Below, piece after piece: positions 1 to 64,000 of a DNA stretch of 64,000 nucleotides. The DNA lies in the IMG/VR virus record IMGVR_UViG_3300021197_001787, positions 32,001 through 96,000 of that record. One strand, given 5' to 3'. This stretch comes from a virus. The position numbers and the translations under genes are program-made. Positions within the stretch are counted from its first letter, which is position 1, and every line of letters begins with the position of its first letter. The notes beneath the pieces were generated by a model. That model had not been told where the DNA came from. It did not search any database and saw nothing but the letters and a program-made list of their open reading frames with translations.

Positions 1-316
1 ATAAATTATTGAAAATATACTTCTCTACATCTAACGACTTGTTGTAAAATTCGTTTTGTTCGTAATATGAACCATCATATGGATAATAATCAATAATACG
101 GCCGAAGGCACCACTATAATAATAATAAGCAGAACCAAATTTAGCAAAGTTGTCCGGTTGGGAATAATCTATCTGGGGTACAAAGGTTTCTTGCTTTGTA
201 GCAAGCTGCTCAATGTTCTTGGAAGATTCAACATCTTTAAAAAGATTTTTTTGATTTGTTTCCGCTAAATAATTTCGTGAACCATCTGCTGAACCAAAAA
301 GTTTTTTAATACTCAT
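1..316 (-). CDS. N-terminal part of a probable virion structural protein (truncated by window start)
   Basis: Manually read open frame from ATG at 316 (MSIKKLFGSADGSRNYLAETNQK...NFAKFGSAYYYY...YPYDG...) running off position 1 with no stop; the start overlaps the end of the 306-1844 gene; structural-gene context. Confidence 0.75.
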   Translation of the reverse strand, partial: MSIKKLFGSADGSRNYLAETNQKNLFKDVESSKNIEQLATKQETFVPQIDYSQPDNFAKFGSAYYYYSGAFGRIIDYYPYDGSYYEQNEFYNKSLDVEKYIFNNL

Positions 317-1844
317 AACTCTCTACTCTAAATCTGAATGCCTCATCTTGCTCAACCCAGTCATTCAAACTTGAATCATAAAAAGCAAATTTAAATGCAT
401 ATTCATATCCGGGATCTAAAAGTGACATATCAAAATCAAAATAATTACCTGATATATCATGTGACAATACCGTATGCATATCACTGCCTGTGCCATGTGC
501 GATAGCATCATAGCTATCAATTATTCTAAAGACTCTATAGGACGCACTCTCGATGGTGGTTGTCTCAATATCATCATTTGCTTTTGTATAAATTGTTGGT
601 GACCAGTACTTTTCTCTAACATAAAGATTAAATCTTGCGTTTTCTTTAGAACGATATTTTTGTTTTAAATTAGTTATATTCAAGTAATAACTAGGCCTAA
701 TAGATATTTGATTACCTTCAAACGATTCTGGTTCAATTGAGCCGGTGAAGTATCTTGTACTACCGCTATACCAAACATCAAATATATCTGTAAGTCGGTT
801 ACGGGCAGTGCCAGTCAATGCTACACTACAACTGTATATCCCGGTTGAAACATGTCCTGCAGTGGCGTACAAGGCCGAATCAGCAGTAACATAGGTATCG
901 TCTTGGACAAGTGTTAAAGCGCTGCCAGAGGGCTCTGTATTGTCAACAGAACCGGAATGAAGGCGTACTCTTAACAATCCAGTGCCCACACCTGGGATAT
1001 TTTGCAAATTACCGCGCACATAGTTATAGAAATACAAAGTATTCATATTTTGGCCGGCTGTAGCTAAGGAACTACTGTAATAAAAATTAGCCCTATCATC
1101 TTTAATACTAGAGTTCCAGCGTGCCTCAATGACTGGTTTTTTAAAGAAATATTGAGTACCTCTTGCAAAAAATCGTTTTGTATAGAATGAATCGGCTGCT
1201 CCAGTTAAGTTATACGATGCTGTAATTTCTTGTGACGCTGATAAACTAATGCCAAATCCATAATTTGAATATGTGCTTGCCATCCATTCTTCCATAAGAA
1301 TAGTAACGTCAACTTCAAGGTCTTCCAGTCCACTTTCAAAAACTTGTTCAAAGTTAGAAGCAGTTAAATAATCGCCACCTTCTTCAACCCAATTAGAAAT
1401 TGAGCCGTTATCGTTTTTTTGTCTTTGGATCCAATTTGAACCAGTATTGCCCACTGTATAGTCTAGATAATTTTCTAAATCTAATCCAGAACCTTCTTGC
1501 CAAGATTGTGAAACAGGTCTTACCGTTAACGTATAGTTTTTTGGTACTGTCTTAGACGTCTCTGCATTATAGAGTTTTAAATAAAAGTTTACACTGCCAC
1601 TGGCTGGTATGTTGCCAGCAGTACGATCAGAAGAAATACTGGTCACCGGGAATTGAACCAAAACTCTAGACAGCTCTACTTGTTTATTTTCTGCAGAAGA
1701 AGTGTAGGCACGTCCAAAAATTGAATAGACTTCCAGTACATCTGCTGCGCCCATATTAGATCCGGTGGCGCGCTTGGTCAGATTTGATTGCCAAGCATTA
1801 GAGATTGTATTATCGGCAGTTGCAGTGTAACGCTTTATGGCCAT
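306..1844 (-). CDS. Putative virion structural protein (beta-rich; N-terminus resembles DNRLRE/CBM96-type domains)
   Basis: 512 aa, S/T/G/Y-rich; ATADNTIS...SNMGAADVLEV...SRVLVQF pattern; adjacent to baseplate wedge gene. Confidence 0.55.
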   Translation of the reverse strand: MAIKRYTATADNTISNAWQSNLTKRATGSNMGAADVLEVYSIFGRAYTSSAENKQVELSRVLVQFPVTSISSDRTAGNIPASGSVNFYLKLYNAETSKTVPKNYTLTVRPVSQSWQEGSGLDLENYLDYTVGNTGSNWIQRQKNDNGSISNWVEEGGDYLTASNFEQVFESGLEDLEVDVTILMEEWMASTYSNYGFGISLSASQEITASYNLTGAADSFYTKRFFARGTQYFFKKPVIEARWNSSIKDDRANFYYSSSLATAGQNMNTLYFYNYVRGNLQNIPGVGTGLLRVRLHSGSVDNTEPSGSALTLVQDDTYVTADSALYATAGHVSTGIYSCSVALTGTARNRLTDIFDVWYSGSTRYFTGSIEPESFEGNQISIRPSYYLNITNLKQKYRSKENARFNLYVREKYWSPTIYTKANDDIETTTIESASYRVFRIIDSYDAIAHGTGSDMHTVLSHDISGNYFDFDMSLLDPGYEYAFKFAFYDSSLNDWVEQDEAFRFRVESYEY

Positions 1845-3640
1845 TATCTAACCTTTCCTTTAATGTCAATCTCCGGAAATTTTATTTCAACAATTGCATT
1901 TTTAGGTACAATCAAATAATTCCCATCTGGTGATAAATTATCATTCATATTAATACTAGCTTGATTATATTCCGAGCTTGTTTTTGGTACTAACTTAACT
2001 TTTAGCACATCCAAAACACCGGGAAGCTCTTTCAAGTATGAGTATACATCACTAATTGAAAATTGTTCACCAATATAATTTGTATCTGTGTATTTTGAGC
2101 GTAAGGCTGTAATTGCTCTATCTAAAACAACAAACTTATTTGCTGAAGGCATGGGCTTAATAATAAACTCAATACCAATATTAAGAATAAACGGTTCTAA
2201 GATATCAATTGTATCGCTAAGCATTCTATAATTGTTTAACCAAGTTTTTAGATTATTCTTTATAGTATCGTTGGTAGCCGTTAATTTGCCAAATCTGTCT
2301 TCGGACACAACATACATATTTAAATTTCGTTTTTGTGAATCAGCATCTCGTTGTACTGAAACTCTTTTTACAGAACCAAATTTAGCGGGCATTCTATATG
2401 CCATGTTTTCGTAATCAGCTTGAGTTACTGCCCTGTTCTGTGTTGGGAATGTGTCAAATACCCTTCTTTTAAGTTCTGCAGCAGATAAGTACGAAGTGTC
2501 ACCCAGAATTGGTTTTTCATTGCTAACTTCTAAAGATTCGTTGACTTCTTGTACAGTAATATTAGATAATGCAGAGCGATTTTTATAATCAAATGTGCGG
2601 CTAGAAACATTTGTCAAAGCATGAACGGCAACATTAGAGTTTGTAGGATTAGTAACTCGGTATATGATTGTTAGTGTAGTATTTGTCGGTACAATACCAA
2701 AGTTTTGATTATTGGTTAATTTAGTTGGATCAAATGTTCTATCAGTTGTATATGTTTTGCCATATACATCCATTGCCACAGATTGGGGATTTGCAATCAC
2801 ATTCGATTCGCCAGGATTGCCACTACCAAATTGTAGCACTGTCCTATCTTGTAAATGATCAACTAAAAATTTTCTTGATACAAGATAGGGCTTTATAATA
2901 GAGGGAACGTTGTCATTTTTATAATTTTGATTTGAAAGTTCTTTAAACACGATGTCTTGTGCAAGATAATCAACTTCAAAATATTCGTTACCTTGTGAAT
3001 CAAAAACTGATATAATCTCGGATATGTTAGGCGATGCGATTTCAAGCGTTTTGAACCTTTCAAAAGCACCCGTCTCAATTTCAATTTGTTGTAATTGGCC
3101 GGAGACTACATTACCGTGGGCCCTGACAGCAAAGTGTGTAGGGGCGCCTGTAGTAGTATCGTTGCGAGCAATGGCTACCTCGTTTTTTGGATCAGCAAAG
3201 TCCACGTTTTCTGTCAGCATAAAGGTAAGGCCTGAAGTTGAGGTAAAGCGCGCACCTCTTCGTAAAATTGGTAGATAATTCTCGTCAGGACCAAGAGCCA
3301 CAGTCGATGCCGGTACGATAAGATACATGGCGACTTCGCCAAATGTAGATGGTCTACCTTGAGATTTATAACCTAAGATTCTTCCGTGCCTTAAGATATT
3401 ATTATATTGAAAAGCAGTGTCTAAAAATGTCTCATTTACATTGTAATCTAGATAAAAGTTTAATTGGTCACCCACGTATGCGGCTGCATCTAATACAATT
3501 GCACCGAATGAGGCTTCGCTAAAATCTTGAAAGGTATCGGGATAAAACCTTTCTGCCATATCTAACAGATCTTCTCTTATACTAGAAAATTCTCTGTTAG
3601 TATAATTTATTGGTAATATTTTCTTTTGTTCGTCCGCCAT
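1844..3640 (-). CDS. Baseplate wedge subunit (T4 gp6 / baseplate J-like)
   Basis: N-terminal INYTNREFSSIREDL...FQDFSEASFGAIVLD and late QNRAVTQADYE motifs typical of gp6-like proteins; directly downstream of gp25-like gene. Confidence 0.88.
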   Translation of the reverse strand: MADEQKKILPINYTNREFSSIREDLLDMAERFYPDTFQDFSEASFGAIVLDAAAYVGDQLNFYLDYNVNETFLDTAFQYNNILRHGRILGYKSQGRPSTFGEVAMYLIVPASTVALGPDENYLPILRRGARFTSTSGLTFMLTENVDFADPKNEVAIARNDTTTGAPTHFAVRAHGNVVSGQLQQIEIETGAFERFKTLEIASPNISEIISVFDSQGNEYFEVDYLAQDIVFKELSNQNYKNDNVPSIIKPYLVSRKFLVDHLQDRTVLQFGSGNPGESNVIANPQSVAMDVYGKTYTTDRTFDPTKLTNNQNFGIVPTNTTLTIIYRVTNPTNSNVAVHALTNVSSRTFDYKNRSALSNITVQEVNESLEVSNEKPILGDTSYLSAAELKRRVFDTFPTQNRAVTQADYENMAYRMPAKFGSVKRVSVQRDADSQKRNLNMYVVSEDRFGKLTATNDTIKNNLKTWLNNYRMLSDTIDILEPFILNIGIEFIIKPMPSANKFVVLDRAITALRSKYTDTNYIGEQFSISDVYSYLKELPGVLDVLKVKLVPKTSSEYNQASINMNDNLSPDGNYLIVPKNAIVEIKFPEIDIKGKVR

Positions 3641-3663
3641 TAAAAATAGGTTCCTTAGTTACA

Positions 3664-4032
3664 CTAAATAGTAAATTGTAGTAAATCTGATACCGCAATA
3701 CCGGGTAAATAATAAGAAATGCTTACTGCTAAACTATTTCTATCTTGGTTTGACTCAGCAAAAGCTATTTCATTTATCTGTATAGCTGGCATATAGATAG
3801 CTATCTGCTCTCTAATCTTGCTGTCTATTTCACTATATGTATTTTGTGAAAAATTATTAAATAAGTATCTTTTAAGTCCGACCCCATAGTCAGGGTCCAT
3901 CACCCTTTCGCCAGGATTTGTTAATAACAGCATTTTAAAATTTTGTTTTGCTGCACGTGTGATTTTCTTTAGCATTGTGAAACCATCAATATCACTTCGT
4001 GTTAATGGTAGTGCTACACCGATTGAAGCCAT
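3664..4032 (-). CDS. Baseplate wedge / sheath initiator (T4 gp25-like, GPW_gp25 family)
   Basis: 122 aa with KQNFKMLLLTNPGERVMDPDYGVGLKRYLF motif and 'IAIYMPAI'. Confidence 0.9.
   Translation of the reverse strand: MASIGVALPLTRSDIDGFTMLKKITRAAKQNFKMLLLTNPGERVMDPDYGVGLKRYLFNNFSQNTYSEIDSKIREQIAIYMPAIQINEIAFAESNQDRNSLAVSISYYLPGIAVSDLLQFTI
3665..3672 (-). promoter_or_regulatory. Candidate late promoter ACTATTTA
   Basis: 25 nt upstream of baseplate wedge start. Confidence 0.55.
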
Positions 4033-4075
4033 TTTGTTACCTCTTACTTAAATATTCACTAAAATTATTTACCGT

Positions 4076-7000
4076 TCATGATTTTTTACAAATATTGCCA
4101 TTTGCGTCATAAGGGTTTGACCGCAACATCTTTTGTTTCCACCATGGAAGATGGCGAAGGAACGAAGAAGAAGCAAATATAGACTTGCCTGGGCCGCGGC
4201 TGGAAACTTTGCTGAACTCCTGGAGTCCGAAGCCACCATTTTTAACATCTTTGCTAGGATCAAATCTTCTGACAAAGTAATTTCCTTTAAACAGACCTTT
4301 TAATTTTGCTTTGGTTTTACTTAACTCGGAGCGATTCCATCTATCAAAGTGTAGATAACCATAACCATAGCCTCGGGCGTAGCCGGGATATCTTTGTTTC
4401 TTGGTCGCCCAGCCATCTGCTCCATCAAAAGCTGTGTAATTTACTCTGTTTTCTTCATCGCGGTATGTTGTGACATACCGTCCAGGTTTTTGACTTATAT
4501 CTTCTTGATTGATACTGTTTTGGATTTCTCCAATTGAAGAAACAAATCCTAATGAAGAATAAATTGCCATTGTTGATAATATTTTTGGTAAAGATAAAGC
4601 ATATTCGGTTAAAAGTTTAAAAGACGGCTCATCTATTAGGTTATTAATAAGACAAAACATTAATTTACTATCAGGTTCTAGCGGCTGAATACGGCCGAGA
4701 GGAATGTCAAGAGTATCAACTTCTGTTCTGACCACAACACTGCGAGATCGGCCACGAATTATACTTAATTTAAGGCCATATCTGACCCCCATGTGACCTT
4801 TGGTGCCAATTGCCTGACCTTTGTTCGGGCCATCTTCAGCAATAATCAATTCCATAGTCCCGGGATAAACATCTGATATATTTTTATCTTGATATGGGTT
4901 AGCTCGCAGTTTTGCCATGCCCGCTTCCACAGAGTATTCTTGACCATTGATGTTTAAATAAGTTTCAGCTAAAAATGGCAGAGTAGTATCGAGGCCGCGC
5001 GGAACAAGGCTGTTTATTGTCCCAATTGGCAATTTTATGCGGTTAGCTAGCGGATGTAAAACTTCGTGCTCTCGTAAGTCAGAGTGTTCTTCCCCTTCCA
5101 TAAAGACAATTTTTCCTTCTTCATTACGGTGTGAGTGATAGTAACCAATGTACGGCACCCCATCTTCATAGATTAATTCTCCACCGTTGGTATAAAAGCT
5201 GCTTCCCTCTTCAGTTGGAAAGTCAATTAATTCTTCTTTAATTTCTTTGTTAAGTTGTAGATTTGTATTCAAAGATAAATTTTGCAAAACATAGTAACCT
5301 AAATTACGATGTATAGAATTAATATCTTCCATTTGTGCTTTCTCAAGACAAGTAATCAAATTATTACCCAAAGATTCAAGTTCAATTGATACGAACTCAG
5401 CTAAAATTATTTTTGCGTCGTCTTCTGTAGCTAGTACAGCTTCTAATACTTTTTCATACCTATAATTTTTAAATGTCTCTTTTGGTGAAGTGTCACCAAT
5501 AGCTTTTCCGTTAATAAAGTCTAGTCTACTTGGTACACTATAAGCTTGCTCAAAATTCTCAAGCCTTTGCAAAGCAGCTATTATAGAATCCGAAGGTTCT
5601 CTTATATCTCCAGTTTCCAACAATCTTGCATAAGTTTGGACCGCTTGCTCTAAGAATGCATACCAAAATTCGTCATCTTTAAACGGAGTAAATAATTCTA
5701 AAACATCATTTTGCGCGTCTTTTAGTTCTTCTTCCATCACTTCAACAATATAAGCTGCATACAGGTTGCTATAGTTGTTTTTAAAGTCTGGGTAAAATTT
5801 GCTAAATACTGGGAATCCCTTTAACATTTCCATCCCAGCAAATACCTTACACGCTGCTTTTACGACGCCTTCAATATTAGATTTCGGGCCGCGGTGTAAG
5901 ATTCTATTATATGGCTTTTCAGATGTGCAATTTGGATCTTTTTGCAACCTTTTATCTTCTGCAATTTTAGAATATGAGGCTTCTACGCTGTCTTTGACAT
6001 CTTCAAAATCTATAAATGATTTGCCGCGCGGCTCACAAGGAGATGATTCAGGGAACAAGGCTTGAGCAACGCCTACCCATCCAGACGCTGGTGGTGGCTT
6101 AACGTAAAAAGGAGGATTCCAATTTTTCCCACCATATTCAGCAGGATTTAAGTATACAACACGATTTGTAGGGCCGTCTAATTCTTCTTCATCATATTGC
6201 ATTCGGCTAATTCCAAAAGGCAGTGAACTCATTTTCCAATTACCGTCCCGGGATCTTTCGCGTGCAATGTAATCAAACAATGGAATAAATTCTGCTCCTT
6301 CTTTAAAGCCGTATTCTAATTGTTTCTTTGTTATAGTGTCTAAAGGAGCACCATATGTAAAGGCTGGTTTGTTTGCAGCTATATCTGCTGCTACGACAGT
6401 AAAAATCTTATTCATAACTTCGTTATAAACTGATTCAAGTTGGCCTGTAGCAATCAAATCTCCACTTTCTTTATAAATCATATCATTAAGGAGAGTAACT
6501 TGAGGTGTAACAACTCCAACAGGGTCAACCAAAGAGCGATCAAAATTAGGGTATACTCCACTATTCACAAGTGGGTTTTCCAGTGTCCGGTCTTTTGCTA
6601 TAAATTCGTATTCTTGCCACTGCATTGATTTAGTATCAGAACCAGCGCCGCCTTCGTCATCTGTTTCGCCGGCGGCAAAGGCTGAATCTCCCATACTTGA
6701 AAAAGCTAAATTAACAGTCTTATCTACGATCATTCTAGTTGTGTCACCAGAACGTTGGAAAAAGCTACCATCTTGTTTTTTAATATCACTGGTAAATAAT
6801 TGCAAGTCAAATCCATAAGAATACATGGTGTGGTTATTGGCTGTCTCTGGGGTACCAAAGGGGCCACCATCTCTATATGATAAAAACAAATCTGGAGATT
6901 TTTTACGAGCGTATTTAATAAACTTGACTCTTGATGATGCCCATTCTACCACTGGCTTAACATTGTAACCATAATCAGGCAAGATGGTCAATTCAACATC

Positions 7001-10000
7001 AACTTCAGTGGCACTACCAAGCCCGAAAAAACCTCCGGAATTCCCAATAAAGCCAAGTTCCTCATAAGAGCGATAGAAAGTTTCTGTGTCTTGGATATCG
7101 TTCGTAGACTTAAAGGTATGGTTTGCCGGCACATTCTCAATTTCATTTTTCAATTGCATTGCAATGGTTTTTGGATAGGCGCCATACTGTACGAGGTGCG
7201 GTGCATAAATACTATTTTCATCAGGATTGGTTGGGCTATAGGGTACATAAAAATCAACGTAGCGGGCTGCAGTAAAGATTCCACTTACTATAGTGTTTGT
7301 CCTATGACTTGTATAAGGGCGCCCCATAGTGTCAGACAACACCATATTTAACCAACCCCAGTCGCTAGCACGCTTGGTACCATCACCAAGCATATCGTTT
7401 TTGAAAGAACCTTCTAGTCCCATAAATGTGGTCTTTGCAGCAGCCGTTATAGAATCTCTGATTTGAGGAGGCTCGTAAGGTAAAATGCCATCGTCACATG
7501 TAGGATCGGGTGACATGATGGGTGGCATCTGCTCTTCAATGTGAGCTGCTAATCCTTTTTGGAAGATATCTCCAATGTCTTGCAATTCAGCCTTTAAAGT
7601 GTCACGGCCGGTGTCACACAAGCCTTGAATTTGTGCAGGTGTTGCTCTACCTTCAAGTAGTGCAGCGCGCTGATTACAAAACTCTTCAACTTCTTCAGGA
7701 GTTGCACAAATTGATGGATTAGCTGGCATCATATCATTGGGGTCTAAACGATTTCTAAAATCATTAAGCAGGTCCCTTGCTTCAAGGGGCATTAATTTAC
7801 CGATGTTACCAAAGAATGCACTAGCTTTTGCACGATTTCCAAAAGTACCTGCATATTCAGGATATTCAAACTCAATCAGACTTTCAATAACACCTAAGAA
7901 CGTACCAGAAGGTTCGCCGGCAATTGCGTCAACAAGTTCTTTTCGAGAAACAGCCGACGAAAGATCTTCTGCAAAGCTAAGCACCTTTTCTTTGTCCGCA
8001 AAAGCTTCTGCATCTTGACCAAAACTTTGGAAGATTCCTTGAATAGTCTCATTAACTTGTTCTTCATCGGCTTCAGGGCCACAGATAGACTCTTTTATTA
8101 CATCTCCAAACGTTTTATCTCCGCGGATCATAGCAGGAAGCGCCATGGCTATGTCACCGACAGTTTCCAAAGCTTTACAAATTGCATCTGCTAATAATTC
8201 ACACAGCCAAACCATTAAGCGCATAATAATTATAATAATAATTTGTTGTAAAATATACATTGCCAACCAAAATAAAAACGCTAAGATGTCACTTATTTTC
8301 GGTATCCATGCAAACAAGTTGTCTATTCTTGGCCACGCGATGGGATATGTATTTTTACAGAAAGGTAATGCTAGATCGCCCAAGAATTCAGCTAATGTTG
8401 GGTTGAATAAAGGAGGACGAGGGCAGTCAAGCGTAGCAATAATATAACCGATGATTGGGGCGCCCGGAAGCTTATCAAGCATTTTTACTAAATCAGTAAG
8501 GTTATCAGAGTATTCTTCTATTAAAGCGGCAACATAAGCCTGTAAAATGATGTTTGGGTCTAAATCAGCACCAACATTTTTAATTTGGCTGACCGCTGTG
8601 GCTCTAGAGAGTTGTGACTCAGCGCCGCCTTTAGGAGGTACGCCAGTAGGCGACATACCTGAAAGGGGTCCTTCTCTCATATAATTTCTTTTTTGTTCTT
8701 CAACCAGTCCCTTGTTTTCCCAAGGCTTTTCAATTTTTATACTTTTTGCAAAAAATGGTGCATTTTGTGGAACGGAGGAGCTGCCATCCCTGTTCCTTGT
8801 TTCAATAGAATCAGAAAGTCTTTGACCCGATGAACCTTCACTAAAAATATCACCGGAGGCTAGTTTCTGCTTAACCATAGCATCCATCTTTGCTTGTTTA
8901 TCAGGTGGAAGACCTATAAACAAAAAACCGAAATCTTCAATAGACATTGCCCTCAGCGCTGATCTGACAGCGGCCGCTAAGATTTCTTCAAAAGACAGAC
9001 CTTTAAATAAACATTCAATGACGTCAAGCATCATGTTATAAAGACCACAAAGCATTGTGGGGTCAAGGCCATCGCGGTGGATCTTATCTAACATATTCTG
9101 TTGGCTACCGCCAAAAATACTACTCATTCTGGCGCAGAGGCCCGCAAACAAGACGTCCTTTTCTTTAATTTCTAAAAAGGCTTGCTCTTGAGCATATTGA
9201 AAAATATTCTTTTCTCTTTTTTCGCGCGATAAATTAGGGTTAGCCCCAGGATCATCTATTTTCCCAATATTGAATTCTTCATCTAAAAAGTCTTTGTAAT
9301 CTCCCAAGCACAAAGACTTGTGAAATTGGGAAGCCAATGCATCAGCCATCCCAAAAATATCATCTTTAATATCTTCTCCAAGCTGTTTAAATTCTCCTTC
9401 TAGGGCATCTCCGATACAGCCCACGATTGTTCTTTCGCTTTCTGTATCATCAGAGTTAGAGATTTTAATTGGATCATGTGTTTTAGAACTTTTAACTGTT
9501 GGGTATGTATGATCAATTATGAAGTCAAGCCAAGGTCTTGGTTGACGTGCCAGAATATCTCTAATCATATCATTTTGTTTAGCAAAATATGCAACTGCTG
9601 TTGGATCACTCCACGCTTGCCTGTTGGTTAATGATGATAACCTATCTTGTTTAAAAATAACCGGTGGGCAGCCGCTTTCAGCATGCACTCTCATAATTTT
9701 TAATTTATAATCATGCGAGAAAACAAAATCTATTTTAGAAGCCACATCCCAATTTGAATTAAAAAAGGTTACTATTGGAAAAAGAGTAATGTTATATCTG
9801 TCTAGGAAATCAGTAAGTTCAGGTATAAGTCGTTCAGTTATAGAATTACCGAATGGGGCTGAATCACCATATAGGTCCAGGTTGAATACCCCACCTTTCA
9901 CAAACAACACATTCTTGCCTTCAAGAGCGCGGTAGACTTTTAAATTACTAGAATAAAAATCTAATGTTCTTCGGATTCTTTTCATATTAGACATAATCTT

Positions 10001-10549
10001 TGGACCTATTACGGTCACTTCAACATCAGATTCGTCCATAGCCTCATCTTCTTGAGGGGGAGCATCTGCTAGTTTATCAATTACATCAAAAGGCACAGAA
10101 TATAAAAACTTAAGGTGGGACATTGGGCGGACATCTAAATCCCAGTCAGTCCATTCCATAGAATCTACTATTTTTTCAATCGTAGCTTTCGTTATATCCT
10201 TGTTATAGTAACGAGCAAGAGCTTCCGCGGCGTTATCTTTAAACGCGTCAGAGCGTTCTTTTAGGGCTATTTCGGCTTGCTCATCCGTGGCGTTTGGGCC
10301 ATATTTTTCAAAAGCGCCAGTATCAGTGAACGGAGTAGCATATGAAATTTGATATAAGCATCTTCTTTCATTTAAAAAAGGGTCATTCTTGCCTCTTGAA
10401 CGCCATCGTGGTACCAAGGCAGTTGGCTTTGGTAAACACGAAGGACATTTAGCCTCTTCTATCGGCTTTTCAGGCTCACAAACATCTGACAACCCGTCAT
10501 TGTTTTTATCTTGAAATTTTAAATATTTTGATACTTCCCATTCAGACAT
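4076..10549 (-). CDS. Very large hypothetical protein (2157 aa), probably virion/baseplate-associated
   Basis: Uninterrupted ORF between baseplate genes; one strongly hydrophobic segment (AFLFWLAMYILQQIIIIIIMRLMVWL); no recognisable enzyme motif. Confidence 0.6.
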   Translation of the reverse strand: MSEWEVSKYLKFQDKNNDGLSDVCEPEKPIEEAKCPSCLPKPTALVPRWRSRGKNDPFLNERRCLYQISYATPFTDTGAFEKYGPNATDEQAEIALKERSDAFKDNAAEALARYYNKDITKATIEKIVDSMEWTDWDLDVRPMSHLKFLYSVPFDVIDKLADAPPQEDEAMDESDVEVTVIGPKIMSNMKRIRRTLDFYSSNLKVYRALEGKNVLFVKGGVFNLDLYGDSAPFGNSITERLIPELTDFLDRYNITLFPIVTFFNSNWDVASKIDFVFSHDYKLKIMRVHAESGCPPVIFKQDRLSSLTNRQAWSDPTAVAYFAKQNDMIRDILARQPRPWLDFIIDHTYPTVKSSKTHDPIKISNSDDTESERTIVGCIGDALEGEFKQLGEDIKDDIFGMADALASQFHKSLCLGDYKDFLDEEFNIGKIDDPGANPNLSREKREKNIFQYAQEQAFLEIKEKDVLFAGLCARMSSIFGGSQQNMLDKIHRDGLDPTMLCGLYNMMLDVIECLFKGLSFEEILAAAVRSALRAMSIEDFGFLFIGLPPDKQAKMDAMVKQKLASGDIFSEGSSGQRLSDSIETRNRDGSSSVPQNAPFFAKSIKIEKPWENKGLVEEQKRNYMREGPLSGMSPTGVPPKGGAESQLSRATAVSQIKNVGADLDPNIILQAYVAALIEEYSDNLTDLVKMLDKLPGAPIIGYIIATLDCPRPPLFNPTLAEFLGDLALPFCKNTYPIAWPRIDNLFAWIPKISDILAFLFWLAMYILQQIIIIIIMRLMVWLCELLADAICKALETVGDIAMALPAMIRGDKTFGDVIKESICGPEADEEQVNETIQGIFQSFGQDAEAFADKEKVLSFAEDLSSAVSRKELVDAIAGEPSGTFLGVIESLIEFEYPEYAGTFGNRAKASAFFGNIGKLMPLEARDLLNDFRNRLDPNDMMPANPSICATPEEVEEFCNQRAALLEGRATPAQIQGLCDTGRDTLKAELQDIGDIFQKGLAAHIEEQMPPIMSPDPTCDDGILPYEPPQIRDSITAAAKTTFMGLEGSFKNDMLGDGTKRASDWGWLNMVLSDTMGRPYTSHRTNTIVSGIFTAARYVDFYVPYSPTNPDENSIYAPHLVQYGAYPKTIAMQLKNEIENVPANHTFKSTNDIQDTETFYRSYEELGFIGNSGGFFGLGSATEVDVELTILPDYGYNVKPVVEWASSRVKFIKYARKKSPDLFLSYRDGGPFGTPETANNHTMYSYGFDLQLFTSDIKKQDGSFFQRSGDTTRMIVDKTVNLAFSSMGDSAFAAGETDDEGGAGSDTKSMQWQEYEFIAKDRTLENPLVNSGVYPNFDRSLVDPVGVVTPQVTLLNDMIYKESGDLIATGQLESVYNEVMNKIFTVVAADIAANKPAFTYGAPLDTITKKQLEYGFKEGAEFIPLFDYIARERSRDGNWKMSSLPFGISRMQYDEEELDGPTNRVVYLNPAEYGGKNWNPPFYVKPPPASGWVGVAQALFPESSPCEPRGKSFIDFEDVKDSVEASYSKIAEDKRLQKDPNCTSEKPYNRILHRGPKSNIEGVVKAACKVFAGMEMLKGFPVFSKFYPDFKNNYSNLYAAYIVEVMEEELKDAQNDVLELFTPFKDDEFWYAFLEQAVQTYARLLETGDIREPSDSIIAALQRLENFEQAYSVPSRLDFINGKAIGDTSPKETFKNYRYEKVLEAVLATEDDAKIILAEFVSIELESLGNNLITCLEKAQMEDINSIHRNLGYYVLQNLSLNTNLQLNKEIKEELIDFPTEEGSSFYTNGGELIYEDGVPYIGYYHSHRNEEGKIVFMEGEEHSDLREHEVLHPLANRIKLPIGTINSLVPRGLDTTLPFLAETYLNINGQEYSVEAGMAKLRANPYQDKNISDVYPGTMELIIAEDGPNKGQAIGTKGHMGVRYGLKLSIIRGRSRSVVVRTEVDTLDIPLGRIQPLEPDSKLMFCLINNLIDEPSFKLLTEYALSLPKILSTMAIYSSLGFVSSIGEIQNSINQEDISQKPGRYVTTYRDEENRVNYTAFDGADGWATKKQRYPGYARGYGYGYLHFDRWNRSELSKTKAKLKGLFKGNYFVRRFDPSKDVKNGGFGLQEFSKVSSRGPGKSIFASSSFLRHLPWWKQKMLRSNPYDANGNICKKS

Positions 10550-10559
10550 TATAATACCT

Positions 10560-11588
10560 TTAAGTGCTTCTCACGCTGCGGCTTCCAATAAATTTGTAAC
10601 CTGCGTGATCTAAGTAATCAAATTCGACTGGCATTTTTTGAGCACGAGATTGATAAATTGGGTTATCAACTAAAAAGCCAATAAAGCTAAGTACCAAAGA
10701 CGCCATCATTGCGCCTAAAGAAGCCTGCCCAGTAGCTGCTGGGTTACCCAATAAAATTGTGTATGTGCTAGGTAACGTTACGATTACACCGGCCAAACCC
10801 TTGACCAACATACTTAAATTTAAAACAGCAGAATAAACGTCATCTAGGAGTGCGCTTGATTCTTTGAGATAGTCGCGAATGTTGTACGCTTTTACGATAG
10901 GTTGTAGATCTAAAATAGTCTCCGGCATATCCCAAGGGTTCCAAGTTACACGATCTCCGTTAACATTACCACATATAATGTCAACTCCGCCGGCCACCGG
11001 GAGTTTGCCACCTTTAGAGGTTTTTTCTACTGGTTTCCAGTTTTGGCCCGGGCCAGTACATATTTTTATACCTGAACGGCCGATGATTCTTGTTTGATCT
11101 GATTTAATAGCAACTGTAGAAACACCCTTTGGATTGCCTACAATGCCTTCTGATAAGCCAAAGTTTAGGTCAACATCGGTTGTCTCACATATATAAATTC
11201 TTGCAGCGTCACCTTGAAAGTTATTGTCGACATAAGTGCCAGGACGTACACCATCACCATCATTTGCGGACGCTAGACGGCCCACTACTAAATCAATACG
11301 GCTTGAGCCAATACTCTTGTCCTGAAGCCCAACCAAGCCTCTAGCACCATATCCAGACCCTCTAGAATCCGGACGGTCAAGACCCAGCGTAATGGAGGCG
11401 CCACCGGGATTGGCAAAAATTGTTTCGTTTGAGGCATATTTATAAATGACTTTTGGAGATCCTTTTGGATCAGAATTCAAAATTCCTGCTTCTGCGAGGC
11501 CTTCATTAATTAATTTTTCTAATTCTTTGCGGGGCTTACCATTTCTTTTTGTGTAAGAACTGCTACCTTTCGGATTTGCTTTTTTCAT
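10560..11588 (-). CDS. Putative baseplate hub/spike-associated protein
   Basis: 342 aa, Gly-rich beta-type repeats (SRIDLVVGR, AARIYI, STVAIKSDQTRIIGRSGIKI) then a hydrophobic helix; follows the OB-fold/M23 gene. Confidence 0.4.
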   Translation of the reverse strand: MKKANPKGSSSYTKRNGKPRKELEKLINEGLAEAGILNSDPKGSPKVIYKYASNETIFANPGGASITLGLDRPDSRGSGYGARGLVGLQDKSIGSSRIDLVVGRLASANDGDGVRPGTYVDNNFQGDAARIYICETTDVDLNFGLSEGIVGNPKGVSTVAIKSDQTRIIGRSGIKICTGPGQNWKPVEKTSKGGKLPVAGGVDIICGNVNGDRVTWNPWDMPETILDLQPIVKAYNIRDYLKESSALLDDVYSAVLNLSMLVKGLAGVIVTLPSTYTILLGNPAATGQASLGAMMASLVLSFIGFLVDNPIYQSRAQKMPVEFDYLDHAGYKFIGSRSVRST

Positions 11589-11600
11589 TAAATTTCCTTT

Positions 11601-12710
11601 TTATGTGGTTTGCTGTTGACCTGCTGGGCTGGCGCCTGCAGCAATGTTTTTTTCAATATACTGCACTGGATCTACTTTCTTGCCATTTTGCGTAACTGTT
11701 AAGTGAAGATGAACGCCGGTGCTAGAGCCTGTAGTACCCATACGGCCAATTAATTGACCTGCAGTTACCTGATTGCCGGGTTGAACTTCAGGTTTAACAA
11801 GGTGAGCATAAATTGATTTGTCGCCATTCGCATGTTTTATTTCAACAAAATTACCATAGCCGGCACCACACTTCATGTCACCAGCAACACAGCCGGTCTT
11901 TGTACGAGTGATTGTGCCTGCGGCAATAGCGTATATCGGGGCGCCGCGGGGGCCACTATAGTCAGTGCCACCGTGAAATTGATCACCTTTTTTCTTACCA
12001 TGCGGATCAGTTCTATAACCAAAATTACTAGTAATATTATTGGAGCGGGTTGCATATCCAACTTTGTCTAAAGCTTGAGTAATCTCTACAGCAGTTAACT
12101 CGCCTAAAGTAGCACCGAAATCTAAGCCGGCGTCGGCCAGACATTTGTTGTTTAACAAAGTCTTTTCATTAAAATATTGATCTGGCTTAGTGATAACAGA
12201 AATAAATTTTCCAACCTCAAGATTATAACCAAATTGATTCTGCTCAAGTTCTACTAAAACTACACTGCCTTTTGTTGGCAAATCTTTTTTTGTTGAGCCG
12301 AAATCATCTGTCGACATGAAAAGTGTGTGCATAGAAATTAATTTAAAAACAGAGTCTGCCGGCAAATCAGCAGAAATCTCATCTGTACAAGGATCTGGCA
12401 AAAATGAATGGGGCGAATTTGCTCCAATAATTCTAGCTCTGAAAGCAATAATCCCAATTTTATTTAGTGCTCCATCTTTGCCACTTTGTTCATCTTCCGA
12501 CTTCGAACTGGGTGTGTCAGGCTTTGGGACACCGGTAAATAAACCTGCTTGCGCGGTATTGTAAGGGACAGGGGCACTTAATACAATTGCCGGGAATTGA
12601 TTCTTACCAGCATATGCATCGTATTGAAAAATGCTACGCATCGCTTGAGACCATATCTCATCTGCTGACGTTAATAAATCATCAAAGTCAAAAAGGTCTC
12701 GTAAACTCAC
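11601..12710 (-). CDS. M23 family peptidase with gp5-like N-terminal OB-fold region (virion-associated peptidoglycan hydrolase)
   Basis: M23 zinc motifs HGGTD (HxxxD), YAHL and GSSTGVHLHL (HxH); N-terminal LPTKGSVVLVEL resembles the gp5 OB-fold signature. Confidence 0.85.
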   Translation of the reverse strand: MSLRDLFDFDDLLTSADEIWSQAMRSIFQYDAYAGKNQFPAIVLSAPVPYNTAQAGLFTGVPKPDTPSSKSEDEQSGKDGALNKIGIIAFRARIIGANSPHSFLPDPCTDEISADLPADSVFKLISMHTLFMSTDDFGSTKKDLPTKGSVVLVELEQNQFGYNLEVGKFISVITKPDQYFNEKTLLNNKCLADAGLDFGATLGELTAVEITQALDKVGYATRSNNITSNFGYRTDPHGKKKGDQFHGGTDYSGPRGAPIYAIAAGTITRTKTGCVAGDMKCGAGYGNFVEIKHANGDKSIYAHLVKPEVQPGNQVTAGQLIGRMGTTGSSTGVHLHLTVTQNGKKVDPVQYIEKNIAAGASPAGQQQTT

Positions 12711-13018
12711 GCTGTATCCTCTTGAATCATATCAAATAAGCTTGCCTTGTCTTCTTCGCTTAGGCCTATATCTTGCGAAGTTTGCTTTTGTTTAATTGAG
12801 ATTATTTTTACTAATTGCTCATTTGAGCGCTGCATAGTCTCTACATGCTTTGCTGCGACTGGGGAAAGAGAACGATTGTTATCGGAATCCCGGGCAATTT
12901 CGTTTGCAAGTTCATTTAAAAATTCTCTGGCAAGTTTCCGATCATTACGGATATTATCCAGAGCCTCATCAACTAAATTATTTAAATCTCTTTCGCTCAC
13001 AGCGCGCCACTCTCCCAA
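12707..13018 (-). CDS. Hypothetical coiled-coil protein
   Basis: 103-aa helical ORF with overlapping junctions to both neighbours. Confidence 0.7.
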   Translation of the reverse strand: MGEWRAVSERDLNNLVDEALDNIRNDRKLAREFLNELANEIARDSDNNRSLSPVAAKHVETMQRSNEQLVKIISIKQKQTSQDIGLSEEDKASLFDMIQEDTA

Positions 13019-13755
13019 TCTTTTTTAAAGCCTCTATACAAAACACGAAATTTGTTAAGTGAACTAACAACCTGTTTGGTATTAAGACCGGTGATTTCTC
13101 GCAGATATAAATAAATAGCTTTTTTATTAAAAATTTCAATTTCATCTTTTGATTCAAAAAGAATTATTATTGCTTGATGAACTTTTTGGTCGTTAGCTCT
13201 CATCTTTGAGACATCCCAAGTTTTTAATTGATTGTAGAAAGAGTCCCAAAATTCTTTTTCTAATTTATCAGTTAGCCATGATTGCTGTGTTGAGAGATAT
13301 TCTTCTTCGTAGTTCTTTGGTACTGCGTCATAATCAACCTCTCTTTTTTGTCGCTTTTGTTGTTTCTTAACTTTATGAATAAACCAATTCTTGGTAATAA
13401 CACTAAAGTATGAGAAAGCTTTATAGCCTTTATCAGGATCGTACTTATCTAGAATGGTCATGAGCCACACTTTACACTCATCTCTTAAGTAATCAATGTT
13501 TGGTAATGTTGTAAATTTATATGTGAAAACAATTTTATCAACCATTTCATCAAATGCTGGCTCTAAATACTGAATGTATAATTCAGTCCTTATGCGAACA
13601 CAATTTGTTTTGCAGTATTTCACAACCGCATCTTCGTGCTCTTTGGTAAAGTAATATTTTTTTGGCTTTGCGGCCTTCTTCTTTGTTTTCTTATTCGTCT
13701 GCTTGTTCGTCGTCTGTGTTTTCAAAATCTGGTTCCTCTGTTTCTTTTTCTTCAC
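12997..13755 (-). CDS. Phage late-transcription sigma factor (T4 gp55-like); start codon uncertain
   Basis: KYDPDKGYKAFSYFSVITKNWF resembles the gp55/sigma70 region-2 motif (FDPEK..NPFAYFTQI); basic N-terminus followed by YYFT; the only upstream start found is GTG at 13755. Confidence 0.7.
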   Translation of the reverse strand: MKKKKQRNQILKTQTTNKQTNKKTKKKAAKPKKYYFTKEHEDAVVKYCKTNCVRIRTELYIQYLEPAFDEMVDKIVFTYKFTTLPNIDYLRDECKVWLMTILDKYDPDKGYKAFSYFSVITKNWFIHKVKKQQKRQKREVDYDAVPKNYEEEYLSTQQSWLTDKLEKEFWDSFYNQLKTWDVSKMRANDQKVHQAIIILFESKDEIEIFNKKAIYLYLREITGLNTKQVVSSLNKFRVLYRGFKKDWESGAL

Positions 13756-14044
13756 TGGTTAGCGAATAAATCACTTCAAACGTCTCAAGCTGCTCGTTAA
13801 AAGAGACAGCATGGTCCATCAGACTTTGTAAAGTCTGATCTCCATAAAACATTTCTAAATTATAAACTTCACTAATATGTTTGGAAAAATTATTTACCAT
13901 ATCTTGTAAATCTCCCAGCTCATCAGATACAAACAACAATCGTGATAAAACGTTGCGTACATATGTGAATAGGCCAATGTTTCCTATTATTGATAAAGTT
14001 AATATCAATGTTAATATAATTTCAAGACGGGTCATAATTTTCAC
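13691..14044 (-). CDS. Hypothetical membrane-anchored coiled-coil protein
   Basis: N-terminal hydrophobic helix LEIILTLILTLSIIGNIGLF; acidic tail. Confidence 0.7.
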   Translation of the reverse strand: MKIMTRLEIILTLILTLSIIGNIGLFTYVRNVLSRLLFVSDELGDLQDMVNNFSKHISEVYNLEMFYGDQTLQSLMDHAVSFNEQLETFEVIYSLTSEEKETEEPDFENTDDEQADE

Positions 14045-14282
14045 TCTTTGAAGATTCTTTTAAATCTTCTAATATTTCTTTGTTAGCTTCAATATATTCT
14101 TTTGTAATATTGCCAACAGATTCTTTTTGTTTCTTTTTGCTACTAATTTTAAAAGGTTTAGTCAAAAGCTTTGATATTTCATATGATTCACAAGAAGTGC
14201 AAGTTTCTTGTTTTTCACTAAAAGGGTGAATAACCATAAATTCATGCATACAAGTGTGGCACATATAGCGATATCTGGGCAT
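14022..14282 (-). CDS. FmdB-family zinc-ribbon protein
   Basis: MPRYRYMCHTC...CTSCES: two CxxC pairs with the MP.Y.Y.C..C start typical of the family. Confidence 0.8.
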   Translation of the reverse strand: MPRYRYMCHTCMHEFMVIHPFSEKQETCTSCESYEISKLLTKPFKISSKKKQKESVGNITKEYIEANKEILEDLKESSKSENYDPS

Positions 14283-14500
14283 TACTTAACCATTTTTAAT
14301 AGGTCATCTTCAGTGATTGCGGAATCGTTAGACATTCTAACTGTAGGCGGGTTTGATACGATAAGCCCGTCTTCTCCGTCAATCAACTCAAAGCCTTTAA
14401 GAATTGGTACAATGTCCAATTCATTTAGTAATGACTCTTGAAGAGCCATCATCACGGCTCCGAGGGCCTGATTTGATAGTTTGTGTGTAGGTGTGTTCAT
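14282..14500 (-). CDS. Hypothetical protein
   Basis: 72-aa ORF filling the gap between coupled genes. Confidence 0.7.
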   Translation of the reverse strand: MNTPTHKLSNQALGAVMMALQESLLNELDIVPILKGFELIDGEDGLIVSNPPTVRMSNDSAITEDDLLKMVK

Positions 14501-14501
14501 T

Positions 14502-15347
14502 TTAATTTTCCTCCGAAATTGCTCTACCTTTTAGTTGTTCCCAGTCTCTCTCTGGGCGTACTTCTAAATTCTTTTTCCATGCAGCCGACAAGACATCGGC
14601 TGACACCCCAAGTTGTGATGCAAAAAATATTAATGCATTTATGTCTTTAGGGAAACAGGAGCCGCCAAAGCCTGAACGTCCGTCCGGGCCTGGGGTTGTA
14701 AAGTGGGATTTACCAAGTCGTTCATCATACAATGCGTATTCAACCACTTTGTCATAATCAACGTCAGCTTGGTCACAAATTTGTTTAAACTCGTTTGCGA
14801 AACTTACCTTAGTGGCCAGGAAGCAATTAGTAAAATACTTAACTGATTCCGCGGTGTTAGAACCGGTTTTAATAATTGGTACATCTTGAAAAACTTTAAT
14901 AAACATGTTTTTAACGATAGTTGAAGCTGGCCGCGGCCCACCAATAATTATTCTATTTTGATTTTTAAAATCTTCGATATAATTAGCTTCTGTTAGGAAC
15001 TCAGGGTTGAACACAACTTGGATATTATTACATGTTTTATTAAACGCCCTAGTGGTGCCGGGGGGTACAGTAGATTTAATAACAACTATGTTTTCAAGTT
15101 TGTAAGAATTTATTTCATTGACTACAGATTCTAAAATTGTTAAGTCGCAGGATCCGTCTTTTTTCATAGGCGTGGGGAGGCAAACAAAAACAATTTTAGC
15201 ATATTCGCAAACTTGTAGCATGTTAACACAATTAGATTTTTTATCTAAAAATTTATCATAAGTATACACCTGAAAGTGTTCTTTTAAACCTTCAGATGTA
15301 GCAGTTCCTACAAAGCCTTGTCCAATGATTCCTATATTATTGTTCAT
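14502..15347 (-). CDS. UDP-glucose/GDP-mannose dehydrogenase family protein (short form lacking C-terminal domain)
   Basis: GQGFVG Rossmann motif, FVCLPTP, IKSTVPPGTT, NPEFL, KYFTNCFLATKVSFANE, GFGGSCFPKD catalytic Cys. Confidence 0.9.
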   Translation of the reverse strand: MNNNIGIIGQGFVGTATSEGLKEHFQVYTYDKFLDKKSNCVNMLQVCEYAKIVFVCLPTPMKKDGSCDLTILESVVNEINSYKLENIVVIKSTVPPGTTRAFNKTCNNIQVVFNPEFLTEANYIEDFKNQNRIIIGGPRPASTIVKNMFIKVFQDVPIIKTGSNTAESVKYFTNCFLATKVSFANEFKQICDQADVDYDKVVEYALYDERLGKSHFTTPGPDGRSGFGGSCFPKDINALIFFASQLGVSADVLSAAWKKNLEVRPERDWEQLKGRAISEEN

Positions 15348-16221
15348 CTTTTATCCTTTTGAAACAATCCTCAATTCCTTCAAAGATATCAACACTGGCA
15401 GTCCAGCCCATACCCTTAAGAGCGGCGATCTTGGCCTTTGTTTCTCTAACATCTCCGGGTCGTGGCTTTCTATATTCAAAGTTTACCTCGGGAAAGTGTT
15501 TATTAACCAATTCTTTAATCTGATTTAACGAAATGTTTGTTCCGGTACCGACCTCAAGCACATCGCCATGAAAGTCAGATTCACGCTCCATGCAAAACAT
15601 ATTTGCTCTAACTACATCTTCGACATTAACCATATCTCTACGCTGCTCACCATCGCCACTTATATGAGGTACAATGTTATTTCGTATAGCATGCATCCAA
15701 TTAGATATTGCTGTAGCATATGGGCCGTTAATTGTCTGGTCGTGCGAATAAACATTAAAATACCGCAAACTAACCGTGTCTAAGCCGTATAGCTTAGAGT
15801 ACAATGAGGTTTCTATCTCAGTTGTGTACTTTTGCAGCGCGTAAGGGCTCTCAGGGCCGGCTCCATTACCCATAACGGATGAAGAGCTGGAGTAGATAAC
15901 GCGCTTAACAGAACCCACTTTACGGGCGAAATTAAGTAATACTGTACCGGCAAGTATATTATTACGGCTAGTCTCTACTGGATTTTCAACACTATATCCA
16001 ACACGAGGCCAGCACGCCATGTGAAAAACGTATTCAGGTTTGAAACTATAATAATGCGGATGAAATTTGCCGTCAGTACCTTCAGCTAACATTGAAATAA
16101 TATCTTTGCGAGGGTCTTCTTCCAAATCAATACCCAGAACAGTGTGGCCAGCATCCTGCAAAGCCTTACAAAGTCTTGAACCGATATAACCTTTGTGCCC
16201 TGTTACTAAACATCTAGCCAT
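15337..16221 (-). CDS. NAD-dependent epimerase/dehydratase (extended SDR)
   Basis: VTGHKGYIG, SSSS, YALQK (YxxxK), LRYFNVY, RPGDV; start moved to 16221 because of the GGAGG RBS. Confidence 0.9.
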   Translation of the reverse strand: MARCLVTGHKGYIGSRLCKALQDAGHTVLGIDLEEDPRKDIISMLAEGTDGKFHPHYYSFKPEYVFHMACWPRVGYSVENPVETSRNNILAGTVLLNFARKVGSVKRVIYSSSSSVMGNGAGPESPYALQKYTTEIETSLYSKLYGLDTVSLRYFNVYSHDQTINGPYATAISNWMHAIRNNIVPHISGDGEQRRDMVNVEDVVRANMFCMERESDFHGDVLEVGTGTNISLNQIKELVNKHFPEVNFEYRKPRPGDVRETKAKIAALKGMGWTASVDIFEGIEDCFKRIKDEQ

Positions 16222-16432
16222 TTCGGGCCTCCAAAGGCTCAATATTGTGATCCATAAATGATTTCACATCTGAAGATTTAAAACGGTATACATCATATAT
16301 CGTGTTTTCATATGAACCATCATGATAATTTATTTCTCTCTTGTTCATAATAACGCCGCTTCCGGCATCTTTTACAATAGCATCAGCGTATAATTCGTAC
16401 CACTTCACCAAGTCACCCACCTTTGCCGACAT
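16214..16432 (-). CDS. Small KOW/SH3-like hypothetical protein
   Basis: KVGDLVKW...SGVIM motif shared with about 10 other small ORFs in the window. Confidence 0.65.
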
Positions 16433-17405
16433 TAAAGAGTCTCCTCAAGTCTTCATCATACATCATTTGAGCCAATTCTTTAAATTTAACTTTAGGTTCC
16501 CACTTGAGCTTTTTCTTTGCTTTGGCAGCATCACCCAAAAGTAGTGGTACTTCGTGTGGTCTAAAAAGCCTCTTATCTGTCTCAAGATATTTCTTAACAC
16601 TCAAACCTGCATATTCAAATACTTCATGGAGAAATTCTTCTACTGTATGAGTTTCACCCGTAGCTATGACATAATCATCTGGGTTGTCCTGCTGTAACAT
16701 CATCCACATGGCTTCGACATAATCACCTGCGAATCCCCAATCCCTTTTAGCGTGAAGATTACCTAACTGAATCTTATCTTGAAGACCCATTTTAATTTTG
16801 GCCGCGGCCATTGTAATCTTTCTTGTTACAAATGTTTCGCCTCTTCTTGGAGACTCATGATTAAACAAAATTCCGCAAGATGCATGCAGCCCATAACTTT
16901 GTCTGTAATTTCTAACTAAGTTGTGTGCAAACACCTTAGAGCAAGCATATGGTGAGGCTGGCATTAGTACTGATTCTTCGTTAAATGGAACGTTTGGGTT
17001 GTCCCCATACATTTCGGAGGAAGATGCCTGATACAATTTTGTTTCTGGGCAAATATTTCTAATCGCTTCTAATAATTTTAGCGTGCCCATTCCTACTGCC
17101 TCAGCTGTCTCTTGAGGTGTGTCAAAAGATACACGTACATGCGATTGAGCCGCAAGATTATAAATTTCATCTGGTTGGTAATCTGATAATATTCGGTGTA
17201 GCTGGCCGGAATCGTTCATGTTTCCGTAAACCAAGGAAAAATCTACAATCTTGTCAACATCACTGAAGATATGGTCAATACGGTCAGTGGCCAAAATTGA
17301 GGTTCTTCTCTTAACACCTATAACATGGTAACCTTTACTAAATAATAAATCTGCCAAATAAGAGCCGTCTTGGCCAGTAATTCCTGTAATCAAAGCTTTC
17401 TTCAT
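16413..17405 (-). CDS. gmd: GDP-mannose 4,6-dehydratase
   Basis: [70 protein letters not shown]. Confidence 0.97.
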
Positions 17406-18340
17406 TTGATACCTCTAATATTTGGGTAGTTTTGTTCATACCATTCACAAGTCATTTTTAATCCTTCTTCAAAAGTTGTGTACTCGTCTTTTTTCCAACC
17501 AAGATTCAAAAGTTTACTATTTGAACTTGGCTTCCTAAATTGACCACTTGGTCTTGTCTCATCCCATTTAACAGGGCCGGTATACTTTAAATTTTGACAG
17601 ACTAAATCAACAACAGATGTGATACTTCTCTCTTCAGTAGTACCAATGTTTACCGGATGTTCTTCATTATAATTTTCTAACAAAAAAAGTAATATTCTAG
17701 AAATATCAGAAGCAAATGTGAATTCTCTTAAATTCTGCCCATCGCCCCAAAATATTGGAGCTTTATTGGTCAATTTGGCATTATGAACTTTCCTAATGAT
17801 TGCTGGTATAACATGACCATCTTCTAGGTGGAAATTATCATGAAGACCATATAAATTATTTGGTACAGCACATATAAAATTACAACCATATTGTTGCCTT
17901 AAAGCTCTAGAATAAACATCGACCATTCTTTTAGCATAGGCATAGCCAAAATTGCTGCTATGTGGGCGGCCATCATGAAACTGGTCGGGGGTTAGAGGGT
18001 ATTTTGCAGAATCTGGGTATACACATGTTGACAAAAGCGATACTACTTTTTTGATTCCATGCTTTCTTGAGGCGTCTAGAACATTCGTATTAATCAATAT
18101 ATTGTCTTTAAAAAAATCAGCAATATATTCAGAATTGCTATGTACACCGCCGACTCTAGCCGCTAGGTGTATAATAGCGTCAGGGTCATGGTCCCTAATC
18201 ATAAAATCTGTCTCAGCAGCATTACATAAATCATAATCATTGGAACCAACAAAGGTAAAATCGTAATCGTCATTTACATTTTGAAATGATTTTCCGACCA
18301 TGCCTGTGCCTCCAGTAACTAAAATTTTGTTCATTACCAT
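17402..18340 (-). CDS. fcl: GDP-L-fucose synthase (GDP-4-keto-6-deoxymannose epimerase/reductase)
   Basis: [57 protein letters not shown]; adjacent to gmd. Confidence 0.93.
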
Positions 18341-18627
18341 ATTTTAACTCTTCCCATCAGAACATCGCGGAACATCAACCAATCAGAGATTTTTGCTTTG
18401 ATTGGGGCCGAGAATGCTGCTGGCTCATTCTTTTCGAAAAAATAATGCCCAGACCATGCAAAAGGGTAAACTACAAATGGAGCTGCTAACAAGAACAGCC
18501 AAGCTTGATTGTAAACAACGATTGCTATATATGTTATTGTAACACATTGCCCTAAAAAGTGTAGTGCTCTGCATCTTTTATTTTGATGCAGTGTCAGATA
18601 ATATTCATAATATTCTTTTAAATCCAT
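18334..18627 (-). CDS. DUF962/Mpo1-like small membrane protein
   Basis: YLTLHQNKRCRALHFLG...FAWSGHYFFEKNEPA His-containing motifs. Confidence 0.75.
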   Translation of the reverse strand: MDLKEYYEYYLTLHQNKRCRALHFLGQCVTITYIAIVVYNQAWLFLLAAPFVVYPFAWSGHYFFEKNEPAAFSAPIKAKISDWLMFRDVLMGRVKIW

Positions 18628-19445
18628 TTAAACCATCCCTCTAGATTAATATCACTTAAATTTTTATTGGAGGGTCCTTTCCATGGGCGCCATGGCCCAT
18701 AAACACCTACTTTATCAGCGTTACCAAGGACGGCTGCCCACCAAGCTAATGTGCCATGTTGAAAGAGAACATTATTAAAACCCCTAATAAAGCTAAAATC
18801 TTCCGCAACTGAGTTTTTACTGTGAATAGGTGAAAATTGTGATAAGCCTTCAACAAGGGAATTAAAATAATCTACTGATTGCTGAGGAGATACTCTCTGA
18901 TCTTCTGGAACACTGACATGGAACTTCATATCTTGTAACTGCTCAACTGTAATATTATCCCACTCAGGCATGTCTGTCACAATATACAACTTGTCAAAAT
19001 CAAATCTGCTGATAGCATCAATATAATTTTGCGCTCGGGGTTTGCTATCATATTCATTAGCATAGAATAGCCTGTCGCCGGCGCGAAGGTGCAGAATGAG
19101 ATCATCTGTATTATGTTTCTGTACCTCTGGGTACCATGATTTTATTAAATCTATGTTGTTTTTGAAGAATTTATAATTTTCAAAGTAGCCCGTTATCAAA
19201 AGGTCGCTATTTTTGTATTGTGTGTTAAAATAATGCGTAAAATTTGTCTCGTTAACATTTTCACACTCGGGCAACTCAACCGTTTTTAGTTCAATACCTA
19301 TTTTTTTAAATTCTTCAATTCCGTAATAGGTAGGGGTCGGTGGTAAAGCCACAAGTTCTTGTTCATGAAAAGTTGCAAGAAGACGGGCAGCATTATATTG
19401 AAATAAATTATTACCAAAGCCGTTAGTTAACTGAACAAAAATCAT
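18618..19445 (-). CDS. Alpha-1,2-fucosyltransferase-like glycosyltransferase (GT11)
   Basis: GFGNNLFQY N-terminal motif, LHLRAGD (HxRxGD), GTLAWWAA. Confidence 0.82.
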   Translation of the reverse strand: MIFVQLTNGFGNNLFQYNAARLLATFHEQELVALPPTPTYYGIEEFKKIGIELKTVELPECENVNETNFTHYFNTQYKNSDLLITGYFENYKFFKNNIDLIKSWYPEVQKHNTDDLILHLRAGDRLFYANEYDSKPRAQNYIDAISRFDFDKLYIVTDMPEWDNITVEQLQDMKFHVSVPEDQRVSPQQSVDYFNSLVEGLSQFSPIHSKNSVAEDFSFIRGFNNVLFQHGTLAWWAAVLGNADKVGVYGPWRPWKGPSNKNLSDINLEGWFKWI

Positions 19446-20230
19446 GTTTTTTGCTCCACTAGATTACCATCGGCATCTATTAGTTTTGCATCTGCTTGCC
19501 TAAACGGAAATTCAGTCACAGGCTGTGTTTTGTCGTATTGATAAAACGGCAGGCATATACTCTGCGCAAAGTAAACCTTCATGTTACTTTGATACAAATA
19601 TTTTTCTAATGCGATTTCGGGACACTCAAAGTTGTTATCTGTTCGTGATTCATCGGCATGTTCTTGATAGACAAAGGAACAATATTTATCAAATGTTTCT
19701 GGTTCAGAGAAGGAAAAGAACCATGGGTCTTTGTGACCGCTAGGATAGATAGTCGTATATATTTCGTTAGGTTGAACATCAAACGCAGACAAATTCACTA
19801 ATTTTAAAAACATAGAGTTATCAGGGCGGCATCTTACTATGACATCATAGTTAAATTCGTTAGCTGTCGCATAATCTTTAGCCATAAGGTAGCCATTACG
19901 AATATTCTGCATTTGATTATTCATTCTTTTCTTGAAGTAACCCAAAGTGCCAAAATTATTATCATTTAATTCTTCGCCCTCGTCTACAATAACACCTTTT
20001 AAAAAATCTCCATATATTTCTTTTACTTGAGATTCGATTTCTTCTTTTGTACTTGTTGTAGTTACTTTGTAATTTTGAGTAATATTATTGCCAGTCGTAT
20101 GCAGAGTATTTTTGCTACATGCATAAACAAATACATCTGCATTATTAGGCTCAATTATATGTTTTAAATGATTAATACAATTAATTTTATAATCTCGTAA
20201 TTGTCCAGTTATTAAGACCGCGATTTTCAT
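19442..20230 (-). CDS. Hypothetical protein, putative glycosyltransferase-like
   Basis: KIAVLITGQLR...YDVIVRCRPD pattern; embedded in glycan cluster. Confidence 0.5.
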   Translation of the reverse strand: MKIAVLITGQLRDYKINCINHLKHIIEPNNADVFVYACSKNTLHTTGNNITQNYKVTTTSTKEEIESQVKEIYGDFLKGVIVDEGEELNDNNFGTLGYFKKRMNNQMQNIRNGYLMAKDYATANEFNYDVIVRCRPDNSMFLKLVNLSAFDVQPNEIYTTIYPSGHKDPWFFSFSEPETFDKYCSFVYQEHADESRTDNNFECPEIALEKYLYQSNMKVYFAQSICLPFYQYDKTQPVTEFPFRQADAKLIDADGNLVEQKT

Positions 20231-21423
20231 ACGACTCGTACCTCTGGGAAATATCTAATAAACGATAATTCAGAATCGGTGATATCGTTGGCTTTTTCAC
20301 TAATTTCTTTGAAAAAGTTCCAAGCAAGGGGCACCACAACTAATTTTTCAGGATCCTCTTCCGAAAGACATTGTGGATTTTTAATCATTATATCTCGGCC
20401 CGGGGTCATCAGTTCCCATTTAAGTTCGTTGTCATCAACAATATAATCCAAATCAGCTTCTGCAAAATTTAAAAATGTGTTGCCTTTCGCAGCAGCACCA
20501 TAGCCTACAATTTTATAATCTTTATCTTTAAACTTTTGTAATTCATTTTTAAAGTCTATCGCAACTTTTTTACACTTTTTAGCATATTCAACATATGTTT
20601 CAAGATTGTAAAGGCCGGCGTCAGTTTCTTCTTTGATTTTATTTTCTGCTTTTGTTTCATCATGCTGACCCATCCTGAGAATAAACACATAGCTTCCCCC
20701 ATGAATATCCGCCTTTAAGACATTTACAAGCGAAAAACCATTCAGATTAGCGCATGTCTTCATAGATTTTGTATTAAAGAAGGATAAGTGTTCATGGTAA
20801 ATTGTGTCAAATTCATTATTCACTATCATGTCTGCTTGTGAGGTTTGGATAAAGATATTTGTTTTTTCATCGGAAACAATCTTACATGCTTTCAAGAATG
20901 AATGTATATCGTGAGTGTGAGCAAAAACATTTTGTGCAATAATGGCGTCGTAAGTGTCATGTAATTGTCCAGCAACATCTTCACTCCAATAATCACAAGC
21001 AATATTGTGATTTTTGCTACTTAAATGATAAAGATTGACTGCTGGATCAACACCGGTTGTCTTCCATCCTAATTCTTTGAATTTATCTAACTGTGTACCA
21101 TCGTTGCAAGCAATGTCAAGAACACGACGTCTGCCGCGGCTGTAGTGCTCACAAATCTTAGCAAATTCTGTGAAATACTCGTGCAATGTTTTACTAGTAC
21201 CACTGACATATAGATAATCTTTAAACATTAAATCAGGGTCGACTACAACACTGAGTTGCACATGATAACAGGATGAACAAACATTTATCTTTAGTGGATA
21301 TTCCTCTTGTTCTTCCCCTTCATGATAATTGTTCGCTAGAGGTTGATTATTTAAATCAAGTACTTCTACTAATTCTTCACAACCGCAAGCGCGACATTGA
21401 GTGATTTCAGTATAATTTGGCAT
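20227..21423 (-). CDS. NDP-sugar C-methyltransferase (class I SAM, N-terminal Zn-binding domain)
   Basis: CRAC...CSSC zinc site, LDIACNDG SAM motif, IYHEHLSFF, HGGS, GYGAAAKGNT; start set at 21423 (AGGA RBS). Confidence 0.9.
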   Translation of the reverse strand: MPNYTEITQCRACGCEELVEVLDLNNQPLANNYHEGEEQEEYPLKINVCSSCYHVQLSVVVDPDLMFKDYLYVSGTSKTLHEYFTEFAKICEHYSRGRRRVLDIACNDGTQLDKFKELGWKTTGVDPAVNLYHLSSKNHNIACDYWSEDVAGQLHDTYDAIIAQNVFAHTHDIHSFLKACKIVSDEKTNIFIQTSQADMIVNNEFDTIYHEHLSFFNTKSMKTCANLNGFSLVNVLKADIHGGSYVFILRMGQHDETKAENKIKEETDAGLYNLETYVEYAKKCKKVAIDFKNELQKFKDKDYKIVGYGAAAKGNTFLNFAEADLDYIVDDNELKWELMTPGRDIMIKNPQCLSEEDPEKLVVVPLAWNFFKEISEKANDITDSELSFIRYFPEVRVV

Positions 21424-22339
21424 CTGATCTGTTTCCTTTGTTAATTTTATCAAATTGTTCAACGATTGATTGAACAATTGTTGTTGGTGTTTCTTTAAAT
21501 TCAAAATCAAAGACTTCTTCAAATTTTGTTGAATCAATTAAAAAATTGTATGCTTTAGTTTGTAACTTTACGTTTGTTATTGTTTCTGGCAGTGTGTCGA
21601 CTATTTCAAGTTCGGCACCGGTTGTTTTAGCGACTGCTTCTGATATCTGTCTCGCTGTTGAATTAAATGAAGCCACATTGTAAAGGCCACTATTCTCATG
21701 GGTACCTTTCTCAATGACAACTTTCATAGCACGACAGAGGTCTTCAATGCCTAATATTGGACGGTGTACCTCTGGATTAAAGCAGAATACTTTACCATTT
21801 TGTAAAGCATTATATGTCATAGCATTAATCATGATGTCATTTCTTAAGTTTGGGGAAGCTCCGTTAACTGTTCCGAACCTTAAGCCAAAGTATTTTTTGT
21901 CTGATAGCACAGCATATGAATCAATTTCATGCTTTGATAAATCATAATAATTATTTGGTTCAAAACGATTGTATTCTTCGTTGACCACATAGCTCTTAGT
22001 ATCGCCATAGACTGACGATGAACTAGCATAAATAAACGTTTGCTCGGGGTTTAAAAGTTCTAATAGGTGAGCGAAATTCAATACATTATTTTTCAATGTA
22101 GGAACCATGTTGTCCACACACATTTTAACGCTTGAGTGGCCGGCTAACAAAATTACAACATCATAAAATTCAACTTCTTCCTTTGTTAATTGTCCAAAGT
22201 CTTTTACAATATTAAATCTGCTAGTAAAATTACCATACCATTCAATATCTACAGAATCAACTGCATGTTCTTCATTTAATACTTGAAACAGCCGGCTGCC
22301 GATGTAGCCGCAGCCTCCAATTAATAATATGTTAGCCAT
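21407..22339 (-). CDS. NAD-dependent epimerase/dehydratase (SDR)
   Basis: LIGGCGYIG, ASSSSVYG, YDLSK, LRFGTVNGASP. Confidence 0.9.
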   Translation of the reverse strand: MANILLIGGCGYIGSRLFQVLNEEHAVDSVDIEWYGNFTSRFNIVKDFGQLTKEEVEFYDVVILLAGHSSVKMCVDNMVPTLKNNVLNFAHLLELLNPEQTFIYASSSSVYGDTKSYVVNEEYNRFEPNNYYDLSKHEIDSYAVLSDKKYFGLRFGTVNGASPNLRNDIMINAMTYNALQNGKVFCFNPEVHRPILGIEDLCRAMKVVIEKGTHENSGLYNVASFNSTARQISEAVAKTTGAELEIVDTLPETITNVKLQTKAYNFLIDSTKFEEVFDFEFKETPTTIVQSIVEQFDKINKGNRSDAKLY

Positions 22340-23213
22340 CTATAGTTTTCACCTTATCAATATAAAATATATCTGCAAAAGCCGAAGGAAGTGGAACATC
22401 GTTCCTTTCTTCATCGTTCATTTTTAACAGCTGGTCTGAGTATTGCTCGGGAATTTTATTATTGGAAAACGAATAATTAATCTTATACTCCGTGTTATTT
22501 TCTTTCTCTATAGATTTAATATTCGCGTATAATTTATGAATATCATAATAATGGTGTATAAGAATTGGGTTACCTTGTTCATCTTTTCTTGCATGTTTAT
22601 AGAAACCAAATGGAGAAGCATAAGTTTTTTCTTTTACCACTGTTTGTATATAATTAGAGTGTAGCGTGCGGCCCGGGTAAAACCCGAGCTTGGGACAAGT
22701 GATCGGCATATTACCACGATCCCATTTGCCAGGGTACCAACCAATAACTATTGGTTTCTGCTCCGGAGAAATATATTTTAGTTCTTGAACAGAACTTTTA
22801 AATGTAGTGAACACAACACTTTTCTTAGCTACCCTAAGCATTTCCCTCAAAGCTGGTCGATAATCGTAAAGGTGGGTTATAACATCTGTGGCCACAACCA
22901 TATCATAACTTTCGTCTTTAAACTGAAGTTGTTCAATATCACCATATTCTATGTCGATCATATTTTTTTGGGCATCGGCAACAAGCTTTTGAGTTAAATC
23001 AATGCCTTTATATTTGATATCAAGGTTAAACGCCTTCAACACTTTGTATAAAGCCCCATTGCCGGCACCGCAATCAAGGACACTGCTGGATTTTTTATCA
23101 TACATATATCTCGCTAGCAATCTTAATTTGTAGGTATGCTCTGGGGTAGAGTGCCAGTTAGTAAATTCTTCAACGTTAACGCTACTTTCCCAATATGATA
23201 AATACTTATCCAT
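22332..23213 (-). CDS. Class I SAM-dependent methyltransferase
   Basis: VLDCGAGNG motif I, YKGID, ESYDMVVATDVITHL. Confidence 0.85.
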   Translation of the reverse strand: MDKYLSYWESSVNVEEFTNWHSTPEHTYKLRLLARYMYDKKSSSVLDCGAGNGALYKVLKAFNLDIKYKGIDLTQKLVADAQKNMIDIEYGDIEQLQFKDESYDMVVATDVITHLYDYRPALREMLRVAKKSVVFTTFKSSVQELKYISPEQKPIVIGWYPGKWDRGNMPITCPKLGFYPGRTLHSNYIQTVVKEKTYASPFGFYKHARKDEQGNPILIHHYYDIHKLYANIKSIEKENNTEYKINYSFSNNKIPEQYSDQLLKMNDEERNDVPLPSAFADIFYIDKVKTIDG

Positions 23214-24138
23214 TCTTATACTTCTTATTATCCATTTGTACGATAGGAAACACCCTCAGAAGCTCGTCAATGCCTTCGTCAACACTAATTGTGGTATCAT
23301 AGCCTAAACCGTTAATCTTGTCATAGGAGACAACGTAGTCGCGTTTATCAGCGTCACCATCAAAGTCAGCATAATGTACGTAGCAATCAGTCTTTTCTTG
23401 GATTAGTTTGCAAACATCACCCTTTGAGTGGTTCATTGAATTAGAGCCAACGTTGTATACTTCTCCGGACATCTCTTCTGGATGTTCAATAGCAAACATA
23501 AACACTTTGGCGATGTCTTTAACATGAATAAAAGTTCTCATAAAGTGAGATTCATAAACAGCAATATACTTTTGATTGTAAGCTGAATATGACAAATCAT
23601 TTACAAGTAAATCTAACCGTAAACGAGGGCTTACACCAAATGCAGTCGCAAATCTAAATGCGATACCTTTCGGGTACTTCATCACTTCCTCTTCACCAAG
23701 TGTTTTACTTCTTCCATAAATACTCAAAGGATTCAACGGCGTTTCTTCGGTACAGACACCATCTACAGTTCCGTAGTTAGAACCTGTGGAACCATAAAGC
23801 AGCATTTGTTTTCCATCCACTCCGGTAACAACATTGATTGTTCCTTGGTGGTTGACTCTATATGAGTTTTGTTCATCAATTCTACAAGCGGTATACCCTA
23901 CAATAGCTGCAAGGTGTACAATAACATCGTGACCCTTCATTGACTGGTGTAAGAACTCTTTATTCAAAACGTCACCTTTAATAAATGTGAAGTTGGGGTG
24001 TGAGAAGTTGTGGATCAAACCATGGCCTCCATACATAAGACTATCATACACAGTCACTTCATAATCGTTTTCTAATAACATTGGTACTAATGTACAGCCA
24101 ATGTAGCCAGCTCCGCCGGTAATAAACACTTTTTTCAT
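23206..24138 (-). CDS. NAD-dependent epimerase/dehydratase (SDR)
   Basis: ITGGAGYIG, HLAAIVG, YGRSK, FRFATAFGVSPRLRLDLLVN, DKRDY. Confidence 0.92.
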   Translation of the reverse strand: MKKVFITGGAGYIGCTLVPMLLENDYEVTVYDSLMYGGHGLIHNFSHPNFTFIKGDVLNKEFLHQSMKGHDVIVHLAAIVGYTACRIDEQNSYRVNHQGTINVVTGVDGKQMLLYGSTGSNYGTVDGVCTEETPLNPLSIYGRSKTLGEEEVMKYPKGIAFRFATAFGVSPRLRLDLLVNDLSYSAYNQKYIAVYESHFMRTFIHVKDIAKVFMFAIEHPEEMSGEVYNVGSNSMNHSKGDVCKLIQEKTDCYVHYADFDGDADKRDYVVSYDKINGLGYDTTISVDEGIDELLRVFPIVQMDNKKYKNG

Positions 24139-24162
24139 AATTTTTACATACTCCTATTACGT

Positions 24163-24191
24163 ATTATAATCTCAAATGATTGTTTTGTCAA
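24163..24191 (-). promoter_or_regulatory. Perfect-consensus sigma70 promoter
   Basis: Minus strand TTGACA-N17-TATAAT followed by AGGAG RBS and ATG at 24138. Confidence 0.9.
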
Positions 24192-24192
24192 G

Positions 24193-25140
24193 TTAAACTT
24201 TGTCTTCATAATATTTTACAGTATTACGAATCCCTTCTTCGTGATCAAAAAACTTAAAATGAGGCATTATATCATTTAATTTGCTATTGCCTAGAATTTT
24301 AGTAGGGTCACCGTCTGTGTATTTAGTATCAAAGACAATTTCGCCTTCAAACCCACATGCTTTTTTAATTAATTGTGCAGATTCAGCAATAGAGTAACCT
24401 TTTTCCTGACCAATATTGATAGGATATTCCATACTCTCAAGTTTTGCTGCCTGGATAAGCGCCTCAATAAAATCGTCGACATAACACCATTCTCTTATTG
24501 GAGAGCCTGTCCCCCAAACAACAAATTCCGAATCTCCTGCTTTTTTAGCCTTAAGCATCCTGATTACCATTCCGTTGAGCGCATGTGTATGATTTGGGTC
24601 TATAGAGTCGCCCGGGCCATAAGTATTTGGTAAAAGAAGATTAATAGTGTTAACACCGTGTTGTTCTTTGTAACATTCTGCTAAATAATATAATGATCTT
24701 TTTGAATTCCCAAATGAGAAAATAGAGGGATGAACAGCACCAGCAAGCCACTCATTTTCATTTTGAACTGCGCTGTGACCTGGGTACGAACAGTTAGAAA
24801 ATGGTTGAATAACCGTGGCTTTGGACTTATTTTCTACAATAGCTCGGTAAAGATTCAGTCCCATTTGAACATTATCCGAATATACTGAGGCTGCATATTC
24901 TTTTACATAATGTAAGCTACCCCCATGAGAGGCAACATTATAAATATAATCAGGTTGTGATTCAAGAATACAATCAGAAATAGCCTTATAATCTAGGATA
25001 TCTAATCCAGTGGTCAAAGAAACACCCGTTACTTTTGGTTTATCGTCCATAGCACCATCACCAATCGTTTCTACAGTTTTTAATTTGTTAACGAGATTCT
25101 TACCAATAAATCCGGTAGATCCCAATACTAATACATTCAT
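24193..25140 (-). CDS. Second GDP-fucose-synthase-like epimerase/reductase
   Basis: LGSTGFIG, NCSYPG, PNTYGPGD, HALNGMV, VWGTGSPIREW, DGDP. Confidence 0.85.
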   Translation of the reverse strand: MNVLVLGSTGFIGKNLVNKLKTVETIGDGAMDDKPKVTGVSLTTGLDILDYKAISDCILESQPDYIYNVASHGGSLHYVKEYAASVYSDNVQMGLNLYRAIVENKSKATVIQPFSNCSYPGHSAVQNENEWLAGAVHPSIFSFGNSKRSLYYLAECYKEQHGVNTINLLLPNTYGPGDSIDPNHTHALNGMVIRMLKAKKAGDSEFVVWGTGSPIREWCYVDDFIEALIQAAKLESMEYPINIGQEKGYSIAESAQLIKKACGFEGEIVFDTKYTDGDPTKILGNSKLNDIMPHFKFFDHEEGIRNTVKYYEDKV

Positions 25141-25829
25141 TTTTTCTCCTTGTAATATCTAAATTCATGTCCGTGCAACTTAAGCCTTGGGCCAAATTTA
25201 CCTATAGCTGTTGCTCTTATAACTCTTTCTAATTGTTGTCGTGATATTTGATTATTAATCACTTGTAAGTTGTCAATGTGTTTAATTCTTCCGACTTTTT
25301 TTGACCACTTTATATTTTTATTTAACTCAACATATTGCTTTAAGATAATTGGGTCATATCTTGTAATAGTGGTGACCAAATCATAAAAAGCTACCAGTTG
25401 TTTCATATGTACTCTAGGTAATAGAGTTTCAATTGAATCACCGGGCATTATTGGTATTTCATAAACTTTAATTATTTCACCATTATCAATAAATTCATTT
25501 AAGAAGTGTATGGTAATACCAGTTGTTTTCTCATTATTGTAGAGTGCCCAATTGACACATCCGGACCCCGGGTAGCTAGGTGAGCCGGGATGCAGGTTAA
25601 TGGCAGCGATAGAGGCATTGTCTAATAAACTTTTTGGAAGAATATAATAAGATTTCATGTGAATGATATAATCGCCTTTCCAATTGAGATACTCAAGCGG
25701 TAATTTATCGCGCCTATTTTTAGAAGACTTGAGCCAACTAACGTCAAAGCCACACACATTTAAAAACTCATTGGCCTTTTGACAGTATTCACAATCCTCA
25801 AAACCAATAAACAAAACTTGTTGTTTCAT
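25137..25829 (-). CDS. Formyltransferase (N10-formyl-THF-dependent, sugar N-formyltransferase-like)
   Basis: INLHPG catalytic motif, GITIHF, IDNGEII. Confidence 0.8.
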   Translation of the reverse strand: MKQQVLFIGFEDCEYCQKANEFLNVCGFDVSWLKSSKNRRDKLPLEYLNWKGDYIIHMKSYYILPKSLLDNASIAAINLHPGSPSYPGSGCVNWALYNNEKTTGITIHFLNEFIDNGEIIKVYEIPIMPGDSIETLLPRVHMKQLVAFYDLVTTITRYDPIILKQYVELNKNIKWSKKVGRIKHIDNLQVINNQISRQQLERVIRATAIGKFGPRLKLHGHEFRYYKEKK

Positions 25830-26434
25830 TCTCTCTTAAATCTTCCTTGCTTAAAAACATCCAAAGTGGTCAAATCGACCCAATCAGTATAAACCCATTT
25901 CTTGGGAGGAGTTTCAATAGCAGCAGGAAGTTTTTGTAAACCCAATTCAGCAGTCTCCGGGGTCATATAATAATGATAACCAATCGTTTGTATATTTTGC
26001 ACAGACCATGATTCATCAGGGCTTCTACCATCATACGACATTTTCTTTAGAATGTCGTAATCTTCTTTATTATCAAATAAAATAATCCCGCCGCGGCCAA
26101 GACTTAGGTGCTTCCTAAATTGAAAACTAACACACATATACGTGCCGGGAATATAACTACCTGCCTGCCAATATACAGCAGCATCAACAATGTCATCAGT
26201 CATATAATAGTAATCCTGCCACTCGTCATCAGTCCATTCAATCTCTAAATCTAATTTCTCTGCTAACATGGGAACAGAAAGATAAGTGTGCTTTGGCACA
26301 GTAATCTTTTGTGCACCTTTCATTCGTAAACAAAGTTCCAAACCATGTGTACAACAATCTACTGCGACCGCGTATGGGGCCCCGAAGAACTTTGCTATCT
26401 CTTTCTCAAAATCGGCGATTACTTCAAATGACAT
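25826..26434 (-). CDS. Short DegT/DnrJ/EryC1/StrS-family PLP-dependent aminotransferase
   Basis: AVAVDCCTHGL, VDAA, SFQFRKHLSLGRGG (PLP Lys), GYHYYM; only 202 aa. Confidence 0.8.
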   Translation of the reverse strand: MSFEVIADFEKEIAKFFGAPYAVAVDCCTHGLELCLRMKGAQKITVPKHTYLSVPMLAEKLDLEIEWTDDEWQDYYYMTDDIVDAAVYWQAGSYIPGTYMCVSFQFRKHLSLGRGGIILFDNKEDYDILKKMSYDGRSPDESWSVQNIQTIGYHYYMTPETAELGLQKLPAAIETPPKKWVYTDWVDLTTLDVFKQGRFKRE

Positions 26435-27390
26435 TATAGCTCCTTAATATATTCTATAAGTTTCTTAGCCATATGGTGCCATGTATAGTTGTTGATGGCT
26501 GTATCATAGGCTGTTTCAATGACCCGGTTCATTTCGCTTTCATTATTCAAATAATAATCAAGCTTTTCATCAAAATCACTTAAATCATTATTAAATATAA
26601 CACAATTCACACCATCTGTAAAGTAATCTTCGTACTGCTCGGGCATATTGTTGCAAAGCAGTAGAGTCTTTGAGAGCATAACCTCAAAGTATCGAGGACT
26701 AACATCTAAAACCGGGCCAGTTGTACCGAGCCACATTTTACACTCATTAATTTTCGTAGCATATTCTTCTGTAGAATTAATCCTATATTCCATTGTGTTG
26801 CTTGAGTTCCAGAAGATATTCCGTTCTCGTTGAATTAATTTATTGTAGACTCTTTCACGTAAGTTAGCAGTGGGTCCTTGAATCTTCTGGCGGCCGTCAT
26901 TCTCTTTACCATGTAATGCACCGCTAAAACCTATATCATATTTCTTTTCCACTTCACGTGGGTAAAATAATTTTGGAGCTGCGGTAAAGGGGAGTCTGAT
27001 TGATTTAATTCCTGTTTTAGCTTGAAACTCTTTGTATGTACATTGAGAATCGACAATTAAATCAACTTCATTATCCTCACAAAAATCTAGTTTTTTATTC
27101 AGCATAGTTTGAGGTTTGTGAATCATACATACAACAGGAATGTCAACTGTATTCAATCCTTCAATTACATTGAAAAAATCAGGATGACTTTGTGCAAAAT
27201 ATCCAAGTCCAAATATTATACAGTCAACACCTCCATCAATTTGAGATAATATATCATTAATATTTGTCGGTACACCCTGCAATAAATAAACCTGTGCTAA
27301 TAATTTTAGCTCTCTAAATAAATCTCCATAATATTGGTACGTGTGGTCATCAGATACAACGTTGCCATAATCTATATAGAGGATCTTCAT
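26434..27390 (-). CDS. Glycosyltransferase (GT-B, CgeB/YkvP-like)
   Basis: YDIGFSG, SPRYFEVMLSKTLLL, YFTDG..CVIF, YTWHHMA. Confidence 0.8.
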   Translation of the reverse strand: MKILYIDYGNVVSDDHTYQYYGDLFRELKLLAQVYLLQGVPTNINDILSQIDGGVDCIIFGLGYFAQSHPDFFNVIEGLNTVDIPVVCMIHKPQTMLNKKLDFCEDNEVDLIVDSQCTYKEFQAKTGIKSIRLPFTAAPKLFYPREVEKKYDIGFSGALHGKENDGRQKIQGPTANLRERVYNKLIQRERNIFWNSSNTMEYRINSTEEYATKINECKMWLGTTGPVLDVSPRYFEVMLSKTLLLCNNMPEQYEDYFTDGVNCVIFNNDLSDFDEKLDYYLNNESEMNRVIETAYDTAINNYTWHHMAKKLIEYIKEL

Positions 27391-28280
27391 CTAGAGTTAT
27401 CCTTAACACCCGGTGCGTAGTCTTGTAGGTGCCGTAGAGCACCTTGAGCATGGTAGCCCTCATCAACGGTCTTAAAGTCGTAGATATCGTCAGCATAGTG
27501 GATTAAATAGAACAAACTGTTAACGTCATTATCTCCCCAACGGTACTTGTAGATTCCTCCATATTTATTGACTGCATTAATCCATTGTTTCCACTCCGGA
27601 GTCTCAAACATACTGAGTCTTATAATATATGAATCCGCACATGGGTAAAAATGAAAATTCGTGTCGGCATCAGGATCGGTCATCAAGTCTTGCATAAATT
27701 TAGACTTTGGTGTCACATTATAATGCTTAAGATAAACTTTAATAAAATTCCAAAGGTTAATACGTGTATCAAAGTTTCCTTGATGCGGCTTTTTAACAGT
27801 TTGATCGTAGACTTTCATAGCCGCCATATCAACATCTTTCATATCTTCCATTCTTTCAAAAAAGTCGTAGGGCATATCATCTGTAAATTGTGATTCGTCA
27901 TCAATATGTAATGAATAATCGTAAAGATGGTAATCAGTGTTTGGGTACCCATGAAAATTACACATAAAATGACACATATGCAAGTAGCCTTTGCGACTAA
28001 TTGGGAATTGTGTGCGCGCGTACCATACATCGCTCCTGTTATAGAACATTTCATCTTCTTTAATAAAACTTGGAGTTTCATATGGAATTGATCTAAAAAT
28101 AACATTTTGGCCCGTTGTACCTACAACTTCTTTTTGTAATTCTTCCGAGTCATAAATATCGTCAAAATAATATACATACACAGGGTAATCGTATTTATGA
28201 TTATATCTCTCCCACACAGATTGTAAACAAGGTTTCAGGCATACAGCCCTTGACGAGATTACGTTAATACAAGCTTTCAT
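27387..28280 (-). CDS. GT15 (Kre2/Mnt1-like) alpha-mannosyltransferase-like protein
   Basis: GYLHMCHF and GGIYKYRWGD match the GT15 motifs SYRHMCRF and GG..YERWGDA; DD motif (HIDDES). Confidence 0.7.
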   Translation of the reverse strand: MKACINVISSRAVCLKPCLQSVWERYNHKYDYPVYVYYFDDIYDSEELQKEVVGTTGQNVIFRSIPYETPSFIKEDEMFYNRSDVWYARTQFPISRKGYLHMCHFMCNFHGYPNTDYHLYDYSLHIDDESQFTDDMPYDFFERMEDMKDVDMAAMKVYDQTVKKPHQGNFDTRINLWNFIKVYLKHYNVTPKSKFMQDLMTDPDADTNFHFYPCADSYIIRLSMFETPEWKQWINAVNKYGGIYKYRWGDNDVNSLFYLIHYADDIYDFKTVDEGYHAQGALRHLQDYAPGVKDNSR

Positions 28281-29191
28281 TATTCTACTCCTTCTACATA
28301 ACTTAAAGCAATGGCGCCATCGTTAGCACTACAAAGTGTACCAATGTCGCCGGTTTTTATATATTTTACAAATGATTTTAATTGAAGTTCAAGGGCATCA
28401 GTTCTATCAATATCAAGTGACTGAATGCTGTACCCCTCAAAATTTTCATTATTGGTAAACATATCAACTTTCTTCTTAAGAAGGTCGATAGCAAAATATC
28501 TTTCATTTGTTAATATTTTTATTTTTCTTTCTCTGAAAGGGAACAACCATGAAGTTCTTACAGTCGCAAGGGCCCCATCAAAAAATTTAATTATGAATAC
28601 TGCATCGTCATCGTTGTCATTAATATTATTAGAATCAAGACTATAGCATTCTTTTATTTTTGATTTGCTAATCAAATTCATTAAATCAATATCATGTATA
28701 CTCAAATCTAATTTAACACCGACGTCTGTTATTCTTGAGGGGTACCCACTAAATCTGGATGCTTCAATATGAATGATTTTCTCATTCTTCAAGAAGGGTA
28801 ATAACGCTTGGATTGCAGGGTTAAATCTTTCAATATGGCCTACAACTAATTTGCAGTTATTCTTATGAGCTAACAAATACAAACTTCTTGCTTCTTGACT
28901 GTTTTTAGCTATGGGTTTCTCAACCAATAGATTAATTTTTTCATTTAACAATCTCTCTGCAACTTCAAAATGAGTTGAAGTTGGGGTTGCTATTATGGCA
29001 GCATCAAGGGTGTGGTTTTTTATTAAGTCTTCAATATTATCATATTGCTGAATACTAGACAATTCATCTAAATTATTATTTACTGGGTCTACAATTGCCA
29101 CTAATTCAACTTCAGGTGTATTTCTTATTGTTTTAAGGTGGTTGCGGCCCATAGAACCTAAACCTATTAATGCAATTTTAAGTTTATTCAT
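28280..29191 (-). CDS. Gfo/Idh/MocA family oxidoreductase (WbpB/WlbA-like sugar 3-dehydrogenase)
   Basis: IGLGSMG, VEKPI, VGHIERFNPA, DLSIHDID. Confidence 0.9.
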   Translation of the reverse strand: MNKLKIALIGLGSMGRNHLKTIRNTPEVELVAIVDPVNNNLDELSSIQQYDNIEDLIKNHTLDAAIIATPTSTHFEVAERLLNEKINLLVEKPIAKNSQEARSLYLLAHKNNCKLVVGHIERFNPAIQALLPFLKNEKIIHIEASRFSGYPSRITDVGVKLDLSIHDIDLMNLISKSKIKECYSLDSNNINDNDDDAVFIIKFFDGALATVRTSWLFPFRERKIKILTNERYFAIDLLKKKVDMFTNNENFEGYSIQSLDIDRTDALELQLKSFVKYIKTGDIGTLCSANDGAIALSYVEGVE

Positions 29192-30321
29192 TTTATTTCC
29201 ATAACGTCTACGACACGATGTATCTCTTCGTTTGTTAATTCAGGATATATTGGCAAAGCCAAGACTTCTTTGCATGCTTTCTCAGTAACGGGAAAATCTC
29301 CCTCACTATAACCGAAGTGTGATATACATCCTTGAGTGTGTATTGGATACGGGTAATAAACATTACAACCAATTTTAGAGTTATTTAATCTTTTTCTAAT
29401 ATTGTCTCTTTTAGAACTTCTAATAACATACTGATTGAAAACGTGGTAACCTTCTGATAAAACAAATGGGGGCAAAGGGCCTTCAGCCAGCGGTTCAAGA
29501 TTTTTATTTAAACGCGAATTATATTCTTGAGCATTTTCGTTTCTTTGTCGTGACCACCACTCAATATATCTTAACTTAACATTTAATACGCCGGCCTGTA
29601 AAGCATCAAGCCTAAAATTACCACCGATATGTTCATAATGATAAGGATTCTTCATGTCAATACCGTGCTGACGGGTTCTGAGCATCTTTTGATATAGTTC
29701 TTCACTATTAGTGGTTACCATACCTCCATCCCCATACGCGCCTAGATTTTTAGCAGGGAAAAAACTAAAGCAGCCTGTATCACCCATCGAACCTGCACGT
29801 TTGCCCTTCCACTCGGCCGCCACTGCTTGAGCAGCATCTTCAATAACTTTAAGATTATATTTTTTTGCAATACGATTAATTTCATCCATATTTGAACACT
29901 GACCAAAAAGATGGACAGGAATAATAGCTTTTGTTTTTTCTGTTATTGCTTCTTCAATTTTAGATGTGTCAATATTGAAGGTTTTTTCGTCAATATCAAC
30001 AAACACCGGTGTACCACCCATCCGTATGATCGCCTCTGCAGTTGCAAAAAAAGTAAATGGGGTTGTGATTACTTCGTCGCCGCAGCCGATCTGCAGAGCG
30101 ATTAAGGACATTATAAGTGCATCAGTGCCTGAACTACAACCAACTGCAAATTTAGTACCGCAAAAATTAGCAAAATTTTCTTCAAATTGCTGTACAACAG
30201 GGCCATTCACAAAACGCTGTGAATCAATAATTGATTCAACTACCGGTTTTATTTCGTGTTTAATAATCTCATGTTGACGTGTGAGATCTAATAATTTAAT
30301 TTCATCCATTAATTTTACCAT
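29188..30321 (-). CDS. DegT/DnrJ/EryC1/StrS aminotransferase (WbpE/WlbC-like)
   Basis: SSGTDAL, PVHLFGQ, IEDAAQA, SFFPAKNLGAYGDGG, NFRLDALQA, LPIYPEL; start may be 30309. Confidence 0.95.
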   Translation of the reverse strand: MVKLMDEIKLLDLTRQHEIIKHEIKPVVESIIDSQRFVNGPVVQQFEENFANFCGTKFAVGCSSGTDALIMSLIALQIGCGDEVITTPFTFFATAEAIIRMGGTPVFVDIDEKTFNIDTSKIEEAITEKTKAIIPVHLFGQCSNMDEINRIAKKYNLKVIEDAAQAVAAEWKGKRAGSMGDTGCFSFFPAKNLGAYGDGGMVTTNSEELYQKMLRTRQHGIDMKNPYHYEHIGGNFRLDALQAGVLNVKLRYIEWWSRQRNENAQEYNSRLNKNLEPLAEGPLPPFVLSEGYHVFNQYVIRSSKRDNIRKRLNNSKIGCNVYYPYPIHTQGCISHFGYSEGDFPVTEKACKEVLALPIYPELTNEEIHRVVDVMEIK

Positions 30322-31198
30322 CTATAAAGTTATAATATTTTTGACATACTGAATTCATGTCAAACTGTTCATTTTTGTGCCATGTATTTTGGGTCTTGAG
30401 TGAGAAGTCCATCGGCGGTGGATTATATAGCTCAACGGGGCTATAATCCCAAGTTTTCTCTTCAACAATTATAGCATTTTTACCAGCAATTTCTTTAGTA
30501 CCGCCGGCACTAGAGCATATAATTTGACAACCACTGGCCATGGCATCTACTACTACATTCGGACAATGATCCAACCACGCTAAATGAATAAAATATTTAG
30601 ACGCTTTATACAGTGAGAACAATTTCTCTGTTGATAACTCACCGACATAATGAACTCTATTATGAGCTTGCTTGTCTTCTACCGTGCCGGCTACTATGAG
30701 TCCATCGTTTGGCCCAGAATGTTCTATAAAATACCTAATATTTTCATTTAGTCTTTTGTGTGGGCGCCATGATGAGGCACAAGACCAGATATTTTCATAT
30801 TTGTCAATTTTAATTTTTTCAACAGAATTAATTAATTCTAAATCGGCACCATTATGGATAATCGCATAATTATTATGTGGCCCAAAATATTTAAAAGTCA
30901 ATTCTTTATTGAAATTAGATTGAAATATTACACCGGCTGCTGATTCATAAGTTCTTTTAATATTTGAATTTTGGGCAGCGTAGTCAAAGGCGCTGTTAAA
31001 GTATATGCCGTCGAGCCTTTGGAATAGGGGGGCATTGTGTGTGGTCCTACCAGACTCAATAAAACATAGGTAGGCATCCGGCTCGGGGGTGTTATTGATC
31101 GTGACCCCACAAGACGGCATATACTTAAACAGCTTCTGACCAAACGAATTTGGGCCAGAGTTCGAATTTAAATTAACATTTTCTAAAACTAAATTCAA
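30302..31198 (-). CDS. Glycosyltransferase family 4 (GT-B)
   Basis: SGPNSFG, DHCPNVVVDAMASGCQII..GGTKE. Confidence 0.88.
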   Translation of the reverse strand: MNLVLENVNLNSNSGPNSFGQKLFKYMPSCGVTINNTPEPDAYLCFIESGRTTHNAPLFQRLDGIYFNSAFDYAAQNSNIKRTYESAAGVIFQSNFNKELTFKYFGPHNNYAIIHNGADLELINSVEKIKIDKYENIWSCASSWRPHKRLNENIRYFIEHSGPNDGLIVAGTVEDKQAHNRVHYVGELSTEKLFSLYKASKYFIHLAWLDHCPNVVVDAMASGCQIICSSAGGTKEIAGKNAIIVEEKTWDYSPVELYNPPPMDFSLKTQNTWHKNEQFDMNSVCQKYYNFIDGKING

Positions 31199-31857
31199 AA
31201 TTCATATCCGTATAATTCAATTTCATCGCGATATATTTCATGAACAATAGACTTCATAACACCATTGCCAATATTATAATAATTATTATATTCCGGAAAA
31301 CGATCATTGCTCTTATTGATTGACGGTACATCTATATTTTTTAAGTCAAACTCGCACATTTTACTTAAAGTTTTTAAATCTTCTGTCATATTTTCATAGC
31401 GACCACAAAAATCTATTATTTGCTCACCATTTTTATGTGTGTAATAAGCTTGTGGTCTTAAATGTCCATCAAGTTCGTAATTGAGCAAATCTTCTTCCCA
31501 CAGCCACTTGATTAAGCTTATAAAAAATCTAAATTTAGTTATTTTATCGTCACCTTGTAACATGTGACCACAATTATTAATCTGATGTTCAAAAATTGAC
31601 ACGATTCTATCCCACGGATTTCTAACAAACGTAAAAGTCAACAGATCATCTTTGGACAGTTGATATTCATCTAAAGTGGCATGTTGTAAACTAATGCCTT
31701 TATTTGTAGCAAATTTTGAGTCAGAAAAGTGAGGTATTCTTTGGCCACTAGAAATTGATTTTTTTAATTGAGCATCGGTAGTTCTTCCTGCTGGTAAAAC
31801 ATCGGTGATTGACGTGCCACCAGTTCGCGGAATGTGAAGAAATAGGTAAGGTTTCAT
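31195..31857 (-). CDS. Sulfotransferase (Sulfotransfer_2-like)
   Basis: PAPS-binding motifs FLHIPRTGGTS and FVRNPWDRIVS. Confidence 0.88.
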   Translation of the reverse strand: MKPYLFLHIPRTGGTSITDVLPAGRTTDAQLKKSISSGQRIPHFSDSKFATNKGISLQHATLDEYQLSKDDLLTFTFVRNPWDRIVSIFEHQINNCGHMLQGDDKITKFRFFISLIKWLWEEDLLNYELDGHLRPQAYYTHKNGEQIIDFCGRYENMTEDLKTLSKMCEFDLKNIDVPSINKSNDRFPEYNNYYNIGNGVMKSIVHEIYRDEIELYGYEF

Positions 31858-33473
31858 AATTCTATTCTCTTATATGGAGTTTTATTTCTAACTTCTTGAG
31901 CAGTATTAAACTGTTCTTCTTGTTTAATTTTATCAACATTCAAAGGATTGACTCTGTTATAGACATGCATAACCTCTGGAATATAGATTGCTCTTTCTGC
32001 CGCCATCTCCAATAGTGGTAACATTATAGCTTGATCATAAGCAACTTTGTAGTATCCTTCTTCATTTTTTAAATCATCGTGGTCTATCTCTTTCCACAAT
32101 TTATGTTTAAATGTTCTAAGATGTGAAGCGCGCCATTGATCGCTTCTAAATGAATTGTTTTTAATTACGTCTTCGGGATATTGAGAAGGTTCAACACCTT
32201 TATTGCCATGAGGGGCGTATACATAACTACCATATGTCATTAAGCAATCTTGCGAATTATATACTTTTTCTAAATGACTTAAAGTTTTGTTAGACGGCAA
32301 CCAGTCATCTCCATCTAATAATATAATAATGTCTTCATCATCAATATCTTCAATATTTTGTATTGTTTCAGCGATATTGCCCAAAGCATATTTCTTATCA
32401 ATATTTTGAATTAGTTTAAAGCGGTCGTCACTAACAGTTGATAATGCAGCTATATTCGCACTGCGATCATCAGAACAATCGTCAATCATATAACAATTAA
32501 AATTTTTATTGTTTTGCCTTTTTAGGCTATAGATTGTACGACCAATAAACCCCTCAGTATTAAAGAAAGGGGTAATAATTCTAAATGTTTGTGTGGGTGC
32601 CTGTACATCAGTTTTAGGAGTTTCACAATTCCATATTTCTTCGGTCATTTCCCAAAATATGTCTGGCCTTTCATACATATATTCGATTGTGCTCTCTTCG
32701 GTCTCAAACCATGGCTCATCTTTGTGTTGTACATTGTCATTAAGGATTAAATCACAACCTAATATTTTTGCTTCTATCGTAAACCGTGGACATGTATCAC
32801 CGCCTTTTGGCAAAAAGATGATTCCTTTAGAAACTGCTAATTTTTTGAGTACCTCTTTATATTCAAGACCACCAACTAACTCATACTCTAAGTTATTACG
32901 TTGTGCATAGAAAACACAGTCTTGAGTACCCTTAATCCAGGATTGAGAATTGATAATAAGATATTTATTATTCTTTTCCATATTTCTAAGACTGTTAATA
33001 TAATTCAAAGTCTCGTGTGTAAACAAAGAACTTAAAACGTTATTATTTGCTTTCTCAAGAAACGGAAAATTGTCAAGATATCTTTGTTTTTGATTAGCAC
33101 TCATCCACATTACAGATTTTGCATGCATCATAAACATCGCCACTGCTTTTGCAAGTTGTTTTTCTTTGCAATCACATACTCCTTCTTCTGCTATGTGTTT
33201 TTCAGGAGAACGATATTTACAAAATTTATAATCGTATTCAATGACTGAATACGACAAGTTTTTGATTGCATATACCAAACAATCCAGCGACACTTCTGTG
33301 AAGTTGCCAAAAATCCAGAATGCATTTGGATACTGTGACATTATTTCAACTGTCAAAAATCTTGAATTTATTTGAGCTACTGGCATTAAGCTAGTTTCAA
33401 TCAAGGCCTGAGTTGATAGTTCTCCGCCACCTACATAATCTTTGACAAATAAGTCAGAGACGAATACAATCAT
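31854..33473 (-). CDS. Bifunctional glycosyltransferase (GT-B-like N-half + GT2 C-half)
   Basis: C-half IITPFFN, IDDCSDD, LLDGDD, DQAIMLP; N-half GGELS...DTCPRFTIEAKILGC. Confidence 0.8.
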   Translation of the reverse strand: MIVFVSDLFVKDYVGGGELSTQALIETSLMPVAQINSRFLTVEIMSQYPNAFWIFGNFTEVSLDCLVYAIKNLSYSVIEYDYKFCKYRSPEKHIAEEGVCDCKEKQLAKAVAMFMMHAKSVMWMSANQKQRYLDNFPFLEKANNNVLSSLFTHETLNYINSLRNMEKNNKYLIINSQSWIKGTQDCVFYAQRNNLEYELVGGLEYKEVLKKLAVSKGIIFLPKGGDTCPRFTIEAKILGCDLILNDNVQHKDEPWFETEESTIEYMYERPDIFWEMTEEIWNCETPKTDVQAPTQTFRIITPFFNTEGFIGRTIYSLKRQNNKNFNCYMIDDCSDDRSANIAALSTVSDDRFKLIQNIDKKYALGNIAETIQNIEDIDDEDIIILLDGDDWLPSNKTLSHLEKVYNSQDCLMTYGSYVYAPHGNKGVEPSQYPEDVIKNNSFRSDQWRASHLRTFKHKLWKEIDHDDLKNEEGYYKVAYDQAIMLPLLEMAAERAIYIPEVMHVYNRVNPLNVDKIKQEEQFNTAQEVRNKTPYKRIEL

Positions 33474-34726
33474 TACAGAGCCTCAGCAAACAACTTCTCA
33501 ATTTCATCCATATCATTAACAATAGTTTGTGATGGCGCTTGAGAATGTACGAGGTCCACAAATTTACTGTACATTTTTTCTTTACTAAACCTTTCTTTGA
33601 GTTCTGCAGCATATTTTTGCGTGTCATAACCTTCTCCGGAAAGAATATCATTGTAACAATTTCTCATTTGTTCTTTTGCAGAAGTTTCCCTAGGGTATGC
33701 CCATGAAGATTCTTTAATCAATACTTTTTCCCACACAACTTCGTCAGGAATTTTATTAATATCAAAGGATACATTATAGAACTGGTCGTTACCAGACTCA
33801 TCACATAAGAAATCTAATTGTCCGGACCACCCTGTGCAAACAACTGGCAAACCTGAGTAAGCAGCTTCAAAAAGTGGCAATCCAAAACCCTCTCCATGTG
33901 GAAACGCTATCATAGCTTTAATATTTGGATTTTTATAAAGGCCATGCATTTCTGTTTCAGTCATATCTCCATGAATTAAATAAATTTTGCATTTCTTTTC
34001 CGGGTATGTGGCGTTAATTTGGTCCTTCAAACGACGGTACATATGTTCACGATCAATAACTGAATTTTTAGCTATATTAGTCTTTACCACTAAGCCAACC
34101 TCATCATTGTGAAATTCTTCAATGAACCATTTAACTGTATTGGCCATATTTTTTCTCGGGCCCCACTGAGCCACAACCAAAAAGTTTGTATCATACTCAA
34201 GATTAAGATTTAAAGGCTCAACATCATCGTATTCCTTTACAGCATAATTTACAAAATCAATTGGCTTTTCAAGTTTAAGATGAGCAGGTTGTCCATTGAT
34301 CTCACCTGAATATGTTGTTTCTTTGAAAGCTGTAGTTGAAAAACTTGATACAACAATAAGCGAATTAACAACTTGGTTGATAGCTTGTAACCATTCTGCA
34401 GCTACTAATGTGCTTTCAATACCAGCAGTATAACCAATATTGATTGTAGCCATATCTTCAAATTCATTAGGAATGGTTACTTGTAGTGACATGTCAAATT
34501 TGCCACCTTGCTGTATAAAACCAATAGTCTTTTCAATAGTATTATCAATCCATTGTCTTTGTTCGCTTTGCTCTGAGATCCATGATGTTTTTCCCCATTG
34601 TAATGGTTGAATATAGATGTCAAACAAATCTTCTCGCGAGCGTAAGGCTTCTAAAGCAAATCGTGATTGTTCGCCATAACCACTTCTTGTAAGGACGGGG
34701 CCCTTAATTAATATTTTCTGTTTCAT
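33473..34726 (-). CDS. Glycosyltransferase family 4
   Basis: RSGYGE, PRKN, HGEGFGLPLFEAAYSGLPVVCTGWSG; start set at 34726 (GGAGG RBS, ATGA overlap). Confidence 0.9.
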   Translation of the reverse strand: MKQKILIKGPVLTRSGYGEQSRFALEALRSREDLFDIYIQPLQWGKTSWISEQSEQRQWIDNTIEKTIGFIQQGGKFDMSLQVTIPNEFEDMATINIGYTAGIESTLVAAEWLQAINQVVNSLIVVSSFSTTAFKETTYSGEINGQPAHLKLEKPIDFVNYAVKEYDDVEPLNLNLEYDTNFLVVAQWGPRKNMANTVKWFIEEFHNDEVGLVVKTNIAKNSVIDREHMYRRLKDQINATYPEKKCKIYLIHGDMTETEMHGLYKNPNIKAMIAFPHGEGFGLPLFEAAYSGLPVVCTGWSGQLDFLCDESGNDQFYNVSFDINKIPDEVVWEKVLIKESSWAYPRETSAKEQMRNCYNDILSGEGYDTQKYAAELKERFSKEKMYSKFVDLVHSQAPSQTIVNDMDEIEKLFAEAL

Positions 34727-36003
34727 GCTACCTCCATAAAGTGCCACGAATCGTAATTCTTTCTTGTTTCCCAAGAACCGTTTTTCTCAATAAAATCATC
34801 CATTATATTAACCCAACTTTTTTCATAAGTTTCAAAGTTGTAGTTATCTAAAATATGTTGTCTTCCAGCAACAGCCATGACATCATAACGTTTTTTGGGT
34901 AGTTTTATAGCTTTACTTAACATTTTTTCAAAATCTTGCTGGCTAATTCTGTCTTCATAAATGTAAGGTACTTGTAAAGAACCAATAACCGATTTACTTG
35001 AAGGTTGTATACCCCATCCGAACCACTCTTCACCATTGGTGACTTGTTCTTGTAAACCACCTGTCATATTAACAATGATGGGGCTTCCACAAGCTAAAGA
35101 TTCTAAAGTTGCAAGGCCAAAGCCCTCAGCATCTGAGATATTAATGGTATAATCACAAGCACGATAGTAATCAGCCAATTGTTCTGGGGAGACTTTATTG
35201 GTCGATAGCATAACTTGACCATCGGTAAGTCCCAAATGTTCAATTATATGGGGTAAATCTTGGCCATGTGGGTCTTGGGCGTCTGTATGCATGAGCAAAG
35301 AAGCCTTATCGTGGCCCACTTGGTCTAACCATTCTTTAAACCACCAAATAATTGTACCTGATTGCTTTCGTCGGGCATTGCGATTATTCCAAAAGAACAC
35401 CTTTTTCTTTGGGTTGTCCATACTGGACATATCGTCAATTGCTTTTCTAACTTCTTTAACTTGTTTTATTTCTTCAGGTGTTGTTGCTGGTTTAAAAATA
35501 TTTGAGTGCACCGCATGTGGTAAATAACAAGAGTCAACATCTGGTGCCACAGTCTGCAAAATTTTGTAAGTCACTTTTGAAATACAGACAACTTTATCAT
35601 TTGATCTGTAGTATTTTCCATTAAAATATGGAGGTGGGAAATTATCCCAAACATGATAGTATATCATTGGTACATTTGCGCGCACTTCGTTTTCAATTTC
35701 CCATAGCCACTCATAGAACCTAGGGTCAGTCATAAACCAGATTACATCCGGCTTTTCTTTTTGTAAAATACCACGAATCATTTCTTGATTGCCATAACCA
35801 TCAACTGGGTGAATAACCCAATCATCACCATGGCCCTCAACTTTTACAGGGCGATAGTCATTATGCTTAATAGCCCCACCCAAACAAATGAACTTATAAC
35901 GTCCACTTTTGAGTAGGGCCTCAATCATATATTTTGTTTGAGTGCCAACGCCGGAAGGCGAGAGCGGGTGGTCTGATAAGACCAAGATTTTCTTTTTTGT
36001 CAT
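34723..36003 (-). CDS. Glycosyltransferase family 4
   Basis: SPSGVG, NRNARRK, AEGFGLATLESLACGSPII. Confidence 0.9.
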   Translation of the reverse strand: MTKKKILVLSDHPLSPSGVGTQTKYMIEALLKSGRYKFICLGGAIKHNDYRPVKVEGHGDDWVIHPVDGYGNQEMIRGILQKEKPDVIWFMTDPRFYEWLWEIENEVRANVPMIYYHVWDNFPPPYFNGKYYRSNDKVVCISKVTYKILQTVAPDVDSCYLPHAVHSNIFKPATTPEEIKQVKEVRKAIDDMSSMDNPKKKVFFWNNRNARRKQSGTIIWWFKEWLDQVGHDKASLLMHTDAQDPHGQDLPHIIEHLGLTDGQVMLSTNKVSPEQLADYYRACDYTINISDAEGFGLATLESLACGSPIIVNMTGGLQEQVTNGEEWFGWGIQPSSKSVIGSLQVPYIYEDRISQQDFEKMLSKAIKLPKKRYDVMAVAGRQHILDNYNFETYEKSWVNIMDDFIEKNGSWETRKNYDSWHFMEVA

Positions 36004-36010
36004 TTATACC

Positions 36011-36781
36011 TCATGGACAATGTTCAGTTTTATAAAACTTGCATCCGTAGCCACCGGTGCAAGACAAACGGTTTTTAATGTACCGTTTATTTTTGATATT
36101 ATATAACGCCGTGTTTAAAAGTTTAAGCGCATTTTTAGTTTTTATGTTTCCACTGGTTACTCTAAAGAACTCTACATTGTTATTTTTCGCTGTACGCTTA
36201 AGCAATGCGAAGTGAGTTTCTACGTTTTTTGGGTCAATATTCATTTTTTGACAAAAGTAATGTTTATATAATGTAAGTTGGTAAGTTACCATTTTATCAG
36301 AGCGTTTTTTAGAATCCCATCCCCAAGAGCATGTCTTCCAATCAAAGATATGAATTTTCCCATCAGGAGTAGAAACAACAGCATCGATATAACCTTTAAA
36401 TTTATAGTCTTCTTCGTTTTCAATGTCTTCCATCAAAGGCATTTCAACTGCCAATACTTCGTACTCTTCAAAATATTCAGTGAGACCGGTCTGAATCTCT
36501 GGGATTATATGCTTTCCTTGGCCAACCATATCGAGAACTAATTTTTTATTAATATCTATGTCTTCTGGTAACTCCGCAATATTGTTTTTTAATTCTTTTA
36601 CAAAGAAGTCATTATCTACTTCTTCTTTCAGAAGCTTCTTTTCACATACAGAGTGCATAGCAGAGCCAAATGCAGTGTATTCGTTGCCTTTGAAACCATC
36701 AATTTTATCAACGCGCGTTAACTTGTGATAAAAAGAACAAAAATTCCAATCTTTTAATTCAGAATAAGATATATGTGACAT
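36011..36781 (-). CDS. PD-(D/E)XK nuclease (RecB/Cas4-like exonuclease)
   Basis: ISYSEL..C, FGSAMH, VEMPL, GYID, IFDWKT, QLTLY, C-terminal C..GCKFY..C. Confidence 0.9.
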   Translation of the reverse strand: MSHISYSELKDWNFCSFYHKLTRVDKIDGFKGNEYTAFGSAMHSVCEKKLLKEEVDNDFFVKELKNNIAELPEDIDINKKLVLDMVGQGKHIIPEIQTGLTEYFEEYEVLAVEMPLMEDIENEEDYKFKGYIDAVVSTPDGKIHIFDWKTCSWGWDSKKRSDKMVTYQLTLYKHYFCQKMNIDPKNVETHFALLKRTAKNNNVEFFRVTSGNIKTKNALKLLNTALYNIKNKRYIKNRLSCTGGYGCKFYKTEHCP

Positions 36782-36799
36782 AATGAACCCGTTTTCTAT

Positions 36800-36828
36800 A
36801 AAATAACATGTATTTTATTAGTTGTCAA
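36800..36828 (-). promoter_or_regulatory. Sigma70-type promoter upstream of nuclease/glycan operon
   Basis: Minus strand TTGACA-N17-TATTTT with TG extension. Confidence 0.7.
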
Positions 36829-37516
36829 GCGCTTCAACGTTATTAATTTTTTCAAGTTTATTATACAGGGCCGGCGCTATTTTTTTTAAAAATCCATGCT
36901 CATTGGGATTTAAATAAAATTCAGTAAAAGCAGTCGCAAAATATTCTCTTAAGGATGTGGGAGCGTATGGGCTGATAAAGATTCCTGATACTATCTTGGA
37001 CAATTTTTCGTATCCTACGTCTTTTAACAAAAATTGATCAAAATCAAAATCATACTCAGGATTCATAAACAGTTTTTTTGGTGCCTTGAAACCAGCTGAC
37101 CATAATAAATTATAAAGATGTTCTCTTTTAGCTAAAAATTCATTCTTAATTTTTGCATCTGCATATATTTCCTGCCCATACGCGACTTCAACAGCGTGCG
37201 CTGTCTCGTGAATCATATCATCAAGTAGATCTGACTCGTTCATATGTAAATTAGTAATATGTAAAGCACCGTCTTTGTAAAAAGCATTTATGTTACGCTC
37301 TTCAAATTCGTCAAAATGACCAATAATAATCATTTCAATTTCGCTCAATAGCTGTGTGGGTATTAATGACTCAAGTTTTGAAACAGCCATCTCAACATCT
37401 ACAGTATCGCTTACTAAACGATCTTTAAAATAAACATGGATCCCAGTTGAAGTATAAAAATTACTTACTTGTTCTTCAATTTTCTTTTGATTTTGCTGGA
37501 TATATTCCTTGAGCAT
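36818..37516 (-). CDS. Zincin-like metallopeptidase domain protein
   Basis: HETAH (HExxH) with downstream REYFA as likely third ligand. Confidence 0.65.
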   Translation of the reverse strand: MLKEYIQQNQKKIEEQVSNFYTSTGIHVYFKDRLVSDTVDVEMAVSKLESLIPTQLLSEIEMIIIGHFDEFEERNINAFYKDGALHITNLHMNESDLLDDMIHETAHAVEVAYGQEIYADAKIKNEFLAKREHLYNLLWSAGFKAPKKLFMNPEYDFDFDQFLLKDVGYEKLSKIVSGIFISPYAPTSLREYFATAFTEFYLNPNEHGFLKKIAPALYNKLEKINNVEALDN

Positions 37517-37760
37517 CGTCTAATCCTTGTTGATAGCCTCTTAAAAAGTTTTCTTCTGCAAATGCATAGGCAAATTCTGGAAAGTCTGCAGCTATAACTT
37601 CTGCTATCATGTGGACAGTTACATCTTCCTTGTCTAGTTTGGTTCCCACATATTCAACAAGGTATTCTTTTAAATGTGTGTCCCCACTCACCCTCATTGA
37701 TAGAAGAGGATTAGTGTGAACATCTTTTTCAGTTATTGTATTGGTATCTTTTTCAGACAT
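37476..37760 (-). CDS. Hypothetical protein
   Basis: 94 aa, AGGAG RBS and own promoter; C-terminal RGYQQGLDDA. Confidence 0.75.
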   Translation of the reverse strand: MSEKDTNTITEKDVHTNPLLSMRVSGDTHLKEYLVEYVGTKLDKEDVTVHMIAEVIAADFPEFAYAFAEENFLRGYQQGLDDAQGIYPAKSKEN

Positions 37761-37778
37761 AGTTTTTCTCCTTTAACT

Positions 37779-37807
37779 AATATAACTTAAAAATAAGCTT
37801 TTGTTAA
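37779..37807 (-). promoter_or_regulatory. Sigma70-type promoter
   Basis: Minus strand TTAACA-N17-TATATT. Confidence 0.6.
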
Positions 37808-39142
37808 CTATAAAACTTTAGACGCCAAAGTAGCAAGTTCGGAACGCTCGCCTTTTCGGAAAGTTACATGGCCAGAGATATGATAGTCCTTAAAACTTTC
37901 TACGGCGTGAGCGAGTCCATTTGATGTCTCATTCACATATACATTATCAATTTGCTCAATATCGCCAGTCAATACAATTTTTGTTCCTTCTCCAATGCGT
38001 GTAATAATCGTTTTTATTTCATGCTTTGTCAAGTTTTGAGCTTCATCGATAACAATGAAGGCATTTGCGATAGAGCGGCCGCGGATGTAAGTTAAAGCTT
38101 CTAACTCAATCTTACCTTTTTCCATATACATCTCAAGTGAAGTTCTGTCGCCCATTAAAAACTTAAGATTGTCTTGAATAGGCATCAGCCATGGGAGCAT
38201 TTTTTCTTCCATGGTACCCGGCAGAAATCCAATGTCTTTGCCGAGAGGTTGAACTGGCCTGGATACAATAAGACGTGAGTAATGGTTATTTTCGGTTCGC
38301 AAACCAATAGTCTGCTGTAGACCGGCTGCGATAGCCATAAGTGTTTTTCCCGAGCCGGCGCGCCCAATCAAAGAAACAATCTTAATGTTAGGATCCAACA
38401 GCATATCAATTGCGAAGGCCTGTTCCTTGTTCCTTGCGTCTATGTTCCAATCGGGGATACTCTTATGCACTACCTTCTGTAATGGCGTGAAGTGGTCTTT
38501 AAAGCGCGCTAACGCTGATTTCTTTTCATTAGCATTAGAAACCATCATGACATATTGATTAGGACACCATTTATGGTCGACCTCATCTTCAAGAATAGTT
38601 ATGTCTTCACCGGAATAATAACGGTCAATGATTTGTTCATCAACAGGTTGTACTACAAACCCATTATATAGCTCATCTGTGTTTCTTACGGCTTTTTCTG
38701 ATACGTAATCTTCTGCTGGTATACCAATAGAATCACATATTACTCTCATGTTGATGTCACGAGAGACCATAATGGTTTTTCTGTTATTACTATTTTGCTG
38801 CACAGCCATGGCAGTTGCTATTATTGTATGATCTGGGTGGCGGATGTCTAAATCGGGCGGGAATATAACATTATTTAAAGATGAATAAGAAATAACTTTT
38901 AATATTCCCAGACCTTTATCAATCCTAATACCTTTTTCGAGATTGCCGCGGGAGCGCAATTCATCTAATGTACGTATAAATTGCCTAGCATTGGAGCCAA
39001 CCGAATCTTGTCTCTTTTTATGCCCATCTACTTCTTCTAAAACTTTTAGTGGGATAAAAATATCATGATTTTCAAATTTGTATATTGAGCCGGCGTCTGT
39101 AAGATACACGCTAGTATCAAGTACATAATTCTTTTTAGCCAT
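37808..39142 (-). CDS. phoH: PhoH-family ATPase with N-terminal PIN domain
   Basis: VLDTSV and SRDINMR (PIN); GRAGSGKT Walker A, IGFLPG, YIRGRS, IDEAQN, LTGD..QID. Confidence 0.95.
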   Translation of the reverse strand: MAKKNYVLDTSVYLTDAGSIYKFENHDIFIPLKVLEEVDGHKKRQDSVGSNARQFIRTLDELRSRGNLEKGIRIDKGLGILKVISYSSLNNVIFPPDLDIRHPDHTIIATAMAVQQNSNNRKTIMVSRDINMRVICDSIGIPAEDYVSEKAVRNTDELYNGFVVQPVDEQIIDRYYSGEDITILEDEVDHKWCPNQYVMMVSNANEKKSALARFKDHFTPLQKVVHKSIPDWNIDARNKEQAFAIDMLLDPNIKIVSLIGRAGSGKTLMAIAAGLQQTIGLRTENNHYSRLIVSRPVQPLGKDIGFLPGTMEEKMLPWLMPIQDNLKFLMGDRTSLEMYMEKGKIELEALTYIRGRSIANAFIVIDEAQNLTKHEIKTIITRIGEGTKIVLTGDIEQIDNVYVNETSNGLAHAVESFKDYHISGHVTFRKGERSELATLASKVL

Positions 39143-39187
39143 AGAGTCTGATTAATAACCTTTCTTTATATAGTGTTTAGAAAACAT

Positions 39188-39442
39188 TTATTGTCCGTTT
39201 ACTATTTGCCAATCAGCTATAAAAACTATTGGTTTTTCATCTTTTTTATATGGTACACCACATTTACGTAATTTTTCAACATCTTTTTGTTTATAAATTT
39301 GTGCTTCCCAACCATTTACACCTAATTTAAGTTCAGAATCGTGTGCTATATACCTTTTTTTCAATAGAACACTAACGTATGGGCCGGCAAAAGATTTAAC
39401 CGAGACTCTATCATTTTGGTGATATGTTTTTTTGAAATTCAT
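39188..39442 (-). CDS. Hypothetical protein
   Basis: 84-aa ORF in run of minus-strand genes. Confidence 0.6.
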   Translation of the reverse strand: MNFKKTYHQNDRVSVKSFAGPYVSVLLKKRYIAHDSELKLGVNGWEAQIYKQKDVEKLRKCGVPYKKDEKPIVFIADWQIVNGQ

Positions 39443-39554
39443 GAATTCTATCTGCGGAGTTGATTGTTTTTGGAAATAACATAATCCTAAAACAGAAAAA
39501 AGCAGCCAAGAACATTACTAAAAAAAGTATTGTTAACTCGGCCACCGTTTCCAC
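39411..39554 (-). CDS. Small single-TM hypothetical protein (47 aa, absent from ORF track)
   Basis: Manually read GTG-start ORF METVAELTILFLVMFLAAFFCFRIMLFPK...; ACTATTTA motif 6 nt upstream. Confidence 0.55.
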   Translation of the reverse strand: METVAELTILFLVMFLAAFFCFRIMLFPKTINSADRIHEFQKNISPK

Positions 39555-39559
39555 ACTAA

Positions 39560-39567
39560 TAAATAGT
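39560..39567 (-). promoter_or_regulatory. Candidate late promoter ACTATTTA
   Basis: Intergenic, 6 nt upstream of GTG at 39554. Confidence 0.5.
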
Positions 39568-39569
39568 AT

Positions 39570-40040
39570 CTATTCTATATTGAGTGTTCCAAGTGGTGTC
39601 TCAACTACTACATCCCAACCAATTAAACAAGGCTGAGCGCTGATTAAATTTGAATATGGGATCTCTACTTCTGTTGATAACGTACAGAATCCTCTTTTGT
39701 GATCATATTTTTCAGTTGAAGCTTCAATGAAACTAAAATCATAAAAGTTTTCTTGGATAGTTTCTGAAAGAAAATCACTGAATGTATAATCTCTCTCATA
39801 TTCTTCTAGAAAACCTGAATCTCTCAATTCATTTAGAATATCTTCGCCCCATCTTGTTTGAGCACGAAGGCCAGGGGTCGCGATTAACTCACTAAACCTA
39901 TTAATAACATCAGTCTCTGACATTGCTGTCTCAACTTCTGTTTCGTTGTGTACAAACACATCAGTTCCTTCACTGTAACGTAAGCTAATCGTAGCATCAC
40001 TGTTTAAATCAAGACCCTGTAATTTTTTATAAATGGACAT
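39570..40040 (-). CDS. Hypothetical protein
   Basis: 156 aa with GGAGG RBS. Confidence 0.75.
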   Translation of the reverse strand: MSIYKKLQGLDLNSDATISLRYSEGTDVFVHNETEVETAMSETDVINRFSELIATPGLRAQTRWGEDILNELRDSGFLEEYERDYTFSDFLSETIQENFYDFSFIEASTEKYDHKRGFCTLSTEVEIPYSNLISAQPCLIGWDVVVETPLGTLNIE

Positions 40041-40049
40041 TATACCTCC

Positions 40050-40586
40050 TTAGTACCATAAATAATCTTTCCAGATTTGTTGTATATTTGACTTTGAGTC
40101 AAAAAAACTATTTTTAGGCTTTCTAGGCGTTTTCATTAAAGTCATGCCAGCCTCGTCGGGTGTTTTATTACCTTTTTTTTGATTGCACTTCTTACATGCA
40201 GCAACTATGTTTGTCCATATTTTATCCCCGCCTCTTGACTTCGGTAATATATGGTCAAGTGTTAATTCTTTATCGCCAAATGATTTCTCACAATACTGAC
40301 ATATATGATTGTCCCTAACAAAAATACTTTTTCTATTACAGTGTAAAGAATTAAACCTAAATTTTATCACACGACATAAAACAATGACAGAAGGAATTTT
40401 AAATATTTTACTTGGTGAATGTATAAATTTGTCATATGTCTCAATTGTTCTAGCTTTTCCTATCAAACACATAACCAGAGCCTCGGTTCCACTGATAATC
40501 TCAATTGGCCGATAGGCTGCATCTAATTTAAGTGTTTTATATTCAAATGGGTTAGACATATTATTATTTTCTATATTTGTACTCAT
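40050..40586 (-). CDS. HNH endonuclease (McrA-like)
   Basis: RDNHICQYC, LTLDHILPKSRGG, NIVAACKKCNQKKGN; start may be 40559. Confidence 0.93.
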   Translation of the reverse strand: MSTNIENNNMSNPFEYKTLKLDAAYRPIEIISGTEALVMCLIGKARTIETYDKFIHSPSKIFKIPSVIVLCRVIKFRFNSLHCNRKSIFVRDNHICQYCEKSFGDKELTLDHILPKSRGGDKIWTNIVAACKKCNQKKGNKTPDEAGMTLMKTPRKPKNSFFDSKSNIQQIWKDYLWY

Positions 40587-40615
40587 AACATAATTCTTTT
40601 TTTGTTTACTGTCAA
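40587..40615 (-). promoter_or_regulatory. Sigma70-type promoter
   Basis: Minus strand TTGACA-N17-TATGTT. Confidence 0.65.
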
Positions 40616-40617
40616 CC

Positions 40618-41103
40618 CTATTTTTTTGATTTGCCGGACAACCTCCTGTTCGGACCTAAAACATTAACAACATTTTTTACTAATTCTGATGAAGCTGCTA
40701 CTTTTTCATCACCGCCAATACTCCAGAGCATTTTAATACCCATCTCATCACATACATTTTGTTCTGGTGTATTGTGTTTTCCACGATCACCACCGTTTGC
40801 AAAGTATGTAGGCTTGAGGCGCCTTATGGCCTCACAAACTGTACCATCTGAATCATCAACCGAATCGACAAGCACTACTCCTTTAATAGAATTTAAGATC
40901 TCTGCTCGTTGTACAAAATCCATAAATACAAATCCTTTTTTATCATGTAGCCACGCGTCAGAGTTTGCAATTACTATCACATCTCCGTGTTTTGCAGCTG
41001 CGCGGATCATTCTTATGTGGCCGGCGTGAACAGGGTCAAAGCCCCCAGAAACCATAATTGTTGGCTTTTCGCCATTATCAAACATATTATTGTGTATTGT
41101 CAT
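40618..41103 (-). CDS. Cytidylyltransferase-like nucleotidyltransferase (TagD/RfaE-II family)
   Basis: SGGFDPVHAGH (HxGH), ANSD, FANGGDR. Confidence 0.92.
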   Translation of the reverse strand: MTIHNNMFDNGEKPTIMVSGGFDPVHAGHIRMIRAAAKHGDVIVIANSDAWLHDKKGFVFMDFVQRAEILNSIKGVVLVDSVDDSDGTVCEAIRRLKPTYFANGGDRGKHNTPEQNVCDEMGIKMLWSIGGDEKVAASSELVKNVVNVLGPNRRLSGKSKK

Positions 41104-41124
41104 TACAACTCCTATTTGATATTA

Positions 41125-41153
41125 ATTATAACACAAACATAAGAAAAGTTAAA
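41125..41153 (-). promoter_or_regulatory. Sigma70-type extended -10 promoter
   Basis: Minus strand TTTAAC-N17-TATAAT with TG at -15/-14, then AGGAG RBS. Confidence 0.65.
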
Positions 41154-41155
41154 TT

Positions 41156-42184
41156 TTATGTTCCGGTGTCAGGTTCAATATAACGGTATCCTATTTCAAC
41201 TAATTCACCAGCACTTGGAAGTGTGCTAAAATACACAGTGTTTTCGGATTCCACATAATACCAATCATAGTTTAAAGCACCGTTAATAAATACTCTTATA
41301 GAGTCCACTTCAGCTTTATGAGTAAGCTTTACTTTTTCAATCGGTTCAATTGAATGGGTGGCATCAGTGACACCAGGCGACCAATCCTCATCACATATAT
41401 CAACTATCACACCACCAATTAAGCTTGTGGCTTCCATATAACGATCACCCACATCTATTGGATTTGGTGGAAAGTCACAAAGAGTATATTCGGCTTCTAC
41501 GTTTATTATGCTGGCCATGAATACAGAGCCCATTCTTAAAGAACCATACCAACTTAAAAAGTCCGACACGGCTGGGTATTCTACATGACTTTGTTCTTCT
41601 TCATCTGAAACAAATACTACCAGTAATCCAGCATCCGGTCGCATCCACGTTGAAGAATACGGATTATGATTGATATAATCGTATACTGAATTAAAACCCT
41701 CTTCATACGGAGCCGAAACAAGAGTTGCTAGCATAGCTGCAGCATCATCAATGTCATCACCCGGCACTAAAGGAAATTCTGTGCTAAGGACAGATTTACG
41801 CGCGTCGGCGCTAATCATTACTAAGCGCCAGTCAGCGGTAGGAAGTGCTAGCAACATAGCCTCAACGCCGGCTAGAAGTTCAGCATTAAAACGATTCATA
41901 GAGCCAGAGCGGTCAACGACCCACAAAATATCAATTCCATCAATTGACATATGCTGAGTAAACGAATCAATCCATATCTCTCCTTCGTTTACTGGCACTT
42001 CCACTTCAATATAGACTGGTACTTCAACTTCTATTTCTTCAGCAACAGTGACTGTCTCTGTAACTGTTTCTGTGACTACAACCGTTTCAGTTTTACCGCC
42101 AGTCACTACTGCATAGTCTTGCGTACATCCAGCCATAAGACTAGACGCCAACAAAAGCAGTCTTTTGATAGTTTTGAGTGCCAT
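41156..42184 (-). CDS. Lipoprotein with vWA (MIDAS) domain
   Basis: Lipobox LMAGC; TET/EVEVPV repeat linker; IDILWVVDRSGSM (DxSxS); VVFVSDEEE. Confidence 0.8.
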   Translation of the reverse strand: MALKTIKRLLLLASSLMAGCTQDYAVVTGGKTETVVVTETVTETVTVAEEIEVEVPVYIEVEVPVNEGEIWIDSFTQHMSIDGIDILWVVDRSGSMNRFNAELLAGVEAMLLALPTADWRLVMISADARKSVLSTEFPLVPGDDIDDAAAMLATLVSAPYEEGFNSVYDYINHNPYSSTWMRPDAGLLVVFVSDEEEQSHVEYPAVSDFLSWYGSLRMGSVFMASIINVEAEYTLCDFPPNPIDVGDRYMEATSLIGGVIVDICDEDWSPGVTDATHSIEPIEKVKLTHKAEVDSIRVFINGALNYDWYYVESENTVYFSTLPSAGELVEIGYRYIEPDTGT

Positions 42185-42189
42185 CCCTA

Positions 42190-42399
42190 CTAATACGTAG
42201 GTTCAGGTATCGGAAAAAGTTTATGTTCACTAACTTTTTTTATTTTACCTTCGCCATCAATGAAGATTTCATAATCATAAAAGTCGTCTCTCGGCAATAT
42301 GTTTAAAATCACAGCCATTTTTTTTATTTTTGCCAATGATTCTATTTCGTCGTTGGGAAAGGGTATATAAATTACCCATTGGTCTACTTTGTACTTCAT
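42190..42399 (-). CDS. Small KOW/SH3-like hypothetical protein
   Basis: KYKVDQWV...MAVILNI...YEIFI pattern. Confidence 0.6.
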   Translation of the reverse strand: MKYKVDQWVIYIPFPNDEIESLAKIKKMAVILNILPRDDFYDYEIFIDGEGKIKKVSEHKLFPIPEPTY

Positions 42400-42893
42400 T
42401 TGTAATTTGGCTTGTAATTTTTCAAAACATCATACAGTTTGCCGGGTGAAAGATTTGGTGTTCTATAAATATACAAATCATCCCACATTACTATTCTAGC
42501 TTTAACAAGAGCATGGCCTATCCATTCAGAACAATACCATTTATCTCTATGTTTAATTAAATATGGAAATATTTGTGAACAAATCATGCCGACCCAGTCG
42601 TATTTAGCTCCGTTAGTCTCACTTATAAAGCTATTTAGTTGCTTAAGCTGATAATCTCGTACCGGTTTTCTCCAACTTAATTCAAAACTTAAAAAATCCC
42701 AATCTTGTAAATTTTTTACATCATAAACGGAGCGCGCTGAAACTTTACCTGTTAGTACAGGTGAAATACTAATCCAAGTTATTTTATTAGGCAATATTAA
42801 TTCAGCATGACTATACTTGCTTTTTGTCCACCAGCGCACAATTTTATTAATCCAATTGCCACCGCCTTTATAAAAAGCAATTTTTATAATCAT
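42396..42893 (-). CDS. Permuted papain-like NlpC/P60 (YiiX/YaeF-type) enzyme
   Basis: YSHAEL (His) before KYD and WYCSEW (Cys), the permuted order; LSPGKL. Confidence 0.75.
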   Translation of the reverse strand: MIIKIAFYKGGGNWINKIVRWWTKSKYSHAELILPNKITWISISPVLTGKVSARSVYDVKNLQDWDFLSFELSWRKPVRDYQLKQLNSFISETNGAKYDWVGMICSQIFPYLIKHRDKWYCSEWIGHALVKARIVMWDDLYIYRTPNLSPGKLYDVLKNYKPNYK

Positions 42894-42937
42894 ATTAGTA
42901 AAATATTCTCCTATTTTTAATTATACAACTTTTTTAT

Positions 42938-43180
42938 TCATCTTGAAACTAAATTAATAAAATCTGAAGGAATATACTCAATTCGGCCAGTTTTAAACCA
43001 GTATATGGTTAATTGATCCTGATAAATTTCATAATCTGGGTCACCTAAAAAATATACATGGTTTTGTACATCAATGACAATACCAGTCATAGGCTCCTCT
43101 TCCCAATAAATAATTGATATATCCTCTTGGACTATATCTCCAATTTCAAATTGGAAATAATTTTTATCTTCATTCCACAC
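42938..43180 (-). CDS. Small KOW/SH3-like hypothetical protein
   Basis: FEIGDIV...GIVID...IYWF. Confidence 0.65.
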   Translation of the reverse strand: MWNEDKNYFQFEIGDIVQEDISIIYWEEEPMTGIVIDVQNHVYFLGDPDYEIYQDQLTIYWFKTGRIEYIPSDFINLVSR

Positions 43181-43187
43181 ATTTTAA

Positions 43188-43388
43188 TTAGAGTTCGCGT
43201 TTTAAACTTTTTCTCATATACTCAACATTTTCTCTTTTATCTAATACTGTTCTTTCAACTTCTTCGGTCTCTAAATCAAATTGTTCTTTAATTTCCCAAA
43301 GCGCTTCTTCAATTGTGTCTTCTAATCGTTCTTTTATAACACTATCAACTTTTTGCTTTTTATCTTTTTTGAAAATCCAATTAAACAT
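43188..43388 (-). CDS. Hypothetical protein (66 aa)
   Basis: True start taken as MFNWIFKK at 43388; the longer ORF-track call overlaps the tmRNA 3' end. Confidence 0.65.
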   Translation of the reverse strand: MFNWIFKKDKKQKVDSVIKERLEDTIEEALWEIKEQFDLETEEVERTVLDKRENVEYMRKSLKREL

Positions 43389-43408
43389 TTTATATACCCC
43401 CTGTGATA

Positions 43409-43752
43409 TGGTGGAGACGGCGGGAGTCGAACCCGCGTCCAGAATAAGTCTAATTGTAGTCATTCACAAGCTTATCAGTTTTTATATCCCCTAGCTGAAC
43501 GGGTAGACGGTTATATTCTAAAGCTTACCGTCCTGTTGCCTTAGATGGTTTGATTTTTGCAACTTATCTGTTGTTTTGATTAGATTGGAAAGAAGGTTCT
43601 AATCAACCTCCCGATTAAGCCGCTAAGCGGACAGATTCGAAGTGGTTATTGTTATTAGCAATTATTTTTTGTATCTGCGTTTAAAGTCTGCTAATACGTT
43701 TGACTGCTTGCACTTTTCCTCTTTCTTACCCTGTCGAAACCATGGCATCCCC
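43409..43752 (-). ncRNA. ssrA: tmRNA (transfer-messenger RNA), tag peptide ANNNNHFESVRLAA
   Basis: 5' GGGGATG pairs with 3' CGTCTCC-A-CCA including G3.U70; T-arm GCGGGTTCGACTCCCGC; AAAAAATAATT resume context then GCT AAT AAC AAT AAC CAC TTC GAA TCT GTC CGC TTA GCG GCT TAA at 43659-43615; length 344 nt. Confidence 0.97.
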
Positions 43753-43962
43753 TTATTTTTTACATTTTTTAATAATGCAGCCAACTGGTGAATAATTTTC
43801 ATCATCTAACCATATTGTGATTACACCATTGTTTTTCTTTTTCTCTGTTGAAGAAAAATGAATGTTTTTTGTAGCAGCGCGCATCGCTGCGGATTCTGTT
43901 GAATGTTTGCTTATCAATGTACCCATGATATATGAGCCATCATATTTATATACTTTCCACAT
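43753..43962 (-). CDS. Hypothetical protein
   Basis: 69 aa; stop codon abuts tmRNA nucleotide 1. Confidence 0.7.
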   Translation of the reverse strand: MWKVYKYDGSYIMGTLISKHSTESAAMRAATKNIHFSSTEKKKNNGVITIWLDDENYSPVGCIIKKCKK

Positions 43963-44546
43963 TATAAACCTTGTTCTATTAGTTGTTTTGTGTATTCTTC
44001 AGAGAACCCTGTGTGCCCATTATAGAACTTCATATCTCTATCAATATAAATATATGTTGGGAACCCCGATATAGCATAACCTTCTATTGACGCCGGGTCA
44101 AACATTTTTTCGCGAGAACCCATCAAGACCGGTGAGGAGGTGATCTCATGTGAAACAACCCACTCATCTATTTCTTCTTCAGTTGGTTCAATACCACTCA
44201 TATAACCATCAATAAGGATAGTAACAAATTGGAATCCTTCTTCGTCATATTCATCTTGTAGAGGTTGTGCAAAGTGGCCTGCATTCTGACAAGGCCCGCA
44301 CCACATGGTAGAAAAATCTATCACAATAATATCCCCCTTGTGACTGTAAAGATCCCAGACCTCACCATCGTGATTTAATAATCTGAAGTTGCAAGGTTTA
44401 TCACCAACATCAATGTGCCGGCAATCTGAATCTGGAATTATTCCTACCGGTTCTAATATTTCTTCTTCAATATCTGATATTGATTCAGTTTGTAATTCTG
44501 CAGCACATCCAATTAAAAGCGCAGCAATAAAATATAGTTTTTTCAT
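43962..44546 (-). CDS. TlpA/ResA-like thioredoxin-fold lipoprotein
   Basis: Lipobox LLIGC; IDFSTMWCGPC (CxxC); cis-Pro GFPTYIYID. Confidence 0.88.
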   Translation of the reverse strand: MKKLYFIAALLIGCAAELQTESISDIEEEILEPVGIIPDSDCRHIDVGDKPCNFRLLNHDGEVWDLYSHKGDIIVIDFSTMWCGPCQNAGHFAQPLQDEYDEEGFQFVTILIDGYMSGIEPTEEEIDEWVVSHEITSSPVLMGSREKMFDPASIEGYAISGFPTYIYIDRDMKFYNGHTGFSEEYTKQLIEQGL

Positions 44547-44579
44547 ATAAAGCTCCTAAAATAAATAGAATGTTTATAA

Positions 44580-44713
44580 GAAATGTCCGGTTGTGGATCT
44601 CTTGCTCACCACAGCTAACCTACAGTTTATTTATTTAAACCCCCGAGGGCAGAACGTTCATGATAGATATGGAACGTTCGTTGTGTATAAAGTGCCGGAC
44701 TCACGTGCATTTC
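44580..44713 (-). ncRNA. Candidate structured non-coding RNA (multi-stem junction)
   Basis: Intergenic; closing stems GAAAU/AUUUC and GUCCGG/CCGGAC enclose hairpins GAACGUUC/GAACGUUC, GUUUA/UAAAC and UGUGG/CCACA. Pairings found by eye. Confidence 0.5.
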
Positions 44714-44738
44714 ATTATTAATTTGTTCAAAGATTATG

Positions 44739-45077
44739 TTAGAAGCCTTTCTTATCAAAAAAATGCTGTACATCATATTTCTTAACTAACTTTCCAAAAG
44801 AAAGATAATCTAAACCAAGAAACCGAGCGGCATCTTTTTTTGATTCTGTGGCTGATATTGCAAATTTGAGCATAGCTTCCTGAACAATATACTTTGAATT
44901 TCTCCATATGTCAAATCCATACATACGATTTTTAAAAAACTTACTTGACAGCTCAAATTTTAATGCTATAATATCTTCTAATGACATAATATTAACTAAT
45001 ACTAATAAATCATCACTAACAAGATTATTATCTCTTAATTTATTAATAATGCTTTTATGTTTAGTTTTAGAAATCAT
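44739..45077 (-). CDS. Fis-like helix-turn-helix protein
   Basis: C-terminal AMLKFAISATESKKDAARFLGLDYLSFGKLVKKY resembles the Fis/HTH_8 pattern (AL......AA..LG....L..KLKKY). Confidence 0.6.
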   Translation of the reverse strand: MISKTKHKSIINKLRDNNLVSDDLLVLVNIMSLEDIIALKFELSSKFFKNRMYGFDIWRNSKYIVQEAMLKFAISATESKKDAARFLGLDYLSFGKLVKKYDVQHFFDKKGF

Positions 45078-45856
45078 TATAAGTTAAAATCTAATTCATT
45101 ATCTGTGCTAGCATTATCAGGTTGTGTTTGTTTAGCGGTATCATATGCTTGATTTGTTGGCTCTGACACATTAACATCAAGTTCTTTTTCAAATTTATCA
45201 AAGTATAATTTTAGATTAGCAATCAAGTAATCATAAAACAAATCTTGATCTTCAGAGTTAGAAAGTAAGTCATAAGCATCAACAATAGAGCTTTCAATCT
45301 TCTTAAAGCTAGCATATGCCATGTTTCTACCGGTTACATCAGCACCTTCAATACCAAAATCATCTATTGGGTCTTTTTCTTCTTCAGGCTCTGCCGCATC
45401 CGGGTTAATATCAATAAATTTATCGGCCGGGTCATTGTCATCCACGACGTCGATATCAATTTCCTCTTGTACTTCAGGCGATGGCTCATTTGATTCTGCA
45501 TCATTATTAGCTTCCACCGGTGTTAGTGCGCCTACAACTGCGTTAATGACATGAGATCTAAAAGATTCTCTTTGTTCACCACTTGTCGTAAGTAATTTAT
45601 AATCTGTTTCTAAAATTGGAATAATCTTTTTAAGAAGATCTTCAAGAACATTGATTCCAGTATTCCCGTGTGGTGCAGGATCGTTGTCAGGAGTTGCAGC
45701 TTCTGACAAAATCTGTGTTTCAACGTTGATTAATTTGCGTACGTACTCACGCAATAAAGCCTCTTCAGATTTCATTTTCTGCTCTGCCAAGAGTCTTTTC
45801 TTCTTGACAATGCGTATAGCTTGTCTTATACTACTTCTGATAGTTTCTTCATTCAT
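45077..45856 (-). CDS. Hypothetical acidic protein, possibly prohead core/internal
   Basis: 259 aa; amphipathic LLREYVRKL..ILSE segment; conserved-looking STGINVLE-type motif; acidic linker. Confidence 0.6.
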   Translation of the reverse strand: MNEETIRSSIRQAIRIVKKKRLLAEQKMKSEEALLREYVRKLINVETQILSEAATPDNDPAPHGNTGINVLEDLLKKIIPILETDYKLLTTSGEQRESFRSHVINAVVGALTPVEANNDAESNEPSPEVQEEIDIDVVDDNDPADKFIDINPDAAEPEEEKDPIDDFGIEGADVTGRNMAYASFKKIESSIVDAYDLLSNSEDQDLFYDYLIANLKLYFDKFEKELDVNVSEPTNQAYDTAKQTQPDNASTDNELDFNL

Positions 45857-47865
45857 TGTGATATGCCTTTTCCTATAATTAGTTTCATAACTTCATCTAA
45901 CATACTTAAATCAACATTTTCTGTTTTATTTGTTTTAAGTCTGCTTTGTCTTTCTTGTTCAGCGTTTTCGTCTGGGACGTCAAGGCCCGGAAAGTTTGGT
46001 TTAACTGCTGCCGCGCCCTGTACTGCTGCACTCACAGTTGCTTCGTTAACTTCGCTCTGCCGCGGCCCTATTCCAAATATTGCTAACAACTCAAAAACGT
46101 TATCCTCTCCGACAAACTCTTCTAATTCTTCTATAGCATCAACGTCGGTCCTTGCTTTGGATATTAAAGATCTCATATCAGTCGCACGGAAAGCGCTGCC
46201 TCCTTGACGATTAATTGCCTTTACAGCGTTGGATTCTAGATCCATAACTTCGACACCTTCTTTTACATCTTTATCATTTACAAAAAGCCATCGATGCCAA
46301 TCGGGCACATCATTATCATCAGGCTTATCACTAGCGCCCAAGACAACTTTGTCTCCCGGTCTAATTTCACCCTCTTTACCAATATATTGAAGTGTAGCCC
46401 CAATCGGAGACGGCTCTTTAGATATTCTTAAGTCTACTTTTGGATTGTCAGCCAAGCCAGCAGATGCTAACAATAACTTCCAGACATCTTCAGCATGCGT
46501 AGCTTTGATAACAGTACCGTCATCTAACATACGGTTTTTCTTCTTGGGGCTTGAAATTAAAATAATTACGCGGTCGATATCACTTCTTCTAGCATACTGT
46601 TCAACCATTTTTAGGTGACCCATATGCGGGGGTTTGAATGCACCGGGCACAAAGGCGATTGTTTCTCCGGTGTAATCAGCATCAACTACAGGATCCTCAT
46701 CCTCGTCTTCCTTTACTGGTTTGTGTTCGTACCCTACAAAATCTTCTTCGTCTTCATTCAAAGAGGTATCATCTTGAAATGCGGAACCCATTCCACCAAG
46801 AATAAATTCTCCAGTAATTTTCACTGGGTTCATACCAAATAATTTGTCGTCACGTAAAACAACACCCTCGTGGTCCATAACGTTACCCATGGGGCTTGTT
46901 AGACCTCGTAACACATCATTACCAAGCATACGAGTTGCATGCATAAAAATAGCACCATATATAGCAGCTTCAGCATCAGCATCTTCAATAAGATCAACAA
47001 TAGCCGGAGAACCGCCTAGAATAGCTTTGTAAAGCTCTTTATGCAAAGGATGGGTCTTCTTACCATTCTTAAGCTTAACAGTCTTATAACGTGGGTTAGA
47101 AGCCTCAGAAAGCCAATCCTTAAGAGATTTGGTTATCTCCCTGTCATCTGATACCTGAATAGTAAAAGGTTGAGACAAAGTAGAAGAAAAATCAATATCT
47201 GTACCTTCTAATCTCTGTGTTGGTACCGAACCATAGACTTGAAATCCATATTCGTTAGCAACAACATTTAATTTTTTAATTAATTTAGCCATTACTTTTG
47301 GATCATAAAGAACTTCACTACTCGGTGCCTTTAATCCATCAGGGCGTTCTGCACCGGGTCTTACATTACCCTTGCTCGCCCCTGATTTAGCTGTTCTTTG
47401 ATAAAACTGATTCATACCATGTATGGCTAAGAAGTTTTCATCGTATTTTGTGACGTTTGTAGTTCCGGCAACATATTCTGTGTTAAGAAACAACGTCGCA
47501 TCGTCCCACATTCCTAATGTTTCTAACTCATCTTTGATATTTCTTAAAGATTTGTTTAAAATCATTAAGAGAGTTTTTATGGCCGGCCTCATACCGTGAC
47601 CTTCAGGAAATCTCTGGTCAACTCTGTCCATTGTGATTCCGCTGATATCTATTTCTTTCATTGAGCCACGGTCAACAGCAAATTGATGAACACCATTATG
47701 TTCAACAACCTTAAACGATACGTTTACACCGTCTATTTTTACTGCGCCGGCAGCTTCTTTCTCAACAAACTTTTTAGCTTTTTCGAAAAAGTCTAATAAA
47801 TCATTACCGGTATCAACCGAATTCAAATCAAATGGGTGGCTCATGTGGCCCGCTGCACCACCCAT
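45853..47865 (-). CDS. Two-domain protein: unknown N-domain (GGAAGHMSHPFD) + HxGH nucleotidyltransferase domain
   Basis: FVPGAFKPPHMGH Rossmann HIGH motif after an acidic linker; N-domain with KIDG...EYV...HEGVVLR. Confidence 0.7.
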   Translation of the reverse strand: MGGAAGHMSHPFDLNSVDTGNDLLDFFEKAKKFVEKEAAGAVKIDGVNVSFKVVEHNGVHQFAVDRGSMKEIDISGITMDRVDQRFPEGHGMRPAIKTLLMILNKSLRNIKDELETLGMWDDATLFLNTEYVAGTTNVTKYDENFLAIHGMNQFYQRTAKSGASKGNVRPGAERPDGLKAPSSEVLYDPKVMAKLIKKLNVVANEYGFQVYGSVPTQRLEGTDIDFSSTLSQPFTIQVSDDREITKSLKDWLSEASNPRYKTVKLKNGKKTHPLHKELYKAILGGSPAIVDLIEDADAEAAIYGAIFMHATRMLGNDVLRGLTSPMGNVMDHEGVVLRDDKLFGMNPVKITGEFILGGMGSAFQDDTSLNEDEEDFVGYEHKPVKEDEDEDPVVDADYTGETIAFVPGAFKPPHMGHLKMVEQYARRSDIDRVIILISSPKKKNRMLDDGTVIKATHAEDVWKLLLASAGLADNPKVDLRISKEPSPIGATLQYIGKEGEIRPGDKVVLGASDKPDDNDVPDWHRWLFVNDKDVKEGVEVMDLESNAVKAINRQGGSAFRATDMRSLISKARTDVDAIEELEEFVGEDNVFELLAIFGIGPRQSEVNEATVSAAVQGAAAVKPNFPGLDVPDENAEQERQSRLKTNKTENVDLSMLDEVMKLIIGKGISQ

Positions 47866-48116
47866 TATTCGTCACCCAGCGATTCTTCTAAGATACCCAC
47901 TTTTTCTTGAAGTACTTGCATTTCATTTTGCATTCTACGAGCGTATCGCTTGACTTCGCGAAGATGTTGTGAGGCAAGCGCAAAACGCCGCTGCTCCGTC
48001 ATGGTGCGCGGTTTAAACTTTGATATTATTTCTTGGAGACCTTGGATATAAGTAAAGATGTTTTTTTCACTAATATCTTCGTTTAAAAAATTTCTCCATT
48101 CTGAATCTAGCGACAT
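47865..48116 (-). CDS. Hypothetical coiled-coil protein
   Basis: Start set at MSLDSEWRNFLNE (AGGAG RBS). Confidence 0.7.
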   Translation of the reverse strand: MSLDSEWRNFLNEDISEKNIFTYIQGLQEIISKFKPRTMTEQRRFALASQHLREVKRYARRMQNEMQVLQEKVGILEESLGDE

Positions 48117-48223
48117 GTCTTGCTCCTGGTTTGTTTGTAATAACAAAAGTTTGTAAATAAACTTATTTTTTATTTTTTTAAGTTCAAGCTTACGTTTAAC
48201 TTTTGTATTTACCGTTCACGAAA

Positions 48224-49072
48224 TTAATCCTTTTTGGCTTTATTCTCATTTACAATCTGAATTGCTTTCTTTAGAACCTCGCGAACTTTTGCCTCGGGGA
48301 TTGCTCGTTTATAACGTGCTTTCCCACCACGACCAGCCTTGGCCTGTGGAGCATTCTCCGGACGATCAGCAAGACCTGTTTCTTCAAGCTCTTCAGCGTC
48401 TTCGCCCTCATCGAGCGTTTCATCGGCATCAGCAGCTTCAGTTACATCCTCCTCAACGGATTCCTCAACGGTTTCTTCAGCCGCTTCTTCGGTAACCGCT
48501 TCTTCAGTAACTTCTTCTTCGCTCTCTGCTTGTAACTCACCTTTTCCATTAAACTCATTAAACTCCTCAAGGGTGTTAAATTTAAATCCCCACGCTTCAG
48601 ATAAAAGCGTACCAATTTCTTTTTCTTTCCAATCATTGAATGACATCTTATAGTCTCCTTCTTGTAGATGTTCGTAATAAATAGTCTCGTTTTTCTCTTT
48701 AAGCATGTCTTCAAAGTCTCTCAAACACATGCTGCCGTCTTTATTAGCCAATTCTTCAGCCTTTCTCATCAACGGATCTTTTTGTGCATATCCAGGCCCA
48801 AGGTACTCAGAACCGTCAAACATACCATCACAATGTTGTTTGTGATGCACTAATTCATGTCCAAGTGAGCGTAAGATATCTTTTGGGTGTCGTCCTGAAA
48901 TATATAAAAACACTGATTTGTCTTCAGGGTCATAATATGCTGTTTTACCCAAAGGGTTTTTTGCGTTTGATTTATCTCTTTTCAAAAATAATCTTGGAGG
49001 ACTTGTAAAACCTATGTGTTTCTGCGCAAATGGCATGAATTTTTTAATTAAATCTTTTAGGACATCATCCAT
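48224..49072 (-). CDS. Zincin-motif protein with Glu-rich repeat tail
   Basis: LGHELVHHKQ (HExxH); EEEVTEEAVTEEAAEETVEESVEE acidic repeats. Confidence 0.65.
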   Translation of the reverse strand: MDDVLKDLIKKFMPFAQKHIGFTSPPRLFLKRDKSNAKNPLGKTAYYDPEDKSVFLYISGRHPKDILRSLGHELVHHKQHCDGMFDGSEYLGPGYAQKDPLMRKAEELANKDGSMCLRDFEDMLKEKNETIYYEHLQEGDYKMSFNDWKEKEIGTLLSEAWGFKFNTLEEFNEFNGKGELQAESEEEVTEEAVTEEAAEETVEESVEEDVTEAADADETLDEGEDAEELEETGLADRPENAPQAKAGRGGKARYKRAIPEAKVREVLKKAIQIVNENKAKKD

Positions 49073-49093
49073 TATAAATTACCTAGCTTAAAA

Positions 49094-49101
49094 TAAATAG
49101 T
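49094..49101 (-). promoter_or_regulatory. Candidate late promoter ACTATTTA
   Basis: 22 nt upstream of ATG 49072. Confidence 0.6.
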
Positions 49102-49112
49102 TAGCTTATCAA

Positions 49113-49376
49113 TCATATATTATTTTCTTTATAAGTTTGTGATACCAATCTTAGTGTAAAGGTAAAAAATGAAAGTTCTATACTGTTATCATCCAGTGGG
49201 ACTACTCTAGAAATTGACACAAGACGATTTGAGCGTACTTCATTTTGTATATCAACTAGAATACCTAGGTATTCAACCCAGTCATTCGTTTCTTCTGAAA
49301 ACTTAGACCAAGCAACGATATCGCCTACCTGTAATTTCTCGGCGCTAGAGTATCCAAATTCTTTTTCTTGTTGCAT
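49113..49376 (-). CDS. Small KOW/SH3-like hypothetical protein
   Basis: LQVGDIVAW...LGILVDI. Confidence 0.65.
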   Translation of the reverse strand: MQQEKEFGYSSAEKLQVGDIVAWSKFSEETNDWVEYLGILVDIQNEVRSNRLVSISRVVPLDDNSIELSFFTFTLRLVSQTYKENNI

Positions 49377-49416
49377 TTTAACAGTTTATAAATATATTGC
49401 TACTACAAAAAATATT

Positions 49417-49569
49417 TTATATAACATGATTAGTAGATTTTAATTTAAAAGCTACCAACATAGATAACAACGTCACCATTGTTATCTCATATCCTAAGAA
49501 GCCATAGAAAATCCAAGTTCCTACAAGGCAAATTAAAAATTTCCAAAAATAATTAAACGTAAATAACAT
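49417..49569 (-). CDS. Small two-TM hypothetical protein (50 aa, absent from ORF track)
   Basis: Manually read MLFTFNYFWKFLICLVGTWIFYGFLGYEITMVTLLSMLVAFKLKSTNHVI; TAATG coupling to upstream gene. Confidence 0.7.
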   Translation of the reverse strand: MLFTFNYFWKFLICLVGTWIFYGFLGYEITMVTLLSMLVAFKLKSTNHVI

Positions 49570-49880
49570 TAATTAAATCCTACTTCTTCTAATTCTTCAA
49601 AAGGTACCGCAAACAAAAAATTTCCGTCATAGATTAAAACTCTTTCAAATTCATCAAATTCATAATCAACAACATAAACCTTAGCTCCACAAAATAATCT
49701 TTTATGGGCTCTTTGGGCCGGCACCCAGAACCATTTTTCTTCTTTATTTTTACCTTTACAATTAATGTAACAAGGATTTATCAATTTATCGTCTGGATTG
49801 GGTGTTTTACCAGATATCTGTCTTATAATTTGTCTCAATCTTTCCTCATCTAAATTTTTCCATGCCATATCAATAACCAC
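49569..49880 (-). CDS. Hypothetical protein
   Basis: 103 aa; start may be 49868. Confidence 0.65.
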   Translation of the reverse strand: MVIDMAWKNLDEERLRQIIRQISGKTPNPDDKLINPCYINCKGKNKEEKWFWVPAQRAHKRLFCGAKVYVVDYEFDEFERVLIYDGNFLFAVPFEELEEVGFN

Positions 49881-50130
49881 AACTCACTAGTTTTAGACAA
49901 GTATTCAAATCATTCCTATCATACTGTGTCTCTGCTAGTAAGTATTGTTTGTTTAGATCATTAAACACTTCATGTTCATCGTCCATGAAAAATAATTTAT
50001 CATACCATATCCATTTTACAATAAAATTGTCTTTTTTTAAATCGGTTATGATACCTAATTTGATGTTTTGATAATTTTCAGAAAAATATAAGCTAACAAT
50101 ATCGCCTAGCTTAATCTTATTGCGTAACAT
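49870..50130 (-). CDS. Small KOW/SH3-like hypothetical protein
   Basis: IKLGDIV...LGIITD...VKW. Confidence 0.65.
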   Translation of the reverse strand: MLRNKIKLGDIVSLYFSENYQNIKLGIITDLKKDNFIVKWIWYDKLFFMDDEHEVFNDLNKQYLLAETQYDRNDLNTCLKLVSCGY

Positions 50131-50138
50131 TATAATTT

Positions 50139-50167
50139 AACATAACACTAACAATTAAATTTAGCAA
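50139..50167 (-). promoter_or_regulatory. Sigma70-type promoter
   Basis: Minus strand TTGCTA-N17-TATGTT with TG extension. Confidence 0.55.
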
Positions 50168-50491
50168 CTAAATTATATGATTGTATGCTAAAAGAAAACC
50201 AGTTATTGCTTGCACAATCATAAAAATTGTGACTGCTTTAGTTTTAAATTCTTTTAATTCTTCAACTTCGTCAAACTTCATTTGTAGCTGACTAGGGGAA
50301 GCAACATCATCCATCTTTTCTTTCCAAGTTTTCAAATCTTGAACTCGGTCTTCTTTTGCTTTTAATTCACTTAATTGTTCTTTAACAACTTGTAGTTCTG
50401 AACGTAGTCCTTCGATTCCGTTAGCCATAGTTTCTAGTTGTTGTAAAACTAGTTTTGAGTAGGTTTCCCACCCATTTCCATTATCAGACAT
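50168..50491 (-). CDS. Coiled-coil protein with C-terminal TM helix (XhlA/holin-like architecture)
   Basis: Heptad pattern then AVTIFMIVQAITGFLLAY; GGAGG RBS. Confidence 0.55.
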   Translation of the reverse strand: MSDNGNGWETYSKLVLQQLETMANGIEGLRSELQVVKEQLSELKAKEDRVQDLKTWKEKMDDVASPSQLQMKFDEVEELKEFKTKAVTIFMIVQAITGFLLAYNHII

Positions 50492-50510
50492 TGTGTACCC
50501 TCCACGTCTT

Positions 50511-50518
50511 TAAGTAGT
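50511..50518 (-). promoter_or_regulatory. Candidate late promoter ACTACTTA
   Basis: 20 nt upstream of ATG 50491. Confidence 0.6.
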
Positions 50519-50524
50519 TGTGAA

Positions 50525-51211
50525 TTAGCAAGTCCGCGTTTCTAATTTATAGCCATTCCTAATTTCAACTACTTTATAGATAACAAGTTTAAAATCTTCG
50601 GGTTTCACATCATTTATTTCAGGGTTATCGCATACTTTAGCCAACACATCATCAATATTCTTTTGAGAATCTTCGTAATATTCAATTCGATTTATATTAG
50701 ATTTACCGTTGGGCATTATTTTATTTTTCATCATTGCGACCATGACATCTCCCTTGGACTCACCTTGTGTTGCTATAGGCCGCACTTCAGAAGAGTCTAT
50801 CCCAATTTCATCTAAATAATCCATAATAGGCCCAAGAGAATTGCCTCGTCTCGCCGTCATGATATATGTTTTAGATTCCGTTGGTGTTTTTCTCATAATG
50901 TCAGTTACAATTTTTATTTCATCGGGATCTTTTACAATTGAAAAATCACTTAAATCAATTTGATAACCTAAGTCCATCAAAGCATCCACAGCATCAAAAG
51001 CTTCTACCCCTTCTTTCGCGGCAGCTGCGTTCATATACTCTTCAAACTCCTGCTGGTCACGTAGGGTCGCTTCTGAGCCATCGGGGGCCTTAACACGTGT
51101 TTCTGACCTCGTATGGGCTATTGTCTCATCGAAGTCAAATATACGAAGAGTTGTGATGGGTTCATAGTCTTCATTCAAATACTTCCGCCAATTTTCAAGT
51201 AGGAGTTTCAT
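50525..51211 (-). CDS. HAD-superfamily phosphatase with shared N-terminal leader
   Basis: IFDFDET (motif I DxD), MTARR (motif II), YYEDS (motif IV); true start MKLLLENWRKYLNE at 51211. Confidence 0.8.
   Translation of the reverse strand: MKLLLENWRKYLNEDYEPITTLRIFDFDETIAHTRSETRVKAPDGSEATLRDQQEFEEYMNAAAAKEGVEAFDAVDALMDLGYQIDLSDFSIVKDPDEIKIVTDIMRKTPTESKTYIMTARRGNSLGPIMDYLDEIGIDSSEVRPIATQGESKGDVMVAMMKNKIMPNGKSNINRIEYYEDSQKNIDDVLAKVCDNPEINDVKPEDFKLVIYKVVEIRNGYKLETRTC
51186..51211 (-). repeat. 26-nt leader repeat copy 1 (ATGAAACTCCTACTTGAAAATTGGCG)
   Basis: Identical to copies at 51574-51599 and 52437-52462. Confidence 0.95.
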
Positions 51212-51599
51212 CTTGAACTCCAAACAATTTATTATATTCTTCATTATATAACTCTTTAACCGATACGATTGCATCGTCTTCTAGTGCCAGTGCAAAGAAT
51301 GCTGCTGCAGCACGATGGTTTCCATCCATAATATACTGATATTCGCCATTTTTAACTACAACAATTAGCGGAAATTTATAATTGGCATTCTTAACTCTGT
51401 CTGGATCTAATTTGACACTTGGCTTGTTTTTTAAGTTATTCCTTAAAGTAGATGCCTTCATATGCTTGCATTTCCTTCCTTCCTCACAGCTTTTTCCTAT
51501 GATTTTAAAAACATCATTAATAGAGACACTATCCCAAGTTGTCTCTAAACCGTGGGCTTCATTTATATACTGGCGCCAATTTTCAAGTAGGAGTTTCAT
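51195..51599 (-). CDS. ParB/Srx-like domain protein with shared N-terminal leader
   Basis: PLIVV...YIMDGNHRAAAA matches the ParB/Srx DGxHR motif; leader MKLLLENWRQYINE. Confidence 0.7.
   Translation of the reverse strand: MKLLLENWRQYINEAHGLETTWDSVSINDVFKIIGKSCEEGRKCKHMKASTLRNNLKNKPSVKLDPDRVKNANYKFPLIVVVKNGEYQYIMDGNHRAAAAFFALALEDDAIVSVKELYNEEYNKLFGVQDETPT
51574..51599 (-). repeat. 26-nt leader repeat copy 2
   Basis: Plus strand cgccaattttcaagtaggagtttcat. Confidence 0.95.
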
Positions 51600-52462
51600 T
51601 ACAGTCCACTAACTTTTAAGGCATCAGCCATCTTTTTTTGTTGTGCTATCATTTCTGGATTGCTAAACGTAGTAGACGTTGCTTCGATTGAATTTTTAGC
51701 TGCTTTAGCCGCGGCATCTGCTAGCGCCTTAGCTTCCGTTTTTTCTAAGGCCGCAACACCGCTTTCAATTACTTTTAGTAATTTACCTCCAATGTCTTGG
51801 CCAATTCCTGCGGTGACATCCTCTGGCGCATTTGCGATCTGAAGTATTCCCCCACCAATATCCTGTAAACCCTCAACTTGTGATGCGGCCTCTCCAATTT
51901 TTAACAACTGTTGCTTGTTAGCTATTATTTCTTGGCTGATCTCTCCCGTACCCAAATCCATTGTTGGTCTAGACATAACATCTCCCGCCATGGCGTCACC
52001 ACCGCCGAAAATGTGGTTTATAACATAAAGAACCAACATTGCTATAATGATTTTAATAGCAAATGAGCCTATCTTGTAAAGTGTTGGATTTTTTTCTTCA
52101 AAGCGTTGCATAAAGCTTCGTATCTTGTCGACAACTCCAAGAATCTTGCCGGCATACTTGGCCGCCTTTTCTTTCATTCTGTCTATTAACATGAATGCTT
52201 GAGTCGAGAGATACAAAACAGGATTGCTGGCCATATCAGCCAGTGCGCCCTCATCTATTTGTTCGATATGATAGTCAACAGAGCGTTCCCAGTTCTCAAG
52301 GAATGTTTCTATGGCGGACTCACTCTCGTTCAAAAGACTGAGAGCATCATAAAAAGATGTTTTAGTAACTGTATCATTTTCAAACAAATACAAATCACCG
52401 TAGTGAGATGAGTTCTTGCTTTCGTTTAAATACTGTCGCCAATTTTCAAGTAGGAGTTTCAT
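51599..52462 (-). CDS. Hypothetical protein with shared leader and one TM segment
   Basis: Start MKLLLENWRQYLNE at 52462; internal LLNE and FLENWERS echoes; TM AIKIIIAMLVLYVI. Confidence 0.75.
   Translation of the reverse strand: MKLLLENWRQYLNESKNSSHYGDLYLFENDTVTKTSFYDALSLLNESESAIETFLENWERSVDYHIEQIDEGALADMASNPVLYLSTQAFMLIDRMKEKAAKYAGKILGVVDKIRSFMQRFEEKNPTLYKIGSFAIKIIIAMLVLYVINHIFGGGDAMAGDVMSRPTMDLGTGEISQEIIANKQQLLKIGEAASQVEGLQDIGGGILQIANAPEDVTAGIGQDIGGKLLKVIESGVAALEKTEAKALADAAAKAAKNSIEATSTTFSNPEMIAQQKKMADALKVSGL
52437..52462 (-). repeat. 26-nt leader repeat copy 3
   Basis: Plus strand cgccaattttcaagtaggagtttcat. Confidence 0.95.
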
Positions 52463-52581
52463 GCACAATTATCTCCACATTCTGCAGAATTCCAGCATCC
52501 ACAACAACAGCAACATCTGCCAATTGTAAGGTCTGCTAATTTTTTTAAGTATAAACTTAATTTTTGAAACAACATATTCAT
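52459..52581 (-). CDS. Cysteine-rich microprotein (40 aa, absent from ORF track)
   Basis: MNMLFQKLSLYLKKLADLTIGRCCCCCGCWNSAECGDNCA; GGAGGAG RBS; exactly fills the gap, with ATGA overlap onto the next gene. Confidence 0.8.
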   Translation of the reverse strand: MNMLFQKLSLYLKKLADLTIGRCCCCCGCWNSAECGDNCA

Positions 52582-52583
52582 TT

Positions 52584-53165
52584 TTATTCTCCTCCGTAAA
52601 TTTCGTATAATTCTTCTTCTTTATTTTCATCTAAAATAGTAGCTACTAAATGCACTCTTGGTTTGTCGCCCCCATTTAAAGCTGTATGATAATCAGTAGT
52701 TTTCATGTAGTATACTGAACCATCTGCTAACATATGCTGTACTTCATTATTAACAATCATCAAAGACCCAGGATTTGTAATTATTGGTATATGAAGACGA
52801 TTCTCCGGATCCCTATGATAACTCAAACAAGCTCTGCTGTCTAGTTTTAAAACTCTGACCCGGCCTAATCTATAATGTTTAGAAAGTGTATCATATACGT
52901 TTTTAAAATAAGTATTCATCAGAATAGGTACGAAAATTTTATAGGCCTCTTCATTGACTTGTTTTTCAATTTGAATTTCCTCATAGTCATCATTTTTTGA
53001 CCAAAAAACCCCCCTCTGTTCAGCAGAACCAGCTTCAGTGCTTATAATACTAATACAATTTACTAGATCTCCACTAAATCCAATATTGGTGACAGCATAT
53101 TCATAAGCCCCTCTTAAGGCCGCGGCATCAAAATGGATATTTAATTTTCTAAAATTATCAATCAT
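52584..53165 (-). CDS. 2OG-Fe(II) dioxygenase, aspartyl/asparaginyl beta-hydroxylase-like
   Basis: GRVRVL, SYHRD (HxD), RLHIPI, HTALNGG..PRVHL; start 53165 preferred over 53198. Confidence 0.85.
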   Translation of the reverse strand: MIDNFRKLNIHFDAAALRGAYEYAVTNIGFSGDLVNCISIISTEAGSAEQRGVFWSKNDDYEEIQIEKQVNEEAYKIFVPILMNTYFKNVYDTLSKHYRLGRVRVLKLDSRACLSYHRDPENRLHIPIITNPGSLMIVNNEVQHMLADGSVYYMKTTDYHTALNGGDKPRVHLVATILDENKEEELYEIYGGE

Positions 53166-53166
53166 T

Positions 53167-53409
53167 TTAATTATCATACACCTTATCTGCTTTATCACTT
53201 GCGATAGTTGTTGCTTTTAACATATCTTCTGGATCAACTTCTTTAAGTATTAAATTTCCTGTTTTTGGTTCAAAATACATGCCAATTAGATCACCTTTGG
53301 AAACATTTTTCATCTCTTCTTCAGTGATTATTATTTGTCCACCATTCTTTTTTACCATCATAGTTAAAACGCTAAAAAGAAAATCTGGGTCTTGCATATA
53401 TTTGCTCAT
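53167..53409 (-). CDS. Hypothetical protein
   Basis: Start set at MSKYMQ (ATGA overlap with upstream stop). Confidence 0.65.
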   Translation of the reverse strand: MSKYMQDPDFLFSVLTMMVKKNGGQIIITEEEMKNVSKGDLIGMYFEPKTGNLILKEVDPEDMLKATTIASDKADKVYDN

Positions 53410-55877
53410 GAATTTAAGAATCCTTTCCATGTTTTAACTATACTTTCATTTGTCTGCATAAACGATGGTTGGCGAGCATTGATAAACTGAGCCAACACTC
53501 TGTTAAATACCACGTTAAGGTTGTCTTCGTCGTCCATCTCACCCTCTACAAGCTCTTGGAACAATCCAGTCATAATATCGGGCTCATCGGCATTAATCGA
53601 GAATATAGCGGTATATCTAGCCTCTCCAGCGTGTTCCACTGTTGTGGCGTTCATTTGTAAGTAATACTGAGTGTTCTGTTCTTTTCTTGGCGCATCTAAA
53701 AGTTGCTTTCTCAACTCAATTTTAAAGTCGCGAGAATCAAGAATTTGCATAAGCACTTCCATGCCTAATCCTAAATCTTCTGGATCGTAATAGTGAGAGT
53801 ATCTTGCGGTAGACTCATACGAATCGGAGTAATCTCCGTCAGTTTCTAGATCCCATTCATATGAAGTGAGATTGCCGTCGTCAATCGCCATGGCTAAATT
53901 GATGTAATCGCCACCTTCCATTTGTCCTTCGCGCTTGAAGTAACCAGTGAGGATTTCTTCTAAAGCATCTCTTCTATCATCAATTATAGCATCAACTTTT
54001 TGAAGCGCTTCTTGATATTCTTCGGGGAGGGCCATATATGAACCACCATAAATGTCGGGATGCTCAAAATTAACTTGTATGGATAACGTTATTTCATCTC
54101 TGACACGACGGATTGTGGGAGTATCAACATCAGACGGAAAAAATATATCACCAAATATATTATTTAACTCGTCAACTGAGTTCCATACAACTTCTTCCGC
54201 ATTGCTTGGGAGTCTTTTCCAATCACTTACATCCCATTTGGCAACAAAAGCTGCAAAAGGTTTAATAAACGCCCCATCGCCGCCGTCATCACCAACTTCG
54301 TAGTCGGTATATGTTTGAGCCATTCTGTCGTTGTAATCATTCATTATTTGTTCGCATTGCCCATTGTATTGTGCAATCACGTCACCAATTAAATCAGCGT
54401 CCAAAGTTTCCTCGGTGTCTGTGTTCTGGCGCATCGCACCAGCAAATTCAATATTTTTGTCACCCAACAATTGCTTCATTAATACAGCACGACCTGATGC
54501 CTTCGCAGTATCTTCGTAAGAACCACCAAAAATCATAAATTTGCTTAAATCAATCTTATCACCCTCTTTGGGCATGTTTTGTATGACTTCTTCTTGGTTT
54601 GATCTTGCCCAGTCAGTAACTTGATTGGCTAAACCGGGGATATCCGCACCATACACTCGTTTTTCAGGCATTCCAACGTCTTGGCCATCATCATAACGCT
54701 TTGGAGGCTCATCTCCTTCATAATATCTAACATGACGGATGCGTGTGCGAGAAATTGGCTCAATATCGCCGGTAAATGGACGTTTATCGTCAGCAAATAT
54801 CTCACCTTCTTGGATTTCTTGCTCTGCACTATCAATATTACCCGTGTTAGTGGCGCTCAGAAGGTCTTCTGTCTCAACCACGTATGCTACGGCTCCGTGG
54901 CCTTGAGCCTCGGCTACAGCGCATTTATAGTAGGATTGATAGGCATTTGAGCGACTAGCTGGAGAGTGGCAAGAGGTAATCTCGTCAAAATCACTCATTC
55001 TGAGCACATCTATCGGGTGTCGAGTGATAATAATGGAAAATTTGTCATTATCGATGTTATTTATCTCTTTTTTGATGTATCCGGCGTTCTTTTTCCAATA
55101 TTCGCCGTATTCAGTGGCTAGATCAGTTAAATTATAGCCCGCGGGGCCTGCAACGCCCGGATTTACGATATATAAGTAAATTTGGTCACTAATTCTTTCA
55201 AAATTTTCTAATTCTTTCTCATCAAGTGCAGCTTTACGCATTTGCTTTGTAACATAGTGTGAACTAGTAACTGGTTTACCATTTGGGCCTTTATAATCAA
55301 TACCATCCAAGTGATCATAGACTTTTTGGTATAATGCGTCTTTTCTTCGGCTTAAATCAGCCAATTTAGAGAAAAGCTTGCCAATTTTCATCTGAATCTT
55401 CTTGGTTTTCTTCTTGACGGGCTGATCACCCAAAGTATTGAAGATATCGCTGGCTGTACGTAAATCTCGCTCGGCAAACACCATACCTTTCTCCCAATCT
55501 ACATCATATTCTTGAGATCTGAAGAATTCTGCGAACTTTCCAAGCTCTGTAGACGGGTCAGTGGTCGGAAATGGTATAACAACACGCATTTTGCCACTAA
55601 AAAGGTCGTTTAGGGGCAAATTAGCTGGATCTAGGTCGTCTAATACGTCCTCAAGTACTCGCATCTCGTCTTCGGTGACTTCCCGAAGCACTTTTTCGCC
55701 TGAAGAATACAGATCTTCGTTTCTACGTCTCTTCCTTTTGGTTTTTTTGACACAATTAGGCACCATGCGGTTACCTTTTTTCTTTAGGCCGGCTTTCCTA
55801 TAACCTTTCCAGCACTTTTCTTGTAAAGTGTCCAGCAAATTTGCTGTTTTTAACAGGATTAGTTCATCATTGGTCAT
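53406..55877 (-). CDS. Large hypothetical protein (823 aa) with N-terminal basic Cys module
   Basis: LQE|KCWKGYRKAGLKKKGNRMVPNCVK module; acidic body; TRHPIDVLRMSDF..SCHS conserved-looking block. Confidence 0.7.
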   Translation of the reverse strand: MTNDELILLKTANLLDTLQEKCWKGYRKAGLKKKGNRMVPNCVKKTKRKRRRNEDLYSSGEKVLREVTEDEMRVLEDVLDDLDPANLPLNDLFSGKMRVVIPFPTTDPSTELGKFAEFFRSQEYDVDWEKGMVFAERDLRTASDIFNTLGDQPVKKKTKKIQMKIGKLFSKLADLSRRKDALYQKVYDHLDGIDYKGPNGKPVTSSHYVTKQMRKAALDEKELENFERISDQIYLYIVNPGVAGPAGYNLTDLATEYGEYWKKNAGYIKKEINNIDNDKFSIIITRHPIDVLRMSDFDEITSCHSPASRSNAYQSYYKCAVAEAQGHGAVAYVVETEDLLSATNTGNIDSAEQEIQEGEIFADDKRPFTGDIEPISRTRIRHVRYYEGDEPPKRYDDGQDVGMPEKRVYGADIPGLANQVTDWARSNQEEVIQNMPKEGDKIDLSKFMIFGGSYEDTAKASGRAVLMKQLLGDKNIEFAGAMRQNTDTEETLDADLIGDVIAQYNGQCEQIMNDYNDRMAQTYTDYEVGDDGGDGAFIKPFAAFVAKWDVSDWKRLPSNAEEVVWNSVDELNNIFGDIFFPSDVDTPTIRRVRDEITLSIQVNFEHPDIYGGSYMALPEEYQEALQKVDAIIDDRRDALEEILTGYFKREGQMEGGDYINLAMAIDDGNLTSYEWDLETDGDYSDSYESTARYSHYYDPEDLGLGMEVLMQILDSRDFKIELRKQLLDAPRKEQNTQYYLQMNATTVEHAGEARYTAIFSINADEPDIMTGLFQELVEGEMDDEDNLNVVFNRVLAQFINARQPSFMQTNESIVKTWKGFLNS

Positions 55878-55880
55878 TTT

Positions 55881-56348
55881 TTATTCTTCTTTTTCAGTGT
55901 TTGAGCGCTCTTGCCAATCTGCCGAGACTGAATCAGTTTCAATTGGGCCACCTTTAGCCCATGTTCTGCAAGATCTTGCGCTGTGGCATTTAAAATGGTG
56001 CATCCAACAGTACCCCAACACTCCATCTTCATCAGAAGTCTCACCAGGCATACATTCTTTCATTCTAGGAGATACATCGAAAGCAACACAATTCCCACAA
56101 ACTGACTTTGTTGCAGCTTCGGGGGTCGTATTCCAATATTCTGCTATTTTTACCCAGTAATCAGCGGGTTCATCAACATTTAAAGGGCCATATTGTATGT
56201 GTTCAGCTTTGATAGCAGAATCTCGGTTTTTTGTATTTAGCTCCAAGTCTTGAGTAGCCTCCGGACAAACCAAATCCGTAATTTTTGATATAGTAAGTTT
56301 TACTTCTTCCGATAAGTATCGGCGCCAATTTTCAATTAATAGTTTCAT
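55881..56348 (-). CDS. Cys/His-rich hypothetical protein with shared N-terminal leader
   Basis: MKLLIENWRRYLSEE; CGNC...C...YCWMHHFKCHSARSC putative metal site. Confidence 0.8.
   Translation of the reverse strand: MKLLIENWRRYLSEEVKLTISKITDLVCPEATQDLELNTKNRDSAIKAEHIQYGPLNVDEPADYWVKIAEYWNTTPEAATKSVCGNCVAFDVSPRMKECMPGETSDEDGVLGYCWMHHFKCHSARSCRTWAKGGPIETDSVSADWQERSNTEKEE
56323..56348 (-). repeat. Leader repeat copy 4 (degenerate: ATGAAACTATTAATTGAAAATTGGCG)
   Basis: Differs from the other three copies at 3 of 26 positions. Confidence 0.9.
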
Positions 56349-57705
56349 CTTGTTCCTTCATTGATTTAGAACCACGGCATTTCCACTTTTTACGTGATAA
56401 TGCATTCGCACATGGCGGATTCTTACACTTTTTAATTTTTGCTGACCGAGCACAGTATGCATCACCTTTCTTTGTGCCGGGCCTGATACGATCACCACCA
56501 CCTTTTGCTTGTCCTTTTTGGCCAAATGAGCGACATTTACCATTTACACGCTTAGCAAAGCGTTTTCCTTTGGAGGGCTTACAAGCTTTCTTCTTTTTTT
56601 TCTCTTCTAAGCTGTCCATTAAGATAATATCACCATCTTCGTGGACTTTTATATTGTTCGAAGAGTCTATAATCTTGTTTATTTCTTCTTTTGACGCCTT
56701 TGTATGTGTCTTCAGTGCGTCCATACCAGCAGCACCACCTTCATCGCGTAAAGCTTTTATAACTTTTGCTTTTAAATTAGATTTTTTTCCCTCATTTAAA
56801 CTTCCAACCAATGCCTTACCAAGTTCTTCAACCTCATTTGATTTTATTTTGGTTATATCAGTCACAGGTTTATTTAATTGGCGTGCAATTTCTGCTGCGT
56901 GTTTTTTTGCAATATCAGGTGTTAACCAACCAGGAACGTTCTGAAATGAACCCTGAACGCCAGATTCACTTTGGCCTAGGACATCTACGTAGTTTAAATA
57001 TCCGTGTGGCATACCGTCTGCTGGTTCAATCCAATAGTTTGCAATATCCCGGCCGGCCTGTGGTCCGCTACTTTGATTACTCTTTGAGTCACCACTCAAA
57101 GTAGATTTAATTTTATCTAAAAAGCCTTCATGCAAAACTTGAGTCAATTCATCCTCAATCATAATTTCAAGAGATTCTTTCTTAGAATTACCCCAGTTTT
57201 TAGCGCCAACCTTACGACATTTAACAAGAGCACCAGAAGCATAAGCAGATGGCCACACTTTATAGCGTGATTTTACCTTGCGATAGCAAGCATCTTTTTT
57301 ACCAGATGACTTTTTCTTCTTCTTCTTTTTCTTCTTGCGCTTTTCGTCAAGCACTGCTTCAAGTTCTTCTTTGATAATTTGCTCTAAATCCATGTATAAT
57401 TCCTCATTTTTCTTAGATTTCTTTTTAGCTTTTTTACCCCATGATTTGCCCTTACCACGCTCTTTGCAAGCGCCCGGGGTTGGTCTACAAGCAGGGTATT
57501 TCTTACGTTTCTCTCCTGAACCACGTCCACAAGATTTATAACCACCCTTTCCATCAGGTGAATTGCAATCAACCCACCCTTTTTTCTTGCCTTTGGCGCC
57601 TTTTCTACCAAACCAATCTCTTAAAGACGATTCCTTGCTAGATTCAGATCCGGCCTTTTTGCGTTTTTTCTTTTTCTCGTCTAACGGGCCGTATAGATCG
57701 TCCAT
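56332..57705 (-). CDS. Modular Lys/Cys-rich protein (candidate polyprotein)
   Basis: Five modules each preceded by L-x-E (PLDE, VLDE, VLHE, SLNE, SLEE); start ATG 57705 preferred over TTG 57723. Confidence 0.75.
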   Translation of the reverse strand: MDDLYGPLDEKKKKRKKAGSESSKESSLRDWFGRKGAKGKKKGWVDCNSPDGKGGYKSCGRGSGEKRKKYPACRPTPGACKERGKGKSWGKKAKKKSKKNEELYMDLEQIIKEELEAVLDEKRKKKKKKKKKSSGKKDACYRKVKSRYKVWPSAYASGALVKCRKVGAKNWGNSKKESLEIMIEDELTQVLHEGFLDKIKSTLSGDSKSNQSSGPQAGRDIANYWIEPADGMPHGYLNYVDVLGQSESGVQGSFQNVPGWLTPDIAKKHAAEIARQLNKPVTDITKIKSNEVEELGKALVGSLNEGKKSNLKAKVIKALRDEGGAAGMDALKTHTKASKEEINKIIDSSNNIKVHEDGDIILMDSLEEKKKKKACKPSKGKRFAKRVNGKCRSFGQKGQAKGGGDRIRPGTKKGDAYCARSAKIKKCKNPPCANALSRKKWKCRGSKSMKEQDETIN

Positions 57706-57733
57706 AGTAGTTTTAATCCTCAAGGTACTGACT

Positions 57734-57741
57734 TAAATAGT
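57734..57741 (-). promoter_or_regulatory. Candidate late promoter ACTATTTA
   Basis: 29 nt upstream of ATG 57705. Confidence 0.6.
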
Positions 57742-57758
57742 ATGTTTAAGCTTAAGAT

Positions 57759-59456
57759 TTAATCACTATCTCTTACTTTTTCTGTTCCAGTAGCTATATC
57801 TTCTGCATCTGCCTTAGCTTCACCAGCCAGGGAGTCGTCTTCAAGGCCACCGGCCACATAAGCATTTAAGTTTGAGGATAAGTCTTTAAGATCTCTAAAA
57901 ATACTAAAAATCTGGTCATTAACAGCCCCAACAGACGCATCTAACATGTCTTGTAACCCTTGTGCACCAATATTAATAACACCAACTTCAAATTGATCTC
58001 CATAGGGAAAAAGATTATTTTGGTCTGCTATACTGGGTAATTTAGTTAACTGACCTTTCGACAACTCAAACTGTTTATTATTCAGATAACCCTGTGAAGT
58101 CTGCAGTGCTATATTGTAGAGCTGAGGATCTTGTTTCAGATTTTCAAGTACTTTCAATGATTTTTTGACGGGCATAAATTTAAGTTCTTTAAACTTTTCT
58201 GCTCTCGCGGACCCTCTTGCACCAGCTTTTTTACGAGCAGTTGTTGCTTTTTGATAAGCCACATCAATTATCTGATTGATTACAGCAATCTCTGCATCTT
58301 CTAGTCCCATTTGACCCAGCATTTGGTTTTTCAATTTTACAGGAAAGTTTACATAACCAAATCGTTTATTATTGCTTACAAAAGTATAGTCTTTCATATC
58401 TACAATGTTAGCTAATTCAGCTGCAAGATTCATCTTGGCTGGTTCAATTCCTTTCGCTGCAGCTAGTTCGTTTGCTATATTTATAAATGCGTCAACAACT
58501 GGTTTTAAATCTACAAAAGTAGCGGCCGGTAGTGTAAGAAAATCTTCCAAGCCGCCTGGCCCAGTATTTTGGAGACCAGCGCGCAGGTCCTCAATTGATT
58601 CCGAAAACTTTGTCGGTATTTTAATAAGGTCTAATTCTTTTGGCTTCAGGCCGAGAATTTGTATAAAGTTGTCTCTAGTAAAATTGAAGGCATAGAAATT
58701 TAGTTTACCTGTTTGTTCAAGGCCACTACCATTCAAATCTTTTGTTACAACAACATATTCCATAAAGCCTGCATCAATCTCACCTTTGCCTGTTAAATCA
58801 TCAACCAACTGTTTATAAGAACCGCCGACTTTCAATGAACCTTCTTTATAGAGTTTAAGAGAAATCGGTCGACCTCCTTGGCTGATCACGATATCGGCAA
58901 TAGTGCCGGCACCGCCAGCCGGAATTTGTTTTCCAGTTTCAGCATCGAGAAGTACAGCCAAAAAGGATTCAAAAGCGAAGCCTGCAGATGAAGCATTAAA
59001 GTTGGTGATAATATTAGTCAAAGTTTTATAAAATACAAGGTTAGAAATAACATTCTTAATCTGCTGTCCCGGAGTATCTCCTTGCGCCTCGGGCACCGGA
59101 TTTTCGTAATAAGCGTTCAACGCTTCAATTTTAGAACTTAATTCTCCGCCGGGCGCAATGTTGTTAAGGAATTGTGCTAAGTCCTGGCCAGCCGCAGTTC
59201 TGACTTCCTTCCCTTCACCGTCAGGAGTAGCTAAAGAACCCCACCCAATCTCAGTGATTGGAAGAGTAGGAATAAGGTCAATGGTAAGTTTTTGAGACTT
59301 TCTACCTTTTTGTTTTTCTTGTATAACATCTGGCACCAGATATTGTGATATGGGAAGCTCCATGACCTCTGCTACCATTTCTAACAAACTTTCCATATTT
59401 ATAGTTGTTTGCTTTTTGCTGTATTCTTCGTTGAGAATTGATTTTAAGTCTGACAT
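57759..59456 (-). CDS. Hypothetical protein, possible PD-(D/E)xK nuclease-like core
   Basis: AGFAFESFLA...TIADIV...ISLKLY could be an E...D...SxK active site; weak. Confidence 0.55.
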   Translation of the reverse strand: MSDLKSILNEEYSKKQTTINMESLLEMVAEVMELPISQYLVPDVIQEKQKGRKSQKLTIDLIPTLPITEIGWGSLATPDGEGKEVRTAAGQDLAQFLNNIAPGGELSSKIEALNAYYENPVPEAQGDTPGQQIKNVISNLVFYKTLTNIITNFNASSAGFAFESFLAVLLDAETGKQIPAGGAGTIADIVISQGGRPISLKLYKEGSLKVGGSYKQLVDDLTGKGEIDAGFMEYVVVTKDLNGSGLEQTGKLNFYAFNFTRDNFIQILGLKPKELDLIKIPTKFSESIEDLRAGLQNTGPGGLEDFLTLPAATFVDLKPVVDAFINIANELAAAKGIEPAKMNLAAELANIVDMKDYTFVSNNKRFGYVNFPVKLKNQMLGQMGLEDAEIAVINQIIDVAYQKATTARKKAGARGSARAEKFKELKFMPVKKSLKVLENLKQDPQLYNIALQTSQGYLNNKQFELSKGQLTKLPSIADQNNLFPYGDQFEVGVINIGAQGLQDMLDASVGAVNDQIFSIFRDLKDLSSNLNAYVAGGLEDDSLAGEAKADAEDIATGTEKVRDSD

Positions 59457-59479
59457 TATATAATCCTATTATGTGTGTA

Positions 59480-59487
59480 TAAGTAGT
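59480..59487 (-). promoter_or_regulatory. Candidate late promoter ACTACTTA
   Basis: 24 nt upstream of ATG 59456. Confidence 0.6.
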
Positions 59488-59493
59488 TTTATT

Positions 59494-60222
59494 TTAACAG
59501 AATTTCATCTTGTTGTATTTACAAATTAATTTAATTGGCTTTTCAATATCTAGTTTTTGTACTGGCACCACCCAAATCATATCTTCTACAATTGCAATGT
59601 TGGGATAATATTCAACATCAACGCCCCATAGGACGCCTACTACTTCTCCAGATTTGTTATAAATTACTGAACCTGAACACCCAAACCAACCATAGGTGTG
59701 CAAAATTATTTGCTTGCCAGAATCTGGTTTATCCTCATAACCAGCGACACGACCACGAATTGTCATAAGTTTATGAGAGGACGGAAAGCCAGAATATGTT
59801 ATACGATCAGATATGTCAGCTATATTTTTCATTGGCTTATATTTCATTGGCTCAAAAAATCTAAATTTGTCTGCAACATATAATACTGCTATATCATCCT
59901 TTGCACTTGAATAAACTAAAGTTGTCTGTTTGTATTCTTCGCCTTTCGCAACAGTATAATTGGTGCCCAAAGGTCCGTCAGCTACATGTTGCGCTGTGAG
60001 GACAAAATAAAATCCTTTGTGTACTAAATAAGAACCGGATCCGTGCCCGCCATTAGCTAAGACTTTTACGGCCGCGGCCCTAACTTTTAATTCCACTTTT
60101 GAAAAAGAAGTGTTGACAGATTCAACAATAACAGCAGAAGACTCATTGGTGTTGTTTGTTTGAGGTATCTCTACCGGTGTAGCCCCCATTAACATAGCTA
60201 CAAACAATAATAAATTTTTCAT
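59494..60222 (-). CDS. Trypsin-like serine protease (S1) with signal peptide
   Basis: GSG, LTAQHV (His), DDIAVL (Asp), FGCSGS (Ser); hydrophobic N-terminus. Confidence 0.85.
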   Translation of the reverse strand: MKNLLLFVAMLMGATPVEIPQTNNTNESSAVIVESVNTSFSKVELKVRAAAVKVLANGGHGSGSYLVHKGFYFVLTAQHVADGPLGTNYTVAKGEEYKQTTLVYSSAKDDIAVLYVADKFRFFEPMKYKPMKNIADISDRITYSGFPSSHKLMTIRGRVAGYEDKPDSGKQIILHTYGWFGCSGSVIYNKSGEVVGVLWGVDVEYYPNIAIVEDMIWVVPVQKLDIEKPIKLICKYNKMKFC

Positions 60223-60269
60223 TTTTTGCCCCTTATAATTTAATTGCTTACTCCATTAACTAGATTACC

Positions 60270-60509
60270 TTATGCTTTAGAAACTATTTCTAACGAAGTA
60301 AAGCCATAATCAAAAATAAGATTTTCATTTAAGATTAAAACACGAACATACGGAAACATTGTTTCTTGTTGCGTTATCGCCTTATGTAAGACAATGCCTA
60401 ATTTGTTTTTGTTAACTTTAACAAGATCGCCTACACTATAGGAACTCATCCACCCATTTTCTGTAATATGGAAACCATCTTCGCTATGGTATTCTTTCAT
60501 TCTGCTCAA
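60270..60509 (-). CDS. Small KOW/SH3-like hypothetical protein
   Basis: YSVGDLVKV..KLGIVL. Confidence 0.65.
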   Translation of the reverse strand: MSRMKEYHSEDGFHITENGWMSSYSVGDLVKVNKNKLGIVLHKAITQQETMFPYVRVLILNENLIFDYGFTSLEIVSKA

Positions 60510-60807
60510 CTGAGTGCCACTCCACTGTTCCTATGGCGATAGAGAATTTCAGTCCCTCTTCTTCCATGATTGTGTTAACTTTTTCCGAATCAGGCTTATT
60601 GTTCTTAAAAAGCTTTACTTCCCAAAGATATACATCATCCTTGATCATATCAATATGATGTATACGATTCACCAAAGTGCCTTTTATATTTGCCATATGA
60701 TCAAAAATAATATCGCCGACATTCAATGTAACCTTTTCTGCCTCAGCACGCAACAATTCCAAGTCATTCTGGTTTTTCAACATTACATGGCTCCATTCTT
60801 CCAGCAT
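60484..60807 (-). CDS. Small KOW/SH3-like hypothetical protein
   Basis: LNVGDII...KGTLV...LWEVKLF; start may be 60783. Confidence 0.65.
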   Translation of the reverse strand: MLEEWSHVMLKNQNDLELLRAEAEKVTLNVGDIIFDHMANIKGTLVNRIHHIDMIKDDVYLWEVKLFKNNKPDSEKVNTIMEEEGLKFSIAIGTVEWHSVEQNERIP

Positions 60808-61036
60808 TAATCATACCAAGTAAACCAATTTCAGTATACACTTGATTTCTATTGGTGTTATCGGTACAGGGTCCAGTCCATAAAATGTCCCAAGCCCAAA
60901 CCGGTTCGGAATCTTCCCAATCGGACATAACGTTGTGCCGTGTGACCAAAACACCTATATCTTTACTCATGACGTCCTTGAAAACCATTCCTGCGTGTAG
61001 ATCATCTGGATAATATCTATTTGCGTAATACATCAT
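60764..61036 (-). CDS. Small KOW/SH3-like hypothetical protein
   Basis: LHAGMVF...IGVLV...WDILW. Confidence 0.65.
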   Translation of the reverse strand: MMYYANRYYPDDLHAGMVFKDVMSKDIGVLVTRHNVMSDWEDSEPVWAWDILWTGPCTDNTNRNQVYTEIGLLGMINAGRMEPCNVEKPE

Positions 61037-61337
61037 AATAATTAGCTTCGGATATGCTTATCAGGAGCCAATTATTAGTTGGTTGCACACAGTCATAAGT
61101 AAAATATTTGATTTTTTTGCTAGCAATATTAGAAGAAGTACCAAAATTGCACTCGTTTTTAGGATACAAATCCGGCGGTGGAGTGTCAACAACCGGACTT
61201 TTGTTTAAAGGCATAGCATGCGGCACCGGCGCCACGTAAACCGGGAAATGGTTGGCGCTAAAGATAGTGCCGGCCAAAGACACCACAACAAGAATTATTT
61301 GTGATAACGAATTCATTTCTCTAAAAAAATTTTTCAT
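61017..61337 (-). CDS. Hypothetical membrane-anchored/secreted protein
   Basis: N-terminal hydrophobic helix IILVVVSLAGTIF; Pro-rich linker; two Cys. Confidence 0.65.
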   Translation of the reverse strand: MKNFFREMNSLSQIILVVVSLAGTIFSANHFPVYVAPVPHAMPLNKSPVVDTPPPDLYPKNECNFGTSSNIASKKIKYFTYDCVQPTNNWLLISISEANYYDVLRK

Positions 61338-61355
61338 CCTTGTTTAGTGAGATAA

Positions 61356-61628
61356 TCAGACTTTTATGCGATCAATGATGTAAGGATGTTGTAAGGACAA
61401 GTCTTTATACAGCCTTTTGAGAACTTTCTTTGATACATCCCCAATTTGTTCTTTTGTAGCGGAAGAATCAAGCTCTTTTCTAACCTCTTTTTCAATCATC
61501 GCCTTGAGATCAGCATTTTTAATGGCGGCCTCGGCCTCTTTAGCAGCAATTTTTTTGATTTGCGCTTTATCAGCATTATCAAGCTCTTCGATAATGAGTT
61601 GTTTTAATTTTGTTGTTGTAAGTTTCAT
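61356..61628 (-). CDS. Hypothetical helical protein (LKQLIIEEL motif)
   Basis: MKLTTTKLKQLIIEEL; ACTATTTA motif upstream. Confidence 0.75.
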   Translation of the reverse strand: MKLTTTKLKQLIIEELDNADKAQIKKIAAKEAEAAIKNADLKAMIEKEVRKELDSSATKEQIGDVSKKVLKRLYKDLSLQHPYIIDRIKV

Positions 61629-61658
61629 GTTTATTTAAACCAAAAATTTTTCCACTTT

Positions 61659-61666
61659 TAAATAGT
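61659..61666 (-). promoter_or_regulatory. Candidate late promoter ACTATTTA
   Basis: 31 nt upstream of ATG 61628. Confidence 0.6.
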
Positions 61667-61833
61667 TCGCCAAACGCAGTTTCTTCCGTAAAATTTTCCT
61701 TTGCGCTTACAATACTTACAATTCACTCACAATCGCAGAACGCAGTGAACCAGCATAATCTAACACAACCAACACAGAAAAGGCAGTATAAGCGATTTAA
61801 ACCACCTTTAACGTGCAATTAGTAAGCCACAGC

Positions 61834-62136
61834 TTATGGACTCTTCACCATCGCAGCTCCAAGGGCGTCATAGGCGAGCTTTTCGTCTAATCGCACAAGC
61901 TCGCTTTCATAATGGTACGATAAATTGCCCTTTATATCGGGCGTCTTGTTGAACCACTTTATTCCACACAGCACGTAGCGACCTGTAATCCCCCTTTCCA
62001 CGATTTCTACGATGGTGCCCCATGATGACGTGCTTTTAACGAACGGTTCCATGACAGTGAAAGTCACAACATCCCCCAACTTTACTCTCGTTTCTTTCGC
62101 CTTCTTGATTTTATTGTTAAGCGTGCTCATTGGCAA
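61834..62136 (-). CDS. Small KOW/SH3-like hypothetical protein
   Basis: VKLGDVVTF...WGTIVEI...IKWF. Confidence 0.65.
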   Translation of the reverse strand: MPMSTLNNKIKKAKETRVKLGDVVTFTVMEPFVKSTSSWGTIVEIVERGITGRYVLCGIKWFNKTPDIKGNLSYHYESELVRLDEKLAYDALGAAMVKSP

Positions 62137-62387
62137 GTTAGCCTTAAGTGATCACGTATCTCAGTCGTTTTTTTAGCCGCTTTAAACCAAAATATTGTAT
62201 ACGTACGATATATTGAGCCGCCCGTATACCCTGCCGTGGAACTGCTCTTTTCTATTACAACACCCAGTGACCCATCCCTGGCCTCATCATAAATCATGAA
62301 GTCTGGTGTATAGCTATACCCACAAAACGTAACCAAGTCCCCCACGTCTAGTTCTTCTAGATGTATATTGTAATCATCGATGCCCAC
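62127..62387 (-). CDS. Small KOW/SH3-like hypothetical protein
   Basis: LDVGDLVTF...LGVVIE...IFWF; GTG start. Confidence 0.65.
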   Translation of the reverse strand: MGIDDYNIHLEELDVGDLVTFCGYSYTPDFMIYDEARDGSLGVVIEKSSSTAGYTGGSIYRTYTIFWFKAAKKTTEIRDHLRLTCQ

Positions 62388-62509
62388 ATAAGTAATTATC
62401 TGGGAAATTTTTACTGGCGTATTTTTTAAACTCAGAAATCTGCAGCCGTATCGTGAACGTACTTAGTCGGCCTCCAGACGCACGCCGGATACATAGAGAC
62501 ATACATTCC

Positions 62510-62540
62510 GGTGGTGGGGGGGTAGGGGGGTACCCCCGCC
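62510..62540. other. G-tract element with GGGGGTACCCCC palindrome
   Basis: Plus strand GGTGGTGGGGGGGTAGGGGGGTACCCCCGCC in an otherwise AT-rich genome; perfect 12-bp palindrome at 62526-62537. Confidence 0.9.
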
Positions 62541-62543
62541 TCC

Positions 62544-62583
62544 TGTCAAGCTCCTGTCAAAAGATATGTCAGCATGCTGTCAA
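62544..62583. repeat. Phased array of four TGTCA boxes
   Basis: TGTCA at 62544, 62555, 62567, 62578 (11/12/11-bp spacing). Confidence 0.9.
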
Positions 62584-62829
62584 TTATCGTCGGGTATGTT
62601 TAACATAGTGTTTGCATCCGTCATATAATACATACACGTATATAAACAACACGACTGGTGTATAGGCTGCAATGATAATGGACTTTGAACCTACCTTATT
62701 TATTATGTTCTTTATTCTCGGCATACAATCATAGTGTTTTATTTGTTTTACTCTCGGCCAATCCCTACATGTAGTGTCGCATATGTATTGAGACAGGGGG
62801 ATTTGCCTATCACTCGCACAAGCAGACAC
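62584..62829 (-). CDS. Hypothetical membrane protein (true start probably 62724)
   Basis: TM IIIAAYTPVVLFIYVYVLY; the N-terminal extension in the ORF track looks non-coding. Confidence 0.45.
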   Translation of the reverse strand: MSACASDRQIPLSQYICDTTCRDWPRVKQIKHYDCMPRIKNIINKVGSKSIIIAAYTPVVLFIYVYVLYDGCKHYVKHTRR

Positions 62830-62862
62830 TATATGTAGTGTGTCGTATATAGTGTGATGCGG

Positions 62863-62931
62863 TCACAGCGCCATCACTGCGATAAAAAGGATGGTGATAA
62901 TCAGGCTGCCGGCAATGTCGTCGATGGTCAT
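62863..62931 (-). CDS. 22-aa hydrophobic peptide (absent from ORF track)
   Basis: MTIDDIAGSLIITILFIAVMAL; AAGGAG RBS and a near-perfect promoter immediately upstream. Confidence 0.7.
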   Translation of the reverse strand: MTIDDIAGSLIITILFIAVMAL

Positions 62932-62956
62932 ATAGTTCTCTCCTTACTATGATTAT

Positions 62957-62985
62957 ATTATACCAGTTCTCGCGCGTTAAGTCAA
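62957..62985 (-). promoter_or_regulatory. Strong sigma70 promoter
   Basis: Minus strand TTGACT-N17-TATAAT with TG extension. Confidence 0.88.
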
Positions 62986-62987
62986 GC

Positions 62988-63010
62988 TGTCACATGTCAA
63001 AAGAATGTCA
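62988..63010. repeat. Second TGTCA cluster
   Basis: TGTCA at 62988, 62995, 63006; TGTCAAAAGAATGTCA closely resembles TGTCAAAAGATATGTCA at 62555-62571. Confidence 0.8.
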
Positions 63011-63097
63011 AGCGCATAAGTAGTTGGAATCGTTGGTGATACACGGCATTGTAAGTCATTGATATACTGCATCTTTCCTGTCACATGAACTCACACA

Positions 63098-63126
63098 TTG
63101 ACAAACAGTGTGTAAGGGTCTATATA
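63098..63126 (+). promoter_or_regulatory. Candidate plus-strand sigma70 promoter (antisense to flanking genes)
   Basis: Plus strand TTGACA-N17-TATATA. Confidence 0.5.
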
Positions 63127-63212
63127 TTAAATCTAAACACACAAACAGTCACATTAAAACAGAACAATATAATACACACCGCATTGTCTGACACATAACT
63201 ACGCACATAACA

Positions 63213-63404
63213 CTAACCACCAACAGCCACTATAGGATTATACAGGCCATCTACTACAGGTATAGCAATCGTCTGTATGCATTTAAGAGAGTTATTATAT
63301 AATGTATAGTTATTCTCATCCTTGTCTACTACAACACAATAGCCCTTTGCGCTGTTAGTTATATTATATTTACTTATGAGTTCTCCGGCCTTAAACATCT
63401 TCAC
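63213..63404 (-). CDS. Small KOW/SH3-like hypothetical protein
   Basis: FKAGELI...GYCVVV. Confidence 0.6.
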   Translation of the reverse strand: MKMFKAGELISKYNITNSAKGYCVVVDKDENNYTLYNNSLKCIQTIAIPVVDGLYNPIVAVGG

Positions 63405-63714
63405 AGTCCTTGGCTAATACGTCAGCTTCAACCGCCTGTTTCGTCATCTCAGCAATATCAGCAACTGTTAGTTTAACTTCTTTTCTATGTTTATTCTGTT
63501 CTCTCACGAGTTTATTGTAACGCTTCTTCTCGTATGCATTTACATGTAGGTTCTCAATACCCAACGCTTCCAGCTTTGACTTGAATAGTTTAACATCTTG
63601 TAGTCTCGCTGAGTCTTTGCCTACTCTTGAATCCGCGCGAGTTATGACGACTTCGCGAAAGTTCAAACGGCCTTCAACCATTTTAAGTATTGTTTGAGAG
63701 ATATAGTATTTCAT
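63391..63714 (-). CDS. Hypothetical protein
   Basis: 107-aa basic/helical ORF. Confidence 0.7.
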   Translation of the reverse strand: MKYYISQTILKMVEGRLNFREVVITRADSRVGKDSARLQDVKLFKSKLEALGIENLHVNAYEKKRYNKLVREQNKHRKEVKLTVADIAEMTKQAVEADVLAKDCEDV

Positions 63715-63719
63715 AATAA

Positions 63720-64000
63720 AAGAGGGATCTTTGCGGCGGCCCAGTTCCGTTTATCACTGTTCAGCAATAAAGGAGAAGTAGAGTCTTTGTTTATGGTCGC
63801 GCTCTACTCGACTAGTTTGCTCTGGCTTCTATGTTTATAAGGCTGGCGGCTCTCCTATTATTCCAGCGCGTTATCATGAGGGTGGCTAATCCTCTTATAG
63901 CCGTTACTGTAGGATCTTCATTATCTTTAACCTCAAGGGTTAGGGTTGGACATCTTACTCTGCGACACATACAGGCCCGTCGCAGCACTCGGCACTATGG
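63720..64000 (-). ncRNA. Candidate structured non-coding RNA (5' end beyond window)
   Basis: ORF-free and GC-richer than flanks; stems CUGCGAC/GUCGCAG, AGUAGAG/CUCUACU, AGGAGA/UCUCCU, GGCUA/UAGCC, AAGAGG/CCUCUU; G.U extensions favour the minus strand. Confidence 0.5.

Follow-up and report, generated by a model that had tools for sequence, protein, structure and literature searches.

The 14-residue leader MKLL(L/F/M/I)ENWRx(Y/F)(L/I)xE, carried by otherwise unrelated proteins, probably serves as a capsid-targeting propeptide in marine T4-type phages of an uncultured clade with genomes of 180-205 kb. The window that we analysed, 64,000 nucleotides of IMG/VR record IMGVR_UViG_3300021197_001787 (positions 32,001 to 96,000), belongs to the complete 194-kb genome of one such uncultured marine T4-type phage. 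A first-pass annotation had read the repeated leader as a modular system for loading diverse proteins into the head, and this reading is supported, every computationally checkable prediction having come out as the model requires. By analogy with T4, from which we infer tag binding, cutting, packaging and injection, the leader would form an amphipathic helix whose core, W-(R/K)-x-(Y/F)-(L/I), would bind the scaffolding core during prohead building, and any protein carrying the tag would thereby be enclosed in the prohead. A gp21-type (S77) protease would cut behind the Glu in the terminal (L/I)-x-E of the tag, and the freed cargo would remain in the head and enter the host with the DNA.

The leader, its cargo and its spread

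Four minus-strand genes of the window share the start MKLL(L/I)ENWRxY(L/I)xE (Table 1), as had been annotated. A degenerate form of the pattern matches the window exactly four times, always on the minus strand and at these starts, compared with none expected in the shuffled window, and the same four leaders are the only matches in the whole 194-kb genome. Their DNA identity starts exactly at the ATG, and alignment confirmed the extent first given for it: three copies agree over 26 nt, and the fourth at 23/26 positions. The leader helix is amphipathic by computation, and in both AF2 models obtained (HAD-like and ParB/Srx-like cargo) the leader lies in front of the folded domain as a separate helix of low confidence.

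Table 1. Leader copies, tag variants and associated features of the window, in window coordinates.
Feature	Sequence	Position	Strand	Gene or context
Leader, 14 codons	MKLLLENWRKYLNE	51170..51211	(-)	228-aa HAD-like cargo, gene 50525-51211, start 51211
Leader	MKLLLENWRQYINE	51558..51599	(-)	134-aa ParB/Srx-like cargo, gene 51195-51599, start 51599
Leader	MKLLLENWRQYLNE	52421..52462	(-)	287-aa cargo with one hydrophobic segment, gene 51599-52462, start 52462
Leader, 23/26 nt	MKLLIENWRRYLSE	56307..56348	(-)	155-aa Cys/His-rich cargo, gene 55881-56348, start 56348
83-aa protein, leader variant	MSLDSEWRNFLNE	47865..48116	(-)	conserved; weak HMM match
C-terminal tail of 823-aa protein	TNE↓SIVKTWKGFLNS-stop	53409..53453	(-)	reversed-order tag, W-K-x-F-L core after invariant Glu
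463-aa Lys-rich, 155-aa leader and 823-aa genes		53406..57723	(-)	tightly coupled, head of island
Candidate late-promoter motif	ACTATTTA	57734..57741	(-)	18 nt upstream of 463-aa gene

The cargo parts behind the four leaders are mutually unrelated, as claimed, and fall into four different BLAST clusters; none of the four proteins gave anything usable in Pfam or PHROGs, even at E up to 1. In the family of the HAD-like protein a DxDxT motif is invariant, and Foldseek searches with its AF2 model (pLDDT 78; leader helix at residues 2-15, pLDDT<50) gave HAD-fold proteins as the best matches, with the HAD phosphatase Ceg4 of Legionella on top. The HAD assignment, which these results support, rests on motif and fold because the PDB profile search with this family returned only matches at E 0.1, to class B acid phosphatases. 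No match to this cargo was found by tblastn among 50,697 cultured-phage records. The 134-aa cargo has a DGNHR motif, PDB profile matches to ParB, SbnI and sulfiredoxin (best E 0.006) and, in Foldseek searches with its AF2 model, exclusively Srx/ParB/Noc matches, so that profile and fold agree weakly but coherently with the ParB/Srx-like call. The remaining two, the 155-aa protein, which is indeed Cys/His-rich, and the 287-aa protein, have no family match; their homologues carry the leader in other contigs (L122 and L127 for the 287-aa cargo; L041, L069, L093 and L111 for the 155-aa cargo, whose position in the island differs). The membrane-type hydrophobic segment of the 287-aa cargo is unusual for a soluble head-internal protein and counts against head loading.

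In related phages the leader occurs on at least 207 ORFs of at least 120 viral contigs, and the 185 complete leader ORFs listed form ~101 cargo clusters; the scan of the genome and its relatives that had been proposed as a check therefore revealed a large cargo turnover among the matches listed. The domains found in the cargo include AAA_33/Zeta-type kinases, NUDIX, Pkinase, GNAT, RNase_T (exonuclease) and tRNA_lig_CPD (RNA-repair-like). Ubiquitous enzyme families are among these domains. A scan of 185,579 cellular genomes found the leader on six short, taxonomically incongruent MAG contigs, versus the at least 120 viral contigs, and gave no clue to the host; the leader is phage-restricted. 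With residues 1-9 alone fixed in the scan and positions 12-14 left free, [LIVM]-x-E stands at positions 12-14 in 172 of the 207 leaders listed, and by hand count of the listed matches it is shifted by one residue in ~20 more. The ending in the gp21 rule, (L/I)-x-E, that the model of the first-pass annotation calls for is thus borne out without forcing.

Head module, variant tags and a mirrored form

Among the head genes of the genome are those for a gp21-type S77 prohead protease (E 4e-30; phrog_207; genome positions 181682-182287, minus strand), a gp23 capsid protein and a gp20 portal. The S77 protease is present in 8/8 leader-bearing genomes that are >=90% complete, and the shorter leader-bearing contigs are fragments of genomes of similar size. 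In an alignment of the capsid protein with T4 gp23, L-R-E↓A coincides with the known T4 cut FLTE↓A and is hence its predicted maturation site; the protease's own C-terminus is likewise conserved (...LLNE↓VL). In this genome and in two others (G008 and G012), the genes immediately on either side of the protease gene encode variable, mutually unrelated proteins with variants of the tag; in T4, gene 21 has the core proteins gp67, gp68 and gp22 as neighbours in much the same way. Candidates for the core proteins that the tag would bind are a 459-aa protein encoded upstream of the capsid gene, a conserved ~140-aa protein that follows the protease, and the N-terminal domain of the capsid protein. 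A resemblance of the tag to the N-terminal LLSKWEKTGLLEG helix of the capsid protein was also considered and dropped, since the leader profile did not detect this helix at E<=1.

Besides its four canonical copies the genome has 3-4 further variant tags, two of them on the unrelated proteins at either side of the protease gene. Both of the echoes pointed out earlier, at 48116 and at the C-terminus of the 823-aa protein, exist and are conserved in relatives. In the former, the 83-aa protein, the N-terminus MSL-x-x-x-W-(R/K/Q)-x-F-L-x-E is kept in ~20 related contigs. In the latter, the extreme C-terminal end is kept in ~28 homologues as (T/I/L)-x-E and then x-(L/I)-V-x-x-W-(K/R)-x-(F/Y)-(L/I). 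Because the tag core in this family is C-terminal and the invariant Glu precedes it, the putative site always lies between tag and cargo. The tail in this genome has Thr, not Leu or Ile, at residue three before the Glu, which counts against the capsid-targeting reading. It is quite possible that W-(R/K)-x-(Y/F)-(L/I) is a two-way label, with the site after it when N-terminal and before it when C-terminal, by which an abundant marine clade pre-loads ~100 exchangeable enzyme families as injected effectors, and that recombination at this label keeps renewing the set. The effectors would then include protein kinases, acetyltransferases, NUDIX hydrolases, nucleases, RNA-repair modules and the ParB/Srx-like protein.

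One short helix common to many enzymes could also be a docking tag for another partner, such as a phage or host hub, a multi-enzyme assembly or a tag-processing enzyme (for example of the HExxH type), the Glu then having a role in binding with no cut. A metalloprotease-like HExxH gene (window 48224-49072) is in fact conserved in the same syntenic block. We consider docking unlikely, since the variable neighbours of the prohead protease gene carry tag variants, the hydrophobic-x-Glu agrees with the predicted maturation site of the capsid protein, and the site changes side together with the tag. A RiPP-like tag served by a radical-SAM enzyme was rejected as unlikely because no radical-SAM enzyme is present: PF04055 had no match in the complete genome and matched in 14/14 control genomes.

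T4-type proheads start at the inner membrane, and an amphipathic helix, in company with a hydrophobic segment in one cargo, might instead be a localisation signal for that membrane or for another intracellular site, with no role in encapsidation. This we judge very unlikely, given that the helix is short, highly charged and devoid of a hydrophobic core, and that the conserved Glu boundary, the C-terminal mirror form and the link to the head module would be left unexplained.

Cassette turnover and gene junctions

Behind an identical flank the number of leader genes is one in L033 and L024, two in L046 and L090, and four in L038. Near-identical contigs differ by entire leader-plus-cargo cassettes with breakpoints at the leader, in line with the recombinational shuffling at this point that had been suggested from the window. 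In the capsid-targeting model the tag would double as the short homology where whole tag-plus-cargo cassettes insert, get lost or swap; recombination at the leader is compatible with that model and expected under it.

The junctions between these genes are tight. The 134-aa gene ends in ...QDETPT and the 463-aa gene in ...QDETIN, and for each the stop is, as annotated, an out-of-frame TGA inside the leader of the next gene. The remaining off-frame of the leader is closed by ATGA, so that TGA closes both, and the upstream stop is overlapped at 141 of the 207 leader junctions listed. The 'automatic translational coupling' first proposed is consequently true as a description of the sequence, but tight overlaps are common in such phages, and an effect on translation is conjectural. 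The block at the head of the island (Table 1) has matches to phrog_727/38880 and its synteny is conserved in relatives; one domain of the 463-aa protein has matches in cyanophage genes whose annotation is 'structural protein', and blastn of the region against cultured phages found only patches of 130-160 nt, within the 463-aa gene.

The motif in front of this block is a candidate late promoter, with further candidate copies at window positions 59487, 50518 and 49101. ACTA[CT]TTA occurs in the genome in 33 sense-strand copies versus one antisense, mostly 12-40 nt before the starts of structural genes, and in relatives directly before the first leader gene, a distribution that would suit a late promoter. 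The T4 late promoter TATAAATA is not enriched in the window (9 copies versus 8.6 expected) and was therefore discarded as an indicator of late expression.

Some properties of the leader resemble those of a nucleic acid element. Identity over 26 nt is found in 28% of within-contig leader pairs versus 9% of between-contig pairs; rare codons (CTC, CTA and CGA) are preferred, so there is some nucleotide-level conservation too; and nine of the matches listed are orphan stubs consisting of the leader only. These, the 26-nt identity within the genome and the closed off-frames overlapping upstream stops would all suit a repeat that acts only as DNA or RNA (a recombination hot spot, a translation-initiation or coupling element, or the scar of a recent duplication), with the peptide irrelevant. 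That is the least probable of the alternatives and very unlikely, since synonymous codons vary while residues stay constant and conservation begins at the ATG, not upstream, which count for selection acting on the leader peptide, since the divergent variants MKVIIERWDRYINE, YKVIYEGWQRHLSE and MSLDSEWRNFLNE retain the chemistry and not the bases, since a C-terminal peptide version exists, since a role at the RNA level would not explain why the Glu and the hydrophobic residue are conserved, and since targeting also predicts recombination at the leader.

Relation to known head-loading systems and significance

In T4 the capsid-targeting sequence (CTS) is found on the internal proteins IPI, IPII and IPIII, and also in the propeptides of Alt, gp67 and gp68, and is removed by gp21. 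The cutting rule of gp21 is L/I-x-E and the first ten residues of IPIII suffice for packaging (PMC9026906), and reviews have already proposed the CTS as an evolutionary route for loading varied proteins (PMC9026906, PMC3012670). We verified the tag MKTYQEFIAE in the T4 record. The tag described here is alike in being a short N-terminal peptide common to unrelated proteins and ending in (L/I)-x-E, in the presence of the same protease family, S77, in the genome, and in nucleotide identity within a genome, the tag-coding stretch being identical over 30/30 nt in T4 ipII and ipIII and over 26/26 nt in three copies here. It differs in its length (14 residues versus 10), in its cargo (~101 clusters listed, many of them enzymes, versus the few small basic proteins of T4) and in its mirrored C-terminal form on a large conserved protein. 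Compared by eye with MKTYQEFIAE it has no significant similarity, MK, Glu6 and the closing hydrophobic-x-Glu being all that is common, and it may be either an analogue of the T4 CTS or a relative diverged beyond recognition.

T-even phages reportedly have a hyperplastic internal-protein locus, in work from 1994 by Repoila and colleagues, in which phages exchange diverse ORFs that bear a conserved CTS. Such exchange of CTS-bearing internal-protein ORFs is echoed in PMC9026906 (section 3.1). The island studied here is similar in that the site is fixed while the number and identity of tagged genes vary among close relatives, and in that exchange breakpoints lie at the conserved tag. It differs in its arrays of 1 to 4 or more tightly overlapping tagged genes, in the leader-only stubs left behind and in its flanking framework of 823-aa, 87-aa and 107-aa genes.

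The giant phages phiKZ, 201phi2-1 and SPN3US have propeptide-bearing ejection or inner-body proteins and gp21-related proteases that cut after a short x-E. As described in section 3.2 of PMC9026906 (see also PMC5694885), many of their head-internal proteins are cut C-terminal to Glu by the homologous protease and ejected into the host. Their propeptides are long and varied, in contrast to the one portable 14-residue peptide here, and their lineage differs. No paper describing such a tag in marine T4-like phages came up in our literature search, and a full-text search for 'ENWR' returned English words only.

The principle of tag-loading has been known from T4 since the 1990s, and what is new here is the scale, a different tag and the C-terminal mirror form. 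In T4 the proteins inside the head act in the cell before any other phage protein, and IPI blocks a restriction enzyme; some tagged cargo of the marine phages might conceivably serve in anti-defence. If the capsid-targeting reading is true, one short searchable tag would mark head-internal proteins throughout an entire clade of ocean phages and yield a catalogue of candidate injected effectors, of at least ~101 clusters. On the same reading the leader would represent a natural plug-in system of protein loading with a defined recombination joint, and foreign proteins might be loaded with this tag into T4-type capsids of non-coli phages. Should the two-way label also prove true, searches with it could open up a very large, unexplored set of proteins that phages deliver for host takeover and anti-defence.

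Leader-bearing genes of the window and their cargo

The first-pass annotation had described one N-terminal leader heading four genes with unrelated cargo, and this observation is real and far larger in extent than was visible from the window. A window scan with the degenerate leader pattern gave exactly four matches (none in 100 shuffles), and a scan of the whole genome returned the same four canonical leaders and none besides: MKLLLENWRKYLNE, MKLLLENWRQYINE, MKLLLENWRQYLNE and MKLLIENWRRYLSE. On aligning the DNA, identity was found to begin at the ATG, three copies agreeing over 26 nt and the fourth matching them at 23 of these 26 positions, as claimed, with unrelated sequence 5' of the ATG. 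Behind the leader, the cargo parts fall into four separate BLAST clusters. Every gene of the leader region is on the minus strand, and the junctions are those first described: the 134-aa (...QDETPT-stop) and 463-aa (...QDETIN-stop) genes are stopped by a TGA within the next leader, the 287-aa gene is terminated by TAATG, and the remaining off-frame in a leader is closed by ATGA. The leader of the 287-aa gene supplies, with its ATGA, the stop of a putative 40-aa gene that has a five-Cys run (...GRCCCCCGCWNSAECGDNCA).

The proposed HAD and ParB/Srx-like cargo assignments are both supported, the second more weakly. In the family of the 228-aa protein, which has at least 26 tagged members, the FDFDxTIA (DxDxT), TAR and DDS motifs are invariant, and the best Foldseek matches of its AF2 model (pLDDT 78) have the HAD fold (Legionella effector Ceg4 and the HAD domain of drimenol synthase). 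The 134-aa protein has a DGNHR motif and weak, mutually coherent profile matches to ParB, SbnI and sulfiredoxin, and the Foldseek listing for its AF2 model consists exclusively of Srx, ParB and Noc. Family searches (Pfam, PHROGs) gave no match for the 287-aa and 155-aa proteins. Both AF2 models set the tag apart from the folded domain as an N-terminal helix of low confidence, and this helix is amphipathic. The tag can be followed by a spacer module, as in one HAD-like family member on the related contig L063, where an insertion of about 70 basic residues separates the tag from a second, relic ...ALLE↓N site.

In a Pfam scan of 105 cargo proteins (101 cluster representatives and the window's four), most had no match. 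The matches include AAA_33, Zeta_toxin and AAA_18 kinases, NUDIX, a protein kinase, GNAT acetyltransferases, an RNase_T exonuclease, tRNA_lig_CPD, PGDYG, a papain-like Tox-PLDMTX domain and HAD_SAK_1, the last in one of the 105. These families are ubiquitous and normally lack the tag, which suggests that it was grafted onto them.

Coordinates of the tagged genes and associated features
Feature	Location	Remark
228-aa HAD-like gene	window 50525-51211	leader start 51211
134-aa ParB/Srx-like gene	window 51195-51599	leader start 51599
287-aa gene	window 51599-52462	leader start 52462
155-aa Cys/His-rich gene	window 55881-56348	leader start 56348
40-aa ORF	window 52459-52581	
204-aa beta-hydroxylase-like gene	window 52584-53198	PF05118, E 1e-8
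282-aa gene	window 48224-49072	HELVHH
670-aa gene	window 45853-47865	PF01467, E 1.5e-5
83-aa protein	window 48116	true N-terminus MSLDSEWRNFLNE
195-aa protein		N-terminus MSEMKVIIERWDRYINE; gene two before protease gene
654-aa protein	L128:11725-13689	N-terminus (V)SSYKVIYEGWQRHLSE; gene overlaps protease stop
Small tagged protein	genome 192924	N-terminus MNKLFENWRKHITE
ACTA[CT]TTA copies	window 57734-57741, 59480-59487, 50511-50518, 49094-49101	
Second shared peptide	window 61607; 57387 and 57171; genome 192515, 193159, 188980, 4977, 771, 457	61607, 90-aa gene; 57387 and 57171, inside 463-aa gene
Peptidase_S77 (gp21-type) prohead protease	genome 181682-182287 (L128:13682-14287)	family match; phrog_207
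gp23-type capsid protein	genome 169619-171538	
459-aa protein	L128:3560-4939	before capsid gene
Small basic protein	L128:11059-11382	contains ...MIRRFIKKCKKERI...
HAD-like family member	L063:10339-11157	

Spread and turnover in related phages

The catalogue of leader and cargo in the genome and its relatives envisaged in the first-pass annotation, drawn from two IMG/VR leader scans (at least 120 rows each), holds at least 207 distinct leader ORFs, at least 185 of them complete; these complete ones, among the matches listed, form about 101 cargo clusters. [LIVM]-x-E stands at positions 12-14 in 172 of the 207 listed leaders, in a scan fixing residues 1-9 only, and one residue later in about 20 more by our own count. 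Junctions at the leader are tight (ATGA overlap in 98 of the 207, TGA 17 nt into the leader in 30, TAATG/TGATG in 13). Among the matches listed, the eight genomes that have the leader and a completeness rating of 90% or more all encode the S77 protease and measure 180-205 kb, shorter leader contigs being rated 12-68% fragments of genomes of this size; five complete genomes searched at E<=1 had 3-11 tag matches each, the majority of them within a single island. In cellular genomes the leader occurred in only six short MAG contigs of incongruent taxonomy (L163-L168, binned as Woesearchaeota, Undinarchaeota, Opitutia, Isosphaeraceae and a gammaproteobacterium), almost certainly mis-binned phage DNA.

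The tagged array lies in a conserved framework, with a 242-aa gene, a Lys-rich gene of the 463-aa type and the 823-aa and 87-aa genes ahead of it, and after it the 107-aa gene, on to the 282-aa HExxH, 83-aa tagged and 670-aa ligase/nucleotidyltransferase-like proteins. Between the 87-aa and 107-aa genes stand one to four or more tagged genes, the HAD-like gene usually last. Five close contigs have the same 40 nt before the first leader and differing arrays, in which the HAD-like gene is alone (L033, L024) or follows a 146-aa gene (L046), a ParB-like gene (L090), or 146-aa, 124-aa and ParB-like genes (L038). Since one flank precedes arrays of 1, 2, 2 and 4 genes, the breakpoints lie at the leader, in line with the cargo turnover first suspected. 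Nine cargo-less leader stubs among the matches listed (e.g. MKLLLENWRG-stop; contigs include L143, L144, L148, L109, L122, L023 and L044) were probably left behind when genes were deleted or exchanged at this point.

As to other genes of this region, the 670-aa protein, whose gene is conserved directly after that of the 83-aa protein, carries a ligase-like KxDG motif close to its N-terminus (by eye) and a cytidylyltransferase-like domain. The 282-aa protein has an acidic tail and weak phrog_87 metalloprotease and DUF6647 matches; its gene belongs to this conserved syntenic block and has a copy of the candidate late motif described below ahead of it. The 204-aa Asp/Asn beta-hydroxylase-like (cupin/2OG) protein is encoded within the operon, immediately ahead of the tagged genes, and only some of the relatives have it.

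Further tags and the nature of the signal

Both echoes of the leader flagged at first proved to be conserved termini. One is the true start of the 83-aa protein, kept as MSL-x-x-x-W-(R/K/Q)-x-F-L-x-E in about 20 related contigs; the other lies at the very end of the 823-aa protein and about 28 homologues, as (T/I/L)-x-E, then x-(L/I)-V-x-x-W-(K/R)-x-(F/Y)-(L/I) and the stop. Three more proteins of the genome begin with a tag (195-aa, 654-aa and small proteins in the table). In the related genomes G008 and G012, variable genes adjoining the protease gene begin with the tag variants MKLLLEHWNRYLQE, ...VATWRTFLNE and ...SWKNYLVE, and their products have nothing in common except the tag. The core W-(R/K)-x-(Y/F)-(L/I) is found at either protein end with a conserved Glu always between it and the protein body, exactly what a removable address tag would predict. 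This arrangement would be less easily explained were the leader a docking tag for another partner, which we consider unlikely, or some other localisation signal, which is less probable still.

Throughout the listed leaders (at least 207), residues are fixed and synonymous codons vary (CTC, CTA, CTT and TTA for Leu3; CGA, CGG, CGT, CGC and AGA for Arg9), and only a weak purine-rich ribosome site is seen 5' of the ATG, which argues for selection on the peptide. A purely nucleic-acid element, the least probable of the three alternatives, would draw on the favouring of rare codons and on the identity over 26 nt of 28% of leader pairs within a contig versus 9% of pairs between contigs, but is at odds with the synonymous variation. 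This degree of nucleotide-level homogeneity would also be expected if leaders had repeatedly recombined or undergone gene conversion with one another.

At least seven other proteins of the genome begin with a different common peptide, MK(I/L)T(K/E)xQLKQ(I/L)I(K/L)EE(L/I), which occurs twice within the 463-aa protein and, in the related genome G009, heads the variable gene after the protease gene. It also includes I-x-E, and could represent either another class of tag or a linker open to cleavage.

Head module and comparison with T4

The source viral record (194,231 bp, rated complete; the window is its bases 32001-96000) also encodes a gp20-type portal. The phage is a distant, uncultured T4-type myovirus, because the closest cultured capsid proteins (Flavobacterium phage immuto) are only ~45% identical. 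When its capsid protein is aligned to T4 gp23, a conserved ELLRE↓A falls at the T4 cut site FLTE↓A. Prohead proteases of nine related genomes (L128 and the L130-L137 homologues) have a conserved N-terminus, M-x-KKLLREYYEL, and C-terminus, ...RINRLLNE↓VL, which look like self-processing or targeting ends.

The ending ...LAGIN, which may be a capsid-binding scaffold tail, occurs in just two proteins of the genome, the 459-aa (KKLAGIN-stop) and tagged 654-aa (TLAGINKRIL-stop) proteins; the latter and a 356-aa tagged protein of G008 have their last 15 residues in common (60% identity). The small basic protein, with 73-80-aa homologues encoded after the protease in L130-L137, resembles ribosomal protein bS21 in its ...MIRRFIKKCKKERI... 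motif and may be a phage-encoded version of it.

The T4 late promoter TATAAATA was not enriched. ACTA[CT]TTA, found at 33 genome sites on the gene-sense strand versus 1 antisense, mostly at a distance of 12-40 nt ahead of the start of a structural gene (among them the candidate scaffold gene directly before the capsid gene), is a candidate late promoter distinct from that of T4. Its window copies precede the 565-aa, 463-aa, 107-aa and 282-aa genes, and in L033-type contigs the first leader gene follows it immediately.

In T4, the first 10 residues of IPIII are enough for packaging, gp21 cleaves after L/I-x-E, and T-even internal proteins differ between phages with the tag kept (PMC9026906, PMC3012670). 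In the T4 record, core-protein genes 67, 68 and 22 flank gene 21, and ipII and ipIII have an identical 30-nt tag-coding stretch, as compared with the 26 nt shared by three leaders here. Given the T4 rule, the capsid ELLRE↓A alignment and the LLNE↓VL end of the protease, the clade's protease likely uses the same (L/I)-x-E-type rule that closes the tag. By analogy, the leader is probably a capsid-targeting propeptide of the T4 kind, serving at the same time as the joint at which cassettes recombine. This kind of system is already known from T4; what is new is a tag unrelated in sequence to T4's, the unusual size of its cargo set and the existence of a mirrored form at the C-terminus.
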